Positions 1 through 64,000 of a DNA stretch of 64,000 bases are shown one piece after another; position 1 is the stretch's first letter, and each line of letters opens with the position of its first letter. This DNA comes from an uncultured Streptomycetaceae bacterium (GTDB taxonomy: Bacteria > Pseudomonadota > Gammaproteobacteria > Burkholderiales > SG8-41): assembly GCA_964521405.1 (NCBI GenBank), contig CAZFRR010000065.1:357-64356 (forward strand), in the 5' to 3' direction. The notes under the pieces were generated by a model. That model had not been told where the DNA came from. It searched no databases and was given only the letters and a program-made list of their open reading frames with translations. Made by a program: the position numbers and the translations under genes.

Positions 1-127
1 CGATCGCGCCGGCCTCGCCCATCCCGTTCATCATCACATTGCAGCCCTGCGCCGCGAACGCGCGCGCGAAGGCTTCACCGATGCCGCCGGTCGAGCCGGT
101 GACCAGCGCGGTCTTCCCCTTGAGCAT
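1..127 (-). CDS. SDR-family oxidoreductase (3-hydroxybutyrate dehydrogenase-like), N-terminal fragment running off the window
   Basis: Reverse translation from the ATG (complement of 125-127) gives MLKGKTALVTGSTGGIGEAFARAFAAQGCNVMMNG, a Rossmann TGxxxGIG SDR N-terminus. It is too short for the ORF track. Confidence 0.65.
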   Translation of the reverse strand, partial: MLKGKTALVTGSTGGIGEAFARAFAAQGCNVMMNGMGEAGAI

Positions 128-211
128 GGATTCTCCCGTGGCGTTTTTATTCCGCTGTAATCGTCTCCGAGTATACTCGCACCGATAGACTGGAATTTCG
201 TGGGGGAAGTC

Positions 212-1177
212 ATGAAAATCGCTTCAGGAATCGTTGTCTATTGTTTCATCCTCGCTGGATTGCCCGCGCTGGCCGCGGACGGATTTCCGAACCGGCCGGT
301 GCGCTGGATCATCCCGGCGCCGCCGGGCGGCGGCACCGACGCGGTGTCCCGTATTGTTGCCCCGAAACTCATCGAGATGTGGAAGCACCAGGTCATAATC
401 GACAATCGCGGCGGCGTGCAAGGCAGCCTCGGCACGGCGCTTGCCGCAAAATCACCGCCCGACGGCTACACCATCGTGTTCGCCTTTTCCGGCCCCGTTG
501 TTGTGAACCCGCACATCTACCGCGAGGTCGGCTACGACACCCTGCGCGACTTCGCAGCGATCTCGCGGCTCACGCAGCAACCGATGATCATGACCGCGCA
601 CCCCAGCCTGCCGGTGGCGTCGCTGAAGGAGCTTGCCGCCCACGCCAGGCAGAATCCGGGCCGGATAACGTTTGCCTCGAGCGCGTCGCTGCAGCACCTT
701 GCGGGCGAGCTGTTCAAGCTCTCCGCGGGCGTCAATCTCCTGCACGTGCCCTACAAGGGCGCGGGGCCGGCGGTGATCGACTTGCTGGGCGGCAATGTCA
801 ACACCATGATCTCCAACCCCACATCGGTCGTGCCGCACATCAAGTCAGGCAGGCTGCGCGCCATCGGCATCATCGGCGCGAATCGCATCGACGCGCTGCG
901 CGACGTGCCCACCGCGGCGGAGTCCGGTTTCCCCGAGTTCGCCAACGTGATCGAGTGGTACGGGGTGCTGGCGCCCGCCGCCACGCCGCGTCCCATTGTC
1001 GAAGCGTTGAATGGCGCCTTCGTGCGCGCGCTGCAGATGCCCGACGTGCAGAGCCGCATCCAGGACCTCGGCATGACCCCGTCCACCAGCACGCCGGCCG
1101 AGTACGACAGGCAGATTCGGGCGGACTATGCGCTTTGGGGCAAAGTGGTGAAAGCGGCGGGGGTAAAAGCGGAGTAA
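212..1177 (+). CDS. Bug/TctC-family tripartite tricarboxylate transporter substrate-binding protein
   Basis: ORF 200..1177. The ATG at 212 gives the signal peptide MKIASGIVVYCFILAGLPALA. Family-typical segments PNRPVRWIIPAPPGGGTD and HVPYKGAGPAV are present. Confidence 0.9.
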   Translation: MKIASGIVVYCFILAGLPALAADGFPNRPVRWIIPAPPGGGTDAVSRIVAPKLIEMWKHQVIIDNRGGVQGSLGTALAAKSPPDGYTIVFAFSGPVVVNPHIYREVGYDTLRDFAAISRLTQQPMIMTAHPSLPVASLKELAAHARQNPGRITFASSASLQHLAGELFKLSAGVNLLHVPYKGAGPAVIDLLGGNVNTMISNPTSVVPHIKSGRLRAIGIIGANRIDALRDVPTAAESGFPEFANVIEWYGVLAPAATPRPIVEALNGAFVRALQMPDVQSRIQDLGMTPSTSTPAEYDRQIRADYALWGKVVKAAGVKAE

Positions 1178-1201
1178 TTACTTGATGCTGTAATCGCGAG
1201 G

Positions 1202-1233
1202 GTCACCCGTCACTGCGTCACTGCATCACTGCC
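1202..1233. repeat. Lone tandem array, 4 x 8 nt (GTCACCCG TCACTGCG TCACTGCA TCACTGCC)
   Basis: Read directly. It fills the convergent gap between the TctC stop (1177) and the thrC stop (1234) and ends 1 nt before the thrC stop codon. Confidence 0.8.
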
Positions 1234-2352
1234 TTACTTCATCCGCTCCCGTATGGCACGCTCGATGGCGGTCAACTCGGCATCCACCGTCAGCGGCTTG
1301 GCGCTCTGCGCGATGGCAACGTCGGGGTCCTTCAGGCCGTGACCGGTGAGCGTGCAGACGATGGTGCTGCCCTCGCCCACCTTTCCCAGCTCGAGATCCT
1401 TCAGCAGCCCGGCCAATGATATGGCCGACGCCGGCTCGCAGAAGATGCCTTCGGCCTGCGCCAGCAGCTTCTGCACGCGCAGGATCTCCTCGTCGGTGCA
1501 CTCCGCGAACCAGCCGCCGGACTCGCGGCTCGCCGCGAGCGCCTGCTGCCACGACACGGGGTTGCCGATACGGATGGCGGTGGCAATGGTCTCGGGATTC
1601 TCTACCGCTCGTCCCCTCACGATTGGCGCAGCGCCGGAAGCCTGATATCCCAGCATTATCGGCCGGCGCTCCACCAGCTTCTGCCTGCGGTACGGGCGCA
1701 TCCCCTCCGGCAGCTTCAGCGCAAGCGTGTCGGCGCCAGCCGATTCGCAGTAGCCGATCCAGTGCGCGGTGATGTTGCCCGCGTTGCCGACCGGCAGGGC
1801 ATGGTAATCCGGCACCTCGCCCAGTTCCTCGATCACCTCGAAAGCGATGGTCTTCTGGCCCTGGATGCGGTAAGGGTTGATGGAATTCACGATGTTGACC
1901 GGCGTCGTCCTTGCAACCTCCTGGACGAGGCGCATGCCGTCGTCGAAGTTGCCGCGGATCTGCAGCACCGTCGAGCCGTGCATCATCGCCTGCGACAGCT
2001 TGCCGAGCGCGATCTTGCCCTCCGGGATCAGCACGAAACAGGCGATGCCCGCGCGCGCGGCGTAGGCGGCGGCCGATGCCGAAGTGTTCCCGGTGGAGGC
2101 GCAGATGATCGCCCGGGCGCCTTCTTCCACCGCCCGCGTGACCGCCATCGTCATGCCGCGGTCCTTGAACGAGCCGGTGGGATTCAACCCCTCGAACTTG
2201 GCGAGGATGCGGACCTTCTTCCGCACCAGCCCCGGGAGGTTCTTCAACTCGATCAGCGGCGTCGCGCCCTCGTTCAACGAGATCACGCGCGCGCCCGCCG
2301 CGACCGGCAGACGGTCCCGGTATTTATCTATGAGGCCGGTGTAGTGCGCCAT
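1234..2352 (-). CDS. thrC: Threonine synthase
   Basis: 372-aa ORF with PLP-lysine context GSFKDRG. It lies downstream of hom, as in the classic hom-thrC arrangement. Confidence 0.95.
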   Translation of the reverse strand: MAHYTGLIDKYRDRLPVAAGARVISLNEGATPLIELKNLPGLVRKKVRILAKFEGLNPTGSFKDRGMTMAVTRAVEEGARAIICASTGNTSASAAAYAARAGIACFVLIPEGKIALGKLSQAMMHGSTVLQIRGNFDDGMRLVQEVARTTPVNIVNSINPYRIQGQKTIAFEVIEELGEVPDYHALPVGNAGNITAHWIGYCESAGADTLALKLPEGMRPYRRQKLVERRPIMLGYQASGAAPIVRGRAVENPETIATAIRIGNPVSWQQALAASRESGGWFAECTDEEILRVQKLLAQAEGIFCEPASAISLAGLLKDLELGKVGEGSTIVCTLTGHGLKDPDVAIAQSAKPLTVDAELTAIERAIRERMK

Positions 2353-2360
2353 CTCAAGGG

Positions 2361-2467
2361 GTGACTCGTTGCTCGTTTCTCGTGACTCGTGACTGATGCT
2401 TTTCGCCTCGTGGTTTGCAGCTGGTGGACAACGGCTGACGAGAAACGAGTAACGAGAAACGAGTCAC
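2361..2467. repeat. Short-period array hairpin, GTNNCTC / GAGNNAC flavour
   Basis: Left arm 2361-2395: GTGACTC GTTGCTC GTTTCTC GTGACTC GTGACTG. Right arm 2438-2467: GAC GAGAAAC GAGTAAC GAGAAAC GAGTCAC. The outermost units are perfectly complementary. The core is about 42 nt. Confidence 0.85.
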
Positions 2468-3777
2468 TAGTTCAGCTCTTCGAGTCGTATGCGGGTGACC
2501 TTGCCGACCACCACCGGCAGCTGCTCGATCTTCGCGATCGCCGCGTTCACGTGCTTCTCGACCGTGAGATGGGTCAGCAGGATGATGTCCACCTGGTCCT
2601 CGCCCTCGTGCGGCTCCTTCTGCACCATGGCATCGATGGAAATCGAAAGGTCGGCCAGGATGCGGGTGATGTCCGCGAGCACGCCCGGCCGGTCCTGGAC
2701 CCGCAGGCGCAGGTAGTAGGAGGTCTCGACCTCGCCCATCGGCAGGATCGGGGTGTCGGCAAGCCGGTCCGGCTGGAACGCAAGATGGGGCACGCGGTGC
2801 TCGGGGTCAGCCGTCAGCGTGCGCGCCACGTCCACCAGGTCCGCCACCACCGACGAGGCGGTCGGCTCGGCGCCAGCGCCAGCGCCGTAGTACAGGGTCT
2901 GCCCCACGGCATCGCCCTTCACCAGGATTGCATTCATCACGCCTTCGACATTGGCGATCAGGCGGCGCGCGGGTATCAGCGTCGGGTGCACCCGCAGCTC
3001 GATGCCGTTGCCCTTGCGCTTGGTGATGCCGAGCAGCTTGATGCGGTAACCCAGCTCCTCCGCGTAGCGGATATCCACCTGGGCCAGCTTCGAGATGCCC
3101 TCGGTATAGACCGCCTTGAACTGCATCGGGATGCCGAAGCCGATCGCCGCCATGATGGTCAGCTTGTGCGCGGCGTCCACGCCCTCGATGTCGAAAGTCG
3201 GGTCGGCCTCGGCATAGCCGCGGGCCTGCGCCTCCTTCAGCACCTCGGCGAAGCTCGACCCCTTGTCGCGCATTTCCGACAGGATGAAATTGCTGGTGCC
3301 GTTGATGATGCCGGCGATCCACTCGATGCGGTTGGCGGCGAGCCCCTCGCGCAGCGCCTTGACGATGGGGATCCCGCCGCCCACGGCGGCCTCGAACGCC
3401 ACCATCACGTCCTTCTTTTGGGCCGCGGCGAAAATCTCGTTGCCGTGCTGGGCGAGCAGCGCCTTATTGGCGGTGACGATGTGCTTGCCGTTGGCGATGG
3501 CCTTCAGCATGAGGTCCTTAGCGATGCCGGTGCCGCCGATCAACTCGACCACGATGTCGATTTCGGGGTTGCTCACGACCTCGTTGGCGTCGGCCGTCAC
3601 GGCGGCCTTGCCTCCGACCAGACGGCGTGCCCGGTCGAGATCCTTGTCCGCGACCATCTTCATGGTGATGGCGCAGCCGGCGCGACGGGCAATTTCCTCC
3701 TGGTTACGGGCGAGCACGGCAAACGTGCCGCCGCCCACGGTGCCGATGCCGAGCAGCCCGACGTTAATTGTTTTCAT
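2467..3777 (-). CDS. hom: Homoserine dehydrogenase
   Basis: 436 aa with NAD-binding N-terminus INVGLLGIGTVGGG and a C-terminal ACT-like region. Synteny with thrC supports the call. Confidence 0.95.
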   Translation of the reverse strand: MKTINVGLLGIGTVGGGTFAVLARNQEEIARRAGCAITMKMVADKDLDRARRLVGGKAAVTADANEVVSNPEIDIVVELIGGTGIAKDLMLKAIANGKHIVTANKALLAQHGNEIFAAAQKKDVMVAFEAAVGGGIPIVKALREGLAANRIEWIAGIINGTSNFILSEMRDKGSSFAEVLKEAQARGYAEADPTFDIEGVDAAHKLTIMAAIGFGIPMQFKAVYTEGISKLAQVDIRYAEELGYRIKLLGITKRKGNGIELRVHPTLIPARRLIANVEGVMNAILVKGDAVGQTLYYGAGAGAEPTASSVVADLVDVARTLTADPEHRVPHLAFQPDRLADTPILPMGEVETSYYLRLRVQDRPGVLADITRILADLSISIDAMVQKEPHEGEDQVDIILLTHLTVEKHVNAAIAKIEQLPVVVGKVTRIRLEELN

Positions 3778-3936
3778 AATGATGAATGATGAATGATGAA
3801 TGATGAACGGAAGAAATGGCCTGTCATGTTTCCGTCGATCACATCAATATTCATCAATGTCCTTTTTTGCCCACACTGCTCGCTTTTCATCGGTCCAATT
3901 TTCATTCCGCATTCATCATTCATCATTCATCATTCA
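3778..3936. repeat. Short-period array hairpin, AATGATG / CATTCAT flavour
   Basis: Left arm 3778-3807: 4 x AATGATG plus AA. Right arm 3903-3936: CATTCCG, then 3 x CATTCAT, then CATTCA. The core is about 95 nt and relatively AT-rich. The right arm contains the aminotransferase stop codon. Confidence 0.85.
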
Positions 3937-5118
3937 AAGCAGTCCGTCCTTCTTGAACATGTCCTTGATGCCCCGCAGCGCCTGCCGGCTGCGCGCCTCG
4001 TTTTCGATGAGCGCGAAGCGCACGTGGCCGTCGCCGTAATGGCCGAAGCCGATGCCCGGCGCCACCGCGATCTTCGCATCCGCCAGGAGCTTCTTGGAGA
4101 ATTCGAGCGAGCCCATCTTGCGATACGGCCCGGGTATCGGCGCCCAGATGTACATGGTCGCCTTGGGCACCTCGACTTTCCAGCCCATCGCGTTCATGCC
4201 GCTGCACATGACGTCGCGGCGGCTCTGGTACAGCCTGCGCGCGGTCTCCACGCAATCCTGCGGGCCCTCCAGCGCGATGATCGATGCCACCTGGATCGGC
4301 GTGAACGTGCCGTAATCGTGATAGCTCTTCATGCGCGCCAGCGCCGTGACCAGATCGCGGTTGCCGACCATGTAGCCCACGCGCCAGCCCGCCATGTTGT
4401 AGCTCTTCGACATGGTGAAGAATTCGACCGCGATCTCGCGTGCGCCGGGCACCTGCAGGATCGACGGCGCCTTGTAGCCGTCGAACACGATGTCCGCATA
4501 GGCGAGGTCGTGCACGATGTAGACGTGGTGCTCCCGCGCCAGCGCGACCAGCCGCTCGAAAAAAGCGAGGTCCACGCACTGGGTGGTCGGGTTGCTGGGA
4601 AAGTTGACGATCAGCATCTTCGGCTTGGGATAGGAATCCTTGAAGGCGCGCTCGACCGCCTCGAAGAAGTCGACGTCCGGCGACATCGGCACGTGCCGGA
4701 TGTCCGCGCCGGAGATCACCGGCCCGTAAATGTGGATCGGGTAGCTCGGATTCGGCACCAGCACGATGTCGCCGGTGTCGAGGGTGGCGAGCGCGAGGTG
4801 AGCGATGCCCTCCTTCGAGCCGATGGTGACGATCGCCTCGGAGTCGGGGTCGAGCTCGACGTTGTAGCGCGATTGGTACCAGCCGCAGATCGCGCGGCGC
4901 AGGCGAATGATGCCCTTCGACACCGAATAGCCGTGGGTGTCGGGACGTTGCACGGTCTCGACCAGCTTATCCACGATGTGACGCGGCGTCGGCTGGTCGG
5001 GGTTACCCATGCTGAAGTCGATGACGTCCTCGCCGCGCCGGCGCGCGGCGAGCTTCAACTCGCCGGTCACGTTGAACACGTACGGCGGCAGACGTTTTAT
5101 TCTTGCAAACTCTTCCAT
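3934..5118 (-). CDS. Class I/II PLP-dependent aminotransferase (AlaC/aspartate aminotransferase-like)
   Basis: ORF 3934..5163. The likely start is the ATG at 5118 ([16 protein letters not shown]). PLP-lysine context [13 protein letters not shown] is present. It lies upstream of hom-thrC. Confidence 0.88.
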
Positions 5119-5135
5119 TGGCTGCTTTTCTTCTA

Positions 5136-5169
5136 AGAAGTTTGTCGGAACGGAATCCGACAAACTTCT
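5136..5169. promoter_or_regulatory. Perfect 14-bp inverted repeat (AGAAGTTTGTCGGA-N6-TCCGACAAACTTCT) in the aminotransferase leader / divergent promoter region
   Basis: Read directly. It starts 18 nt upstream of the ATG at 5118 on the minus strand. Confidence 0.5.
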
Positions 5170-5230
5170 CGGCGCTGGATAAAGCGTGATATTCTATCGG
5201 AGCGACTAACCTTAAGCAAATCAGCAGGTT

Positions 5231-5602
5231 ATGAAGTTGCAACTGATTCCCAACGCGGGACTGCAGCTGTTCTCCGGATACGGGACGGGGTATGTCGCCA
5301 TCAATAACGTGCGCTATGAAAAGTGCGTGGTGGTGACGCCACAGGCGGTCAGGCCATGGGCGGTCGGCAGCTTCGAGTCGCTCACCGCGGCCGACTTCGG
5401 GTTCGTCGCGGAACTGAAGCCGGAAATCCTGATCCTCGGCACCGGCGCGCTGCAGCGCTTCCCGCAGCCCGAACTCGCGCGGGTGCTGGCCGGAAGCGGA
5501 GCGGGCGTTGAGGTGATGGACACCCGCGCCGCCTGCCGCACCTACAACATTCTCGCCGCCGAAGGCCGCAAGGTCGTCGCAGCCATCCTGCTCGAGACGT
5601 GA
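5231..5602 (+). CDS. Mth938-like (DUF498) small protein
   Basis: 123-aa ORF. The assignment rests on recalled family resemblance only. Confidence 0.55.
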   Translation: MKLQLIPNAGLQLFSGYGTGYVAINNVRYEKCVVVTPQAVRPWAVGSFESLTAADFGFVAELKPEILILGTGALQRFPQPELARVLAGSGAGVEVMDTRAACRTYNILAAEGRKVVAAILLET

Positions 5603-5642
5603 CTCGCGACGGGCAGCCCTTCACCCTCCAGTAGTCGCCAGA

Positions 5643-8600
5643 CTATCCCGTAGCGCCTCGCGCCACAGGACTCTCGCGCGCGAAAAGGGATTTGGCCTGC
5701 ACCGCCTCGCGCACGCTGGCACGCAAGACTTCATCGGTGCCGTCCTTGGGCAGGCAGCGGAAAATCCCGCCCTTGTTGACCGCAGCGGCCATGGTCTTGA
5801 AGTCGGCGTAGCGGGTCGTCAGGATGCGCATCGTTTTCGGCGACAGCGATTGCACGCACTGCAGGAAGTCCACCCCGGACATGCCCGGCATGTTCTGGTC
5901 GGAGACCACCACATCCACGAGGTGATCGCGCAGCAACGCGAGCCCTTCGCGCGCATTGCGCGCCGCGAGAATCCGGTAGCCGTCCTTCGCCAGGATGCGC
6001 TGGATGTGCGCGAGCGCGTCTTCCTCATCGTCCAGGAGCAGGACCACTGGCACGCTCGAGTCGGAGGCCGGTTTTGGCAGCTCGAGGCGGCGGCGCTCCC
6101 TCACCCAGGCGCTGCAATCCTCGGCCGCCATCGGGTGCGAGAAGTAATAGCCCTGGATCTCGTTGCAGCCATACTCGGCGAGAAACTCGAGCTGGGCCCG
6201 GGTTTCCACCCCTTCCGCTATCACTTTGAGCCCCAGGCTGTGCGCCATCGAGATGACCGCGCGCGTGATCGTCGCATCGTCGCCATCCGAGGTGATATCG
6301 CGCACGAAGGTGCGGTCGATCTTGAGCGCGGAGAGCGGGAAGCGCTTGAGATAACCCAGGCTCGAGTAACCCGTGCCGAAATCGTCAATGGAAAGGCTGA
6401 CGCCAAGCCGGTCCAGATACTCCAGGGTGCGCGCCGCCTCCTCGGTATTTGCCATCAGCGAGCTTTCCGTGATCTCCAGCTCGATCAGGGTGGCATCCAC
6501 CTGGTGCTCCTCGAGAATGCGCTTGATGGTCGGACCCAGGTCTTTTGCCGCGAACTGGCGGGCCGAGAGGTTGACCGCCACCGGGATCGGCCTCACGCCG
6601 GCGCGCTCCCAGTCCTTGATCTGCGAGCAGACCGCCCTGAGAACCCATTCTCCCACCTGAATGATAAAACCCGTCTCCTCCAGCAGCGGGATGAATTCCG
6701 CCGGCGAAACCAACCCGCGTTCGGGGTGCCGCCAGCGCAACAACGCTTCCAGGCCCGTCATGTCGCCATCCGCGACGCTGGCCTTGGGCTGGTAATACAT
6801 CAGGAACTCGTTGCGCTCCAGCGCGTGCCGCAGGCTGCTCTCCATGCCCAGAAACTGGACCGCGCTTGCGTTCATCTCGGGCGTGTAGAACTGGTAGCTG
6901 TTGCGGCCGAGTTCCTTGGCACGGTACATCGCCGCATCCGCGTTCCTGATCAATATGTCCTGATCGCTGCTGTCGTCGGGAAACAACGTGATGCCGATGC
7001 TGACCGTCACGTAAACCTCGGTGCCTTCCAGCCGGAACGGCTCGTTGAAGGCCGTCATAATCTTCTGCGCGACGATGTTCACGTCCTGGGCGCTGGCCAG
7101 CGTCGACAGGACGATCGAGAACTCGTCCCCGCCGAGCCGCCCCACGGTGTCGCCGGAGCGCACCGAGCGCGTCAGGCGCCCCGCAATCTGCTGCAACAGA
7201 TCGTCGCCGACGGCGTGCCCCAGCGTGTCGTTCACGTTCTTGAAGCGATCCACGTCGATGAACATGATGCCCATCGTCCACCGATTGCGCTTGGCCTGGA
7301 CCAGCGCATGCTTCAACCGGTCGTAGAACAGGACGCGGTTTGGCAGATTGGTCATGACATCGTAGTGCGCCAGGTGCTCCAGCCTTTCCTCGGCCTGTTT
7401 ACGGTCGGTCACGTCCTCGGCAATGCCGGCAATGCGGTACACCCTGCCATCGCCATCACGCACCGGGAACGCGCGATCATGCACCCAGCGCGTGGAGCCG
7501 TCCGCTCGCACGATGCGGTAGGTCTCGTCGTACCCCGATTCCACCGCGCTCTTGCGCGCGCTGTAGACCCGCGCCCGGTCCGCCTTGTGCACCGCGCGGA
7601 CCAGCGCCCGGGGGTCGGAGAGAATATCCTGGAGCGGCCGCCCCAGCATGGTTTCGGCCGCGGGGCTGACGTACAACGTCTGGCGGTGGGAAGTGTCGGT
7701 TATCCAGAACACCTGCGGAATATTGCCGGCCAGCTGGCGGAACTGTTCCTCGCTTTCCCGCAGGGCGGCTTCCGCGCGCACGCGCTCGGAGACGTCGTTC
7801 ACCAGGGTCAGCCACACCGGGCGCCCGTCGAGAGTAAAGAGCCGCGCCGTGACTTCGGTGTCGAGGAGGGTGCCGTCCTTGGTCCGGTGCCTGCGCTGCA
7901 TCTGCAGCGTCTGCTCGCCCGTGCGGTTGCGGATATTCTTCTCATAACGCGTCGCCTCGCCAGGCGCCCAGACATCGCGCACGTTCATGCGCAGAAATTC
8001 GTCCCGGCTGTAGCCGTAACGGGCGGTCGCAGCCTGGTTGACGGCGAGGATGTCGAGCGTCTCGTCGTCCCACACCCACATCGGCAGCGGGCTCGCCTCA
8101 AACACGTCCCGATAGCGCTCCTCGCTCGTGCGCAACGCCTGCTCTGCTTCCTTGCGCTGAATGAACTGGCCGATCTGGCTGCCAATCGAACTCACGACCT
8201 GCAGCAGCATCGCGTCCGGCTGGCGCGTTTCACGACCGAAGAACTCCATCACGCCGATGACAAGTCCGCCGGCGACGATCGGGAAGGCAAAGGCGCTGTG
8301 CAGCCCGAGCTTGCTTGAGCTTGCCTGACGGCGGAAGGAGGGATGCTGCCCGATATCGGCAAGCCACGTGGGTTCGTTCTGACGCCAGGCCCGACGCAGC
8401 AGCACCATGGATCCGTCCAAACCCTGCCGCATCCAGAGTTCGCGATCTTGAGGGTCGAATTCGGGCTCGAAATCGGCCCAATAATCGGCGCGGACCATGC
8501 CTTCTTCGTCGTTACAGATCCAGCGCGCGCCGTAGGCCCAATTCATTGCCCGACAGATGGTGTCCAGCAGCTTCGGCATCGCCTCATCCACCGAAGCCGC

Positions 8601-9539
8601 CTCGCTGATCACCTTCGTCACTGCGTGCTCCATTTCCTGGCGCAGCGCGATAAGCTTGCGCTCGGTTATGTCGCGGCTGATGCCGACCGTGCCGACGATC
8701 TTGCCCGACGGATCCCGCATCGGCACTTTCGATATAGCGGCCCACCGGCTGTCATCCAGCTTCCCATCCGGCGTGTTCAGGATGATCCTCTGCTCCCGCT
8801 CGGGCATCGGCACCCCGGTCCTGACGACGGCGGCGTCCTGGGCCTCCATCTTCTCGGCCATATCGCGGGTAAAGAAGTCGAACACGGTCTTGCCGGCAAT
8901 GTCATCGTCAGCCCGCCCGCGCGCCTTCAACCACGACTGGTTGGCCAGCACGAAACGTCCCTGCGCATCCTTGACGTAGATGTAATCGGGAACGGTGTCG
9001 ATGATCGTGCGCAATAGCACCCGCTCCCTGGCGGCGGCTTCCAGCGCCTGCTTGCGCTCGTTGATGTCCTCCATCATGCTGATGAAATAACGCGGCTTGC
9101 CTTCCGCATCTCTCACCAGCGATACGGTGCGGTTCAACCATAGCGGCGAGCCGTCCTTGCGCTGGTACATCCGTTCCGAAGAATAGGTCTCTAATTCTCC
9201 CAGCAGCACTTTGTTGTGTCTGCGGTGGCGATTCGTGCCGCGGCCATCGGGATGGCGTATATCATCCGCGGTCATGCCGAGCAGCTCGCCGGGAGCGTAT
9301 CCCAGCATCGTGGCGAGCCGCGCGTTCGCGTGCAGGATCCGGTCGTCCTCAATCGAGGTATGCATGATGCCGACAGGCGCGTAATCAAACGTCGCCCGGA
9401 AGCGGTCTTCGCTTTCGAGCAGCGCCTGCCAGATGCGGCTGCGGCCGGGAATATCCTGCGCCTGCGTCGGGGGACGCTTGGTCCGCCGACGCTCCTTACG
9501 CACCGGCTTCTCACTGATTTTTTGAAACGGCCTTGCCAT
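5643..9539 (-). CDS. Cytoplasmic c-di-GMP signalling protein, PAS-PAS-GAF-PAS-PAS-GGDEF-EAL-REC
   Basis: 1298 aa. Motifs: RLGGDEF, EALLRWRHP, DDFGTGYSSL, and a C-terminal receiver with DQNMPGMSG. No transmembrane segment is evident. Confidence 0.9.
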   Translation of the reverse strand: MARPFQKISEKPVRKERRRTKRPPTQAQDIPGRSRIWQALLESEDRFRATFDYAPVGIMHTSIEDDRILHANARLATMLGYAPGELLGMTADDIRHPDGRGTNRHRRHNKVLLGELETYSSERMYQRKDGSPLWLNRTVSLVRDAEGKPRYFISMMEDINERKQALEAAARERVLLRTIIDTVPDYIYVKDAQGRFVLANQSWLKARGRADDDIAGKTVFDFFTRDMAEKMEAQDAAVVRTGVPMPEREQRIILNTPDGKLDDSRWAAISKVPMRDPSGKIVGTVGISRDITERKLIALRQEMEHAVTKVISEAASVDEAMPKLLDTICRAMNWAYGARWICNDEEGMVRADYWADFEPEFDPQDRELWMRQGLDGSMVLLRRAWRQNEPTWLADIGQHPSFRRQASSSKLGLHSAFAFPIVAGGLVIGVMEFFGRETRQPDAMLLQVVSSIGSQIGQFIQRKEAEQALRTSEERYRDVFEASPLPMWVWDDETLDILAVNQAATARYGYSRDEFLRMNVRDVWAPGEATRYEKNIRNRTGEQTLQMQRRHRTKDGTLLDTEVTARLFTLDGRPVWLTLVNDVSERVRAEAALRESEEQFRQLAGNIPQVFWITDTSHRQTLYVSPAAETMLGRPLQDILSDPRALVRAVHKADRARVYSARKSAVESGYDETYRIVRADGSTRWVHDRAFPVRDGDGRVYRIAGIAEDVTDRKQAEERLEHLAHYDVMTNLPNRVLFYDRLKHALVQAKRNRWTMGIMFIDVDRFKNVNDTLGHAVGDDLLQQIAGRLTRSVRSGDTVGRLGGDEFSIVLSTLASAQDVNIVAQKIMTAFNEPFRLEGTEVYVTVSIGITLFPDDSSDQDILIRNADAAMYRAKELGRNSYQFYTPEMNASAVQFLGMESSLRHALERNEFLMYYQPKASVADGDMTGLEALLRWRHPERGLVSPAEFIPLLEETGFIIQVGEWVLRAVCSQIKDWERAGVRPIPVAVNLSARQFAAKDLGPTIKRILEEHQVDATLIELEITESSLMANTEEAARTLEYLDRLGVSLSIDDFGTGYSSLGYLKRFPLSALKIDRTFVRDITSDGDDATITRAVISMAHSLGLKVIAEGVETRAQLEFLAEYGCNEIQGYYFSHPMAAEDCSAWVRERRRLELPKPASDSSVPVVLLLDDEEDALAHIQRILAKDGYRILAARNAREGLALLRDHLVDVVVSDQNMPGMSGVDFLQCVQSLSPKTMRILTTRYADFKTMAAAVNKGGIFRCLPKDGTDEVLRASVREAVQAKSLFARESPVARGATG

Positions 9540-9669
9540 CCCCCCTCCGCAACGGCCACCGGCCCTTGTTCCCGCTAGACTTAATGCAAAAAAAGTTCAA
9601 AGATACCGTAAGTTACCATCAAATCCTCACCCTGAACAGGAACTATAACCTGCCCCCTATAACCTCGAT

Positions 9670-10635
9670 ATGGCAAACTCGGCGCAACCTCCGGTTACGG
9701 TCATCATGACTCAGATCATGACTCAGCACATCGAAAAGGTCATCGCACAAGTCGGCAGCATCATCCTGGGCAAGGAAGGGCAGATCCGGCTTGCCATCGC
9801 CTGCCTGCTGGCGCGCGGCCACCTGTTGATCGAGGACATACCGGGCGTGGGGAAAACCATGCTGGCGCACGCGCTGGCGACTTCACTCGGGCTGGCGTTC
9901 CAGCGCATCCAGTTCACCAGCGATCTCCTTCCCGCCGACATCATCGGGGTCTCCACCTACAACCGCGACAGCGGCGGCTTCCAGTTCCACCCCGGCCCGA
10001 TCTTCAGCCAGGTCGTGCTGGCCGACGAGGTCAACCGGGCGACACCCAAGGCGCAGAGCGCGCTGCTCGAGGCGATGGAGGAGCACCAGGTGACGACCGA
10101 GGGCGAAACCCGGCACCTGCCCGAGCCGTTCTTCGTGATCGCAACGCAGAATCCCTCCTACCAGGTGGGCACGTTCCCGCTGCCCGAGTCGCAGCTTGAC
10201 CGCTTCCTCATGCGCATCCACCTGGGCTACCCGGACGGAGAGGCGGAACGCGCGCTGTTGCAGGGCGTGGACCGGCGCGATCTCCTCGCAACGCTCAAGC
10301 CCGTCATGAACCCGCAGGAATTGGCGGCGCTTCAGCTGAGCGCGCAGCAGGTCCACGCTTCGAATGCCCTGCTCGATTACGTGCAGGCGCTGACCGACCA
10401 TACCCGCCGTTCAGCGGACTACATCAACGGGCTGTCGCCGCGCGCCGCGCTTGCGCTGCTGCACGCCGCCCGCGCCTGGGCCTTGATGGCGGGACGTTCC
10501 CACGTCGTGCCGGAGGACGTGCAAGCCGTGCTGCCCGTGGTCGTCGGCCATCGCCTGGTCCCCACCGCCGAAATCACCCGGGCCAATGGCGCCGACGTGG
10601 CGCAGCAACTCATCAAACAGGTCGCCATACCATAA
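9670..10635 (+). CDS. MoxR-family AAA+ ATPase
   Basis: 321 aa. Walker A PGVGKT, Walker B LADEVNR and VIATQNP are present, with typical MoxR length. Confidence 0.92.
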   Translation: MANSAQPPVTVIMTQIMTQHIEKVIAQVGSIILGKEGQIRLAIACLLARGHLLIEDIPGVGKTMLAHALATSLGLAFQRIQFTSDLLPADIIGVSTYNRDSGGFQFHPGPIFSQVVLADEVNRATPKAQSALLEAMEEHQVTTEGETRHLPEPFFVIATQNPSYQVGTFPLPESQLDRFLMRIHLGYPDGEAERALLQGVDRRDLLATLKPVMNPQELAALQLSAQQVHASNALLDYVQALTDHTRRSADYINGLSPRAALALLHAARAWALMAGRSHVVPEDVQAVLPVVVGHRLVPTAEITRANGADVAQQLIKQVAIP

Positions 10636-10636
10636 T

Positions 10637-10712
10637 GTTCCGGGTTCCGGGTTCCGGGTTGATGTGAACCTTGAACCTTGAACCTTGAACTCGGAACTCG
10701 GAACTCGGAACC
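10637..10712. repeat. Short-period array hairpin, GGTTC / GAACC flavour
   Basis: Left arm: 3 x GTTCCGG plus GTT (10637-10660). Loop: GATGT. Right arm: 3 x GAACCTT, 3 x GAACTCG, then GAACC (10666-10712). It fills the whole 81-nt moxR-DUF58 spacer. Confidence 0.9.
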
Positions 10713-10716
10713 AGGT

Positions 10717-11682
10717 ATGTACGCCGCCCTCAAGAACCGCTTCTACGACTGGCTGTTTCGGCTGCAGGGACGGGAGTCCGGCGTGATCGTGCTGGTGCAG
10801 CGGCGGGTTTTCATCCTGCCCTCGCGCCAGGGCCTGATGTTCGCCGTGGTGCTCCTGGTCATGCTCACCGGCTCGATCAATTACACGCTGGGCCTGGGCT
10901 TCGTGCTCACTTTTCTGCTGGTCGCGCTGGGCGTGAACGCCATGGTCCATACTTTCCGCAACCTGGCGAACCTCAGGGTGACGGCCGGCCGCTCGCATCC
11001 CGTGTTCGCCGGCGACATCGCGCAATTCATGGTTTACCTGGAAAACGGGGCCGATAACACCCGCTACGCCATCGGCCTCACCCAGGACCGGCAGCAAGCG
11101 ACATTCGTCGACGTGCCACCCCGGGCGATCGTGCCGGCATCGATTGGAATTCCCGCCCCGCGCCGCGGCGTGCTGCAACCGGGCCGGCTGACCCTCTTTA
11201 CCCGCTTCCCCCTCGGCCTCTATTACTCCTGGTCGTACGTCGAGTTCGACATGCGCTGCCTTGTCTATCCCCGCCCGGCAACCCCGGGCATCCCGCTGCC
11301 GCCCGCGACAGCGAGCTCCGGCACCGGCGCAGAGCACGGGCGGGGGCAGGAGGATTTTTCCGGATTGCGCCAGTACCATCTGGGCGATTCGCCGCGCCAT
11401 ATCGCGTGGAAAGCAGCCGCCCGGGACCAGGGGCTGCTCACCAAGCAGTTCAGCGGGCGCGCCGACACCGAGTTGTGGCTCGACTGGACCCAGCTGCCCC
11501 CGCAAATGGGTGTGGAGGAACGCCTGTCCCACCTGGCCCGCTGGGTGCTGGATGCGCATGCTGCCGCGATTTCCTACGGCCTGCGGCTGCCGGGCGTAAC
11601 GGTGGACCTGGCCGCCGGCGAGGCGCAGCGGGAGCGCTGCCTGGAAGCGCTTGCGCTTTTTGATCAAGAGCGTGATTCGTGA
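10717..11682 (+). CDS. DUF58 (vWA-like) protein
   Basis: ORF 10678..11682. The ATG at 10717 (MYAALKNRF) avoids the repeat-derived N-terminus. The DUF58-typical segment DFSGLRQYHLGDSPRHIAW is present. Confidence 0.88.
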   Translation: MYAALKNRFYDWLFRLQGRESGVIVLVQRRVFILPSRQGLMFAVVLLVMLTGSINYTLGLGFVLTFLLVALGVNAMVHTFRNLANLRVTAGRSHPVFAGDIAQFMVYLENGADNTRYAIGLTQDRQQATFVDVPPRAIVPASIGIPAPRRGVLQPGRLTLFTRFPLGLYYSWSYVEFDMRCLVYPRPATPGIPLPPATASSGTGAEHGRGQEDFSGLRQYHLGDSPRHIAWKAAARDQGLLTKQFSGRADTELWLDWTQLPPQMGVEERLSHLARWVLDAHAAAISYGLRLPGVTVDLAAGEAQRERCLEALALFDQERDS

Positions 11683-11783
11683 TGGGTGATTCGTCCCGTT
11701 CCAATGTCCACTTCCGGAGACGTGCGCGTAGGTCATCGACCAATTACTCGATAGAAATCATTGGAACGGGATTCGTGAATCGG
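11672..11783. repeat. Hairpin element with GTGATTC-type arms and a perfect 12-bp stem
   Basis: GTGATTC GTGATGG GTGATTC (11672-11692) overlaps the DUF58 stop. The perfect stem is CCCGTTCCAATG (11695-11706) paired with CATTGGAACGGG (11759-11770), followed by GATTCGTGAATCGG. Confidence 0.8.
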
Positions 11784-11796
11784 AATACGGCACTCA

Positions 11797-11838
11797 GAAC
11801 CTGAAACTCGAATCCCGGAACTCGGAACGCGGAACGTG
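11797..11838. repeat. Lone 7-nt array (GAACCTG AAACTCG AATCCCG GAACTCG GAACGCG GAACGTG)
   Basis: Read directly. The last unit contains the GTG start codon (11836) of the transglutaminase-like gene. Confidence 0.8.
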
Positions 11839-13791
11839 ACTGACCAGAAACAGCCGATCGCCTGGCACCACGTGGTCTACCTGCTGGTGTCGCTGACGAT
11901 GGTTGCGGCGCCGCACAGCTACCATTTGCCGTGGTGGACGATCGCGCTCGTATCCACCCTCATCGCATGGCGCGCCTACCTGGGATACGCCAGCCTCTCC
12001 CTGCCGAACCGCTGGTTCCTGTTCCTGATCGCCGCGGGCGCGACCCTTGGCGTCTTCGTGAGTTACCGGACCATCTTCGGGCGTGATGCGGGAGTGGCGT
12101 TGCTCGTGGTCATGCTCGGGCTGAAGTTTCTCGAGACGCGCACGCTGCGCGATGCGGTGCTCCTGATCTTCCTCGGTTACTTCCTGGTGATCACCAATTT
12201 CCTGCGCGACCAGACCATACCCACCGCGTTCTACATGCTCGCCTGCACGCTGGTCATCACCGCGACCATGATCAGCCTGAATTACGCGCGCACCGAGCCT
12301 CCCTTCCGCGTTCAACTTCGCCAGGCGGGGGTCATGCTCGCCCAGTCAGTGCCGCTGATGCTGGTGCTGTTCCTGCTCTTTCCCCGCGTCCCCGGGCCGC
12401 TCTGGGGCCTGCCCCAGGACACTTTCACCGGTGTGAGCGGCTTGTCCGATACCATGACCCCCGGCAGCCTTTCCCGGCTCACCCTGTCCGACGAAGTCGC
12501 TTTCCGGGTGAAGTTCGAGTCCGAGATCCCGCGCCTGAGGAACCTCTACTGGCGCGGCCCGGTGATGTGGGATTACGACGGCCGGGGCTGGAAAGTGTCG
12601 CGTTTCTTCTACAACGTTCCGAGAATCGAGGTATCGGGCGATCCGGTCGAGTACGAAATCACGCTCGAAGCGCACAACCGGCGCTGGCTGTTCGCGCTCG
12701 ATGTGCCCGGCAAAGTGCCGCCGCTCGCTTTCGTGGGCGGGGACTTCCAGCTCTTCTCCAGCGATCCGGTGGTGAAGCGCATGCGCTACGGCATGCTCTC
12801 CTACCTGAATGCCACGTATGGACAGGCGGAGAACCGATTCGCGATCCGCCGTGCCTTGGAACTGCCTGACGGCTCCAACCCGCAGGCCCGGTCGCTCTCG
12901 CGCGAGCTGCGAAAAAAGCACGCCGACGACCTGGCCCTCGTTTACGAGGTGCTGCAGATGTTCCGCGGCCAGGATTTCTTCTACACCCTCGAGCCGCCGC
13001 TCCTCGGCGATCACCCGGTGGACGAGTTCCTGTTCAAGACCCGCGCCGGATTCTGCGAGCACTACGCGTCCGCCTTCGCGGTGCTGATGCGGGGAGCGGG
13101 AATCCCCGCGCGCATCGTGACCGGTTACCAGGGCGGGCAAATCAACGACTTCGGCAACTATCTGATCGTGCGCCAGGCGGATGCCCACGCCTGGACCGAG
13201 ATCTGGCTGAAGGACCGGGGCTGGATGCGCATCGATCCGACTTCCGCGGTCTCGCCATTACGGGTGGAGTCAGGCCTCTCCGCCGCGGTGCCGGGCAGCG
13301 ATATCCTGCCCCTGATGGTGCGCGGCGGCTTCGAGTGGATGTTCCAGTTGCGCTTGAGCTGGGACTTCATGGCCAACTCCTGGAACCAGTGGGTGCTGGG
13401 CTACACCCCGGAGCGGCAGGTGTGGCTGCTGTCCCGCGCCGGCATCGACAACGCCACCTGGCAGAAGTTGACGGCGATGCTCTTTTTCCTGGGAGGCGTC
13501 ATCGTCGCCGTGTTCATTGCGCTGGCGCTGCGCCAGTTGAAAGGCCGGGTGCGCGACCCGGTCAAGGCCGCTTACCTGCGGTTTTGCGACAAGCTGCGGC
13601 GCAAGGGGCTGCCGCGCTCGCCCGCGGAAGGCCCCGTGGACTATGCGCGCCGGGTGGAAACCGCACGGCCCGATCTCACCCCCGCCGTCTCCGCCATTAC
13701 CCGGCTCTACATCATGCTTCGCTACAGCACGGAATCAGGCGCCGCGGCGCTGGCTGAATTACAGCTTCGGGTCCGGCAGTTCAGCGCCTGA
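11836..13791 (+). CDS. Transglutaminase-like membrane protein (DUF3488-type N-terminus plus TGase core)
   Basis: 651 aa with several N-terminal hydrophobic helices. Cys-His-Asp core context: GFCEHYASAF, DAHAWTEIW, RIDPT. Confidence 0.9.
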   Translation: MTDQKQPIAWHHVVYLLVSLTMVAAPHSYHLPWWTIALVSTLIAWRAYLGYASLSLPNRWFLFLIAAGATLGVFVSYRTIFGRDAGVALLVVMLGLKFLETRTLRDAVLLIFLGYFLVITNFLRDQTIPTAFYMLACTLVITATMISLNYARTEPPFRVQLRQAGVMLAQSVPLMLVLFLLFPRVPGPLWGLPQDTFTGVSGLSDTMTPGSLSRLTLSDEVAFRVKFESEIPRLRNLYWRGPVMWDYDGRGWKVSRFFYNVPRIEVSGDPVEYEITLEAHNRRWLFALDVPGKVPPLAFVGGDFQLFSSDPVVKRMRYGMLSYLNATYGQAENRFAIRRALELPDGSNPQARSLSRELRKKHADDLALVYEVLQMFRGQDFFYTLEPPLLGDHPVDEFLFKTRAGFCEHYASAFAVLMRGAGIPARIVTGYQGGQINDFGNYLIVRQADAHAWTEIWLKDRGWMRIDPTSAVSPLRVESGLSAAVPGSDILPLMVRGGFEWMFQLRLSWDFMANSWNQWVLGYTPERQVWLLSRAGIDNATWQKLTAMLFFLGGVIVAVFIALALRQLKGRVRDPVKAAYLRFCDKLRRKGLPRSPAEGPVDYARRVETARPDLTPAVSAITRLYIMLRYSTESGAAALAELQLRVRQFSA

Positions 13792-13797
13792 AATCAT

Positions 13798-13920
13798 GTT
13801 CCGGGTTCCGGGTTCCGGGTTCCGGGTTCCGGGTTCCGGGTTCCGGGTTCAAGATTGGAGTGGGCTGCAAATGGAGGATTCCGACTTTGAACTCGGAACT
13901 TTGAACTCGGAACCTTGAAC
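13798..13920. repeat. Short-period array hairpin, GGTTC / GAACC flavour
   Basis: Left arm: 7 x GTTCCGG plus GTTCAAG (13798-13853). The core is 29 nt. Right arm: GACTTTG AACTCGG AACTTTG AACTCGG AACCTTG AAC (13883-13920). The copy number was checked against the translation of ORF 13643..13918. Confidence 0.9.
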
Positions 13921-13927
13921 GCCTGTT

Positions 13928-14818
13928 TTAGGCGGGCGGGAGCAGCTTGACCGGATCCACCGGCTTGCCAAAGCGGCGGATCTCGAAGTGGAGCTTGACC
14001 TGATCGGTGTCGGTCGAGCCCATCTCCGCGATCCTCTGGCCCTTGGAGACGGCCTGCCCTTCCTTCACCAGCAGTTCGTTGTTGTGCGCGTAGACGCTCA
14101 AGAAGGTGTCGTTGTGCTTGATCACGATCAGCTTGCCGAAGCCGCGTATGCCGGTGCCGCTGAAGATCACCCGGCCCGGTGCGCTCGCCAGCACCGGCTG
14201 GCCCAGCTTGCCGGCGATGCCAATGCCTTTCAGGTTGGCACTGTCGTTGAAAGTGCTGACCACCTTGCCGCTGGCCGGCCAGCTCCAGGCAACACCCTCG
14301 CCCCCTTCTTCGCGGGCGGCAGGGCGAGCTTCCGGCTTGGCCAGCTGGGCGTAAGCCTGGTCCGAGTATGGCGCCCGTACCGCCTTGGGCTGGGTCTTGA
14401 CGTTGTCGCCGGCAGCCGCCGTCTCTCCGATCGGGCGTCCCTGCACTCCAGGGGCCGCCTTGAACGGCGCAGCCGTCGCCGCGGATGAAGGCGAACTCAG
14501 CCGCAACTGCTGGCCGATACGGATGACCCCGGGGTCCGTAATGTTGTTCCACTGGGCCAGCTCGCGATAATCGAGGCCGTGGTCGAGCGCGATGCTGAAA
14601 AGGGTATCGCCCTTCCTGACAGTATAGAAGTCAGGGCGTGTATCCGCTGGCTTCAAGGCGGGCGTGACCGGTGCGAGCTTGATCGGCGTGGGCTTCGCCG
14701 CCGCCGGTCTCGCCTCGGGCGATCGATCTGAAACGGGTGCGCCGCTGCGGGTGGAGCAACCTGCCGCAAACGCCGCTACCAGCACGAATGCCAGCGCAAT
14801 TTCTTGAACTCGGAACAT
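13928..14818 (-). CDS. nlpD: LysM / M23-peptidase lipoprotein NlpD
   Basis: Lipobox AAGC, LysM segment YTVRKGDTLFSIA, and a C-terminal M23 domain. surE-pcm-nlpD synteny supports the call. Confidence 0.92.
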   Translation of the reverse strand: MFRVQEIALAFVLVAAFAAGCSTRSGAPVSDRSPEARPAAAKPTPIKLAPVTPALKPADTRPDFYTVRKGDTLFSIALDHGLDYRELAQWNNITDPGVIRIGQQLRLSSPSSAATAAPFKAAPGVQGRPIGETAAAGDNVKTQPKAVRAPYSDQAYAQLAKPEARPAAREEGGEGVAWSWPASGKVVSTFNDSANLKGIGIAGKLGQPVLASAPGRVIFSGTGIRGFGKLIVIKHNDTFLSVYAHNNELLVKEGQAVSKGQRIAEMGSTDTDQVKLHFEIRRFGKPVDPVKLLPPA

Positions 14819-14840
14819 TGAACTCGGAACTCGGAACGGG
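14806..14840. repeat. Lone 7-nt array (GAACTCG GAACATT GAACTCG GAACTCG GAACGGG) spanning the nlpD start codon
   Basis: Read directly. The complement of CAT at 14816-14818, inside unit 2, is the nlpD ATG. Confidence 0.8.
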
Positions 14841-14848
14841 GGTGTCGT

Positions 14849-15511
14849 CTAGCCGACACCCCGCAGCAAGGGCACGAAGACGACCGGGTCCATGCGCCTT
14901 TCGACAAAGCCTTTTTCATTGCGTTCGATCACGTAGAGATGCTGTTCGTTCTTGATTTCCATGGGCAAAATCATTCTACCACCGAGCTCGAGCTGCTCGA
15001 TCAGCGCCTTGGGCGCCTGCGTCGCTGCAGCGGTAATGACGATCGCGTCGAACGGCGCGACTTCAGGCATGCCCACGTGCCCGTCGCCGTGGCGCAGGTG
15101 CACCTTGGTGATGCCCGCCTCGCGCAGGTGCTTGCGCGCCTTGCGGATCAACGCGGCGATGCGCTCCATCGAGTACACCTGCCTCGCGATCTTGGCGAGC
15201 ACCGCCGTCTGGTAGCCGCAGCCGGTGCCGATCTCCAGCACCTTGGCGAGCGGCCGGCCGTTGCGCGCCAGCTCCGTCATGCGCGCGACGGTATGGGGGC
15301 TGGATATGGTCTGCCCGAAACCGAGCGGCAGCGCGATGTCCTCGTAGGCGCGGCTCGCGATGGCCTCGTCCACGAAGATGTGGCGGGGCAGCTCCCCCAT
15401 GACCGCCAGGACCGTCTCGTCGCGGATGCCCAGTCCGCGCAGGCGCTCGATCATGCGCAGCCGCGTGCGCTGCGACGTCATCCCGATGCCGGGGTGCCGT
15501 TCCGAAGCCAT
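14849..15511 (-). CDS. pcm: Protein-L-isoaspartate O-methyltransferase
   Basis: 220 aa with SAM-binding segment [13 protein letters not shown]. Synteny supports the call. Confidence 0.95.
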
Positions 15512-15554
15512 TAGAACCCGACTCTGCTCCAGGAGGAATCGCCTGGAGCCCTCA

Positions 15555-16301
15555 TCACTGGTCCACCAGCCAGGAGCTGACCGATTCGAGCTGGGCGTAA
15601 CGCGTCAAGTCCATTTGCAGCGGCGTGATCGAGACGCGGTCCGCGGCAATGGCATGAAAGTCGGTGCCTTCACCTGCGTCCTGCGCACCGCCGGCGGCGC
15701 CGACCCAGTACACCTTCTCACCTCGCGGCGTGGTGGACTTCACCACCCGCTCCGCCTTGTGCCGCTTGCCGAGCCGCGTCACCTGGAAGCCGCGCAACTT
15801 CGAGTACTCGACGTCGGGAACGTTGACATTGAGCAGTACGGGCGCACCGAGCGGCTTGCGCTGAAAGCGGCCGACCAACTCCACCGCAACCTGCCCGGCG
15901 GTGCGGAAATGGTCCCCGCCCTCGGCCACCAGGGAGATCGCGATCGAGGGTATGCCCAGCAGGAACCCTTCCGTCGCCGCCGCGACCGTTCCCGAATAAA
16001 TCGTGTCATCACCCATGTTGGCGCCGTGATTGATGCCGGCGATGACGATATCAGGCAACTCCTTCAGCAACCCAGTCACCGCCAAGTGCACGCAGTCCGT
16101 GGGAGTGCCATTGACGTAATAGAGGCGGCCCTGCGCGCGGCGCACCGTGAGCGGGCGATCGAGCGTCAGTGAGTTGCTCGAGCCGCTGCGGTCGCGCTCC
16201 GGCGCCACCACCGTGACCTCCGCCAGGGGCGCAAGCATCTCCGCCAGCAGCGTGATGCCCGGCGCAAAATAGCCGTCGTCGTTACTCAACAGGATGCGCA
16301 T
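15555..16301 (-). CDS. surE: 5'/3'-nucleotidase SurE
   Basis: 248 aa with N-terminus [15 protein letters not shown]. Synteny supports the call. Confidence 0.95.
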
Positions 16302-16477
16302 GGGAAGAGTGCCTGACTGCCGGATTTACCAAGGGTGAGCCCGCTTACCGGCATGCAGGTCGCGGTGGGTTGAAGTCATCATGGCAGCGCAAAAATTGTA
16401 ACATGCCACATCTGCTCGCCGGCTCAATCAGTGGGATCCCAGGCGTTTTTTCAATCAGGAAATTGGCGGCCCTGCCG

Positions 16478-17374
16478 TCAATTTCCTACTACGTCGCTCC
16501 AGCGCGGACATTCCCTCTCACCCAGCGGCTTGTCCCAGGGCTGGTAATTGGAGCGGTCGACGATGCTCACCGGCAAGATGATCTCGGCGGGCACAGCCTC
16601 GCCCCGCAAGTGGCGTAGCGCAGCCTCGGTGGCGATGCAGCTGATCTTCAACGCGTCAAAGTCCACGGTGGCCAGCAGTTTCCCGGCCTTGATCGAGTCG
16701 ATTGCTTCGGGCAGCGCATTGACGCCTATGACCGGCACGCGGCGGCCGGCGGCTTCGAGCGCTGAGAGTATGCCGAGAGACATGACGTCGTTCGCCGAGA
16801 GCACACCGTCCATGCGGGACGAACCCTGGAGCCACTCCGCCATTACCCGCCTCGCCGTGTCCTCCTGGTAATCTCCGGTCAGGTTGGCGACGATGCGCAC
16901 GCCCGGGCATTCCTTGACGGCGTCGAGGAAGCCGCGCACCCGATCCAGGCTGGTGACCGACCCCGGCACGCCTCCCATCATTACCACGTCGCCCTTGCCG
17001 CCCAGATGCCGGAACAGGTAAGCGGCGATATCGCGGGCGAGCCGGTAATCGTCCGACCCCACGAAGCTGACGAAGCGGCCTTCGGCAAGCCGGTTTATAT
17101 AGTTGACGACCGGTATGCCGGCGGCGTTCAACTGGCGCACCGAGGCATTGAGCGCGGTCAAGTGCACCGGCACGAACACCACGGCGTCGGGACGCGCGGC
17201 GATCGCCTGCTCGACCAGCGCGATTTGCTCTTCGACGTCGTCCGGCTTGACCGGAACGAAATGGAGGATGCGCGCCTCATTCCGCGCGGCAGTCCTTTCG
17301 GCGCCGAGGCGCGCGGCCTCGTAGGCCGGGTTAGTGCGGTTCTTGGTGAAAACCGCGATCGTTTCATCAGCCAC
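16478..17374 (-). CDS. Periplasmic-binding-protein/LacI-fold sugar-binding-like protein without a signal peptide
   Basis: 298 aa with a GTG start. It shows an RbsB-like type I PBP fold pattern. The N-terminus MADETIAVFTKNRTNPAY has no hydrophobic leader. No ABC permease or ATPase gene is adjacent. Confidence 0.7.
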   Translation of the reverse strand: MADETIAVFTKNRTNPAYEAARLGAERTAARNEARILHFVPVKPDDVEEQIALVEQAIAARPDAVVFVPVHLTALNASVRQLNAAGIPVVNYINRLAEGRFVSFVGSDDYRLARDIAAYLFRHLGGKGDVVMMGGVPGSVTSLDRVRGFLDAVKECPGVRIVANLTGDYQEDTARRVMAEWLQGSSRMDGVLSANDVMSLGILSALEAAGRRVPVIGVNALPEAIDSIKAGKLLATVDFDALKISCIATEAALRHLRGEAVPAEIILPVSIVDRSNYQPWDKPLGERECPRWSDVVGN

Positions 17375-17396
17375 TAAAAACCCCGAACAATAATAG

Positions 17397-17486
17397 CCAC
17401 AGAGGGCACAGAGGACACAGAGATTTCAAATGCGGGCGCGGACCGGTTGGTCTTGATTCCCTCTGTGATCTCTGTGTTCTCTGTGG
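17397..17486. repeat. Short-period array hairpin, 9-nt period, CACAGAG+NN / CTCTGTG+NN flavour
   Basis: Left arm: CCACAGAGGGCACAGAGGACACAGAGAT (17397-17424). Right arm: CCCTCTGTGATCTCTGTGTTCTCTGTGG (17459-17486). The core is 34 nt. Confidence 0.85.
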
Positions 17487-17503
17487 CAGAAGTGTTTGCG
17501 ATT

Positions 17504-18358
17504 TCAAACCCCAGGCGGAGCGAACGGCCGGTCGTGGGTCAGCGAGGGCAGCATCCCGCGCACCTTCCCGACCTGGTCAAGGTCGAGTTCGGCGTACACC
17601 ACGCCCGGCACGTCTCCGCCATCGGCAAGCACCTCGCCCCACGGGTCGATCACCAGCGAGTGGCCATAAGTCGTGCGCTTGCCCGGGTGATCGCCGCACA
17701 ATGCCGGCGCAATGACGAAACTCGCATTCTCGATCGCGCGCGCGCGGAGCAACACGTGCCAGTGCGCTTTGCCGGTCTCGCGCTGGAAGGACGAAGGTAT
17801 CGCCAGCATCACCGCGCCGCGCTGGGCGAGCGCCCGGTAGAGTTGCGGAAAGCGCAGGTCATAGCACACCGTCATCCCGAGCCCGCCCCACGGCGTCGCG
17901 GCCACCACCGCGCGCTCACCCGGCCGGTAGGCGCTCGACTCCTTGATCACCGTGCCGCTGGGAAGCGTCGCGTCGAACATGTGGATCTTGTCGTAGGAGG
18001 CGACGACCTGGCCTTCCGCCGAGATGAGGAACGAGCGGTTGTAGATCCGGCCGTCGTCGCTCAGGAGCGTGAGCGACCCCACCAGCTGCCAGATCCCCAG
18101 CTCCCGCGAGAGCGCGGTGAGCCTGGAGAGCGCGGGCTCGCCACTTTCCTTCAAAGCCTTTTCGCGCATGGTGCGGCCGCTGCCGTCCATCATCAGCGCG
18201 TATTCAGCGGAAAAGACGAACTTCGCGCCGCCGGCCGCCGCCTCGCGCGTCATCGCGGTCAGCGTCGCCAGATTCGCTTCGAAATCGTTTCCCGAGTTGG
18301 TTTGCAGACAGGCGATACGGACGGTACGTCCCGTCTCGGGAGCGGGAGCGTCGCTCAT
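17504..18358 (-). CDS. Carbon-nitrogen hydrolase family protein (Nit / omega-amidase-like)
   Basis: ORF 17504..18442. The likely start is the ATG at 18358 (MSDAPAPETGRTVRIACLQ), overlapping the GST stop as ATGA. Catalytic Glu-Lys-Cys contexts: FSAEY, KIHMFD, VCYDLRFP. Confidence 0.85.
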   Translation of the reverse strand: MSDAPAPETGRTVRIACLQTNSGNDFEANLATLTAMTREAAAGGAKFVFSAEYALMMDGSGRTMREKALKESGEPALSRLTALSRELGIWQLVGSLTLLSDDGRIYNRSFLISAEGQVVASYDKIHMFDATLPSGTVIKESSAYRPGERAVVAATPWGGLGMTVCYDLRFPQLYRALAQRGAVMLAIPSSFQRETGKAHWHVLLRARAIENASFVIAPALCGDHPGKRTTYGHSLVIDPWGEVLADGGDVPGVVYAELDLDQVGKVRGMLPSLTHDRPFAPPGV

Positions 18359-18966
18359 CACTGGGGCACAGTCGCCTTCACCGACGGCCGCTGCGCGATC
18401 TTCGCGTACCATTTCTCGAGCGCAGGATGCTGCGCGCGCCACTTTTCATCCGGGAAGCGGAAATCCAGGTAACCCAGCACGCAGGCCGCGGTGATCCCGC
18501 CGATGGCAAAGCGCTCGCCCCAGCCGGCGCACTCCTTCTCCAGCGCATCCAGGCCGCCCCTGACTTTGCCGAACTGGCCCGCAACCCAATCGCCCCATTG
18601 CAGCGCCTGCGGCCGCACCGCGCCCTCGTAGCGCATGAGAACCGCGGCCTCGAGTATGCCGTCGCCGAGCGCCTGCAGCCGCAGCTCGCGCCAGCGCTCC
18701 GTCCCCGCTTTCGGAAACAGTGGCTTGCCGCCGTGCAGGCTGTCGAGGTACTCGCAGATCACCGCCGAGTCATAGAGCGTACCCTCGCCCGGCGTGGACA
18801 GCGCCGGAATCTTGACCAGCGGATTCTCCTGCTCCAGCTCCACATGCGGCTTGACCGGGCTCACCATGATGCTGACCTCCTCGATGCGGCCATCGAGGCC
18901 GGTTTCCCGGGCCAAGATGCGCACCTTGCGCGCAAACGGTGATAGAGGATTCATCCAGAGTCGCAT
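18358..18966 (-). CDS. Glutathione S-transferase family protein
   Basis: ORF 18358..19032. The likely start is at 18966 (MRLWMNPLSPFARKV). It has a thioredoxin-like N-terminal domain plus a helical GST C-terminal domain. Confidence 0.85.
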   Translation of the reverse strand: MRLWMNPLSPFARKVRILARETGLDGRIEEVSIMVSPVKPHVELEQENPLVKIPALSTPGEGTLYDSAVICEYLDSLHGGKPLFPKAGTERWRELRLQALGDGILEAAVLMRYEGAVRPQALQWGDWVAGQFGKVRGGLDALEKECAGWGERFAIGGITAACVLGYLDFRFPDEKWRAQHPALEKWYAKIAQRPSVKATVPQ

Positions 18967-18983
18967 GTGCCACCTCTCCTTAA

Positions 18984-19970
18984 TTAATTGCCGTCGCCCT
19001 TGATACCAGCATCGCGAATCAGCTTGCCCCATCTCGCATAGTCGGACTTGATCATGGCATGGAATACATCGGGGTCGCTCGGCTCCGCATCCAGTCCGAG
19101 GTCCTCCAACTGCGTTTGCACCTCGCGCAGGTTGAGGACCGCGACCGTCTCCTTGTGAATGCGGTCGACGATCGCCCTCGGCGTCCTCGCCGGGAACGCA
19201 AGCCCCAGCCAGCCACTCGCCTCGAATCCGGGATAGCCGGATTCACCGATGGTCGGCACCTGCGGCAGCGCCGCCGACCGTTTCGTGCTGCTCACCGCGA
19301 GCGCGTTGAGCTTCCCGGCTCTCACGTGCGGCGTCTGGGTCGAAATCAGGGAGAAAATGCTCTCGACGTGGCCCGCTATGGCATCCACCACTGCCGGTCC
19401 GCCACCCTTGTACGGAACGTGAATCAGCTTGATGGCCGCGGTGTTCCAGAAAAGTTCGGCCGAAAGATGCGCGATGCTGCCCGCCCCCGGCGTGGCGTAG
19501 TTCATCTTGCCCGGCGCTTTTTTCGCCAGCGCCACGAACTGCTTCAGCGAGTTTGCCGGAAGAGACGGATGCGCCGACAGGAGACTCGTCACCAGCGCAG
19601 TCTGCGTGACCGGCGCGAAGTCGTTGATCGGGTCGAACGGCACTTTGCCGAGCATCGCGGGGCTCATCGCAAAAGAGGCCACCGACGCGAGCAGCAGGGT
19701 GTAGCCATCCGGCGCGGCGCGTGCCACCAGCTCGGTGGCGATATTGCCGCCCGCCCCGGCGCGGTTTTCCACGACGACCTGCTGGCCCAACCGGGGGCTG
19801 AGCCGCACCGCCACCGCCCGCGCGACGAGATCGTTGGCGCCTCCCGGGGCGAAACCGACCACCAGCCGGATCGGTTTGGCTGGATACGCATCGGCCGCCT
19901 GCGCTGACGGCAGCGCGCCGAATCCCAGCAGGACACTCGGGAAGAAAACAGCGACGGCTGCGCGTCGCAT
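18984..19970 (-). CDS. Bug/TctC-family tripartite tricarboxylate transporter substrate-binding protein
   Basis: ORF 18984..20108. The ATG at 19970 gives the signal peptide MRRAAVAVFFPSVLLGFGALPSAQA. Family segments PIRLVVGFAPGGAND and HVPYKGGGPAV are present. Confidence 0.88.
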   Translation of the reverse strand: MRRAAVAVFFPSVLLGFGALPSAQAADAYPAKPIRLVVGFAPGGANDLVARAVAVRLSPRLGQQVVVENRAGAGGNIATELVARAAPDGYTLLLASVASFAMSPAMLGKVPFDPINDFAPVTQTALVTSLLSAHPSLPANSLKQFVALAKKAPGKMNYATPGAGSIAHLSAELFWNTAAIKLIHVPYKGGGPAVVDAIAGHVESIFSLISTQTPHVRAGKLNALAVSSTKRSAALPQVPTIGESGYPGFEASGWLGLAFPARTPRAIVDRIHKETVAVLNLREVQTQLEDLGLDAEPSDPDVFHAMIKSDYARWGKLIRDAGIKGDGN

Positions 19971-20119
19971 GGTGCATGTCGGCAAGTGTTTTCTCCTCGA
20001 TATTCTTTCGAACCCGAGGCGACATTCTATAGCAATCACGTTGGATTTTTCCGGGGTACCGGCTACCATGTCGAGGACCACCGAATGTAATGAGCGCTCG
20101 GCAATCAAGGGAGCCCGAA

Positions 20120-20587
20120 ATGTCCGAAGTCACGCTGGAGCAGTCCGAGCGCATCATCGACGCCATCCTGGCGCGAGGGCGCGAGCTGAAATGCCGTCCC
20201 TTGAGCGTCGCCGTCACCGACCCCGGCGCCCACGTGAAAGCCTTCCGGAAGGAAGACGGCTCGGCGATGATGCGGTTCGAAATGGCGATGGGCAAGGCCT
20301 ATGCCGCGCTCGCGCTGGGGCGCTCGTCGAGCCTGGTGCGCGTGCGCAACGAGGAGAAGCCGCGGTTCATGAACTTCCTCATCAACGCCTCGGACGGAAA
20401 AATCTTCCCGGAAGGCGGCGGGCGCCTCATCCGCGACGAGCGCGGCGAGGTGATCGGCGCCGTCGGCGTCACCGGCGACACCGAAACGCGCGACGAGGAA
20501 CTCGCGGCGCACGGCATCCATGCCGCGGGACTCAAAACCGACGAGGACTGCGCGCAGCTGGGGCAACAAGTGCGCCTGAAGAACTGA
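20120..20587 (+). CDS. GlcG/HbpS-like heme-binding protein (DUF336)
   Basis: ORF 20090..20587, with ATG at 20120 (MSEVTLEQSERIIDAIL). The DUF336-typical segment GAVGVTGDTETRDEE is present. Confidence 0.8.
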   Translation: MSEVTLEQSERIIDAILARGRELKCRPLSVAVTDPGAHVKAFRKEDGSAMMRFEMAMGKAYAALALGRSSSLVRVRNEEKPRFMNFLINASDGKIFPEGGGRLIRDERGEVIGAVGVTGDTETRDEELAAHGIHAAGLKTDEDCAQLGQQVRLKN

Positions 20588-20593
20588 GAATAT

Positions 20594-20693
20594 GTGACTC
20601 GTTATTCGTTTCTCGTTCCTGGTGACCCGGCTGAGCCGGAGCTTCACTCGAATCGGCAATTACGAGGAACGAGCGACGAGAAACGAGGGACGG
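20594..20693. repeat. Short-period array hairpin, GTNNCTC / GAGNNAC flavour, abutting the tRNA-Pro 3' end
   Basis: Left arm: GTGACTC GTTATTC GTTTCTC GTTCCTG GTGACCC (20594-20628). Right arm: ACGAGGA ACGAGCG ACGAGAA ACGAGGG ACGG (20662-20693). The core contains the mini-hairpin CCGGC-TGA-GCCGG. Confidence 0.85.
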
Positions 20694-20696
20694 AAT

Positions 20697-20773
20697 TGGT
20701 CGGGGCGGTGAGATTTGAACTCACGACCACCGGCACCCCATGCCGGTACGCTACCAGGCTGCGCTACGCCCCG
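20697..20773 (-). tRNA. tRNA-Pro (anticodon GGG)
   Basis: The reverse complement folds as CGGGGCG-UA-GCGC...GCGU-A-CCGGC-AUGGGGU-GCCGG-UGGUC-GUGAG-UUCAAAU-CUCAC-CGCCCCG-ACCA. CCA is encoded. Confidence 0.93.
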
Positions 20774-20820
20774 AGGCCGCGAATTATATCTTATGTACTA
20801 CTAGGGAGTTTGCGCGGCGT

Positions 20821-21198
20821 TCAGCCGCGCAGGACTTCGATGACGCCCTGGATTTCCTTGCGCACGACGGTGGCGAGGTTGGGGCGGGATGACGAGGACG
20901 AGCGCGCCGACTTGGTGGGTTCGGAGACCAACTCGTCCAGGCGGTTCCGCGCGCCGCTGATGGTGAAACCCTGGTCGTAGAGTAACTCCCGGATGCGGCG
21001 GATCAGCAGTACTTCGTGGTGCTGGTAGTAGCGCCGGTTGCCGCGGCGCTTGACCGGCTTCAACTGGGTGAATTCCTGCTCCCAATAGCGCAGCACGTGC
21101 GGCTTCACGCCGCACAGCTCGCTCACCTCACCGATGGTGAAGTAGCGCTTCGCCGGAATCGGCGGCAGCTGAACCCTGGGGTTATGACTTGCTTCCAT
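20821..21198 (-). CDS. MerR-family transcriptional regulator
   Basis: 125 aa with HTH segment [22 protein letters not shown]. The position downstream of ihfA is typical. It overlaps the ihfA 3' end by 17 nt. Confidence 0.85.
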
Positions 21199-21484
21199 GA
21201 TAGCTCTGCTCCACCATCGCCTTCAGCTTCTGCGAAGCATGGAACGTCACGACGCGGCGCGCCGTGATCGGGATCTCTTCCCCTGTTTTGGGATTCCTGC
21301 CCGGGCGCTGCGGCTTGTCGCGCAACTGGAAATTGCCGAAGCCGGAGAGCTTCACGCCCTTCCCGTTCTCGAGCGCGGTCCTCACTTCTTCGAAGAACGA
21401 TTCGACCATGTCCTTCGCTTCGCGCTTGTTGAACCCGACCTTCTCGAACAGAAGGTCGGCGAGTTCGGCCTTGGTTAACGTCAT
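21182..21484 (-). CDS. ihfA: Integration host factor subunit alpha
   Basis: ORF 21182..21499, with ATG at 21484 ([18 protein letters not shown]). The arm segment is [12 protein letters not shown]. Confidence 0.93.
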
Positions 21485-21495
21485 GTTTTCCCCTT

Positions 21496-23514
21496 TCAAC
21501 GGAATTTCGCGTTGAATTGATGCTGTAGTGTCCGGCGTAGTTGAGAGATGGCGGATTCGACTTCCGCGTCGGTTAGTGTCTTGCGAGTATCCTGTAATAA
21601 CACCCTGAAAGCAAGACTCTTTTTTCCTTTTTCTACACCCGTACCGCGGTAGATGTCAAACAGCCCTATTTCGGTCACGATCGCGGGCTGCCCCCGGCGC
21701 AGCCCCTCCAGGACCGCCTGATAGCTGACTTCCTCGTCGATTTCGGCGGCGATGTCGCGCCGCACCGGCGGGAATTTCGATGTCTCCTGGAATGCCGGCA
21801 GGCCCCGCTCGCTGATGGCTTCAAAGTCGAGTTCGAACAGGACCGGAACGAGCGGCAAATCATACTTCTGCTGCCAGCGCGGGTGCAATTCCCCGATCCA
21901 TCCCGCCGTCATACCCCCGATCAGGATGCGCGCCGACCTGCCCGGATGCAGGGCCGGATGCTCCGCCGGGCGGAATTCCCCCTCGAGCGGCGCGAGAAAC
22001 GCCTCGATATCGCTCTTGATGTCGTAAAAATCACCGGGCCGGCCCTTCAGACCCCATTGCTCGTGGCGGGCATCGCCGTAGGAGATTCCTCCTACGCGCA
22101 ACGGCTGGTGATAACCGCCCGATGCATTCTTCATGAAGCAGCAGCCGACCTCGAACAGCCGGGCGCGCGCATGCTTGTGGCTGAGGTTGTGTGCCAGGCA
22201 GTTGACCAGCCCGCCGGCCAGCGTCGAGCGCATGACGCTCATCTGGCTTGCAATCGGGTTGGCCAGCGCCACGGGATTCGTGTTGCCTGCAAAATCCGCT
22301 TCCCACGCCGCGTCCACGAAGCTGTAGCTCACGATTTCCTGGTAGTCGCGCGCCACGAGCAGCCTGCGAATGGCGGCAACGTCGCGCTTGCCCTCCGGCA
22401 CCGGCAGCATGCCCGCCAGCGTTACCGGCAGCGAGGCGGGTATCCGGTCGTAACCGTGGATGCGCGCCAGTTCCTCGATCAGGTCTTCTTCGATCGCGAT
22501 GTCGAAACGGTGGCTCGGCGGCGTCACCCGGAATTCCCCCTCGGCCGCGGTGAACTCGAAGCGCAGCCGGCGCAGGATGTCGCTCACCTGGGTGCCGTCG
22601 AGCTTGATGCCGAGCATGCGCTCGACGCGCGCCAGCCGCAGGCGCACCGGGTCGCGCGCCGGCAGCGCCGCGCGCGCTTCCGTGACCGGCCCCGCCGCGC
22701 CCCCGCAGATTTCCAGGACGAGCTGGGTGGCGCGCTCCAGCGCCGCCGCCGTTCCCGCAAAATCGACGCCGCGCTCGAAGCGGTAGGAGGAATCCGACGC
22801 GAAGTTGAGCAGGCGGGCTTTCCCGGCGATCGCCTCGGGGCTGAAGAATGCGCTCTCGAGAAATGCGTCGCGCGTGACTTCACTCACCGAGGTATCCAGC
22901 CCGCCCATGATGCCCGCCAACGCCACGGCCTTGGCTTCGTCGGCGATGACCAGGAAGGCGGGCGTGAGCGGCGGCGCCGCGCCGTTGAGCAGCGTCAGCT
23001 TTTCCCCCGCCTTCGCATGTCGCACTCGGATGCCGCCCTCGAGCTTGCCCGCATCGAAGGCATGGAGCGGCTGGCCAAGCTCGAGCATGACGTAATTGGT
23101 GATGTCGACCAGCGCGCTGATCGGGCGGATGCCACCCCGTGCCAGACGCTGAGCCATCCATTCCGGCGTTGCAGCGGCCGCATTGATCCCTTTCACCAGC
23201 CGCCCGCAGTAGCGCGGGCACGCCTGCGGCGCTTCCAGGGTGACGGTCAGCCGGTCGGCAATCGTGGCGCGCGCCGTCTTGATGTCGGGCAGAAGGAGGG
23301 GCGCGCCTGTCACCGCCGCCACTTCACGGGCGATTCCGACGAGGCTCAGGCAATCTCCGCGATTGGGCGTGGGCTTTAACGTCAGCACCTGATCGTCGAG
23401 ATCGCGCTCGATGTTTTCCACCTCGACCCCGCTCATCGTGACCGCTTCAGCCAGCTCGCGCGTGGCAAGCGGGGGATTGACGAACGTGCGGAGCCAGTTT
23501 TCGGAGAACTTCAT
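21496..23514 (-). CDS. pheT: Phenylalanine--tRNA ligase beta subunit, short form lacking the N-terminal tRNA-binding (OB-fold) domain
   Basis: ORF 21496..23547, with ATG at 23514 ([14 protein letters not shown]). It gives 672 aa and is collinear with recalled E. coli PheT, except that roughly residues 37-150 are missing. Confidence 0.9.
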
Positions 23515-23522
23515 ATCTAGAT

Positions 23523-23665
23523 AACCGCCATGACGCCAAGACGCCAAGCAATTCCAACGAAACCAATAAAAAACAGATTCATTATTGCGATAGGCATTCC
23601 ACCAGCGCCCTGTCTGGTTGAATTTTGAAATAATTGCTGTTCCTGGCGCCTTGGCGTCATGGCGG

Positions 23666-23667
<2 letters not shown>
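23523..23667. repeat. Hairpin element inside the pheS-pheT spacer (GCCAAG / CTTGGC flavour)
   Basis: Left arm: AACCGCCATGACGCCAAGACGCCAAG (23523-23548). Right arm: CCTGGCGCCTTGGCGTCATGGCGGTT (23642-23667). The outer 18 bp are perfectly complementary. The core is 93 nt and AT-rich. Confidence 0.9.
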
Positions 23668-24755
<1,088 letters not shown>

Positions 24756-24783
24756 CCCAATTTTGGGAAACCGGGATCTGCGA

Positions 24784-24815
24784 GTCCCTGATCCCTGCTC
24801 CTTAATCCTTGCCTG
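24784..24815. repeat. 7-nt array (GTCCCTG ATCCCTG CTCCTTA ATCCTTG CCTG) directly after the rplT stop
   Basis: Read directly. It is partially complementary to the array at 24666-24728 (CAGGGAT versus CTGGGAA-type units). Confidence 0.7.
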
Positions 24816-25175
24816 TCAGGCGCCGAGACTCGCTTTGGCTTTTTCCACGAACTTCAGGAACGCCGGCTTGTCGAGGACGGCGATGTCGGCAAGCACCTTG
24901 CGGTCCACGGCGACTGCCGCCTTCTTCAGGCCGTTCATGAAGCGGCTGTAGCTCATGCCGTGCTCGCGGGCGGCGGCGTTGATGCGCGCGATCCACAGCG
25001 CGCGGAACACCCCCTTGCGGTCGCGGCGGTCGCGGTAGGCGTACTGCCCGGCCCGCATCACTGCTTCGTTGGCGATGCGGAAAACGTTCTTGCGGCGGCC
25101 GCGGAAACCCTTGGCCTTCTGGAGAACCTTCTTGTGGGCGGCGCGGGCGGTGACGCCGCGTTTGACTCGTGGCAT
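24816..25175 (-). CDS. rplT: 50S ribosomal protein L20
   Basis: 119 aa with N-terminus [17 protein letters not shown]. Confidence 0.97.
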
Positions 25176-25189
25176 GGCGGTCTCCCCCC

Positions 25190-25384
25190 TTAGTACGGCA
25201 GCATCACGCCGACGGAACGCCTGTCGGCATCATGAACGCCGGTGCTGCCGCGCAGATGGCGCTTGCGCTTGGAGTTCTTCTTGGTGAGGATGTGGCGCGT
25301 GAAAGCCTTGCCGCGCTTGATGCTGCCTCCGGCGCGCTTACGAAAGCGCTTGGCGGCGCCGCGCTTGGTCTTCAACTTCGGCAT
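25190..25384 (-). CDS. rpmI: 50S ribosomal protein L35
   Basis: 64 aa with N-terminus [14 protein letters not shown]. Confidence 0.97.
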
Positions 25385-25462
25385 GACAACTCCTTTTTTA
25401 ACATAGCGCCGGGTGCCTCCGGATGGAGATCTTGAAACCCGGACAACTACTTCTTCTAGAAA

Positions 25463-26098
25463 CTACTTATTCTCGATTTCGGCCGCAACTTCCGCCGCGG
25501 CCATTGGGGCCGCCGCTTTCGCGGGAGCCGCCGCCTTCTTTGGCGCCGCAGGCTTCGCAGCGCTCTTCGCGACAGGTTTCCCGGTTTTCTTCGGGGCCAG
25601 CACCATGATCAGCTGGCGGCCTTCCATCTTCGGATACTGCTCGACCGTGCTGTACGCTTCGAGATCGCCCCTCACCCGCTCGATCAGGCGGTGCCCCAGT
25701 TCCTGGTGGGCCATCTCGCGCCCGCGGTAGCGCAGGGTAATCTTGGCTTTGTCGCCCTCTTCCAGGAAGCGCGTCAGGTTGCGCAGCTTGATCTTGTAAT
25801 CACCCTCGTCGGTGCCGGGACGGAACTTGATCTCCTTGACGATAATCTGCTTCTGCTTCAGCTTCGCCTCGTGGCGCTTCTTGGCCTCACGGTACTTGTA
25901 TTTCCCGTAATCCATGACGCGGCACACCGGCGGCACTGCCGTAGGCGCGATTTCAACGAGGTCGAGCTCGGCCTCTTCGGCCAGCTTGTTGGCTGCAGCG
26001 AGACTCACTACGCCTACCTGCTCGCCGCTGGCGCCTATCAACCGGACTTCTGGTGCATTGATCTCGGTGTTGATCCGCGGTTCTTTTTCCTGTGCGAT
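25463..26098 (-). CDS. infC: Translation initiation factor IF-3 with a non-canonical AUC start and a Lys/Ala/Pro-rich C-terminal tail
   Basis: The ORF track starts at an internal TTG (26041). Extending in frame gives [27 protein letters not shown]. This starts at ATC 26098-26096, 6 nt after AGGGGG and 20 nt after the thrS stop. Confidence 0.85.
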
Positions 26099-26118
26099 GT
26101 AGCGCCCCCTGTGTCCCG

Positions 26119-28041
26119 TTAAATTTGCGCCGTGCGTCCCAGCCGGGCTTCCTCGGTTCTGAGCCTGGTGACGAAATCGGCCAGACTCATCTGGCCGAGA
26201 TCCTCGCCCTTGCGGGTGCGCACGGCAACCATTTGCGCCACCTTTTCCTTGTCACCGATGATGACCTGGTAGGGCAGCTTTTGCAGACTATGTTCCCGAA
26301 TTTTATAGGAAATTTTCTCATTCCTCAAGTCGGCCACGGCGCGCAATCCGGCCTGCCTGAGCCCGTCCCTGACGCTCTTGGCGTAGTCCGACTGATGCTC
26401 GGTGATGCTCAGCACCGCCACCTGGACCGGCGCGAGCCACACCGGCATCGCTCCCGCGTAGTGCTCGATCAGGATGCCAATGAAACGCTCGAAGGAACCC
26501 AGGACCGCCCGGTGCAGCATCACCGGCACGTGGCGCGCGTTGTCCTCCCCGACGTATTCGGCCCCGAGGCGGCCCGGCATCGAAAAATCGAGCTGCATGG
26601 TGCCGCACTGCCACACCCGGCCGATGCTGTCCTTCAGCGAGAACTCGATCTTGGGGCCATAGAACGCCCCTTCACCGGGTTGCAGGTCGTATTGCAGGCC
26701 CTTGCGCTCGAGCGCTATTTTCAGCGCCGCTTCGGCCTTGTCCCACTGCTCGTCGGTGCCGACGCGCTTCACCGGACGGGTGGAGAGCTTGACCAGGATC
26801 TCGTCGAAGCCGAAATCGGCGTAGACGCGCTGCAGGAGGTCGATGAAGCGGATCACTTCCGGCTCGACCTGGGCCTCGGTGCAGAAGATATGGGCGTCGT
26901 CCTGGGTAAATCCCCGCACGCGCATCAGCCCGTGCAGGGCGCCCGAGGGCTCGTTGCGGTGGCAGGAGCCGAATTCGGCGAGCCGCAGCGGCAGGTCCCG
27001 GTAACTCTTCAGCCCCTGGTTGAAGATCTGGACGTGCCCCGGGCAGTTCATCGGTTTCACCGCGTAATCGCGCGACTCCGACTCGGTGAAAAACATGTTC
27101 TCGCGAAAGTTGTCCCAGTGCCCCGAGCGCTTCCACAGCGAGACATCGAGCACCTGCGGCGCCCGCACCTCGGCATAGCCGTTCTCGTCGAGGATGCGCC
27201 GCATGTATTGCTCGATGCACTGCCAGATCACCCAGCCCCGGGGATGCCAGAACACCATGCCCGGCGCCTCGTCCTGGGTGTGGAACAGCTCGAGCTGTTT
27301 TCCGAGCTTGCGGTGGTCGCGCTTTTCCGCCTCCTCGAGCCGTCGCAGGTAGGCGTCCTGGCCCTCCTTGCTGCCCCAGGCGGTGCCGTAGATCCGCTGC
27401 AGCATCTCGTTCTTCGAGTCGCCGCGCCAGTACGCGCCCGCCACCCGCATCAGCTTGACCACCTTCAGCTTGCCGGTCGAGGGCACGTGCGGCCCGCGGC
27501 AGAGATCGATGAAATTATTCTGCCGGTAGAGCGAGATCGCCTCGCCGCCCGGGATCGCCGCGATGATCTCGGCCTTGTAATGCTCGCCCTGGTCCCTGAA
27601 GAACTTGACCGCCTCGTCACGCGGCATCACCTGGCGCTCGACCAGGATGTCGCGCTTGGCGATCTCCTGCATGCGCTTCTCGATGGCGGCGAGATCTTCC
27701 GGCGTGAACGCCCGCTTGTAGGAAAAATCGTAGTAGAAGCCGTCCTCGATCACCGGGCCGATGGTGACCTGCGCGTCGGGGAACAATTCCTTTACCGCGT
27801 GCGCCAGCAGGTGCGCCGTGGAGTGCCGCAGGAGCTCCAGCCCCTCCGGAACTTTCTCGGTGATGATGGCGACTTCGGCGTCCGAATCGATGCGATGGGA
27901 CGTATCCACCAGCCTGCCGTTGACCTTGCCGGCTAGCGCGGCGCGCGCGAGACCGGGGCCGATCGCCTGAGCGAGCTCGGCCACGGTCACGGGCTGGTCG
28001 AATTTCCTGACCGACCCGTCGGGTAGACGGATATCCGGCAT
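26119..28041 (-). CDS. thrS: Threonine--tRNA ligase
   Basis: 640 aa with TGS, editing and class II core domains. thrS-infC-rpmI-rplT synteny supports the call. Confidence 0.96.
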
Positions 28042-28203
28042 AATCCTATGACACCAAAATAAATCCGCGCGTTGAACGGCGAGGCCATGTACGAGAGCCG
28101 CGGCTCCCGTGCCCTAGGCGCCCGTTCGAACGCGCGGAGTTAAACCGGCGCCCAGGTTGGGGGAACCACTGCCCCCGCAAGCTGGGCGTCCGGATTTAAC
28201 AAC
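28042..28203 (-). promoter_or_regulatory. Structured leader between tRNA-Val and thrS (two long stem-loops, the second followed by a U-rich run)
   Basis: Plus-strand 28148-28191 forms a GC-rich hairpin. Segment 28064-28081 pairs with 28119-28138, and on the minus strand this stem is followed by AUUUAUUUU. The SD AGGA lies 4 nt before the ATG. Confidence 0.45.
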
Positions 28204-28280
28204 TGGTAGGCGCGATTGGAATCGAACCAACGACCTCATCCATGTCAAGGATGCGCTCTAGCCAACTGAGCTACGCGCCT
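28204..28280 (-). tRNA. tRNA-Val (anticodon GAC)
   Basis: The reverse complement folds as AGGCGCG-UA-GCUC-AGUUGGCUA-GAGC-G-CAUCC-UUGACAU-GGAUG-AGGUC-GUUGG-UUCGAUU-CCAAU-CGCGCCU-ACCA. CCA is encoded. Confidence 0.93.
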
Positions 28281-28328
28281 GGGAAGCACGGATTGTAGCG
28301 GAACGCCAAGATTGGTTCAAATAAAATC

Positions 28329-29135
28329 ATGGACTTGCACAACAAACCTGCCCCCCGCCCGCGATCGTGGGTGGCGCTGGCGCTCGGCCTCGCGCTCGCG
28401 TCAGCGCTGCACGCGGCAGAGGACATGGTCCCGGTTCCGGGCGGGGCCTTCATCATGGGCAGCGACAGCGGCCCCGCCGATGAGCGTCCCGCGCACCGCG
28501 TAACCCTGCCCGCCTTTTCCATCGACCGGCACCCGGTGACCAACGCCGCGTTCGCCGAATTTCTCAACGCATCGGGCCCGTTCAACGCCGGACGAGAGAG
28601 GCTGTTTGATTTCGACGACCCCGATTCGCGCGTGCATCGCGTGCAAGGCAAGTGGGTCGCCGATGCCGGGTTCGATCAGCACCCGGTCGTCGAAGTGACC
28701 TGGGCCGGCGCGCGCGACTATTGCGCCTGGCGCGGCAAGCGGTTGCCGACCGAAGCCGAATGGGAAAAAGCGGCGCGCGGCACCGATGGCCGCCGCTATC
28801 CCTGGGGCAATTCACTCCCCGACCGGACGCGCGCGCAGTTCTCGGCGCGCTTCAACGAAACCGCTCTGGTCCACGCATTTCCGCTGGGCGCGAGCCCGTT
28901 CGGCGCGCAGGACATGGCGGGCAACGCCTGGGAATGGGTTGCCAGCGCCTATCGTCCCTACCCCTACGAGGCGAAAGACGGCCGGGAGGATTCGATTGCG
29001 GGGCCGGTGCGCGGCACGCGCGGCGGCGGGCACGACTCGCCGGCGGACGAACTCACGACGACGCAGCGCGGACGCAATCTGTCGCGCAACCCCGCTTCGG
29101 GGCACCATAATATCGGCTTCCGCTGCGCGAATTAA
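28329..29135 (+). CDS. Formylglycine-generating-enzyme (SUMF1/FGE) family protein, secreted
   Basis: 268 aa with a signal-peptide-like N-terminus. Segments HRVTLPAFSIDRHPVTN, GNAWEWVAS and RGGGHDS are present. Confidence 0.85.
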   Translation: MDLHNKPAPRPRSWVALALGLALASALHAAEDMVPVPGGAFIMGSDSGPADERPAHRVTLPAFSIDRHPVTNAAFAEFLNASGPFNAGRERLFDFDDPDSRVHRVQGKWVADAGFDQHPVVEVTWAGARDYCAWRGKRLPTEAEWEKAARGTDGRRYPWGNSLPDRTRAQFSARFNETALVHAFPLGASPFGAQDMAGNAWEWVASAYRPYPYEAKDGREDSIAGPVRGTRGGGHDSPADELTTTQRGRNLSRNPASGHHNIGFRCAN

Positions 29136-29147
29136 GGAGACTTCCCG

Positions 29148-29969
29148 TTGCATTTTTCCCGAATCATCGTCGCCGAACTGATCGACGCTCTCGACCGCGG
29201 CAAGGTCATTTCCTCGGTCATCGAGCGCAATCCGCAATTTGACTGGGATGCGGCCTACCGGGTCGCAGCCGACATCGTCAAGCTGCGGCGGGCACGCGGT
29301 GAGAAGACCATTGGGCGCAAGATCGGCTTCACCAACCGCAACATCTGGGCGGAGTACGGCGCCACCGCGCCGATCTGGGCGCACGTCTACGATCGCACCG
29401 TGCAGTTCGCGGACGGCGATCGCGCCACCGTTTCGCTGGAAGGCAGTGTGCAACCGCGGCTCGAGCCCGAGATCGCGTTCAAGCTCAAGGCTCCGCTGCG
29501 CCCGGGCGTCAATCATCCCGCGCTGGTTCTCGAGGCGATCGAGTGGTTGGCGCCGAGCTTCGAGATCGTGGACTGCCACTTCGCCGGCTGGAAGTTCGGG
29601 CCGGCGGAATCAGCAGCTGATTTTTCATTCCACTGGAAGCTCATCGTTGGCACGCCCTGCCCTATTCGGCGCGACGCGATCGCCGATCTCGTGGACCGGC
29701 TCCGCGACTGCAACGTCGAGCTCAGCAGGAATGGGCAAGTCGCGGATCGGGGCACGGGCGCGAACGCGTTGGGACACCCCGCGCTCGCTCTCGCCTTTCT
29801 CGCCGATATCCTGATGCGGCAGCCGCAGTTCGAGCCGCTCGCGGCGGGAGAGATCATCACCACCGGCACGCTGACAGCCGCGATGCCGATCCGGCCGGGT
29901 GAGTCGTGGTCCTCGCGCTATGAGGGCTTGCCCGGCGTAACAGGCCTTTCACTCGTCTTCACCGAGTGA
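29148..29969 (+). CDS. 2-keto-4-pentenoate hydratase / 4-oxalocrotonate decarboxylase family (MhpD-like) protein
   Basis: 273 aa. The TTG start lies 8 nt after the SD AGGAG. Segments IGRKIGFTNRNIW and GEIITTGTLT are present. Confidence 0.75.
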   Translation: MHFSRIIVAELIDALDRGKVISSVIERNPQFDWDAAYRVAADIVKLRRARGEKTIGRKIGFTNRNIWAEYGATAPIWAHVYDRTVQFADGDRATVSLEGSVQPRLEPEIAFKLKAPLRPGVNHPALVLEAIEWLAPSFEIVDCHFAGWKFGPAESAADFSFHWKLIVGTPCPIRRDAIADLVDRLRDCNVELSRNGQVADRGTGANALGHPALALAFLADILMRQPQFEPLAAGEIITTGTLTAAMPIRPGESWSSRYEGLPGVTGLSLVFTE

Positions 29970-29975
29970 AAGACC

Positions 29976-30062
29976 AATGAGGAATGATGAATGCAAAATG
30001 ATGACCTGAAGACCTAAAACCGACCTTCCGTTCATCATTCATCATTCATCATTCATCATTCC
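29976..30062. repeat. Short-period array hairpin, AATGATG / CATTCAT flavour (second copy)
   Basis: Left arm: AATGAGG AATGATG AATGCAA AATGATG A (29976-30004). The core is about 24 nt. Right arm: CG, then 4 x TTCATCA, then TTCC (30029-30062). The right arm supplies the last comEC codons and its stop. Confidence 0.85.
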
Positions 30063-32453
30063 GAATTCCAGGGGATCCGGCACCGGGTCCCCGATCAGTG
30101 GCGTCTGCCAGTAGCGCCGGTAAATCGCGCGGTAGGGCGTCACGCTGATCATGCCTTCCGCGCTGATCGCGATCGTCACAGCGCCATCGCGATCACTGCG
30201 GTAGATGCGCGTGCCGGCGTCGCGGTAGCGCTCCACCACTTCGCGGTGAGGATGACCCAGCCGGTTGCGGTAGCCGGCCGTGAACACCGCCAGCTTCGGC
30301 TCGACTGCGCGCACGAACTCGGGGGTCGACGAAGTGCGGCTGCCGTGATGCGGCACCACCAGCACATCGGAGCGCAAACGATCGCGCGAGCGGGCCAGCA
30401 GCTCCTCTTCGGAGCGGCGCTCGATGTCGGCGGACAGCAAGATCCGGCCGCCCGCCGCCTCGACCGTGAGCACGCAGCCGCGGTCGTTGTCCTTCACTGC
30501 AGGATCTCCGTAGCTTGCCCGCGAAGGGTGCAGAATCTCGAAGCGCACGCCATCCCATTCCCATTGCTGCCCGGCCTCGCAGCGCAACGCCGGGTTGGCC
30601 TGCACCACCAGGGGATCGAGATCGGGCAACGACGTCAGCAGCCAGTCCATGGGTAACGCCTGCAGGACCGATGCCGCCCCGCCCCAGTGATCGTCGTCGT
30701 CGTGAGTGACGATCATGCCGTCGAGCCGCCTCACCCCGACCGCCCGCAGGTAGGGCACGATGATGCGGGTGCCGCTGTCCGCGCCCGGCCCGAACGCAGG
30801 ACCGGCGTCGTAGAGCAGAGCGTGATTCGCGGTGCGAACCACTGCGGAGAGCCCCTGCCCGACGTCGAGGATGGCGAGCTCGACGTCTCCCGTTCTCAAG
30901 GCCGACGGCGCCACTGCGAACAGGGGCAGCAACCCGATCACGCCCAGCCAGCGCGCTGGCATCCCGCGCGGAGCGAGCAGCCAGGCCAGCGCAGAGACCG
31001 CGACGACCACGGCCCAGGCCGGGGGCGCGCGCTGCTCCCACACCACGTCGGGCAGCAGGGCGAGCCACTCGAGCAGCGTCATGCACCCGCTCATCATGAG
31101 ATGCGCGCAATGGAGGATGAAATCGAACGGCACCGCGACCCCGATCAGCGCCAGTGGTGCGACGGCGAGGCTCACCACCGGGATCGCCACGGCGTTGGCA
31201 AGCGGCGAGACAATCGATACCTGCTGGAACATCGCCAGCAGTGGCGGGATCAGCGCCAGCGTCACCGCGATCTGCACCCTGGCCCAGCTCGCGAGCCAGT
31301 GGCTGCGGCCGATGCGGCCCACCGTGACGTACATGATGACGGCCACGGCGCCGAACGACAGCCAGAATCCCGCCGCCAGCACCGCCCAGGGATCGATCAG
31401 CATGACCACAAGCAGCGCCACGCACAGCACGATCGACGCCGACTCGATGACGCCCAGCCACAGCGCGGCCGCGACCACGGCCAGCATGTAGACCGTGCGC
31501 TGCGCCGGCACCGCGAAACCCGCCAGCAGCGCATAGAGCAGCGCGGCGCCCAGCGCCCCGGCCGCCGCGGCCTTCAACGCAGGCAGCGCCAGCGTCAGCC
31601 GGGGAATGCGCCGCCACAGGCCGTAGACCAGCGCGAACACGAGGCCCGAGACCATGGTGACGTGCAGGCCCGAGATGCTCATCAGGTGGTTGACGCCGGT
31701 GCGGGTGAATGTCTGCCATTGTTCCGGCGGGATGGCGCGCTGGTCCCCGATCGCGAGCGCAACGATGACGCCGGCGTACGGCGCCTCCGGCAATGCGGCC
31801 TGGATGCGCGAGCGAATCATGCCGCGGGCGCGCTCGACCCAGTAGCCGGGCTCGTGCACCATCGTCGCCAGGCGCTCGCGGGCCGTTCTCGGCCGCACAT
31901 AACCTGTCGCGCGGAGATTGCGTTCGAACAGCCACGCCTCGTAGTCGAAGCCGTGGGGATTGGCCGTGCCGCGCGGGCGCTTCAGCCTCACGGTCAATTG
32001 CCAGCGTTCGCCCGGCTCGAGCGAAGGAATGGTGGCGGGCCGGTCCTCGCGCGCTGGCGTGCCCCACCACGACAATACGATATGCCGCGGCACCCGCGCG
32101 TCCGGGGTCAGCACGCGCTCGACGTTGAACTCGAAGCGCACACCTCGCTCGTAAGCCTGCGGCAGCCCGGACACGACGCCGATGACCGCGATGTCGCGCC
32201 CTTCCCATTCCGCCGGCAGCGCGTCGGCGAGCCGCTCGCCCGCGCACCACGCCGCCCAGGAGAAACCCAGAGCGATGCACGCCGCCTTCACGGTTGCTTC
32301 GCGCAGCAGGCGCGCCATCCAGCCCTCGGGGCGGGCAGCGGCCGCCACGACTCCTGCCGCGCCGAACGCCAGCACCCAGCCGAACTCCGGCAGCGCGGCC
32401 TGCTGCTGCAGCCACCACGCGCCCGCCGCGAAGCACAGAACGTTGAGCCTCAT
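30042..32453 (-). CDS. comEC: DNA internalization competence protein ComEC/Rec2
   Basis: 803 aa with a polytopic competence domain and a C-terminal metallo-beta-lactamase-like domain (IVTHDDDDHWGGA). Confidence 0.92.
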   Translation of the reverse strand: MRLNVLCFAAGAWWLQQQAALPEFGWVLAFGAAGVVAAAARPEGWMARLLREATVKAACIALGFSWAAWCAGERLADALPAEWEGRDIAVIGVVSGLPQAYERGVRFEFNVERVLTPDARVPRHIVLSWWGTPAREDRPATIPSLEPGERWQLTVRLKRPRGTANPHGFDYEAWLFERNLRATGYVRPRTARERLATMVHEPGYWVERARGMIRSRIQAALPEAPYAGVIVALAIGDQRAIPPEQWQTFTRTGVNHLMSISGLHVTMVSGLVFALVYGLWRRIPRLTLALPALKAAAAGALGAALLYALLAGFAVPAQRTVYMLAVVAAALWLGVIESASIVLCVALLVVMLIDPWAVLAAGFWLSFGAVAVIMYVTVGRIGRSHWLASWARVQIAVTLALIPPLLAMFQQVSIVSPLANAVAIPVVSLAVAPLALIGVAVPFDFILHCAHLMMSGCMTLLEWLALLPDVVWEQRAPPAWAVVVAVSALAWLLAPRGMPARWLGVIGLLPLFAVAPSALRTGDVELAILDVGQGLSAVVRTANHALLYDAGPAFGPGADSGTRIIVPYLRAVGVRRLDGMIVTHDDDDHWGGAASVLQALPMDWLLTSLPDLDPLVVQANPALRCEAGQQWEWDGVRFEILHPSRASYGDPAVKDNDRGCVLTVEAAGGRILLSADIERRSEEELLARSRDRLRSDVLVVPHHGSRTSSTPEFVRAVEPKLAVFTAGYRNRLGHPHREVVERYRDAGTRIYRSDRDGAVTIAISAEGMISVTPYRAIYRRYWQTPLIGDPVPDPLEFGMMNDE

Positions 32454-32498
32454 TGCCCTGTAACGCGCGAGGCGCTTGCCGGTGGACGCTTAAAGACC

Positions 32499-32596
32499 GT
32501 GATTCGTGAATCGAGCATCCCCTCACCCTGCTCTCTCCCCCACTGTGGGGGAGAGGGAAGTTGAGGTCGAATCACGATTCACGAATCACGATTCAC
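32499..32596. repeat. Array hairpin (GTGATTC / GAATCAC flavour) enclosing a GC-rich palindrome
   Basis: Left arm: GTGATTC GTGAATC (32499-32512). Right arm: GAATCAC GATTCAC GAATCAC GATTCAC (32569-32596). The core 32519-32566 contains CTCTCCCCCAC-T-GTGGGGGAGAG. Confidence 0.85.
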
Positions 32597-32629
32597 GATT
32601 TTTGGGAAACTAATCAGTAAAATGCCCCA

Positions 32630-33190
32630 ATGCCCCGCAAGTACTTCCGCAAGCTCCTGCCCAGCCACGAAACCATACGGGCGAACCGCCACATCGCCCG
32701 GCTCGGGCCGTGGCTCCAGCATCACAACCTGTGGCACCTGCACCGCCGGTCGGTGGCGGGCGGCGTCGCGGCCGGCCTGTTCGCGGGCCTCATACCCGGC
32801 AGCAACCCGGTCCAGTTCACAGCGGGGGCGCTGCTGGCGATCGCGGGCCGGGTCAACCTGCCGATCGCGGTGCTGGTGACGCTGTACTCCAACCCGCTCA
32901 CCATCGTTCCGCTCTACTACGTCGCTTTCAAACTCGGGCAACTGGCCCTGCTGCAATCGGGTGACGAGCTGCCTCCGCTCGCATTCGGACTGGAGGGCAA
33001 GGGTTTCGGCGAATGGCTGCCGACGGCGCTGGAATGGCTGGGGTCCGTCGGCAAGCCGCTGGCGATCGGCCTGCCCTTGCTGGCGCTCACGCTGGCGTTG
33101 GTCGGCTATTTCGCGGTGGACTGGACGTGGCGCCTCTACGTGCGCTGCGCCTGGCAGCGCCGCCAACGGCGGCGCGCTGTAAAGCAATAA
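32630..33190 (+). CDS. DUF2062 membrane protein
   Basis: 186 aa with N-terminus MPRKYFRKLLPSHETI and hydrophobic segments. It lies next to comEC. Confidence 0.75.
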   Translation: MPRKYFRKLLPSHETIRANRHIARLGPWLQHHNLWHLHRRSVAGGVAAGLFAGLIPGSNPVQFTAGALLAIAGRVNLPIAVLVTLYSNPLTIVPLYYVAFKLGQLALLQSGDELPPLAFGLEGKGFGEWLPTALEWLGSVGKPLAIGLPLLALTLALVGYFAVDWTWRLYVRCAWQRRQRRRAVKQ

Positions 33191-33209
33191 ACCTAGAAAA
33201 AGCCGCTTG

Positions 33210-33338
33210 CCACAGAGGACACGGAGTTCACAGAGGAAAATCATTTCCGTATGTCATTATCGAGCCTCACCCATCAGGTGAGCGTGGCGCGCTGACTCAA
33301 CCTTTTGAATCTCTCTGTGTTCTCTGTGACCTCTGTGG
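33210..33338. repeat. Short-period array hairpin, 9-nt period, CACAGAG+NN / CTCTGTG+NN flavour (second copy)
   Basis: Left arm: CCACAGAGGACACGGAGTTCACAGAGG (33210-33236). Right arm: TCTCTCTGTGTTCTCTGTGACCTCTGTGG (33310-33338). The core is 73 nt and has an inner CTCACC/GGTGAG hairpin. Confidence 0.85.
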
Positions 33339-33368
33339 CTGAATGACAGTCTTTTTTGCGAACATGCA

Positions 33369-33989
33369 ATGAGAACACCTGATTACTGGCCCCAGGCAAC
33401 GCGAGAACTGGCGCAGCGCGATGCGGTGCTGCGGGAACTGATCGCGCGTTTCCAGGGCCTTGCACTGGGTAGCCGCGGCGATGCGTTTTCCACGCTCGCG
33501 CGCTCCATCGTCGGCCAGCAGATCTCGGTGAAGGCGGCGCAAAGCGTGTGGAACAGGCTTTCTGGCCGCCTCTCCGCCGTATCGCCGGCAGCCGTAAGCC
33601 GCACTCGCATTTCCACTTTGCGGGCATGCGGGTTATCAGGCCAGAAAGCCTTATATCTGCGGGACCTTTCCCGAAACTTCCTCGACGGCACGCTCGATGC
33701 GCATCGCTGGCACTCCCTCGGGGATGAGGCCGTGATTGCCGAGCTGACTCTTGTCAAAGGCATCGGCCGCTGGACCGCCGAGATGTTCCTCATGTTTTTC
33801 CTCGCGCGCCCCGACGTGCTGCCGCTCGCTGATCTCGGACTGCAACGGGCGATGCGGTTGCATTACAACCGTGCCCGCCCCTTGACTGCCGCGCGCATGC
33901 AAAAAATCGGAGCGGCGTGGGCGCCGTGGCGTTCGGTGGCCACGTGGTATATGTGGCGGTCGCTGGATCCGATACCGGTCGAGTACTGA
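33369..33989 (+). CDS. DNA-3-methyladenine glycosylase II family (AlkA-like, HhH-GPD)
   Basis: 206 aa with HhH segment LVKGIGRWTAEMFLMF and the conserved Asp context LPLADLG. Confidence 0.85.
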   Translation: MRTPDYWPQATRELAQRDAVLRELIARFQGLALGSRGDAFSTLARSIVGQQISVKAAQSVWNRLSGRLSAVSPAAVSRTRISTLRACGLSGQKALYLRDLSRNFLDGTLDAHRWHSLGDEAVIAELTLVKGIGRWTAEMFLMFFLARPDVLPLADLGLQRAMRLHYNRARPLTAARMQKIGAAWAPWRSVATWYMWRSLDPIPVEY

Positions 33990-33997
33990 CTAAATGC

Positions 33998-34099
33998 GTG
34001 ATTCGTGATTGATGATTCGTGAGTCGAGCGTTCTTGCGCCATCCTATTCCCGCATGGGCAGAGAAAAACAAAAAATCGATTCACGACTCACGATTCACG
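33998..34099. repeat. Short-period array hairpin, GTGATTC / GAATCAC flavour
   Basis: Left arm: GTGATTC GTGATTG ATGATTC GTGAGTC (33998-34025). Right arm: TC GATTCAC GACTCAC GATTCAC G (34076-34099). The core is 50 nt. Confidence 0.85.
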
Positions 34100-34112
34100 C
34101 CTTTTCAAGACG

Positions 34113-34469
34113 ATGACGCACGCCGAATTCACCGCCGCCCACTCGCGCGGCGAAATCAAGATCGAGATCGACCCGAAAGCCGCGGCGCGCCATCTGTCGG
34201 CGCGCCTGCTGCTGCCGTTCGTGATGATGCCGGTGCTGGGGATCGGCGTGGCGCTGGCGCTGACCGGCTGGATCTTCACCGGTCTCGCCGTCATCGCCGC
34301 CGGCATCCTCGCGCCCCGGCTCATCAAGCGCGCCGCGCCGCATTTCATCCTGACCCAAGCGCTGCAAGATCCAGCCGTATACGAGGAAGTCACTCAATCC
34401 GGCTTGCTGCGTTCCACACGGCTGACGACTGACGGTGAAACTTCACCGCCAAGACGCGAAGAACGCTAA
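34113..34469 (+). CDS. Small hypothetical membrane protein
   Basis: 118-aa ORF with two hydrophobic segments (LLLPFVMMPVLGIGVALALTGWIFTGLAVIAAGIL). The last roughly 8 codons are repeat-derived. Confidence 0.5.
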   Translation: MTHAEFTAAHSRGEIKIEIDPKAAARHLSARLLLPFVMMPVLGIGVALALTGWIFTGLAVIAAGILAPRLIKRAAPHFILTQALQDPAVYEEVTQSGLLRSTRLTTDGETSPPRREER

Positions 34470-34777
34470 GGAAGGATTACGACGGGTCGCTAAGGACGCA
34501 AAGGCCGCGAAGGAAATAATAATTACAACAAAGGTCGCTAAGACAGCGCCAAGGGTGCTATCGGCAGGACAATTTGGAATAGATTTGAACCACGGCCGAA
34601 CCGGATTACTAAACATTACAATTCCGACAGCGTTTCCTATTCCCCGCTTGGCGCTGTCTTCGCGTCCTTTGGTTGGTTTTCGATAATGTATTCCTTCGCG
34701 GCCTTGGCGGCCTTTGCGTTGAGGCTTCTATTTTCCTTCGCGGCCTTGGCGGCCTTCGCGTTGAAGCTTTGCTGTCA
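34444..34777. repeat. Composite nested-palindrome element (CGCGAAGGA / TCCTTCGCG, GCCAAG / CTTGGC units)
   Basis: It starts CACCGCCAAG and ends AAGCTTTGCTGTCA. The inner perfect 14-bp pair is AAGACAGCGCCAAG (34540-34553) with CTTGGCGCTGTCTT (34647-34660). The core is AT-rich. The last 62 nt are about 85% identical to 40194-40254. Confidence 0.8.
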
Positions 34778-35506
34778 CCGCTCCGACTGGAGCGTCCCGT
34801 CGACCAGCCGCAGGATGCGATCGGCCCGCCGGGCGATCTCGGGGTCATGCGTCACGATCACGAGGCTCGTCCCGCTGCTGCGATTCAACTCCAGCATCAG
34901 TTCGAACACGGTTTCCGCCGTGTGCCGGTCGAGGTTCCCGGTGGGCTCATCCGCGAGCACGCAGGCCGGCCGGGTCACCAGCGCCCGCGCGAGCGCGGCG
35001 CGCTGGCGCTCGCCGCCCGAGAGCTCCCCGGGACGATGCTGCAGGCGGTGATCGAGACCGACCTGCTTCAGCAAGCCTGCCGCCGCGCCGTAAGCCGCGC
35101 TCTTCTCCACGCGCCGGATAAGAAGCGGCATCGCCACGTTCTCCAGCGCCGAGAATTCCGCCAGCAGATGATGGAACTGGTAGACGAAGCCTAGCGACCG
35201 GTTGCGCGTCGCACCGCGCTCCGCCTCGCTTTGCCGGCTCAGGTCCTGCCCCAGCACCTTCACCTCGCCTTGCGTGGCGTCATCCAGCCCGCCGAGGAGA
35301 TGAAGCAGCGTGCTCTTGCCCGAGCCCGAGGCGCCGACAATCGCCACGCGCTCTTGCGCCGCGATGTCGAGATCCACCCCCGCCAGCACCGGCACCGCCA
35401 CCTTGCCCTGGTGAAACGTCTTGCGGAGGTTGCGGCAGGAAATTACCGGCACGCCGGCTGCGCCGGAGTGCTGAGTGCTGAGTGATGAGTGCTGAGCGCT
35501 ATTCAT
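34775..35506 (-). CDS. lolD: Lipoprotein-releasing system ATP-binding protein LolD
   Basis: Walker [10 protein letters not shown], signature LSGGERQR, Walker [11 protein letters not shown]. The start is uncertain: either ATG 35506 (overlapping the lolC/E stop as ATGAATAG) or GTG 35452. Confidence 0.9.
35466..35500. repeat. Lone 7-nt array (GAGTGCT GAGTGCT GAGTGAT GAGTGCT GAGCGCT) at the lolC/E-lolD junction
   Basis: Read directly. It is translated as [12 protein letters not shown] if the ATG at 35506 is used. Confidence 0.8.
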
Positions 35507-36740
35507 ACCGCAAAGCTTCCGCGGGATTGATCTTCGCTGCGCGCCAGCTCGGATAGATCGTGGCGGCCAGCGACAGCGCGAACGAGACCGCGGCAGTGAT
35601 CAGCACATCGGGCAGCTGCAGCTCGGATGGCAGGTCGCTGATGTAGTAAACATCCTTGGAGAGAAATTTCATGCCGAAAAGGCCCTCGATGAATGGCACC
35701 ACCGTCTCGACGTTCAACGCGAGCGCAATGCCGCCCGCCAGCCCCAGCAACGTGCCGGCGACGCCGATCAGCGTGCCCTGGATCATGAAGATCCGGGTAA
35801 TGCTCGAGGGCGCCGCCCCCAGCGTGCGCAGGATCGCGATGTCCGCCTGCTTGTCGGTGACCACCATCACCAGGCTCGAGACGATGTTGAACGCCGCCAC
35901 CGCGATGATGAGTATCACCACGATGAACATCATCCGCTTCTCGATCTGCACCGCGCGGAAGAAGTTGGCGTGCTGCTGGGTCCAGTCGCTGGCATAGATG
36001 TCGGGGCCGAGCGAGCGGGACAGGTCGCGCGCGACGCGCGTCGCCTCGAAGAGATCCTTCAGCTTCAACCGCACCCCGGACACCGCCTCGCCCAGGCGGA
36101 ACAGGCGCTGCGCATCCTCGACGTGGACCAGCGCCAGGCCGGAATCGTATTCGTAATGGTCCACCGCGAAGATGCCCACCACCGTGAACTGCCGCAACCG
36201 CGGAATGACCCCGGCCGGCGTCACCTGCCCCTGCGGCGCGACCATCACCACCTTGTCGCCCTGCGCCGCCCCCAGCGCCCGCGCGAGCTCGACGCCCAGC
36301 ACGACGCCGTATTCGCCCGATTTCAGGTTTTCAAGACGGCCGCTCCGCATGTGCCGGCCGATGTCAGCGACTTTCTCCTCGTGCTCCGGCAGAACACCGC
36401 GCACGTATGCGCCCCGCACCGCCGAGCCGTTGGTCAGCAGCCCCTGCGCGGTCACGTAGGGGGCGGTGGCCAGCACCTGGTCGTGGCGCGCCGCCGCGGC
36501 TGCGACGCCCTTCCAGTCGCCCAGCGTCCCGCTCCCGCCGGAGAGCTGCACGTGGGAAGCCACGCCCAGTATCCGCGTGCGGATCTCGCGCTGAAAACCG
36601 TTCATCACCGACAGCACTGTGATCAGCACCGTCATGCCGAGCGCGATGCCGGCCACCGAGATCAGCGCGATGAAGGAGATGAAATGATTGCGGCGCTTGG
36701 CGCGCGTGTAGCGAAGGCCGATGAAGAATTCGTACGACAC
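35499..36740 (-). CDS. Lipoprotein-releasing system permease LolC/E family
   Basis: ORF 35499..36845. The likely GTG start at 36740 ([23 protein letters not shown]) matches the recalled LolC N-terminus. FtsX-type permease. Confidence 0.85.
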
Positions 36741-36857
36741 CGCGTCGGTCTGGAAGGAAAAAATGGGAATGGCACAGTGTGCCACACGCCTTGCGCCACG
36801 CCAAGAATTTGCCGGGACCCGGAAAATTCCTGGAGCACGCAACAAAATGACAAAACC

Positions 36858-37023
36858 GGTGAAACCACCCCCATCCCAACCTTCCCCCTGAGGGGGAAGG
36901 GGAATTTTTTCTTCCCCCTGAGGGGGAGGAGAACTCTTTTCTGCGCGAGAAAAAACATTCCCTCCCCCTCAGGGGGAGGGCCAGGGTGGGGGTGGTTCGT
37001 TTGCTTCGCGACCACTCATTCTG
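36858..37023. repeat. GC-rich nested-palindrome element, copy 1
   Basis: The outer stem ACCACCCCCATCCC / GGGTGGGGGTGGT encloses three hairpins: CCTTCCCCC-TGA-GGGGGAAGG, CTTCCCCC-TGA-GGGGGAGG and CCCTCCCCC-TCA-GGGGGAGGG. It is the reverse complement of 59782-60022. Confidence 0.85.
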
Positions 37024-37061
37024 CTACCAGTTCTTAGTGCTACACTGCGCCTGCCCTCAAC

Positions 37062-38072
37062 ATGCACGTAACACTCCTCGTTCCCGATCTGTTCTGGCCG
37101 CGCGACGACGGCGGGGGGGCGTACCGGGAACTGGAATTGCCGGCGCTGGCAAGATTTCTCTCTCGTTCCCGGCGGCGCAGCCTTCCTCCACTCGGCCTCG
37201 AAGCGTGGCTGTGCCAGGCTTTCGGGGTCGAGCGCCAGCAGGACTGGCCCGTCGCCCCGATCACACTCGGCTTCGACGGCGGTGATGCCGGCGACGATTA
37301 CTGGCTGCGCGCCGACCCGGTACACCTGGTCACCCGCCGGGACCAGCTGACGCTGGTCGATTCCGAAGTGCTGCAACCCGGCGAAGAAGAAGCGGCCGAA
37401 CTCATCGCAGCTATTAACCGCCACTTTGCCGGCGATGGCCTGGTTTTCCAGGCGCCACAGCCGGCGCGGTGGTATTTGCGCGTTCCCGGCTCGCCGCGCC
37501 TGGCGACGCGCGAGATCTCCGCGGTGGCGGGCCAGGATGTCGGCGGCGCACTCCCCTCCGGCGAGGACGGCCCGCGCTGGCGGCGGCTGTTCAACGAGAT
37601 CCAGATGCTGCTGCACGAGCATCCCGTGAATCAGCGCCGGGAATCCAGCGGGAAACTGCCAATCAATAGTGTGTGGTTGTGGGGCGGCGGGCAGCGGCAG
37701 GCAGCTTCCGGGCGACCGTTCTCGCACGTGGGTGGCAAGAACGCGCTCGCCCTTGCCCTCGCCGCGAGATGCGGCGCCGAGACGACAGTCCCAGGTAGCG
37801 TGCCTGACCGGGCGGCGCGCACGCTCATAGTGGCAGAAGCGCCCGCCGCGCGTTATGGAAATGACGAGGCCTGGCGGCAGGCGCTCGCGGAAATCGAGCG
37901 CGACTGGTTCGAGCCGCTAGTCTCGGCTCTGCGCCGCCGCACACTCGAGGGACTTGCCGTGGTTGCCCTGCATCCGCGCGCCTGCGAGCGCTTCGAGGCG
38001 ACGGCCACGGATCTGCTCAAGTTCTGGCGGCCGGTTCGCGAACTTTCCGTCCATGCCCCGGGGGACCGCTAA
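37062..38072 (+). CDS. Conserved hypothetical protein (possibly RpfE-type / phosphoglycerate-mutase-like, by position next to recJ)
   Basis: 336-aa ORF with coding-like composition. Its stop overlaps the recJ start (TAATG). The functional guess comes only from the recalled Xanthomonas rpfE-recJ-prfB-lysS neighbourhood. Confidence 0.6.
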   Translation: MHVTLLVPDLFWPRDDGGGAYRELELPALARFLSRSRRRSLPPLGLEAWLCQAFGVERQQDWPVAPITLGFDGGDAGDDYWLRADPVHLVTRRDQLTLVDSEVLQPGEEEAAELIAAINRHFAGDGLVFQAPQPARWYLRVPGSPRLATREISAVAGQDVGGALPSGEDGPRWRRLFNEIQMLLHEHPVNQRRESSGKLPINSVWLWGGGQRQAASGRPFSHVGGKNALALALAARCGAETTVPGSVPDRAARTLIVAEAPAARYGNDEAWRQALAEIERDWFEPLVSALRRRTLEGLAVVALHPRACERFEATATDLLKFWRPVRELSVHAPGDR

Positions 38073-39817
38073 TGCCGCAGGTCATCACTCGTGAAGTGCC
38101 CCGGGGCGCCGCTGATTCGCTGGTTGCTGACGGCGTGCCGCCGTTGCTGGCGCGTGTCTACGCCGCCCGCGGCATTTTGACGGCACGCGACCTCGCGCAG
38201 GAATTCGAGCACCTCGCGCCTCTCGCCGCCATGCTCAATCTGCGGGAAATGGCCGCGCGGCTGGCCGATGCGATCGCGGAGCGCAGAAAGCTGCTGATCG
38301 TCGCCGACTACGACGCCGATGGCGCCACCGCGTGCGCCGTGGGCTTGCGCGCGCTGCGCGCCTTTGGCGCGTCGGTCGAATTCCTGGTGCCGAACCGTTT
38401 CGAATACGGCTACGGGCTCTCTCCGGAGATCGTGCGTCTCGCCCACGCGCAATTCCGCCCCGACATCCTGATCACGGTGGACAACGGCATCTCGAGCCTC
38501 GAGGGCGTCGCGGAAGCGAACCGCCTGGGGATGGCGACGCTGATCACCGATCACCATTTGCCCGGAGAACGGCTGCCGGATGCCACCTGCATCATCAATC
38601 CCAATCAGCCCGGCTGCGCCTTCCCGAGCAAGAACCTGGCCGGCGTCGGTGTCATGTTCTACCTCATGCTGGCCCTCAGGGCCGAGCTCCGCGAGCGCGG
38701 CGCGTTCGGCCAAAGTCGAAAGGAAGACGGGTCATCCTTCATCCTTCATCCTTCATCCTTGGGTTCGGCGGAGCCGAACCTCGCCGACCTCCTCCCGCTC
38801 GTCGCTCTGGGCACCGTGGCCGACGTAGTGCCACTAGATCGCAACAACCGCATCCTGGTGCAGCAGGGTCTCGCCCGCATCCGCGCGGGCCGCATGCAGC
38901 CGGGTATCGCAGCACTGTTCCAGGTCGCGGATCGCGATCCGCGCCGCACCGCGGCGCGCGACCTGGGTTTCGTGCTGGGCCCGCGGTTGAACGCCGCCGG
39001 ACGGCTCACCGACATGGCGCTCGGCATCGAGTGCCTCGCCACGGATGACGCCGGCCGGGCACACACCATCGCAACCGAGCTCGATCGCTTGAATCGCGAG
39101 CGGCGAGGGATCCAGTCCGACATGCAGGATGAAGCGCTCGCGGCGGTAGAAGCGCAGGATTTCGGAGAGAGCTACACGCTCGCCCTCTTCGATCCCGCCT
39201 GGCACCAAGGGGTGGTCGGCATCGTGGCCGGGCGCATCAAGGACCGCTTTCACCGCCCTGCCATCGCGTTCGCGCGCGGCAATCCGGGCGAGATCCGGGG
39301 CTCGGGGCGCTCGATCACCGGCCTTCACTTGCGCGACGCGCTCGACCGGGTCGCAGTGTCGCACCCCGGGCTCATTGCGAAGTTCGGCGGTCACGCCGCT
39401 GCAGCAGGCCTGACTATCAGGGAAAGCGACTTCGAGCGCTTCCGCGCGGCTTTCGAGCAAGCGGCGCAATCACTGCTCTCACCAGCCGACCTTGAGCGCG
39501 TCATCGAAACCGACGGCGGCCTAGCCCCCGAGGATTGCACCACTGAGACCGTTCAACTGCTGTCAGGCCCGGTGTGGGGGCAGGGATTTCCCCCGCCGCG
39601 GTTCTGCGACGAGTTCGAGGTTGCGGCCCAGCGCATCGTGGGTGGCAAACATCTCAAGATGACGCTCGCACGTGGCGCTCTCCGCATCGACGCCATACGC
39701 TTCCAGAGCACGGAGGCTGCCCCGCCCCGCATCCGCGCGGTCTACCAGCCTTCGCTCAACGAATGGAATGGCCGCATCTCGGTGCAGCTTACGGTCGAGC
39801 ACTGGGAGGAAGCCTGA
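38072..39817 (+). CDS. recJ: Single-stranded-DNA-specific exonuclease RecJ
   Basis: 581 aa with DHH motifs IVADYDADG, ITVDNGI and LITDHH, plus a DHHA1 GGH context. Confidence 0.95.
   Translation: MPQVITREVPRGAADSLVADGVPPLLARVYAARGILTARDLAQEFEHLAPLAAMLNLREMAARLADAIAERRKLLIVADYDADGATACAVGLRALRAFGASVEFLVPNRFEYGYGLSPEIVRLAHAQFRPDILITVDNGISSLEGVAEANRLGMATLITDHHLPGERLPDATCIINPNQPGCAFPSKNLAGVGVMFYLMLALRAELRERGAFGQSRKEDGSSFILHPSSLGSAEPNLADLLPLVALGTVADVVPLDRNNRILVQQGLARIRAGRMQPGIAALFQVADRDPRRTAARDLGFVLGPRLNAAGRLTDMALGIECLATDDAGRAHTIATELDRLNRERRGIQSDMQDEALAAVEAQDFGESYTLALFDPAWHQGVVGIVAGRIKDRFHRPAIAFARGNPGEIRGSGRSITGLHLRDALDRVAVSHPGLIAKFGGHAAAAGLTIRESDFERFRAAFEQAAQSLLSPADLERVIETDGGLAPEDCTTETVQLLSGPVWGQGFPPPRFCDEFEVAAQRIVGGKHLKMTLARGALRIDAIRFQSTEAAPPRIRAVYQPSLNEWNGRISVQLTVEHWEEA
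38732..38759. repeat. Perfect 4 x 7-nt tandem repeat (TCATCCT) inside the recJ coding sequence
   Basis: Codons S221-S229 (SSFILHPSS) are encoded by TCATCCT x 4. The position was computed from the recJ start at 38072. Confidence 0.9.
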
Positions 39818-39824
39818 ACAGCCT

Positions 39825-40254
39825 CACCGCCAAGGTAGCCAGGGACGCGAAGGAGCAGAAAAGCCTCGACACGAAGGACACAAAGGACACAAAGGACACT
39901 AAGGAAAAACGAATCAGAATTGATTCGGTGACCAGTCGCACCTGACCGGCCGCCGGACGGTTTACGGCTTTTGATCTTGGGGCCCCTGTGCGCTGCCGAG
40001 TAGCGCCCTGCCCCGGTGATGAGTGATAGGTGATGGGTGATGGGTCTTTTATTCCGAATCTCTGAACCAGTAGTGTCTCTTGTAGGCCACCCTTGGCGCG
40101 TTTCCTTCGCGACCTTCAGGTTTTGCCTTTGACCTTATTATTCTTCCCTTCGCGGTAAAGCTTTTATTTTCCTTGGCGACCTCCGCGTCCTTCGCGGTGA
40201 GGCTTTTCTGTTCCTTCGCGGCCTTGGCGTCCTTCGCGGTAAAGCTTTACGTCA
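39825..40254. repeat. Composite nested-palindrome element (same family as 34444-34777) with internal arrays
   Basis: It starts CACCGCCAAG and ends AAGCTTTACGTCA. It contains 3 x (N)AAGGACAC with a 9-nt period near 39873-39907, a CGAATC/GATTCG hairpin, GTGATGA GTGATAG GTGATGG GTGATGG (40016-40045), and TCCTTCGCG units on the right. Confidence 0.8.
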
Positions 40255-40310
40255 ATCGGCTCTAACAGCCTCACCCACTGTATAATTTGGTATTTTCAGG
40301 CGCCGAATTC

Positions 40311-41415
40311 ATGGAAGCAGAACGTATCAATGCGATCGTCCGCCAGCTCTCCGACGTCGAAGGACGCGCGGCCGAGCTACGGAGGTATCTTTGACTTCGA
40401 GGCCAAGCAGCGCCGCCTAGCCGAGGTCGCCAGGCTCGCCGAAGACCCCGCCGTGTGGAGCGACAACAAGCGCGCGCAGGAGCTCGGCCGGGAGCGGAAA
40501 ACCCTTGAATCCCTGGTGGGCACGTTCGACCGGCTCGACTCCGGGCTGCGCGACGCCAAGGAACTCTTCGAGATTGCCAAGTCCGAGCGCGACGATGCCA
40601 CGCTGGTTGCGCTCGAGGGAGACGCACGCTCGCTGGAGAGCACCGTGGCGGGCCTGGAATTCCGCCGCATGTTTTCCCACCCGATGGACCCCAGCAATTG
40701 TTTCCTCGACATCCAGTCAGGCTCGGGCGGAACGGAAGCGCAGGATTGGGCGCAGACGCTACTGCGCATGTATACGCGCTACTGCGAGCGCAAGGGTTTC
40801 CGCGTGGAACTGCTCGAGGAGTCGCCCGGCGAAGTCGCGGGGTTGAAGAGCGCGGCGCTCAAGGTGGCGGGCGACTACGCCTACGGCCATCTGCGAACGG
40901 AATCCGGCGTGCACCGGCTGGTGCGCAAATCCCCGTTCGACGCCAACAGCCGCCGCCACACCTCGTTCGCCAGCGTGTTCGTCTATCCCGAGGTGGACGA
41001 ATCCATCGAGATCACGATTAACCCGGCCGACTTGCGGATCGACACCTTCCGCTCCTCGGGGGCGGGCGGCCAGCACGTCAACAAGACCAACTCGGCGATC
41101 CGCATCACGCATATCCCGACCAACACCGTCGTGCAGTGCCAGAACGACCGCTCGCAGCACCGTAACAAGGCTGAGGCGATGGCGATGTTGAAGTCGAAGC
41201 TCTACGAGATCGAGTTGCGCAAGCAGCTGGACGAAAAGCAGGCGATGGAGGACTCCAAGACCGACATCGGCTGGGGCCACCAGATCCGCTCCTACGTGCT
41301 TGACCAGTCCCGCATCAAGGATCTGCGCACCGGCGTCGAGATCGGCAACACGCAGTCCGTGCTGGACGGCAACCTCGACGTTTTCATCGAAGCGAGCCTC
41401 AAAAAGGGTTCGTAA
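40311..41415 (+). CDS. prfB: Peptide chain release factor 2, requiring a programmed +1 frameshift
   Basis: Frame 0 runs 40311-40391 ([27 protein letters not shown]) to an in-frame TGA at 40392. The +1 frame continues from 40393 (DFEAKQRRL...) to 41415. SPF (RKSPFD) and GGQ ([11 protein letters not shown]) motifs are present. Confidence 0.95.
40381..40395 (+). promoter_or_regulatory. RF2 autoregulatory +1 frameshift site (GGAGG-TAT-CTT-TGA-C)
   Basis: An internal SD-like GGAGG lies 3 nt upstream of the CTT TGA C slippery/stop context, as in E. coli prfB. Confidence 0.9.
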
Positions 41416-41429
41416 CCGGGCCGACACCC

Positions 41430-42959
41430 ATGTCAAAGAAACCGATCGGACCCTCCGCTCCGGAGGGAGAGGCCGACACCCCCCAGGATCGCGAGCGACT
41501 GGTCGCCGAGCGCCGCGCCAAGCTCGCGGCACTGCGCGAAAAGGGCGCGGCGTATCCCAACGATTTCGGGCGCGAGCATTTCGCGGCCGACCTTGCCTCC
41601 CGCTACGGCGCACTCGACAACGCCGCGCTCGAAGCGACCCCCATCAAGGTCAGGATCGCGGGCCGCCTCATGTTGAAGCGCGTGATGGGCAAGGCGAGCT
41701 TCGCTTTGATCCGCGACATGACCGGCGCAATCCAGGTCTTCGTCTCGGATAGCGACACCGGGCAGGAAAACCACGCGGCGTTCAAGCATTGCGACATCGG
41801 CGACATCATCGGCGTCGAGGGCGAACTCTTTCGCACCCGCACCGGCGAGCTGACGGCTCGCGCGCGGGCGCTCAGGCTGCTCGCGAAATCGCTGCGCCCG
41901 CTGCCCGAGAAATGGCACGGCTTGACCGACCAGGAAACGAAGTATCGCCAGCGCTACGTCGACCTCATCATGAACGAGGACACGCGGCGCGTTTTCCAGA
42001 CGCGGTCGCGGATCGTCGGCGCCATGCGCGAGTTCCTGGTGGGCGAGCGCTTCCTGGAAGTCGAGACGCCGATGATGCAGCCGATCCCCGGCGGCGCCAC
42101 CGCGCGCCCGTTCGTGACGCATCACAACGCGCTCGACATGGACCTCTACCTGCGGATCGCGCCGGAGCTCTACCTCAAGCGGCTGGTGGTGGGCGGCTAC
42201 GAGCGGGTGTTCGAGATCAACCGCAATTTCCGCAACGAGGGCATCTCGACCCGGCACAATCCCGAATTCACCATGCTCGAGTTCTACGCGGCCTACACCG
42301 ACTACGAGTACATGATGGCCGTGATCCCGCGCCTCATCGCCCACGCGGCGCAAACGGCGCTGGGGGCTGCACGCGTCGCCTATCAAGGGCACGAGATCGA
42401 TTTTTTGCGTCCCTACGAGCGCCTCTCCATCGCGCAGGCCATCCGCAAGCACCATCCCGAGGTCACCGACGCCATTCTCAACGACCGCGCCGCGCTGATT
42501 GCCCGGTTGAACCAGGGCAACATTGCCTTTCGCGCCGCGGACGGCATCGGCGGCCTGCAACTGACGCTGTTCGAGAACACGGTCGAGGACAAGCTGATCC
42601 AGCCGACATTCATCGTGGATTACCCCACCGAAGTGTCGCCGCTCGCCCGGGCGAGCGACCGGAATCCCGAGATCACCGAGCGCTTCGAGCTCTACATTGC
42701 CGGGCGCGAGATCGCCAACGGCTTCTCCGAGCTGAACGACCCGGAGGACCAGGCCGCGCGCTTCGCCCAGCAGGTGAGTCAAAAGGATGCGGGGGACGCC
42801 GAGGCCATGCACTTCGACGCCGATTACATCCGCGCGCTCGAATACGGGATGCCGCCCGCCTCCGGCGCCGGGATCGGCATCGACCGGCTGGTGATGCTGC
42901 TCACCGACAGCCCGTCGATCCGCGATGTGATCCTGTTCCCGCACATGCGCCCCGAGTAA
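41430..42959 (+). CDS. lysS: Lysine--tRNA ligase (class II)
   Basis: 509 aa. prfB-lysS synteny supports the call, and the class II motif context is present. Confidence 0.95.
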
Positions 42960-42999
42960 GAAATTAGAAACTCTCACTGCAGAGGACTCAGGCAATACC

Positions 43000-43096
43000 A
43001 GTTTTGAGTTTTGAATGTTGAGTTTTGAGTTGGATTGCGCCCGTTATTCGAACTCAGCACTCAGCACTTAACACTCAACACTCAAAACTCAAAACT
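43000..43096. repeat. Short-period array hairpin, AGTTTTG / CACTCAA flavour
   Basis: Left arm: AGTTTTG AGTTTTG AATGTTG AGTTTTG AGTT (43000-43031). The loop is 18 nt. Right arm: GAACTCA GCACTCA GCACTTA ACACTCA ACACTCA AAACTCA AAACT (43050-43096). Confidence 0.85.
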
Positions 43097-43100
43097 GTCC

Positions 43101-45071
43101 ATGAACATGGACCAACCGCTGTGGCAGCCCTCCCCTGACCGCGTCAGGAACGCCAGCCTGACCGCTTTCATGCGCGAGGCCCATGCAAAATGGGGCATCA
43201 CCGCGCAGGATTACGCCGCTCTGCACCGCTGGTCCGTCACCCAGCCGGGTGAGTTCTGGCAATCGGTGTGGTCCTTTTGCGGCGTGATCGGCGACGGTCA
43301 CGAGGGGCCGGCGCTGGTGGACGGCAACCGGATGCCGGGAGCCCGCTGGTTCCCCGGGGCGAAGCTGAACTTCGCGGAAAACCTGCTGCGGCGCCGCGAT
43401 CGCTCGACCGCCATCGTGTTCTGGAGCGAAGACCGGCTGAAGACGACGGTCACTTACGCCGAGCTCTACGCCGAAGTCTCGCGTCTCTCCCAGGCGTTGC
43501 GGGCCGCCGGCGTGAAGCCCGGCGACCGCGTTGCCGGCTACCTGCCCAACGTGCCCGGCACGATCATCGCGATGCTGGCGGCAACCAGCCTTGGCGCGAT
43601 CTGGTCCTCGTGCTCTCCCGATTTTGGCGTGCAGGGGGTGCTCGACCGCTTCGGCCAGATCGAGCCCAGGGTGCTGTTCGCCGCCGACGGCTATTTCTAC
43701 AACGGCAAGTCGATCGATCTCGTCGACCGGTTGAAGGAAATAGCCACGAACCTGCCATCGGTGGAGAGAATCGTCGTCGTGCCCTACACCCGTCCGCGCC
43801 CGCCGCTATCAGGCATACCCCGGGCGGTCAACGTCCACGACCTGATGGCGCCGTGGCGCGCCCGGGACATTGCCTTCGAGCGCTTCCCGTTCGATCACCC
43901 GCTCTACATCCTGTATTCCTCCGGCACCACCGGCGTGCCGAAGTGCATCGTGCACGGCGCCGGCGGCACGCTGCTGCAGCACCTGAAGGAGCACCAGCTT
44001 CACGTCGATCTCAAGCCCGGCGAGCGGCTGTTCTACTTCACGACCTGCGGCTGGATGATGTGGAACTGGCTCGCCTCCGCGCTCGCCTCGCGCGCCGCCG
44101 TCATGCTCTACGACGGCTCTCCGATGATGGCGGGCGGACGCATCCTGTTCGATTTCGCGGATGCCGCGCGCGTCACCGTCTTCGGCACCTCCGCCAAGTT
44201 CATCGACGCAACCGCCAAGGCGGGCCTGAAGCCGCGCCTCACGCACCGGCTGACGGCGCTGAAGGCCGTGCTCTCCACCGGCTCGCCGCTGGTGCCCGAG
44301 GGTTTCGACTACATCCACCGCGAGGTAAAGAGCGATCTCCATCTCGCCTCCATCTCGGGGGGCACCGACATCATCTCCTGTTTCGTCCTCGGCAACCCCA
44401 CGGCCCCGGTTTGGCGCGGTGAGATCCAGTGTCCCGGGCTCGGCATGAAAGTCGAAGTCTTCGACGAGCAGGGCCGGCCGGTCCGCGGCGAAAAAGGCGA
44501 GCTGGTCTGCAGCGCGCCCTTCCCCTCGATGCCGGTCGGCTTCTGGAACGATCCCGGCGACGCCAAGTACCGCGCCGCCTACTTCGAGAAGTTTCCCGGC
44601 GTGTGGTGCCACGGCGATTACATCGAGCAGACCCCGCGCGGTGGCTTCGTGATCTACGGGCGCTCGGACGCTGTCTTGAATCCCGGGGGCGTGCGCATCG
44701 GCACCGCCGAGATCTACCGCCAGGTCGAGAGTCTCGACGAAGTGGTTGAGAGCATCGTCATCGGCCAGGACTGGCCTCCCGCCAACCCGACCGACGTGCG
44801 CGTGGTGCTGTTCGTGCGGCTGCGCGAGGGCCTGCGGCTCGATGACGCGCTCGCCGAGAAAATCAAGCGTCGGATCCGCGATAACACGACGCCCCGGCAC
44901 GTGCCCGCTCGCATCGCGCAAGTTGCCGACATTCCCCGCACCAAGAGCGGCAAGATCGTCGAGCTGGCGGTGCGCAACGTGGTGCACGGGCGCCCCGTGA
45001 AGAACCTGGAAGCCCTTGCGAATCCTGAAGCCCTGGCCCATTTCCGGGACCGGTCCGAACTGCAGGCCTGA
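43101..45071 (+). CDS. Acetoacetate--CoA ligase (acetoacetyl-CoA synthetase)
   Basis: ORF 43035..45071. The ATG at 43101 ([15 protein letters not shown]) avoids the repeat-derived N-terminus. AMP-binding segment [10 protein letters not shown] is present. Confidence 0.88.
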
Positions 45072-45217
45072 GGTTTCTGCCGCAATGGCTGTAGTCGGAC
45101 CAGCCGCGCGCCCGGGCGCATCAGCGCAGTGAGGCGCATAATAAAGGTCCAGACTTGACCTCATCCCGGAACATGAATCCGCGTCGTACTGTCCAGGTAA
45201 TAACCCAGGAGGCTGCC

Positions 45218-45928
45218 ATGCCCGAAACCACCAGCAAGGTCAGCCCGCTCGTAGCGATCGCTGCAGTAGCGGTGACCATTTTCTGCGCCGTCGGTGTGGG
45301 AGTGATGACCGGGATCATCCCGAGTACCAGTTCCAAAACCGGGGAACAACCGGTCAAGCCAGAGGCGCCCCAGGCCACAGCACCGGCACCGGCGCCAGCC
45401 CCGGCCGCAGCGCCAGCATCCGTCCCGGCCGAAAAGCCGAAAGCAGCGACCGTGGCGCCGAAGAAGCCATCGACCGAACGGGTCCGGGTAGCCACTGCGG
45501 AGCCAGCCCGAGTGCCAGAGCCAGCCCGGTTGCCGGAGCCAGTCCAAACGCCGGAGCCGGCCCGGGCCCCGGAACCGGCCCGGATCGTTCAGGTGTGCAC
45601 GAACTGCGGCAGCGTCATTTCAGTCAACGTGATCAAGCAGGAAGGTGAAGGCAGCGGCCTCGGTGCCATCGGCGGCGCCGTGGTCGGCGGCGTGCTCGGC
45701 CACCAGATCGGGGGGGGCCGCGGCCGGGACGTCGCGACCGTGGTCGGTGCCGGCGCCGGCGCCTACGCCGGTCACCAGATCGAGAAAAACGTGAAGACGA
45801 CCCAAACCTACAACGTCGCGGTGCGCATGGACGATGGCTCAACGCGTAGTTTCCCGTACCAGACCGAACCCGGATTCAGGGCCGGCGACAAGGTCAAGGT
45901 TGTCGAGGGCAAGCTGGTCGGTAACTAG
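45218..45928 (+). CDS. Membrane-anchored glycine-zipper (Rick_17kDa_Anti/SlyB-like) protein with a Pro/Ala-rich linker
   Basis: ORF 45155..45928. The ATG at 45218 lies 6 nt after the SD AGGAGG. It has a TM helix, a PA-rich linker, CTNCG, and the glycine zipper GAIGGAVVGGVLGHQIGGG. Confidence 0.75.
   Translation: MPETTSKVSPLVAIAAVAVTIFCAVGVGVMTGIIPSTSSKTGEQPVKPEAPQATAPAPAPAPAAAPASVPAEKPKAATVAPKKPSTERVRVATAEPARVPEPARLPEPVQTPEPARAPEPARIVQVCTNCGSVISVNVIKQEGEGSGLGAIGGAVVGGVLGHQIGGGRGRDVATVVGAGAGAYAGHQIEKNVKTTQTYNVAVRMDDGSTRSFPYQTEPGFRAGDKVKVVEGKLVGN
45500..45589 (+). repeat. In-frame 18-nt tandem repeat x5 encoding EPARVP EPARLP EPVQTP EPARAP EPARIV
   Basis: Read from the translation. The position was computed from the ORF start. 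Confidence 0.8.
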
Positions 45929-45968
45929 TACCGCCCATCGCTCACCAACGGCAAATTGATTTCCGAAC

Positions 45969-45991
45969 ACCCCGGATCGCCGGGGCTTTTT
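45969..45991 (+). terminator. Rho-independent terminator after the glycine-zipper gene
   Basis: ACCCCGG-ATCG-CCGGGG followed by CTTTTT. Confidence 0.7.
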
Positions 45992-46059
45992 GTCGCGCCT
46001 GGTGAGCTTTCAATGCAACCGGCCACAGGGGCCGGGCTGCATTCCCTGCGCCGACCGTT

Positions 46060-46920
46060 ATGACTTCCTTAGCCCTGTCGCTGATCCTCGCCGCCGCCGT
46101 CATCCACGCGAGCTGGAACTACCTCCTCAAGCGCTCGGGCGGCGGTGTCGTATTCGTGTGGCTGTTCGCCAGCCTCTCCGCGCTCATCTACCTGCCACTG
46201 GCGGGGCTCATCATCTGGTGGGAAAAGCCTCAATTCGGGTGGGTGCATTACGGCCTGATGTTCGCGAGCGCGGTCCTGCATACCGTTTATTACCTGCTGC
46301 TCGACCGCGGCTACCGCAGCGGCGACCTGTCGGTGGTCTACCCCATCGCCCGCGGCACTGGCCCGCTCATCACCGTGCTGTGCGCCGTGCTGCTGCTGGG
46401 CGAGCACCCGAGCGCGATCGCGATTGCCGGGGCGCTGCTCATCGGCGGCGGCGCGATCGCGCTGACGGGCGACCCGCGCAAGCTTCGCCAGTCCGGGAAT
46501 CTTCACGCGGTCGGCTTCGCATTGCTGACCGGATGCATGATCGCCAGCTACACGCTGGTGGACAAGATCGCCGTCGCCGCCTGGCTGATCCCGCCGCTGG
46601 TGCAGGACTGGGCCACCAACGTCGGCCGCGTGCTGCTGATGACGCCGATGGCGCTGAAGCGCAAGGCGGAGATCGCGCCCACCTGGCATCGCGCCAAAAA
46701 GGAAATCCTCGCGGTGGCGGTGCTTTGCCCGCTGTCCTACATCCTGGTGCTGACGGCGATGGTGTTCACGCCGGTAAGCTATGTCGCGCCGGCGCGCGAA
46801 ATCAGCATTCTCGTTGCGGCGTTCATGGGAACGCAGTGGCTGGCGGAAGGCGACGTCAGGCGCCGGCTGGCCGCCGCCGGCGCGATGGTCGCCGGCATCA
46901 TCTGCTTAGCCGTGGGCTGA
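46060..46920 (+). CDS. DMT-superfamily (EamA-like) transporter
   Basis: 286 aa, about 10 hydrophobic helices, N-terminus MTSLALSLILAAAVIHASWNYLLK. Confidence 0.85.
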   Translation: MTSLALSLILAAAVIHASWNYLLKRSGGGVVFVWLFASLSALIYLPLAGLIIWWEKPQFGWVHYGLMFASAVLHTVYYLLLDRGYRSGDLSVVYPIARGTGPLITVLCAVLLLGEHPSAIAIAGALLIGGGAIALTGDPRKLRQSGNLHAVGFALLTGCMIASYTLVDKIAVAAWLIPPLVQDWATNVGRVLLMTPMALKRKAEIAPTWHRAKKEILAVAVLCPLSYILVLTAMVFTPVSYVAPAREISILVAAFMGTQWLAEGDVRRRLAAAGAMVAGIICLAVG

Positions 46921-46930
46921 CCGCTGCCAC

Positions 46931-47129
46931 GTTCAAAGTTCAAGGTTCAAGGTTCAAGGTTCAAAGTTCAAGGTTCAAGATTGTCAGTGCGAGCTGCCGC
47001 TCGCGATTTTGAACCCGGAACCCGGAACCCGGAACCCGGAACCCGGAACACGGAACCCGGAACCCGGAACCCGGAACCTGGAACCTGGAACCTGGAACTC
47101 GAAACTCGGAACCCGGAACCCGGAACTCA
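46931..47129. repeat. Largest array hairpin in the window, GGTTC / GAACC flavour (7 + 17 units)
   Basis: Left arm, 7 units of GTTCAA(A/G) (46931-46979). The 31-nt core carries the hairpin GCGAGC-TGCC-GCTCGC followed by GATTTT. Right arm, 17 units (47011-47129): 5 x GAACCCG, GAACACG, 3 x GAACCCG, 3 x GAACCTG, GAACTCG, AAACTCG, 2 x GAACCCG, GAACTCA. Checked against ORF translations. Confidence 0.9.
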
Positions 47130-47151
47130 ATCGCCGACAATGTCGGCGATT
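47129..47151. other. Perfect 10-bp hairpin AATCGCCGAC-AAT-GTCGGCGATT overlapping the bamD stop codon
   Basis: Read directly. There is no flanking T-run on the bamD strand. Confidence 0.6.
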
Positions 47152-47953
47152 ACCAGTTCCAGATCTGCCACCACGGAACGTCCTTCTTCGGGCCGCCCTT
47201 CAGGTAAACGCTATTCGGGAAATTTCTCATCATCACGCGTTCGGCGTCGTCCCGCAGGTCATTCATGCCCAGGGCATCGTAGGCCTTGACCAGGATCAGC
47301 AGCCCTTCCTCGTTCGCCGGCGCCTGGGGGTAGGTCTTGAGCGCATACTGGGCGCGGTTGGCCGCCGCGACAAAGGCGCTGCGCTTCATGTAATAGCGCG
47401 CGACGTGCACCTCATGCGAGGCGAGCGCATTCAGGAGATAATTCATCCGGGCAATGGCGTCCGGCGTGTAGCGGCTCTCCGGGAAACGGATCGCCAGGTC
47501 CTTGAACGCCTGGAACGCCTCGGCTGCCGCCTTCGGGTCGCGCTCGGTGAGATCCTGCCCGCTCACGTAGCCCGCCCATCCCAGGTCATCGTTGAAATTG
47601 GCGAGACCCTTCAGATAGTAGGCGTAGTCGACGTTGGGATGGTTGGGGTGGAGCTTGATGAAACGATCCGTAGCGGCCACGGCCTGCACCGGTTCGTTAT
47701 CCTTGTAATAGGCGTAGGCGACCTCGATCTGGGCCTGCTGGGCAAAACGCCCGTACGGATAACGGGCCTCGAGCTTCTGATAGTACTTGATCGCCTGCTC
47801 GTAATTCCGGTTGTTGAGGTTGTCCTTCGCTTCGTTGTAGAGCTTCTGCGCCGACCAGCCCTTGGTTTCGTCCTCTGCCTCGCCCAGCAGGCCGCACGCG
47901 CCGATCAGCACGCCGATGAGTAGCGCTAGAATAGAACGAACGATGAACGACAT
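47150..47953 (-). CDS. bamD: Outer membrane protein assembly factor BamD
   Basis: 267 aa with lipobox LIGACG and a TPR-like body. It is divergent from rluD, as in E. coli. Confidence 0.93.
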
Positions 47954-48950
47954 TGTGAAACCTCCGACAGCTGCAGAAAATTATAACTCAACCGATCCCG
48001 GCACGACTCCCATCAGGCTCGCCGTGCCCGCCGGGTGCGCCGGCATGCGGTTGGACCAGGCCCTGGCGCACTTGTTGCCGGCGCATTCGCGAAGCCGGCT
48101 CGCACAGTGGATCAAGGCCGGCCGCGTCAGCCTCGCCGGTCGCGCCGCGCCGCCCAAGAAAAAAGTCCGGGAGGGCGAAGCGATCGAGGTCCTGCCCTCC
48201 CTGGATCCGGCAGCGGCGGCGCATCGCGCGGAAGACATTCCGCTCGAAATCGTGCACGAGGACGGCGCACTGCTGGTCGTCAACAAGCCGGCCGGGCTTG
48301 TCGTTCACCCCGGCAGCGGCAACTGGCAGGGCACGCTGTTGAATGCCCTGCTGGGACATGCGCCGGCGCTTGCCGGCATACCGCGTGCGGGGATCGTACA
48401 TCGCCTGGACAAGGACACCAGCGGCCTCCTGGTCGTCGCCAGGACGCTCCCCGCCCAGACCCATCTCGTGCGTCAGCTCCAGGCGCGCAGCGTGAAGCGG
48501 GAATATCTTGCAGTGGTTCACGGCCGCATCGCGCGTGGCGGCAGGATCGACGCCCCCATCGGCCGCCATCCGGTCAAGCGCACAAAAATGGCGGTGAGCG
48601 CGCGCGGCCGCTCGGCGGTGACGCACTATGAGGTGCTCGAACGTTTTGCCCAGGCCACGCTGCTGCGCTGCCGGCTCGAAACCGGGCGCACCCACCAGAT
48701 ACGCGTGCATCTCGCTTCGCTGGGCCATCCGCTGATCGGTGACCCTGCTTATGGCAAACGCAACAGCACGATTCCCTTCAGCCGTCAGGCGCTGCACGCG
48801 GAACGGCTCGGACTGGTGCATCCGCAAACCGGAAAACCGATGAGCTGGCACGCCGAGCCCCCCGCCGACCTGCGGCAGTTGCTAGAAACCCTGCGCGAAA
48901 CGCAAGGACAGCACGAGAAACGAGCAACGAGCAACGAGTCACGCCGTTGA
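47943..48950 (+). CDS. rluD: 23S rRNA pseudouridine synthase RluD
   Basis: ORF 47862..48950 with an S4 domain and the catalytic segment HRLDKDTSG. The start is uncertain: ATG 47943 overlaps the bamD start, and GTG 47955 is the alternative. Confidence 0.88.
48913..48947. repeat. Lone 7-nt array (ACGAGAA ACGAGCA ACGAGCA ACGAGTC ACGCCGT) forming the last 12 rluD codons
   Basis: Read directly. It ends at the rluD stop (48948-48950) and encodes [12 protein letters not shown]. Confidence 0.8.
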
Positions 48951-48952
48951 CG

Positions 48953-49738
48953 ATGAAATCGCCACACCCGGACTGGATCGTTCCCGACTGGCCCGCGCCG
49001 GCCAACGTCAAGGCCTTCATCACCACGCGGTCCGGTGGCGTCAGTGGCGGCGCCTTTGCCAGCCTGAATCTCGGGCTGCGCACGGATGACGACGCTCAGG
49101 CGGTCGCCGCCAACCGCAAACGATTGTGCGAGTCGCTGCCGCAGCAGCCGCAATGGCTGAAGCAGGTGCACGGCGCCAGCGTCGTCGAGGCCGACCGGCT
49201 TGCCGGGGTGCCCGAGGCTGATGCGGCGATTGCCCGCCAACCGGATACGGTCTGCGCGGTGCTGGTGGCCGATTGCATACCGGTGCTGCTCGCCGACCGC
49301 GCCGGCACCACCGTCGCCATGGCTCACTGCGGATGGCGCGGGCTGGCAGGCGGGATCCTGGAAAACACGCTAATGCGAATGTCTCAGCCGCCTGGGCAAA
49401 TCCTCGCCTATCTCGGCCCCGGCATCGGCCCGCGCGCTTTCGAAGTGGGCGCGGACGTGCGCGACGCATTCCTGGCAGTCGATGCACAGGCGGAAATCGC
49501 ATTCAAACCACACGCCACCGGCAAATGGCTGGCCGACCTCTTTCTGCTCGCGCGCCAGCGCCTCGCCCGCGCCGGCCTGAGCAGCATTCACGGCGGAGAG
49601 CTGTGCACCTTTACCGACTCACAGCGCTTCTTCTCCTATCGCCGCGACCGCACGACCGGCCGGATGGCAGCGGTCATTTGGCTGTCCGCCGAAACGGCGA
49701 ACAGCCAAATGACCGGAGGGATGAAGGCGGAAGGATGA
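48953..49738 (+). CDS. pgeF: Peptidoglycan editing factor PgeF (YfiH, laccase-domain protein)
   Basis: ORF 48947..49738 with ATG at 48953. rluD-yfiH synteny supports the call. The segment HCGWRG is present. Confidence 0.88.
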   Translation: MKSPHPDWIVPDWPAPANVKAFITTRSGGVSGGAFASLNLGLRTDDDAQAVAANRKRLCESLPQQPQWLKQVHGASVVEADRLAGVPEADAAIARQPDTVCAVLVADCIPVLLADRAGTTVAMAHCGWRGLAGGILENTLMRMSQPPGQILAYLGPGIGPRAFEVGADVRDAFLAVDAQAEIAFKPHATGKWLADLFLLARQRLARAGLSSIHGGELCTFTDSQRFFSYRRDRTTGRMAAVIWLSAETANSQMTGGMKAEG

Positions 49739-49829
49739 AGGATGACCTTGCCCGGCGCGAGCCGGGAGAAGGCCCTTTCGCCTTTCCCCTTTTCCTTTTG
49801 CCTTTTGCCTTTTGCCTTTCGACTTCCGC
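49715..49829. repeat. Short-period array hairpin, GATGAAG / CTTTTGC flavour
   Basis: The left arm GGAGG GATGAAG GCGGAAG GATGAAG GATGACC (49715-49747) includes the pgeF stop. The core hairpin is CCCGGC-GCGA-GCCGGG. Right arm: CCTTTCG CCTTTCC CCTTTTC, 3 x CTTTTGC, CTTTCGA CTTCCGC (49774-49829). Confidence 0.85.
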
Positions 49830-49877
49830 CTTATCACGTATAATCCGCGCCTCGTCTGAAACCCTGCAAAGATCTTG

Positions 49878-50654
49878 ATGACCCTCGCGTGGATACTGGC
49901 AGCGACCGTGGCGGGCGGCGTGCTCTCGGTCATTGCCGCAGCGGCAGTCGCGTTGAACGCGCGCGCTTCATGGGTCCCCATCCTCATCAGCTACGCGGTG
50001 GGCGCGCTGCTCGGCGCGGCGTTCCTGGAGATAATCCCCCACGCCTTCCAGATGAGCGACAGCATGGAACAGACGGCGGGCACCATCCTCGCCGGCATCC
50101 TGCTGTTCTTCGTGCTCGAGAAGCTGGTGCTGTGGCGCCATTGCCACGTCGAGCAATGTGAAGCGCACGACCCCCCGACCGCGCTGCATCACGATCACGG
50201 CCGCAGCGGCATGATGATCATGATCGGCGACACCTTCCACAATTTCGTGGACGGGATCCTGATTGCCGCCGCGTTCCTCGCCAATCACGAGCTGGGCATC
50301 GTCACCGCGATCGCGATCATCGCCCACGAAGTGCCGCAGGAAGTGGGCGACTTTCTGATCCTGCTGCATTCAGGCTACAGCAAGAGCCGGGCGATGCTTC
50401 TCAACCTGCTCTCGAGCGCGGCAATGGTGGCTGGCGGCGTGCTCGCCTATTTTGCCCTGCAGACGCTGCAGCATTGGGTGCCGTCCCTGCTGGCGCTTGC
50501 CGCGGCGAGCATGCTCTACGTTTCGGTGGCCGACCTGATCCCCGGCCTGCACCGGCGCCCCGAGCTCGCCGCCACGCTGCAGCAGGTCGTGCTGATCGGG
50601 CTCGGCGTGCTCACCATCTGGCTGGTGGGCGGCCTCGCGCATACGCACGCCTGA
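49878..50654 (+). CDS. zupT: ZIP-family zinc transporter ZupT
   Basis: ORF 49875..50654 with ATG at 49878. His-rich loop HHDHGRSG and segment HEVPQEVGDF are present. Confidence 0.88.
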   Translation: MTLAWILAATVAGGVLSVIAAAAVALNARASWVPILISYAVGALLGAAFLEIIPHAFQMSDSMEQTAGTILAGILLFFVLEKLVLWRHCHVEQCEAHDPPTALHHDHGRSGMMIMIGDTFHNFVDGILIAAAFLANHELGIVTAIAIIAHEVPQEVGDFLILLHSGYSKSRAMLLNLLSSAAMVAGGVLAYFALQTLQHWVPSLLALAAASMLYVSVADLIPGLHRRPELAATLQQVVLIGLGVLTIWLVGGLAHTHA

Positions 50655-50771
50655 ACACGCGCCGGCAACGCACCCCGGCGAGGCCTGCCGCAAGAAAAGT
50701 ATTCACTGTCTTGAAATACTGTCATCGGCGCGCCTTATACTGGCAGGCTGGCAAGACCGCGACCGCATGTC

Positions 50772-52511
50772 ATGAGTAATTCCTCCGACAACCTGAATGC
50801 CGCATCCGGGCTGATTGAAGCCTTCAACCGTCAGTTGCTGGCGAGCGTCGCCAGGCCGCTCGACCTCGACGCCAGCTTCGATCTCACGGAGATCCTACGC
50901 TCGCTGACGGATGGCCTCGCCCAGGATAGCGGTCGCTGGTTTGAGATCCAGAATCGCTACTACCGCCAGCGGCTCGAGCTATGGGCGGCCTATGTCGAGC
51001 CGCATCCCGGAGAGCCGGAGCCACCCGTCGTCGAAGCCGCGGCGTCCGACCGCCGCTTCCGCGCGCCTGAATGGCGCCAGGAGCCCTATTTCGATTACCT
51101 CTCGAGGTCCTACCTGCTGACGGCGCAATGGCTGCGCGAAATCGTGGATGCCGCCAGACTCGAGCCGCAAGCGAAACGCAAGGTTGAGTTCTACACGCGG
51201 CAGTTTGTCGACGCCATGTCGCCCGCCAACTTCGCCTGGAGCAATCCCGAAGCGATAAGGCTCGCCACTGAGACCGATGGCGAAAGCGTGGCGAGCGGGA
51301 TGCGCAACCTCGCCGCCGACCTCGACCGCGGCATGATCTCGATGACCGACGAGTCCGCTTTCGAGGTCGGCCGCAATCTCGCCGTCACGCCGGGCGCGGT
51401 GATCTACCAGAATGATTTCATGCAGCTGATCCAGTACCGCCCGGCGACGGACACCGTTCACGAGCGCCCGCTCATCATGGTGCCGCCCTGCATCAACAAG
51501 TACTACATACTCGACCTCCAGCCGGAGAATTCCTTCGTGCGCTACGCCGTCGAGCGCGGGCACACCGTGTTCATGGTGTCGTGGCGGAACATGCCCCCCG
51601 AGATGGGGCGGGCAACCTGGGACGATTACCTCGAGCACGGGGTCATGAAGGCCCTGTCGGTCGCGGCCGGGGCGTGCGGCGCCGAAAAAGTGAACGCGCT
51701 GGGTTTCTGCGTCGGCGGCACGCTCCTCGGTGCGGCGCTCGCCGTGCTGCGCGCCCGGGGAGATGAAAGCGTCGCAAGCCTCACGCTGCTCGCCGCCATG
51801 CTCGATTTCAGCGACACCGGCGAGCTTTCCGTGTTCGTGGACGATGCCTACGTCGCGAAGCGCGAGCACGATTTCGCGGCGGGCGGCGTGCTGCCCGGGC
51901 GGGAGCTCGCCATCACCTTTGCCAGCCTGCGCGCGAACGACCTCATCTGGCATTACGTGGTCAATAACTATCTCAAGGGCCGCACCCCCGAGCCGTTCGA
52001 TCTCCTCTACTGGAACAGCGACAGCACCAACCTGCCCGGGGCGATGTACAGCTATTACATTCGCAACACCTACCTTGAAAACAACCTGCGGGTGCCCGGC
52101 AAGCTTGCCATGTGCGGCGTGCCGGTGGACCTGGGGAAAGTGGACATGCCGGCGTACCTCCTCGCGACCCGCGAGGATCACATCGTGCCCTGGCGCACCG
52201 CCTATGCCAGCACCCGGCTGCTTGGGAGTAAAATCGAGTTCGTGCTCTCGGCCAGCGGGCACATCGCCGGCGTCATCAACCCAGCCTCGAAAAACCGCCG
52301 CAACTTCTGGTTGAATCCGCAGCCGGAGGAAGACCCCGGAAAATGGCTGGCCGCGGCGAGCCCGCAGCCGGGCAGCTGGTGGAAGCACTGGGCTGACTGG
52401 CTTGCCCCGTTTGGCGGGCCGCAGGTTCCCGCGCGCGCGCGGCTGGGCGGTGAACAGTACCGGGAAATCGAACCGGCCCCGGGCCGTTACGTCAGGGAAA
52501 AAAGCGGATGA
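50772..52511 (+). CDS. phaC: Class I poly(3-hydroxyalkanoate) synthase PhaC
   Basis: 579 aa with lipase-box-like GFCVGG. phaC-phaB-phaR neighbourhood supports the call. Confidence 0.93.
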   Translation: MSNSSDNLNAASGLIEAFNRQLLASVARPLDLDASFDLTEILRSLTDGLAQDSGRWFEIQNRYYRQRLELWAAYVEPHPGEPEPPVVEAAASDRRFRAPEWRQEPYFDYLSRSYLLTAQWLREIVDAARLEPQAKRKVEFYTRQFVDAMSPANFAWSNPEAIRLATETDGESVASGMRNLAADLDRGMISMTDESAFEVGRNLAVTPGAVIYQNDFMQLIQYRPATDTVHERPLIMVPPCINKYYILDLQPENSFVRYAVERGHTVFMVSWRNMPPEMGRATWDDYLEHGVMKALSVAAGACGAEKVNALGFCVGGTLLGAALAVLRARGDESVASLTLLAAMLDFSDTGELSVFVDDAYVAKREHDFAAGGVLPGRELAITFASLRANDLIWHYVVNNYLKGRTPEPFDLLYWNSDSTNLPGAMYSYYIRNTYLENNLRVPGKLAMCGVPVDLGKVDMPAYLLATREDHIVPWRTAYASTRLLGSKIEFVLSASGHIAGVINPASKNRRNFWLNPQPEEDPGKWLAAASPQPGSWWKHWADWLAPFGGPQVPARARLGGEQYREIEPAPGRYVREKSG

Positions 52512-52568
52512 TGCTGAAGCAACCATCCGTGGATTGACTCAATTGGTTTTCAGCGTGGAGGAGCAAAC

Positions 52569-53312
52569 ATGGCACAAAGAGTAGCGGTCGTAACCGGCGG
52601 CATGGGCGGCCTGGGCGAGGCGATCTGCATCAAGCTCGCGCAGATGGGCAACATCGTGGTGACGACTTATTCCCCCAGCAATACCAAATCCGGTGAGTGG
52701 CTGAAGGAGATGAAGGCCAAAGGCCATCAAGTGCAGGCCGTGCCGGCAGACGTGGCTGATTTCGATTCCTGCCAGAAGGCGGTGGCGAGCATTGTGGCCC
52801 GGACCGGGCCCATCGACATCCTGGTCAACAACGCCGGCATCACCCGCGACATGACTTTCAAGAAAATGGGCAAGGTCGACTGGGATGCGGTGCTGCGCAC
52901 CAACCTCGACAGCGTGTTCAACATGACGAAGCCGGTGTGCGACGCGATGGTCGACCGCGGCTGGGGCCGGATCATCAACATCTCGTCCATCAACGGCCAG
53001 AAAGGCGCGTTCGGCCAGACTAATTACTCCGCGGCCAAAGCCGGCATGCATGGGTTCACCAAGGCGCTGGCGCTGGAAGTCGCGCGCAAAGGCGTGACCG
53101 TCAACACGGTCTCTCCCGGTTACATCGGAACCAAAATGGTGCTGGCGGTTCCCAAGGAAGTGCTCGACGCCAAGATCATCCCGCAGATCCCGGTGGGCCG
53201 CCTCGGCAAGCCGGAAGAGATCGCCGGTCTGGTGGCCTACCTGTGCTCGGAGGAAGCCGCGTTCGTCACCGGCGCCAACATCGCGATCAACGGCGGCCAG
53301 CACATGTATTAA
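52569..53312 (+). CDS. phaB: Acetoacetyl-CoA reductase PhaB
   Basis: 247-aa SDR with VTGGMGGLG and the YSAAK catalytic context. Confidence 0.92.
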   Translation: MAQRVAVVTGGMGGLGEAICIKLAQMGNIVVTTYSPSNTKSGEWLKEMKAKGHQVQAVPADVADFDSCQKAVASIVARTGPIDILVNNAGITRDMTFKKMGKVDWDAVLRTNLDSVFNMTKPVCDAMVDRGWGRIINISSINGQKGAFGQTNYSAAKAGMHGFTKALALEVARKGVTVNTVSPGYIGTKMVLAVPKEVLDAKIIPQIPVGRLGKPEEIAGLVAYLCSEEAAFVTGANIAINGGQHMY

Positions 53313-53345
53313 TGATGCGCCGCGAGATACCGGCCGCATCATTAA
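53309..53345 (+). terminator. 11-bp hairpin TTAATGATGCG-N15-CGCATCATTAA overlapping the phaB stop, followed by TTT
   Basis: Read directly. The T-run is weak, so it could instead be a regulatory hairpin. Confidence 0.45.
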
Positions 53346-53432
53346 TTTACCGATATTTTTCAATCCTTTAGCCTTGCATTCACCCCGTCTTGGTGAAATA
53401 ATGATGCACCCCGGTACCACACGGTCATCCTC

Positions 53433-54059
53433 ATGACGCAATCGCCCCGGATCGTCAAGAAGTACCCGAATCGCCGGCTTTACGACACCGAAACAAGCAG
53501 TTACATCACGCTTGCGGACGTCAAGAAGCTGGTGCTGGAAACGGTTGCCTTCAAGGTGGAGGATGCCAAGACCCACGAGGACCTGACGCGCAGCATCCTG
53601 CTGCAAATCATCCTCGATGAGGAAACCGCGGGGGCGCCGATGTTCTCGAGCGACATGCTGTCGCAGATCATCCGCTTCTACGGCAACGCCATGCAGGGGA
53701 TGATGGGCAGCTATCTCGAGAAGAACATCCACACCTTCATCGAAATGCAGAAGCGCCTGCAGGACCAATCGCGGCAGATCTATGGCGACAACCCCATACT
53801 GGGCGCGGACGCGTGGAGCGAGTTCATCAAGATGCAGGGCCCCGCGATGCAGGGGCTGATGGGGAGCTATCTGGATCAGAGCGCCAACGCCTTCATGGAA
53901 ATGCAGCAGAACCTGCAGCAGCAAACCCGCAATCTCTTCGGCAACTTCCCGTTCCCCACCTTCACGGGCGGCGCACCGCGCCCGACGGGCGACGCCAAAT
54001 CACCGGGGTCGCCGGCGCATGACAGCGGCAAAAAAGAAGGCGGCGAAGGCAAGCCCTGA
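53433..54059 (+). CDS. phaR: Polyhydroxyalkanoate synthesis repressor PhaR
   Basis: 208 aa with N-terminal segment [21 protein letters not shown]. Confidence 0.92.
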
Positions 54060-55422
54060 GCGGGCGGCGCGACCGCGCGCCCCGCACGCAGCACCCCAAC
54101 CCCGGGTCGGGTTTGTTTCCCTCGGTTGCCCCAAGGCGCTGGTGGATTCCGAGCGCATCCTCACCGAGCTGCGCGCCGAAGGCTACCTGATCTCTCCCAC
54201 TTACGAGGGCGCCGACCTCGTCGTGGTCAATACCTGCGGCTTCATCGATTCCGCCGTCGATGAATCGCTCGGCGCGATCGGCGAGGCGCTCTCGGCCAAC
54301 GGCAAGGTGATCGTCACCGGCTGCCTCGGCGCCAAGGGCGACATCGTCAGGAAAACCCACCCGCGAGTGCTCGCGGTGACCGGGCCGCATGCGACCGACG
54401 AAGTGATGCGCGCGGTCCACCGGCATCTGCCGCAACCCCCTTACGATCCGTTTGCGAGCCTGGTGCCGGTCCAGGGCATCAAGCTCACCCCGGCGCATTA
54501 CGCCTATCTCAAGATCGCCGAAGGCTGCAATCACCGCTGCACCTTCTGCATCATCCCCTCGATGCGGGGCGATCTCGTGAGCCGGCCGGTCGGAGAAGTC
54601 CTGCGGGAAGCGGAAAACCTGGTGAAAGCGGGCGTACGAGAGCTGCTCGTCATCTCGCAGGACACCAGCGCCTACGGCGTGGACGTCAAGTACCGCACCG
54701 GCTTCTGGAACGGCCGGCCGGTGAAGACGCGCATGACCGAGCTGGCCCGCGCGCTGGGCGGCCTCGGCGCGTGGGTGCGGCTGCACTACGTCTACCCCTA
54801 CCCGCACGTGGACGAAGTCATCCCGCTGATGGCGGAAGGCAGATTGCTGCCCTACCTGGATGTGCCGTTCCAGCACGCAAGCCGCAGGATATTGAAGCTC
54901 ATGAAGCGGCCGGCCAGCGCCGAGAATAATCTCGAGCGCATCCGCCGCTGGCGGGAGATCTGCCCGGAGATCACGCTGCGCAGCACATTCATCGCCGGCT
55001 TTCCGGGCGAGACGGCGTCCGAGTTCGAGGAATTGCTCGCTTTCCTCGAGCAAGCGCAACTCGACCGCGTCGGTTGCTTCGCCTATTCGGCGGTGGCTGG
55101 CGCCGCGGCCAACGCCCTGCCCGGCCCCGTGCCGGAAGCAGTGAAAGAAGAGCGTCGCGCCCGACTCATGAAGCTCCAGGAAAAAATCAGCGCCGGCCGG
55201 CTCCAGCGCAAAATCGGGAAAACACTGACCGTCCTGGTGGACGAGGTCAGTGCCGGGGGTGCGGTGGCGCGCTCCAGCGCCGATGCGCCCGAAATCGACG
55301 GCGTCGTCCACGTGGCGCCCGCTGCCGGGCTGAAACCCGGCGCCTTCGCCCGGGTCCGCGTGACGCGCGCCGATACCCACGATCTGTGGGCCGAATGGGT
55401 GAGTGATTCAGTGATTCAGTGA
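54019..55422 (+). CDS. rimO: Ribosomal protein S12 methylthiotransferase RimO
   Basis: Radical-SAM segment [11 protein letters not shown], with a UPF0004 N-terminal domain and a TRAM C-terminal domain. It is collinear with recalled E. coli RimO from [10 protein letters not shown] onward. The ATG at 54019 overlaps phaR by 41 nt. Confidence 0.9.
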
Positions 55423-55496
55423 TTGAGTGATTGAGTGCGAGAGGCCGCGCATTCAGCATAAGGCTACTGATCACCTAAACACCCAATCACCTAATT
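55401..55496. repeat. 8-nt-period array hairpin ((G/C)AGTGATT / AATCACCT flavour)
   Basis: The left arm GAGTGATT CAGTGATT CAGTGATT GAGTGATT GAGTGCGA (55401-55440) spans the rimO stop. Right arm: GATCACCT AAACACCC AATCACCT AATT (55469-55496). The array continues after the inserted element as AATTAATT ACCCAATC AC. Confidence 0.8.
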
Positions 55497-55647
55497 GCGC
55501 TGTGTCACAAGATAGATTCCCTCCCCCTCGACGGGGGAGGGTTAGGGTGGGGGTGAACCGCCTCAAGATGCGCAACTTTTTCACCCCCATCCCAGCCTTC
55601 CCCCATCAAGGGGGAAGGAGTTTCTCTGGTGTTTTGTGACACAGTGC
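55497..55647. mobile_element. 151-nt MITE-like element with 14-bp terminal inverted repeats and a candidate 4-bp AATT target duplication
   Basis: TIRs are GCGCTGTGTCACAA and TTGTGACACAGTGC (one G-T mismatch). AATT flanks both sides (55493-55496 and 55648-55651). The interior holds the same GC-rich hairpin modules as 36858-37023 but in permuted order. Confidence 0.6.
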
Positions 55648-55661
55648 AATTAATTACCCAA

Positions 55662-57608
55662 TCACTGGGCGACCCGGTCGCGAACTCGCGTGGTGAAAAA
55701 CGCCGCCGCCTCATTCACGTCGCGAGTGAGCTTCATGGGCGGCAGGCTCGCCAGCACGCGCTTGCCGTAACTGCGGGTGAGGAGCCGCGGATCGCAGATC
55801 ATGAGCACGCCGCGGTCGGTCTCATCCCGGATCAGCCGGCCCGCCCCCTGCTTCAGCATGATGACCGCCTCGGGCAGTTGATACTCGAAGAAGGCGCTGC
55901 GGCCCTCGCGGTTCATCCGGTCGATGCGCGCGGCGAGCACCGGGTCGTCGGGCGATGCAAACGGCAGCTTGTCGATTACGACCAGCGACAGCGCCTCGCC
56001 GCGCACGTCCACCCCTTCCCAGAACGAGTGGCTGCCCACCAGGACCGCGTTGCCGAGATCGCGGAAGCGCACCAGCATCTCCGAGCGCGAGCCCTCGCCC
56101 TGCGTGAGTAGCGGGTAATCGAGCCCGCGGGCCTCGAATGCCTGCCGCAGCAGCTGGTAGCCGTTTCGCATCGCGCGCAGGCTGGTGAAGAGCAGAAACG
56201 CCCCGCCGCCCGCCGCCTCGATGACCGGCAACGCGGCCTCCACCACGGCCTCCGTATGTTCAGTCGTATTGGGGTCGGGCAACCGCTCGGGGATACAAAG
56301 CAGGGCCTGCTCCGTAAAGTCGTAAGGGCTCGCCCAGCTCGCGGTACGCGCTTGCTCCAGCCCCATCTGGCCGCAGTAATGCGCGAAGTCGTTGTTGACC
56401 GACAGCGTCGCGGAAGTAAAGATCCACGCCCGCGCGTCGCCTTCGATCCGGGCTCCGAAGATCTCGGCGATCGACAGCGGGGTCGAGTTGAGATGCAGGG
56501 AATGGCTGAAGAGCTCGGCCCACTTCACGCGCGCCTCGTCCACCCCGCTCCTCCAGCGCTCGAGTCCTTCCGCCAGCGTGAGCGCCCGCTGCCAGCAGCG
56601 CTTGAGGCCTTCGCTGCGCTCGGCCTGGCTTTTCAGCCGGCCGGAAAGCTGGTCCAGCGCGGACAGCACGGCGTTCAACCCGGCCTCGAAATCCTTGTCG
56701 CCCTCGAGCATGCGCGCGGGCAGTCTGCCGCTCGCCTGGCTGAACGCCAGCCGGAGGTCGCGCGCGTATTTATCCAGCGCCTGCGCCGCCTCCGGCAACG
56801 GGGCATAGTCCTTAGCCGAGGCCGCTCCTTCCAGGCGAACGTCGCGAGCGAGCCCGGTCAGCTGGGAGGTTGAGATGCTTTCGCTGAAAAAAAGAGTCGC
56901 GGTCTCGGGCAGCTGGTGCGCTTCGTCGAAAATCACCGTGTTGCTGGCGGGCAGCAGCTCGGCCACGCCTTCGTCGCGCAACGCCAGGTCGGCGAAGAAC
57001 AGGTGATGGTTGACCACCACCACCTCGGCTGCCAGCGCCTTGCGGCGCGCCTCCATGACAAAGCACTTGTCGTAGTGCGGGCACGGCGAGCCGAGGCAGT
57101 TCTCGCGCGTGGAGGTGGCATGAAACCAGGCGCCCGAACTCTCCGGCACGCTGGAGCACTCGGCCTTGTCGCCGGTCAACGTGCTGCGGGCAAAGCGCTC
57201 GATCTCACTGAGATGCCGCACCTCCTCGCGCGTCGGCAGGCGGCCATCGTTCAACGCGCGCTCGAGATGGTAGTGGCAGACGTAGTTGGCACGGCCTTTC
57301 AGCAACGCCACCGTTACCGGCACCTTGAGCGCCTGGCGCACGGTGGGGATGTCGCGGTCGAACAGCTGGTCCTGCAGCGTCTTGGTGCCGGTGGAAATGA
57401 TGACCTTGCCGCCGGACAGCAGCGCCGGCACCAGGTAGGCGACGGTCTTGCCGGTGCCGGTGCCGGCCTCGGCGACCAACTGCCCCTTCCCGGCGATGGT
57501 TTCCGCCACCGCGTGCGCCATCTCGACCTGAAACGGCCGAGCGCGGAAATCCTGCATGACCCGCGCCAGCGGCCCCGCTGCGGAAAACAGGTGGTCGAGA
57601 TCGATCAA
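55662..57608 (-). CDS. DinG/YoaA-family Fe-S ATP-dependent DNA helicase
   Basis: ORF 55662..57734. A TTG start at 57608, 2 nt after the upstream stop, gives an N-terminus collinear with recalled E. coli YoaA. Walker A AGTGTGKT and DEAH (FDEAHQL) are present, with four Cys in CSS...C..SPC....KC. Confidence 0.88.
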   Translation of the reverse strand: MIDLDHLFSAAGPLARVMQDFRARPFQVEMAHAVAETIAGKGQLVAEAGTGTGKTVAYLVPALLSGGKVIISTGTKTLQDQLFDRDIPTVRQALKVPVTVALLKGRANYVCHYHLERALNDGRLPTREEVRHLSEIERFARSTLTGDKAECSSVPESSGAWFHATSTRENCLGSPCPHYDKCFVMEARRKALAAEVVVVNHHLFFADLALRDEGVAELLPASNTVIFDEAHQLPETATLFFSESISTSQLTGLARDVRLEGAASAKDYAPLPEAAQALDKYARDLRLAFSQASGRLPARMLEGDKDFEAGLNAVLSALDQLSGRLKSQAERSEGLKRCWQRALTLAEGLERWRSGVDEARVKWAELFSHSLHLNSTPLSIAEIFGARIEGDARAWIFTSATLSVNNDFAHYCGQMGLEQARTASWASPYDFTEQALLCIPERLPDPNTTEHTEAVVEAALPVIEAAGGGAFLLFTSLRAMRNGYQLLRQAFEARGLDYPLLTQGEGSRSEMLVRFRDLGNAVLVGSHSFWEGVDVRGEALSLVVIDKLPFASPDDPVLAARIDRMNREGRSAFFEYQLPEAVIMLKQGAGRLIRDETDRGVLMICDPRLLTRSYGKRVLASLPPMKLTRDVNEAAAFFTTRVRDRVAQ

Positions 57609-57610
57609 GC

Positions 57611-58510
57611 TCAGCGCACTTCCTCGACTTTGACCAGCACGCGCCGGCTGTCGCGCGTCGTCGTGGTGGTGCGCCCGAATAGGACCGACTGCTGCCCGCT
57701 GGCATCCTGGCCGATGCCGCCAATCTCCATCCATTCACCGAGCCGGCCGGAAACCGTCGTCACCACGCTCTGGACGTTCACGGCGCCCGGAACCTGCCGC
57801 GACAGCGACTCCCGCTGCGGGCTGATATCGAGCGTGACGCGATCGCCCGCGAGCCGGGGCAGCACGTAAAAGCCGGTATTGGCGTCGCGGTACTGGGTGC
57901 CCTCCACGACCTGCTCCACCACCTGCCCGTTGATGACGACGCGGCGCACCTGCCGCTCGCGCACGGGCACCGATTGGCCGACGGACACGAAGGCCTCGCG
58001 CCCCTCCATGACTCGCACCGCCTGCGTGCTGCGGTCGCTTTCCACGCGGCGATTCTCCACGGCCTGCGCACGCACCCGGTCGTCGCCTTCGCCGATGACC
58101 ACGCTGCCGCCTCTCGCATCGCGGCTGCCGGGTGGAATGGTTATCCGGCCCTGCTCGCCGCCCACGCTGCCCGACACTGAGGCGGAACTGCGGCTGCGGT
58201 CGATGTCGGCATCCTGCCGCACCGTGATCAGCAGCTGCCGCGGGGCGGTGTCGATGCTGGCGAGAATGCGCTTGATCTCTTCCAGGTTGGCGGGCGTGGT
58301 GCGAACGATCAACTGGCCCTGCAAGCCGCTCACGCTGCCTTCACGCGAGAGCATCGGCTGGATGATAGGGATCACTTCCGGCGCCGTGCGGTAGCGCAAC
58401 GGGATCACTTCGAGGACGGCGATCTGGGACAGAACCGCGCCAGCTGAGCAAAGCAATGCAACAGCAACGAAAATAGCGGTTGCGCGGATTGCCGAAAAAA
58501 ACAGTTTCAT
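57611..58510 (-). CDS. Short secretin-like periplasmic/outer-membrane protein (secretin N-domain plus truncated secretin-like C-region)
   Basis: ORF 57611..58624. The ATG at 58510 gives the signal peptide MKLFFSAIRATAIFVAVALLCSAGA. It has a Secretin_N-like segment VIPLRYRTAPEVIPIIQPML...LIVRTTPANLEEIKRILASID. It is about 299 aa. Confidence 0.6.
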   Translation of the reverse strand: MKLFFSAIRATAIFVAVALLCSAGAVLSQIAVLEVIPLRYRTAPEVIPIIQPMLSREGSVSGLQGQLIVRTTPANLEEIKRILASIDTAPRQLLITVRQDADIDRSRSSASVSGSVGGEQGRITIPPGSRDARGGSVVIGEGDDRVRAQAVENRRVESDRSTQAVRVMEGREAFVSVGQSVPVRERQVRRVVINGQVVEQVVEGTQYRDANTGFYVLPRLAGDRVTLDISPQRESLSRQVPGAVNVQSVVTTVSGRLGEWMEIGGIGQDASGQQSVLFGRTTTTTRDSRRVLVKVEEVR

Positions 58511-58627
58511 TTGCGACAAGATGCCTGTCTCAACGCGGATGGCCATCGCCAGTTTACGCCAGGCGAAATTGCCCCCGGCTCGTTTCAAAGCCGCCCGGGC
58601 AGGATCATCGTGGCTGGCGCACATGTG

Positions 58628-58656
58628 TTGTTAATGAGAATGATTCTTGATAGTAT
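58628..58656 (+). promoter_or_regulatory. Sigma70-type promoter (TTGTTA-N17-TAGTAT) with an overlapping Fur-box-like site
   Basis: TTAATGAGAATGATTCTTGATAG (58631-58653) matches about 13 of 18 positions of the GATAATGATAATCATTATC consensus. It lies about 50 nt upstream of the Fe(3+)-binding protein gene. Confidence 0.55.
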
Positions 58657-58705
58657 TGAACTCGCAGCCCCAGTTATTCGCCAGAATATTCACCATAGCT
58701 CTTTT

Positions 58706-59743
58706 ATGATCAAACACTTGCGTAGTATAGCCGGCTTTTTGCTGGCGCTGACATGCGTCATAGGGATGAATTCCACCAGCGCCCAGGAAAAAGTGTTGAA
58801 CCTCTATTCGTCCCGCCATTACGAGACGGACGAGGCGCTCTACACCCAGTTCACCCAGCAGACCGGCATCAAGTTGAACCGCATCGAGGGCGGCGAGGAC
58901 GCGCTGATCGAGCGCATCCGCAACGAGGGCGACAAGAGCCCGGCCGACGTGCTGATCACCGTGGACGCAGGCCGGCTGTGGCGCGCCGAACAACTGGGGC
59001 TGTTCCAGCCGGTCAAGTCCAGGGTGCTGGAAGCCCGCCTGCCCACCTCCTACCGTCATCCCGACGGCCTGTGGTTTGGCTACTCGGCGCGGGCGCGCAT
59101 CATCGCTTACAGCAAATTGCGGGTTAAGCCCGGCGAGATTGCCAGCTACGAAGATCTAGCCAACCCGAAATGGAAAGGCAGGATCTGCACGCGCTCCGCG
59201 GGACACGTCTACAACCTTTCGCTCATCAGTTCTCTGGTCAGTCACCTGGGCGAAGCCAGGACCGAGGAATGGGCCAGGGCCGTCGCTGCCAACCTCGCGC
59301 GCGCGCCCAAGGGCGGTGACTCCGACCAATTGAAGAGCGTGGCGGCCGGAGAATGCGATCTGGCGATCAGCAATACCTATTACTACGTCCGCCTGCTGAG
59401 ATCGAGTAAACCGGACGAGCGCGAGGTGGCGAAAAAAGTGGGCGTGATACTGCCGAACCAGAAGGACCGCGGCACACACGTCAATGTTTCAGGCGCGGGC
59501 ATGCTGAAGCACGCGCCCCATAAGGAAGCCGCCATGCTCTTCCTCGAGTACCTGGCGAGCGATGAAGCGCAGAATTACTTCGCCAACGGCAATAACGAAT
59601 GGCCGGTAGTGCCGACGGTCAAGCTCGATAACGCCGCGCTCGCCACGCTCGGCAAGTTCAAGACCGACTCCCTGAATGTCGCCGCGATCGGAAAAAATCA
59701 GCCGGTCGCGCAGAAAATCGCGGACCGCTCCGGCTTCAAATGA
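58706..59743 (+). CDS. Fe(3+) ABC transporter substrate-binding protein (FbpA/FutA-like)
   Basis: ORF 58511..59743. The ATG at 58706 gives the signal peptide MIKHLRSIAGFLLALTCVIGMNSTSAQ. The segment VLNLYSSRHYETDEALY is present. Confidence 0.88.
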   Translation: MIKHLRSIAGFLLALTCVIGMNSTSAQEKVLNLYSSRHYETDEALYTQFTQQTGIKLNRIEGGEDALIERIRNEGDKSPADVLITVDAGRLWRAEQLGLFQPVKSRVLEARLPTSYRHPDGLWFGYSARARIIAYSKLRVKPGEIASYEDLANPKWKGRICTRSAGHVYNLSLISSLVSHLGEARTEEWARAVAANLARAPKGGDSDQLKSVAAGECDLAISNTYYYVRLLRSSKPDEREVAKKVGVILPNQKDRGTHVNVSGAGMLKHAPHKEAAMLFLEYLASDEAQNYFANGNNEWPVVPTVKLDNAALATLGKFKTDSLNVAAIGKNQPVAQKIADRSGFK

Positions 59744-59781
59744 TGTACCGGGGGGGCCACTCCCTTCGTTAGAACCGGTAA

Positions 59782-60022
59782 CAGAATGAGTGGTCGCGGA
59801 GCAAACGAACCACCCCCACCCTGGCCCTCCCGGTCCCCCACTCCTTCCCTCTCCCCCGAAAGGGGAGAGGAAGCTCGAGCCTCCCCTCTCAGCTTGGGAG
59901 AGGGGCGAGGGGGAGGGAATGTTTATTTCCTCTCGCAGAAAAGAGTTCTCCTTCCCCCTGAGGGGGAAGAAAAAATTCCCCTTCCCCCTCAGGGGGAAGG
60001 TTGGGATGGGGGTGGTTTCACC
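59782..60022. repeat. GC-rich nested-palindrome element, copy 2 (inverted relative to copy 1, with a 78-nt nested insertion)
   Basis: It is collinear with the reverse complement of 36858-37023. The exception is that the loop of the first hairpin is replaced at 59831-59908 by two extra hairpins (TTCCCTCTCCCC-CGAA-AGGGGAGAGGAA and CCTCCCCTCTC-AGCT-TGGGAGAGGGG). Confidence 0.85.
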
Positions 60023-60033
60023 AGTCGTTTCAT

Positions 60034-61704
60034 TTATCGTCGTTCCGCCGCGATCCGGGCGCGCATCAGGGACCGCGACAGCAGTATCAGCGGCACCACG
60101 CCCACCGCCACGATGGTGAGCGCGGGGGCGGCCAATTCACTCAGGCGCTCGTCGCTCGCCAGGTTATAGGCATGAACCGCGAGCGTGTCGAAGTTGAACG
60201 GCCGCATCATGAACGTCACCGGCAGCTCCTTCATCACGTCCACGAACACCATCAGCGCGGCGATCATCAGGCTCGGCATCAACAGCGGCACGTGCACTCG
60301 CATCAGTATGCCGCGGGCATTGGCGCCGAGAATGCGCGCGGCGTCATCCATGCTGGGCGTGACCTTGGCGAGCCCCGCTTCCACGCTTTGCAGCGCAACC
60401 GCCAGGAAACGCACCAGGTAGGCGTACACCAGGGCCATCATCCCGCCGGTGAGTATCAAGCCGGTGGAGATTCCGAACAGGGATTGCAGCCAGCCTGACA
60501 GCGCGTGATCCAGCCGGGTCACGGGGATCAGGATGCCCACCGCGATCACGGCCCCGGGGACGGCATATCCCAGCGCAGCCAGGCGGTGCGCCGCGAGCCC
60601 GATGAGGTTGGCGCCGGCGCGCGCGGAGTAAGCGATCAGCAGGGCCAGGATCACGGCGCAGGCCGCCGTGACGGCGGATACCGACACGCTGTTCCAGACC
60701 AGCTTGAAGTAACGCGCGCCGAAATGGAGGTCACCGCCCGCCACCGACAGGTCGAGCAATAGGGCCGCGGGCAGGAGAAATCCGGCGGCGACCGGCACTG
60801 TGCATGCCAGCACTGCCGCACCAGCGGGCAAACCGCGCAATCGCTGCGGCACCAGGTGGCGGCGCACGGAGCGATCGTCGAATCGCGCCCGCCCGCGGCT
60901 CACGCGCTCCGCGATCAGCACCACCGCGACAAATCCCAGCAGCGCCGCGGCCAGCTGCGCGGCGGCGATGCGATCGCCCAGCGACAACCAGGCGCGATAA
61001 ATGCCGGTGGTGAAAGTGGGTAACGCGAAATACGATACGGTGCCGAAATCGGCAAGCGTCTCCATCAATGCCAGCGTCACACCCGCCGCGATACCCGGCC
61101 GGGCGAGCGGCAGCGCCAGCCTGAAAAAACTCCGCCACGGGCCGTAGCCCAGGCTGCGGCCGGCCTCGATCATCCCCGCCGCCTGTTCCAGGAACGCGGC
61201 GCGGGCCAGCAGATAGACGTAAGGATAGAAAACGAATGAAAAAATGACCGCGGCGCCGCCGAGCGAGCGCACCTCGGGAAACCAGTATTCCCTGGGGCCC
61301 CATCCGAACCAGGCGCGCAACCCGGTCTGCACCGGCCCGGTGAACTGGAAAAAATCGGTATAGGCATAGGCCATGACGTAGGCCGGAACCGCGAGCGGCA
61401 GGATCAGCGCCCATTCGAAGAAACCGTGCCCCGGAAAACGGCACATCGTCGTCAGCCAGGCCGTGGCGACACCGATCGCTGTCACGCCCATGCCGACCCA
61501 CAGCATGAGCCACAGTGTGTTGACGATGTACTCCGGCAGCACGGTCGCCGCGAGGTGCGCCCAGGTCTCGCCACTGGGCGTGAAAACGCTGCCCAGCACG
61601 ACCACGACCGGCACCGCCAGCACAGCGGCTGCCACACTGGCCAGGAGCGACAAGGTATTCCAACCCCGCCCCCGATATGCGGACTTATCCTCTATCGAAC
61701 TCAT
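60034..61704 (-). CDS. Fe(3+) ABC transporter permease (two-domain, FbpB-like)
   Basis: 556 aa with duplicated binding-protein-dependent permease domains. Confidence 0.88.
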   Translation of the reverse strand: MSSIEDKSAYRGRGWNTLSLLASVAAAVLAVPVVVVLGSVFTPSGETWAHLAATVLPEYIVNTLWLMLWVGMGVTAIGVATAWLTTMCRFPGHGFFEWALILPLAVPAYVMAYAYTDFFQFTGPVQTGLRAWFGWGPREYWFPEVRSLGGAAVIFSFVFYPYVYLLARAAFLEQAAGMIEAGRSLGYGPWRSFFRLALPLARPGIAAGVTLALMETLADFGTVSYFALPTFTTGIYRAWLSLGDRIAAAQLAAALLGFVAVVLIAERVSRGRARFDDRSVRRHLVPQRLRGLPAGAAVLACTVPVAAGFLLPAALLLDLSVAGGDLHFGARYFKLVWNSVSVSAVTAACAVILALLIAYSARAGANLIGLAAHRLAALGYAVPGAVIAVGILIPVTRLDHALSGWLQSLFGISTGLILTGGMMALVYAYLVRFLAVALQSVEAGLAKVTPSMDDAARILGANARGILMRVHVPLLMPSLMIAALMVFVDVMKELPVTFMMRPFNFDTLAVHAYNLASDERLSELAAPALTIVAVGVVPLILLSRSLMRARIAAERR

Positions 61705-61820
61705 CTTCCGTTCCGGCTCAAATCAAATCCAGCCTGCTAATAGGGCCTATCGCGTTGCTCGGCCCTTTGACTCGCGTAATAGTCTTAAAATCAATGGGTT
61801 CATTCTACCCCCCATCCATG

Positions 61821-61852
61821 ACAATGAGAATGCTTCTTGTTAACTGTATAAT
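61821..61852 (+). promoter_or_regulatory. Second Fur-box-like site (ACAATGAGAATGCTTCTTGTTAA) followed by TATAAT 6 nt upstream of the ATG
   Basis: It shares the core AATGAGAATGNTTCTTG with the site at 58631-58653. TATAAT lies at 61847-61852 and the ATG at 61859. Confidence 0.45.
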
Positions 61853-61858
61853 TGGGGT

Positions 61859-62941
61859 ATGGCTGCCCTATTGGAACTGACTGGCGTCCAGCACGGCTAC
61901 AACGGGCGACGGGTGCTCACCAATTTCTCGCTGACGCTCGCACGCGGCGAGATTGGCTGCGTGCTGGGCCCGAGCGGTTGCGGCAAGACCACAGTGCTGC
62001 GCTGCGTCGCCGGCTTCGAGAAGATTGCTGCCGGCCGCATCGCGTTGAACGGCGAGGAAGTGAGCCGTCCCGGCCGCACCGTCCCGCCCGAGCAGCGCCG
62101 GGTCGGCATGGTGTTTCAGGACTACGCCCTCTTTCCTCACCTCACCGTGGCGGAAAACGTGGCTTTCGGCTTGCGCAAGCTTGACGCTTCCGCCCGCGCC
62201 CGGCGGGTGGGCGAGACGCTCGAAGTGATCGGCATGACGCGCGCCGCGGAACGCTACCCGCACGAGTTGTCCGGCGGGCAGCAACAGCGCGTCGCGCTCG
62301 CGCGCGCGGTTGCGCCCCAGCCGGAGTTATTGCTGCTGGACGAGCCTTTCTCCAACCTGGACGTCGACCTGCGCGAGCGCCTCGGACTCGAGATCCGGGA
62401 CATCCTCAAGCAGCAGAACATGACTGCGATCCTGGTGACGCACGACCAGCACGATGCTTTTGCGATCGCCGATGCCATCGGCATCATGAGAAAAGGCCGC
62501 ATCGAGCAATGGGGCGCGCCCTACGATCTCTATCACAGGCCGGCGACCCGCTTCGTGGCGGACTTCGTCGGGCAAGGCGCGTTCCTGCCCGGCACGGTGC
62601 TGGATGACCACCGCATCCGGCTCGAGCTGGGAGTGTTCCAGGGCAACGTGACGGATACCTGGCCCCAGGGCGCCGTGGTGGACGTGCTGCTGCGCCCCGA
62701 TGACATCATTCACGATGACTCAAGCCCCCTGCAGGCGCAAGTGCTGCACAAGGCTTTCCGCGGCGCCCAGTTCCTCTACACCTTGCAACTACCGGGCGGC
62801 GGGCGCGTGCTGTCGCTGGTGCCGAGCCACCACAATCACGCCATCGGCGAGAGAATCGGCATCCGCCTGGAAATTGACCACCTCGTCGCTTTTCCGCGCG
62901 AAGCAGCGGAAAACAGCCCGGCCAGCGTCCTGAGTCACTAG
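61859..62941 (+). CDS. ABC transporter ATP-binding protein (FbpC/PotA-like)
   Basis: 360 aa with Walker A GPSGCGKTT, signature LSGGQQQRVALAR and Walker B LLLDEPFS. Confidence 0.9.
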   Translation: MAALLELTGVQHGYNGRRVLTNFSLTLARGEIGCVLGPSGCGKTTVLRCVAGFEKIAAGRIALNGEEVSRPGRTVPPEQRRVGMVFQDYALFPHLTVAENVAFGLRKLDASARARRVGETLEVIGMTRAAERYPHELSGGQQQRVALARAVAPQPELLLLDEPFSNLDVDLRERLGLEIRDILKQQNMTAILVTHDQHDAFAIADAIGIMRKGRIEQWGAPYDLYHRPATRFVADFVGQGAFLPGTVLDDHRIRLELGVFQGNVTDTWPQGAVVDVLLRPDDIIHDDSSPLQAQVLHKAFRGAQFLYTLQLPGGGRVLSLVPSHHNHAIGERIGIRLEIDHLVAFPREAAENSPASVLSH

Positions 62942-63924
62942 GGTTTGAACTGCGCCCGCACTGCTCGCGCGAGCTCGTAGACGGCAAGCGCATAGTTGAT
63001 GCTGCGGTTGTAGCGGGTGATCACGTAGAAATTGTTAAGACCGAGCCAGTAGCGCGGTCCGTTCTCAGTCTCCACCACGAACAGGGCCGCTTCGGCTTCA
63101 TCCTCGAGCGGAATGGCCGGCGTTACACCCAGACGCTTCAACTCGGCGATCTTAAATTGCGGCCGGATGCCGGCTTCCAGCGCGGCGTCCGCGCCGGCAC
63201 CCTCCACCCCCGCCGGCACGACGACCGCTTCGCCGCTCCGCCAGCCGTGGGCCTTGTAATAATTGGCGACACTGCCGATCGCATCCGCGGTCGTTCCCAT
63301 CAGGTCCCGCCTGCCATCGCCGTCGAAATCCACCGCGTAACGACGGTAGCTGCTGGGAAGAAATTGGGGAATCCCGATGGCTCCGGCATAGGAGCCCCTG
63401 ATCCTCGCTGCATCCAATCCCGTCTCGCGCGTGAGCAGCAGATACTCCTCGAGCTGCGCCCGGAACAGTTCGGCGCGCGGCGGATACTGGAATGCCAGCG
63501 TGGTCAGCGCATCGAGGACCCTGTGGCTGCCGGTGTTACGGCCATATAGCGTCTCCACGCCGATGGTGGCGACGATGATTTCCTCGGGCACGCCGTATTC
63601 GAGGCTCGCTCTTGCCAGGGTGGCCGCGTGCGCGCGCCAGAACGCGGCGCCGGCGTTGATACGCGCAGGGTCCACGTTCCGGCTGCGGAACTCGTGCCAC
63701 GGCCGCGCCGTCACAGGCGCGGAGATGGCCTGGAGAATGCCCGGGCGCGTCCGCGCCTGGCCGAACAGCCTGCGCAACGCGCTCTCCTCGAACCGGTGCT
63801 TTTGCACCATCTCCCCGATGAACGACTCGATCTCCGGAGAAAGCGGTTGCTGCGCCGAAACGGTTGCCGCCGCCTGGCTCAACAGGAAAATCAGTAGCGC
63901 GAGGGAACCGATGCGAGATCGCAT
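62938..63924 (-). CDS. mltB: Lytic murein transglycosylase B
   Basis: ORF 62938..63963. The ATG at 63924 gives the signal peptide MRSRIGSLALLIFLLSQAAATVSAQ. MltB-family segments GVETLYGRNTG and GAIGIPQFLPSSY are present. Confidence 0.88.
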   Translation of the reverse strand: MRSRIGSLALLIFLLSQAAATVSAQQPLSPEIESFIGEMVQKHRFEESALRRLFGQARTRPGILQAISAPVTARPWHEFRSRNVDPARINAGAAFWRAHAATLARASLEYGVPEEIIVATIGVETLYGRNTGSHRVLDALTTLAFQYPPRAELFRAQLEEYLLLTRETGLDAARIRGSYAGAIGIPQFLPSSYRRYAVDFDGDGRRDLMGTTADAIGSVANYYKAHGWRSGEAVVVPAGVEGAGADAALEAGIRPQFKIAELKRLGVTPAIPLEDEAEAALFVVETENGPRYWLGLNNFYVITRYNRSINYALAVYELARAVRAQFKP

Positions 63925-64000
63925 GGGATTGGAAGCGATCTCGGGATTATTCACCAGCCGCATTGTAGCCCCGCGCGGCCAGGAGCGGGTTGGGGATGTC

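Follow-up and report, generated by a model that had tools for sequence, protein, structure and literature searches.

Two convergent genes of an uncultured soil betaproteobacterium (genome GC content 64%) flank a repeat inserted within a repeat. In the window, by which we mean the whole 64,000-nucleotide stretch of DNA that was analysed, these genes are open reading frames for rimO on the plus strand (ribosomal protein S12 methylthiotransferase, positions 54019-55422; TIGR01125 RimO, 557 bits) and for yoaA on the minus strand (DinG-family DNA repair helicase, 55662-57734; NF053712 YoaA, 871 bits). Between them lie a MITE and an array hairpin, that is, a hairpin whose arms are tandem 8-nt units.

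The array hairpin, which had been described in a reading of the sequence alone, is real. Its left arm consists of 4.5 copies of AGTGATT(C/G) with a period of 8 (55402-55437), recovered both by the repeat search and by TRF, and the final codons and TGA stop of rimO fall within its first units. The core, or loop region (55438-55469), forms a separate small GC hairpin. The right arm starts at 55470 and is split in two. The proximal part (GATCACCT AAACACCC AATCACCT A..., 55470-55494), identified as inverted repeats, terminates in the left target duplication of the MITE. The distal part (TTACCC AATCACTG, 55654-55667) was found as an inverted repeat 82% complementary to 55417-55438; the stop of yoaA lies within it, at 55662-55664 (TCA, or TGA in the minus-strand reading). 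The array hairpin is the target of the insertion; the MITE belongs to a separate family.

Boundaries, interior and distribution of the element

Alignment, consensus building and folding of 13 genome copies placed the MITE at 55495-55649, a length of 155 bp. It contains no ORF, as only mechanical frames of 69-75 aa overlap it. The copy in the window shows about 98% identity to the consensus of the family and folds as one long hairpin (-102 kcal/mol). The family ends are TTGCACTGTGTCACAAAA and TTTTGTGACACAGTGCAA, and the longer 26-nt family end is TTGCACTGTGTCACAAAATAGATTCC. At this locus the left terminal inverted repeat, TTGCGCTGTGTCACAAGA (55495-55512, plus strand), carries two substitutions relative to the consensus TTGCACTGTGTCACAAAA while the right one, TTTTGTGACACAGTGCAA (55632-55649, minus strand), is identical to it. 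These are the only two matches to the family-end 18-mer in the window (two and zero mismatches, respectively; chance expectation 0.01), and an independent inverted-repeat search returned arms of 19 nt with 95% complementarity at 55492-55510 and 55634-55652. The inverted termini were therefore where the sequence-only reading had put them. Its 151-nt core (55497-55647) is indeed flanked by AATT on both sides, but as boundaries of the element these positions were off by 2 nt per side.

The interior of the MITE consists of two inverted GC-rich modules, each a hairpin plus a tail, and it is this arrangement that lets the whole element fold into a long hairpin. Module 1 (55519-55557), found through its inverted repeats, is the hairpin CCCTCCCCC-TCGAC-GGGGGAGGG followed by the tail TTAGGGTGGGGGTGAA; it is terminator-like on the minus strand. 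Module 2 (55580-55618), found in the same way, is the tail TTCACCCCCATCCCAG followed by the hairpin CCTTCCCCC-ATCAA-GGGGGAAGG; it is an inverted copy of module 1 and is terminator-like on the plus strand. Each has a match elsewhere in the window: for module 1, MITE positions 20-59 are 87.5% identical to 36957-36994, and for module 2, positions 86-122 are 86.5% identical to 36866-36900. This bears out the earlier suggestion that the interior shares its modules with 36858-37023 in a different order. A free-standing module at 36940-36990 has the canonical hairpin-plus-T-run shape. About 60 further modules were counted outside the MITE copies, and the module is widespread, being found free in this genus and also in Iodobacter and Azospirillum plasmids. 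A search of the MITE against Rfam gave nothing above the gathering threshold, only generic hairpin (miRNA precursor) models below it.

The host genome (G000) holds about 13 copies of the MITE, nine of them full-length with a mean pairwise identity of 93% and a maximum of 98.7%, and a congener (G015) holds about eight. The end TTGCACTGTGTCACAAAA was present at both termini in the 13 host copies and in copies from at least five other genomes. Additional copies were found in other betaproteobacterial MAGs and in soil and groundwater metagenomes, among them minis of 76-78 bp and composites of 195-362 bp, so that lengths span 76 to 362 bp. Matches to the end in Enterobacter, Leclercia and low-GC contigs had no partner end and were set aside as chance or unrelated. 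All 13 host copies are intergenic. Several abut stop codons, and the copy in the window and the one on contig C161 sit between convergent genes; at least three (C185, C23 and C127) lie between divergent genes, as judged by an ORF heuristic.

Target-site duplication and array phase

Family-wide analysis of the flanks identified a target duplication of 4 bp with the form NTAN, mostly YTAR, in which TA is the invariant core. The four tetranucleotides CTAA, TTAG, TTAA and CTAG account for 35 of the 52 flanks, while some targets (ATAG, TTAT and CTAC) are NTAN rather than YTAR. The sequence-only reading had looked to other copies for 4-bp duplications, and perfect direct repeats were found in 12 of 26 non-redundant copies. 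Ten of these 12 are non-palindromic, with TTAG and CTAA each seen more than once, ATAG seen twice, and TTAT and CTAC. In a permutation test the mean was 3.5 perfect pairs, and 12 was reached in none of 100,000 shuffles. Extension of the element's inverted repeats would suit only two of the 26 copies.

At the window locus the duplication is imperfect, CTAA on the left (55491-55494) against TTAA on the right (55650-55653), a single mismatch; the coordinates were checked. The earlier reading had the length of the duplication right at 4 bp, but its sequence is not AATT; the duplicated NTAN/YTAR site lies two bases further out. AATT is ruled out because its TT and AA are the conserved ends of the element, and because restoration of the array phase requires the removal of 159 bp and not 155.

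Removal of 159 bp in silico (155 bp of element plus one 4-bp duplication) joined the two parts of the right arm in register, as GATCACCT|AAACACCC|AATCACCT|AATTACCC|AATCACTG. Removal of 155 nt (151 nt plus one AATT), which had been proposed to restore the array, left it 4 nt out of register (...AATCACCT|AATTAATT|ACCCAATC...). The reconstructed empty site is ...CCCAATCAC(C/T)TAATTACCCAATCACTGG..., which may also be written ...AATCAC(C/T)TAATTACCC.... Across this excised junction TRF reported one continuous array, and excising the element with one duplication gave a single 8-nt array at three independent insertions in all (C65, the contig of the window; C194:1961; C194:4634). When the MITE inserted, the array was thus uninterrupted and in register.

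None of 32 congeners has the MITE between rimO and yoaA, and in two of them (G048 and G012) rimO is followed directly by an array hairpin without interruption. The C161 locus of G047 is without the MITE, and in G042 the array orthologous to C194:1961 is uninterrupted. A search with the exact RimO protein for contigs of the same species gave no record. When the joined flanks of 12 insertions were compared with 33 genomes, several orthologous loci without the MITE were recovered, with spacers too diverged for a base-precise empty site. The evidence for an empty site in relatives extends to presence and absence and to array phase, and not to the base.

Three of the 12 insertions lie within arrays, which hold 6.6% of the YTAR sites. 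Special targeting of arrays was considered and rejected, as the enrichment is at most weak and is explained by the copies being intergenic. Arrays are ordinary targets because YTAR sites are present in them.

Taken together, these data make it very probable that the locus carries a non-autonomous MITE with a 4-bp NTAN/YTAR duplication, inserted in a pre-existing 8-nt array hairpin. In the proposed mechanism, the inverted ends of about 18-20 bp (TTGCACTGTGTCACAAAA) would be bound by a DDE transposase acting in trans, which would cut an NTAN target, mostly YTAR, with a 4-nt stagger, the repair of which would leave the 4-bp direct duplication. The copy in the window would have landed on (C/T)TAA in the right arm of the array, with the stop codon of yoaA 8 nt away. 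At 64% GC, YTAR sites in this genome are concentrated at stop codons and in the arrays, which are richer in AT, and this is enough to explain why copies are found there. From the target and the length of the duplication, the transposase would probably be of an IS5-superfamily-like type. We infer past or present activity of the family in the host lineage.

The original observation is thus partly confirmed and its interpretation partly supported. A MITE-like mobile repeat in a pre-existing array is upheld by the multi-copy family, the inverted ends, the duplication, the intergenic position of the copies and absence at the locus in 32 of 32 congeners; the boundaries and the duplicated sequence are revised.

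Search for a transposase and competing explanations

A search for a transposase with matching ends had also been suggested. No autonomous partner with such ends was found in the host assembly, in G015 or in 400 genomes of the order, nor in exact-match scans of three public collections (genome, metagenome and viral). MAG assemblies often drop IS copies, and therefore the missing partner weighs little. Several candidates were rejected as parents. The IS630 elements of the host (C146) and of G015 (C842) have the wrong duplication length, and their ends differ from those of the MITE and from each other. Six other transposase contigs (IS5, IS1182-like, ISNCY, IS701, IS4 and the unclassified C188) have unrelated ends, including the resident IS5 (C92), IS1182-like (C213) and ISNCY (C245) elements. 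Pairs of ends with three mismatches on C310 (1.5 kb apart) and C7 were attributed to chance, and no transposase lies between the paired ends. The sole long inverted pair of true ends, 2.8 kb on C194, encloses resident genes with conserved synteny in congeners. A metagenome contig (L163) stops 17 nt past a terminal inverted repeat and has a different interior; a follow-up pattern search was empty.

Could the element instead be an IS630/Tc1-mariner-type MITE of the Correia, RUP or Stowaway kind, duplicating TA only? It would then be 157 bp long (N-TTGCAC...GTGCAA-N), with the outer bases of the tetranucleotide belonging to element or flank. The invariant TA would be accounted for, and removal of 159 bp at array sites is likewise predicted. 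IS630-family transposases occur in the family-rich genomes G000 and G015 and are absent from G047 and G021, and the end of the host IS630 element (TA|CTCAGCAGTCACGAATATAG) weakly resembles the MITE end (...GTGTCACAAAATAG). The flank analysis speaks against a TA-only duplication. In the 20 copies with a TA core in both flanks, the outer positions matched as direct repeats at 31 of 40 places against 16 expected; the base before TA co-varied in 15 of 20 copies and the base after it in 16 of 20, where permutation gives about eight each. These outer bases also vary from copy to copy, as a fixed element terminus would not, and the IS630 elements of both genomes are unrelated to the MITE ends and to one another. 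The TA-only alternative is therefore very unlikely. Less likely still is that no transposon inserted at all, the AT-rich flanks being simply array and the repeat being a local palindrome or one spread by recombination or gene conversion, or in a REP/REPIN-like manner through a Y1 (RAYT) transposase. The interior does have a REPIN-like shape, an inverted doublet of hairpin modules, and there are the roughly 60 modules outside the MITE copies. Furthermore, RAYT-like Y1 transposase genes are present in the host and in 24 of 33 congeners, and an Iodobacter plasmid has the same doublet adjoining an IS200/IS605 tnpA. However, the ends and the direct repeats of 4 bp are also seen in copies outside arrays (C316, C195, C172, C185, C161 and others), whereas REP/RAYT and IS200/IS605 elements move without duplicating the target and do not depend on terminal inverted repeats. 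A link between RAYT and the interior modules was not supported, as all modules in the host are more than 900 bp away from its three RAYT-like genes.

Two further possibilities concern function, and we regard both as unlikely. One is that the element has been domesticated as a portable two-way transcription terminator and would be retained at gene ends for its function, not as a tolerated parasite. It has two outward-facing terminator-like stem-loops, one on each strand, with a T-rich stretch after each (two found against 0.4 expected); any terminator effect is a predicted one. The positions of the window and C161 copies between convergent genes, of several copies against stop codons, and the canonical shape of the free-standing module at 36940-36990 agree with this. 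Against it, the T-tracts are broken (AGTTTCTCTGGTGTTTTG), the copies on C185, C23 and C127 lie between divergent genes, and the YTAR target already accounts for the location at gene ends, such sites being provided by TAA and TAG stop codons. The other is a chimera: ends of an undescribed DDE lineage, an IS5-like target and a captured doublet of a cosmopolitan terminator-like module, making the element a mobile terminator cassette and not a neutral parasite. If this were true, the element would deliver a ready-made two-way terminator to stop codons and array hairpins, since its YTAR target contains TAA or TAG.

The preferred reading, a non-autonomous MITE, sets apart 8-nt arrays, GC-rich hairpin modules and the DDE-type MITE, in which two of these modules are found; the sequence-only reading had seen these three repeat systems as possibly one. 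Array hairpins are many and fast-evolving in this genome, and among them the insertion provides a clean, datable marker. It is now also possible to mask and count the family in related MAGs by its ends TTGCACTGTGTCACAAAA and 4-bp NTAN duplication.

Comparison with known systems

REP/REPIN elements resemble the MITE in its interior, which consists of two inverted GC-rich palindromic modules of about 40 nt, the module also being abundant alone. The MITE as a whole differs from the REP/REPIN-RAYT system in its DDE-type features, inverted ends together with a duplication, and in that no RAYT association was found. Correia (Neisseria), RUP (Streptococcus pneumoniae) and Stowaway elements are likewise about 100-160 bp long, have TA in the target, form hairpins and have proposed effects on neighboring transcription. 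These IS630/Tc1-mariner derivatives duplicate TA only, whereas the duplication of the MITE is 4 bp. SPRITE is also a small repeat with terminator-like hairpins; its sequence is unrelated, and the terminator of the MITE is a predicted one.

The ends of IS5-group elements typically begin with GG, and those of the MITE (TTGCAC...) look unlike them. In its 4-bp duplication at YTAR, the motif described for IS5 (PMC10359306), the MITE resembles this group. It differs in that its ends are unrelated to those of the resident IS5, IS1182-like and ISNCY elements, some of its targets are NTAN, and no cognate transposase was found.

In overall form the element resembles the prokaryotic MITEs that have been reviewed (PMC10969869) and surveyed by census (PMC11602168), with which it shares its small size (155 bp), lack of an ORF, inverted ends, short duplication, multiple intergenic copies and stable hairpin. 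It stands apart from other prokaryotic MITEs in its end sequence, which appears in no paper in the literature searched, in having no parent IS found, and in its host, an uncultured soil betaproteobacterial lineage. Nesting within another repeat, as the MITE does here, has been reported for BOX, RUP and SPRITE clusters. The element is real, and it is an ordinary one among the prokaryotic MITEs, a type of bacterial mobile DNA already known.

An insertion in the rimO-yoaA spacer

The genes rimO (54019-55422, plus strand; TIGR01125, 557 bits) and yoaA, which encodes a DinG-family repair helicase (55662-57734, minus strand; NF053712, 871 bits), are convergent, and the region bearing the element is the spacer between them. 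An 8-nt array hairpin had been noticed here from the sequence alone, and it is indeed present: AGTGATT(C/G) units occupy 55402-55437, covering the rimO stop codon and continuing immediately past it, and reverse-complement units start at 55470. Both genes terminate within this hairpin (55417-55422 and 55662-55664). In the left arm the rimO TGA falls in a GTGATT unit, and in the right arm the minus-strand yoaA TGA falls in the last AATCAC unit; array units provide stop codons both ways, and they make RimO a few residues longer than in congeners. The source genome (G000) has a further array hairpin on contig C7 (2540-2750), where about nine AGGTTCA units face GGAACAC/GGAACTT units, and a total of 3,838 TRF arrays of period 6-10, or 2.3% of its bases.

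The right arm of the hairpin is interrupted by a genuine MITE insertion. The sequence-only reading was right to infer mobility, although its duplication sequence, element length and excision arithmetic need correcting. A repeat search of the window returned inverted arms where it had placed them (55492-55510 and 55634-55652; 19 nt, 95% complementary), and the 18-mer family end matched only the two element termini in the 64-kb window (0.01 matches expected by chance). TT before GCAC and AA after GTGC are conserved across copies. This places the true ends at TTGCACTGTGTCACAAAA and TTTTGTGACACAGTGCAA and makes the MITE 155 bp long (55495-55649) rather than 151 nt.

Flanking tetranucleotides were read in genome orientation, directly outside the 155-bp ends. 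Those of the window copy, CTAA (55491-55494) and TTAA (55650-55653), differ at one position. Identical pairs flank the G000 copies on contigs C172 (TTAG), C185 (ATAG), C195 (CTAA) and C194 (TTAA, both copies), and copies from other genomes (TTAT, ATAG, CTAA, TTAG and CTAC). Perfect 4-bp direct repeats were found in 12 of 26 non-redundant copies, 10 of these 12 being non-palindromic, while only two of the 26 have flanks that could be read as the inverted repeat extending outwards. When right flanks were shuffled among copies the mean was 3.5 perfect pairs, and none of 100,000 shuffles reached 12. In the 20 copies whose flanks both have a TA core, 31 of 40 comparisons of the first and fourth positions gave a direct match (16 expected), and 35 of the 52 flanks are CTAA, TTAG, TTAA or CTAG. 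Therefore, the target duplication is 4-bp NTAN. The length of 4 bp proposed earlier holds, and the proposed search for other copies with such duplications found them in G000 and other genomes; the AATT taken for the duplicated sequence consists of two bases from the duplication and two from the element end.

Array phase and orthologous sites

Removal of 159 bp (155 + 4) leaves GATCACCT AAACACCC AATCACCT AATTACCC AATCACTG, with the right arm in perfect 8-nt register. In contrast, the excision originally said to restore the array, 151 nt plus one AATT (155 bp), leaves ...AATCACCT AATTAATT ACCCAATC..., half a period out of phase. Two further insertions in 8-nt arrays, C194:1961 and C194:4634 (contig:position), also recover their phase on 159-bp excision. 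After excision in silico, TRF reported a single continuous array over each of the three junctions, with arms of 4.5 and 4.6 units at the window copy. The arrays were thus continuous when the element arrived, and phase restoration is an internal substitute for an empty site. The C194 copies (1961-4788) are in inverted orientation, each within its own 8-nt array hairpin at TTAA, and the ~2.5 kb between them holds genes whose synteny is shared with congeners; the pair resembles a composite transposon but most likely represents two independent insertions.

In the comparison with relatives, the element is absent from the spacer in all 32 congeners, but the spacers are too diverged to give a base-precise empty site. 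The two genes nearly abut in four congeners, and a small extra gene lies between them in three, including the closest relative, G047. Genomes G048 and G012 have uninterrupted array hairpins right after rimO, differing in units and copy numbers. At the site of the C194:1961 copy the array of G042 is uninterrupted, and the element is missing from the C161 locus of G047. The spacer is where the rimO and yoaA contigs of congener G015 both break off, exactly on TTAA (start of C546 and end of C210; L204 and L205), a possible hint of an unassembled repeat or IS insertion in the orthologous spacer.

Copies, interior modules and genomic position

BLAST of the element against the whole G000 assembly (4.6 Mb, 324 contigs, 64% GC) found 13 copies with common ends (C23, C24, C37, C46, C65 [the window's contig], C127, C161, C172, C185, two on C194, C195 and C316). 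Nine are full length (154-156 bp; mean pairwise identity 93%, maximum 98.7%), and the family consensus folds as one long hairpin (-108 kcal/mol). The other four are longer or rearranged, with internal modules duplicated or nested-inserted. The first GC-rich hairpin of the C46 copy (5375-5613) has an 84-bp nested insert in its loop, composed of two further C-tract/G-tract hairpins. Outside G000, metagenome copies L150 and L182 have a different nested insert, of ~150 bp, in the second module (ends GCGGAGCAGG...CCTGCTCCGC). G015 has about eight copies (85-91% identity), while the remaining 31 genomes of the genus have the short internal module only. Exact-match scans for the end sequence extended the family to other betaproteobacterial MAGs and to metagenomes from soil or groundwater; a 2-mismatch end scan of 400 genomes of the order added almost none. 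The copies outside G000 include single-hairpin minis of 76-88 bp (L118, L157, L188 and G035:C57:13203-13290), in which the two ends surround one CCTTCCCCC-GTCAA-GGGGGAAGG hairpin. The difference between the 78-bp minis and the 155-bp form is precisely the segment between the two CC(C/T)TCCCCC repeats, and the minis could therefore be either deletion derivatives of that form or its ancestor.

Two ~40-nt GC-rich modules of the interior recur at 36858-37023 with their order exchanged, as had been described. G000 has about 90 such hairpin-plus-tail modules, 28 of them within the 13 MITE copies and none near its RAYT-like genes, and the module also occurs across the genus. The same two-module palindrome, differing in its central spacer, is found on an Iodobacter fluviatilis plasmid (L199; NZ_CP025783.1, 33507-33608; 77% identity across 102 nt), where an IS200/IS605-family tnpA is ~150 nt away. 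Plasmids of Azospirillum, Photobacterium, Sphingobium and Aeromonas have single modules. Members of the module family occur in several proteobacterial classes.

All 13 G000 copies are intergenic, many of them 1-13 nt from a stop or start codon. At C161:5670-5676 the left duplication, CTAA, supplies the TAA stop of an upstream 417-aa ORF. The end of this ORF is different in the G047 ortholog, and it therefore seems that a few terminal codons were replaced by the insertion. YTAR sites number only 7,248 in the 64% GC genome. Arrays of period 6-10 make up 2.3% of the genome and hold 6.6% of these sites, and three of 12 insertions are inside arrays. This is at most a weak enrichment, and special targeting is not needed to account for it. 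Within each half of the element, reading outwards, a T-rich stretch comes after a 9-bp GC stem, and the element could therefore stop transcription from both sides. It is unlikely, however, that the element has been selected as a terminator, given that the genes around three copies are divergent and that the T-tracts are broken.

The putative mobilising transposase

Inverted ends combined with a duplication fixed at 4 bp are characteristic of a DDE cut-and-paste transposase that cuts its target with a 4-nt stagger. G000 has several transposases on short contigs: IS5 (C92), IS1182-like (C213), ISNCY (C245), one further transposase (C188), IS701 (C10), IS4 (C247) and IS630 (C146). The first four belong to different elements, each with CTAG directly outside its inverted ends, and G000 thus has several elements whose tetranucleotide target is of the MITE's class. 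A transposase with matching TIRs, which the sequence-only reading had proposed to look for, is not among these contigs, as the ends at all seven differ from those of the MITE. MAG assemblies often lose IS copies, and absence of a partner is therefore weak evidence. IS630 was considered as the parent and rejected: the G000 element lacks the MITE ends and is not related to the IS630 element of G015.

The end sequence had no match in the literature searched and no Rfam family fits the element. It is a new MITE of an already known kind, and the significance of the finding is modest. YTAR is exactly the motif for whose duplication IS5 is known (PMC10359306). With moderate confidence, we suggest that the mobilising transposase is IS5-superfamily-like, without filing the element under IS5: the MITE shares with IS5 the 4-bp length of the duplication and, in most flanks, the YTAR motif, whereas the MITE ends differ from those of the resident IS5.
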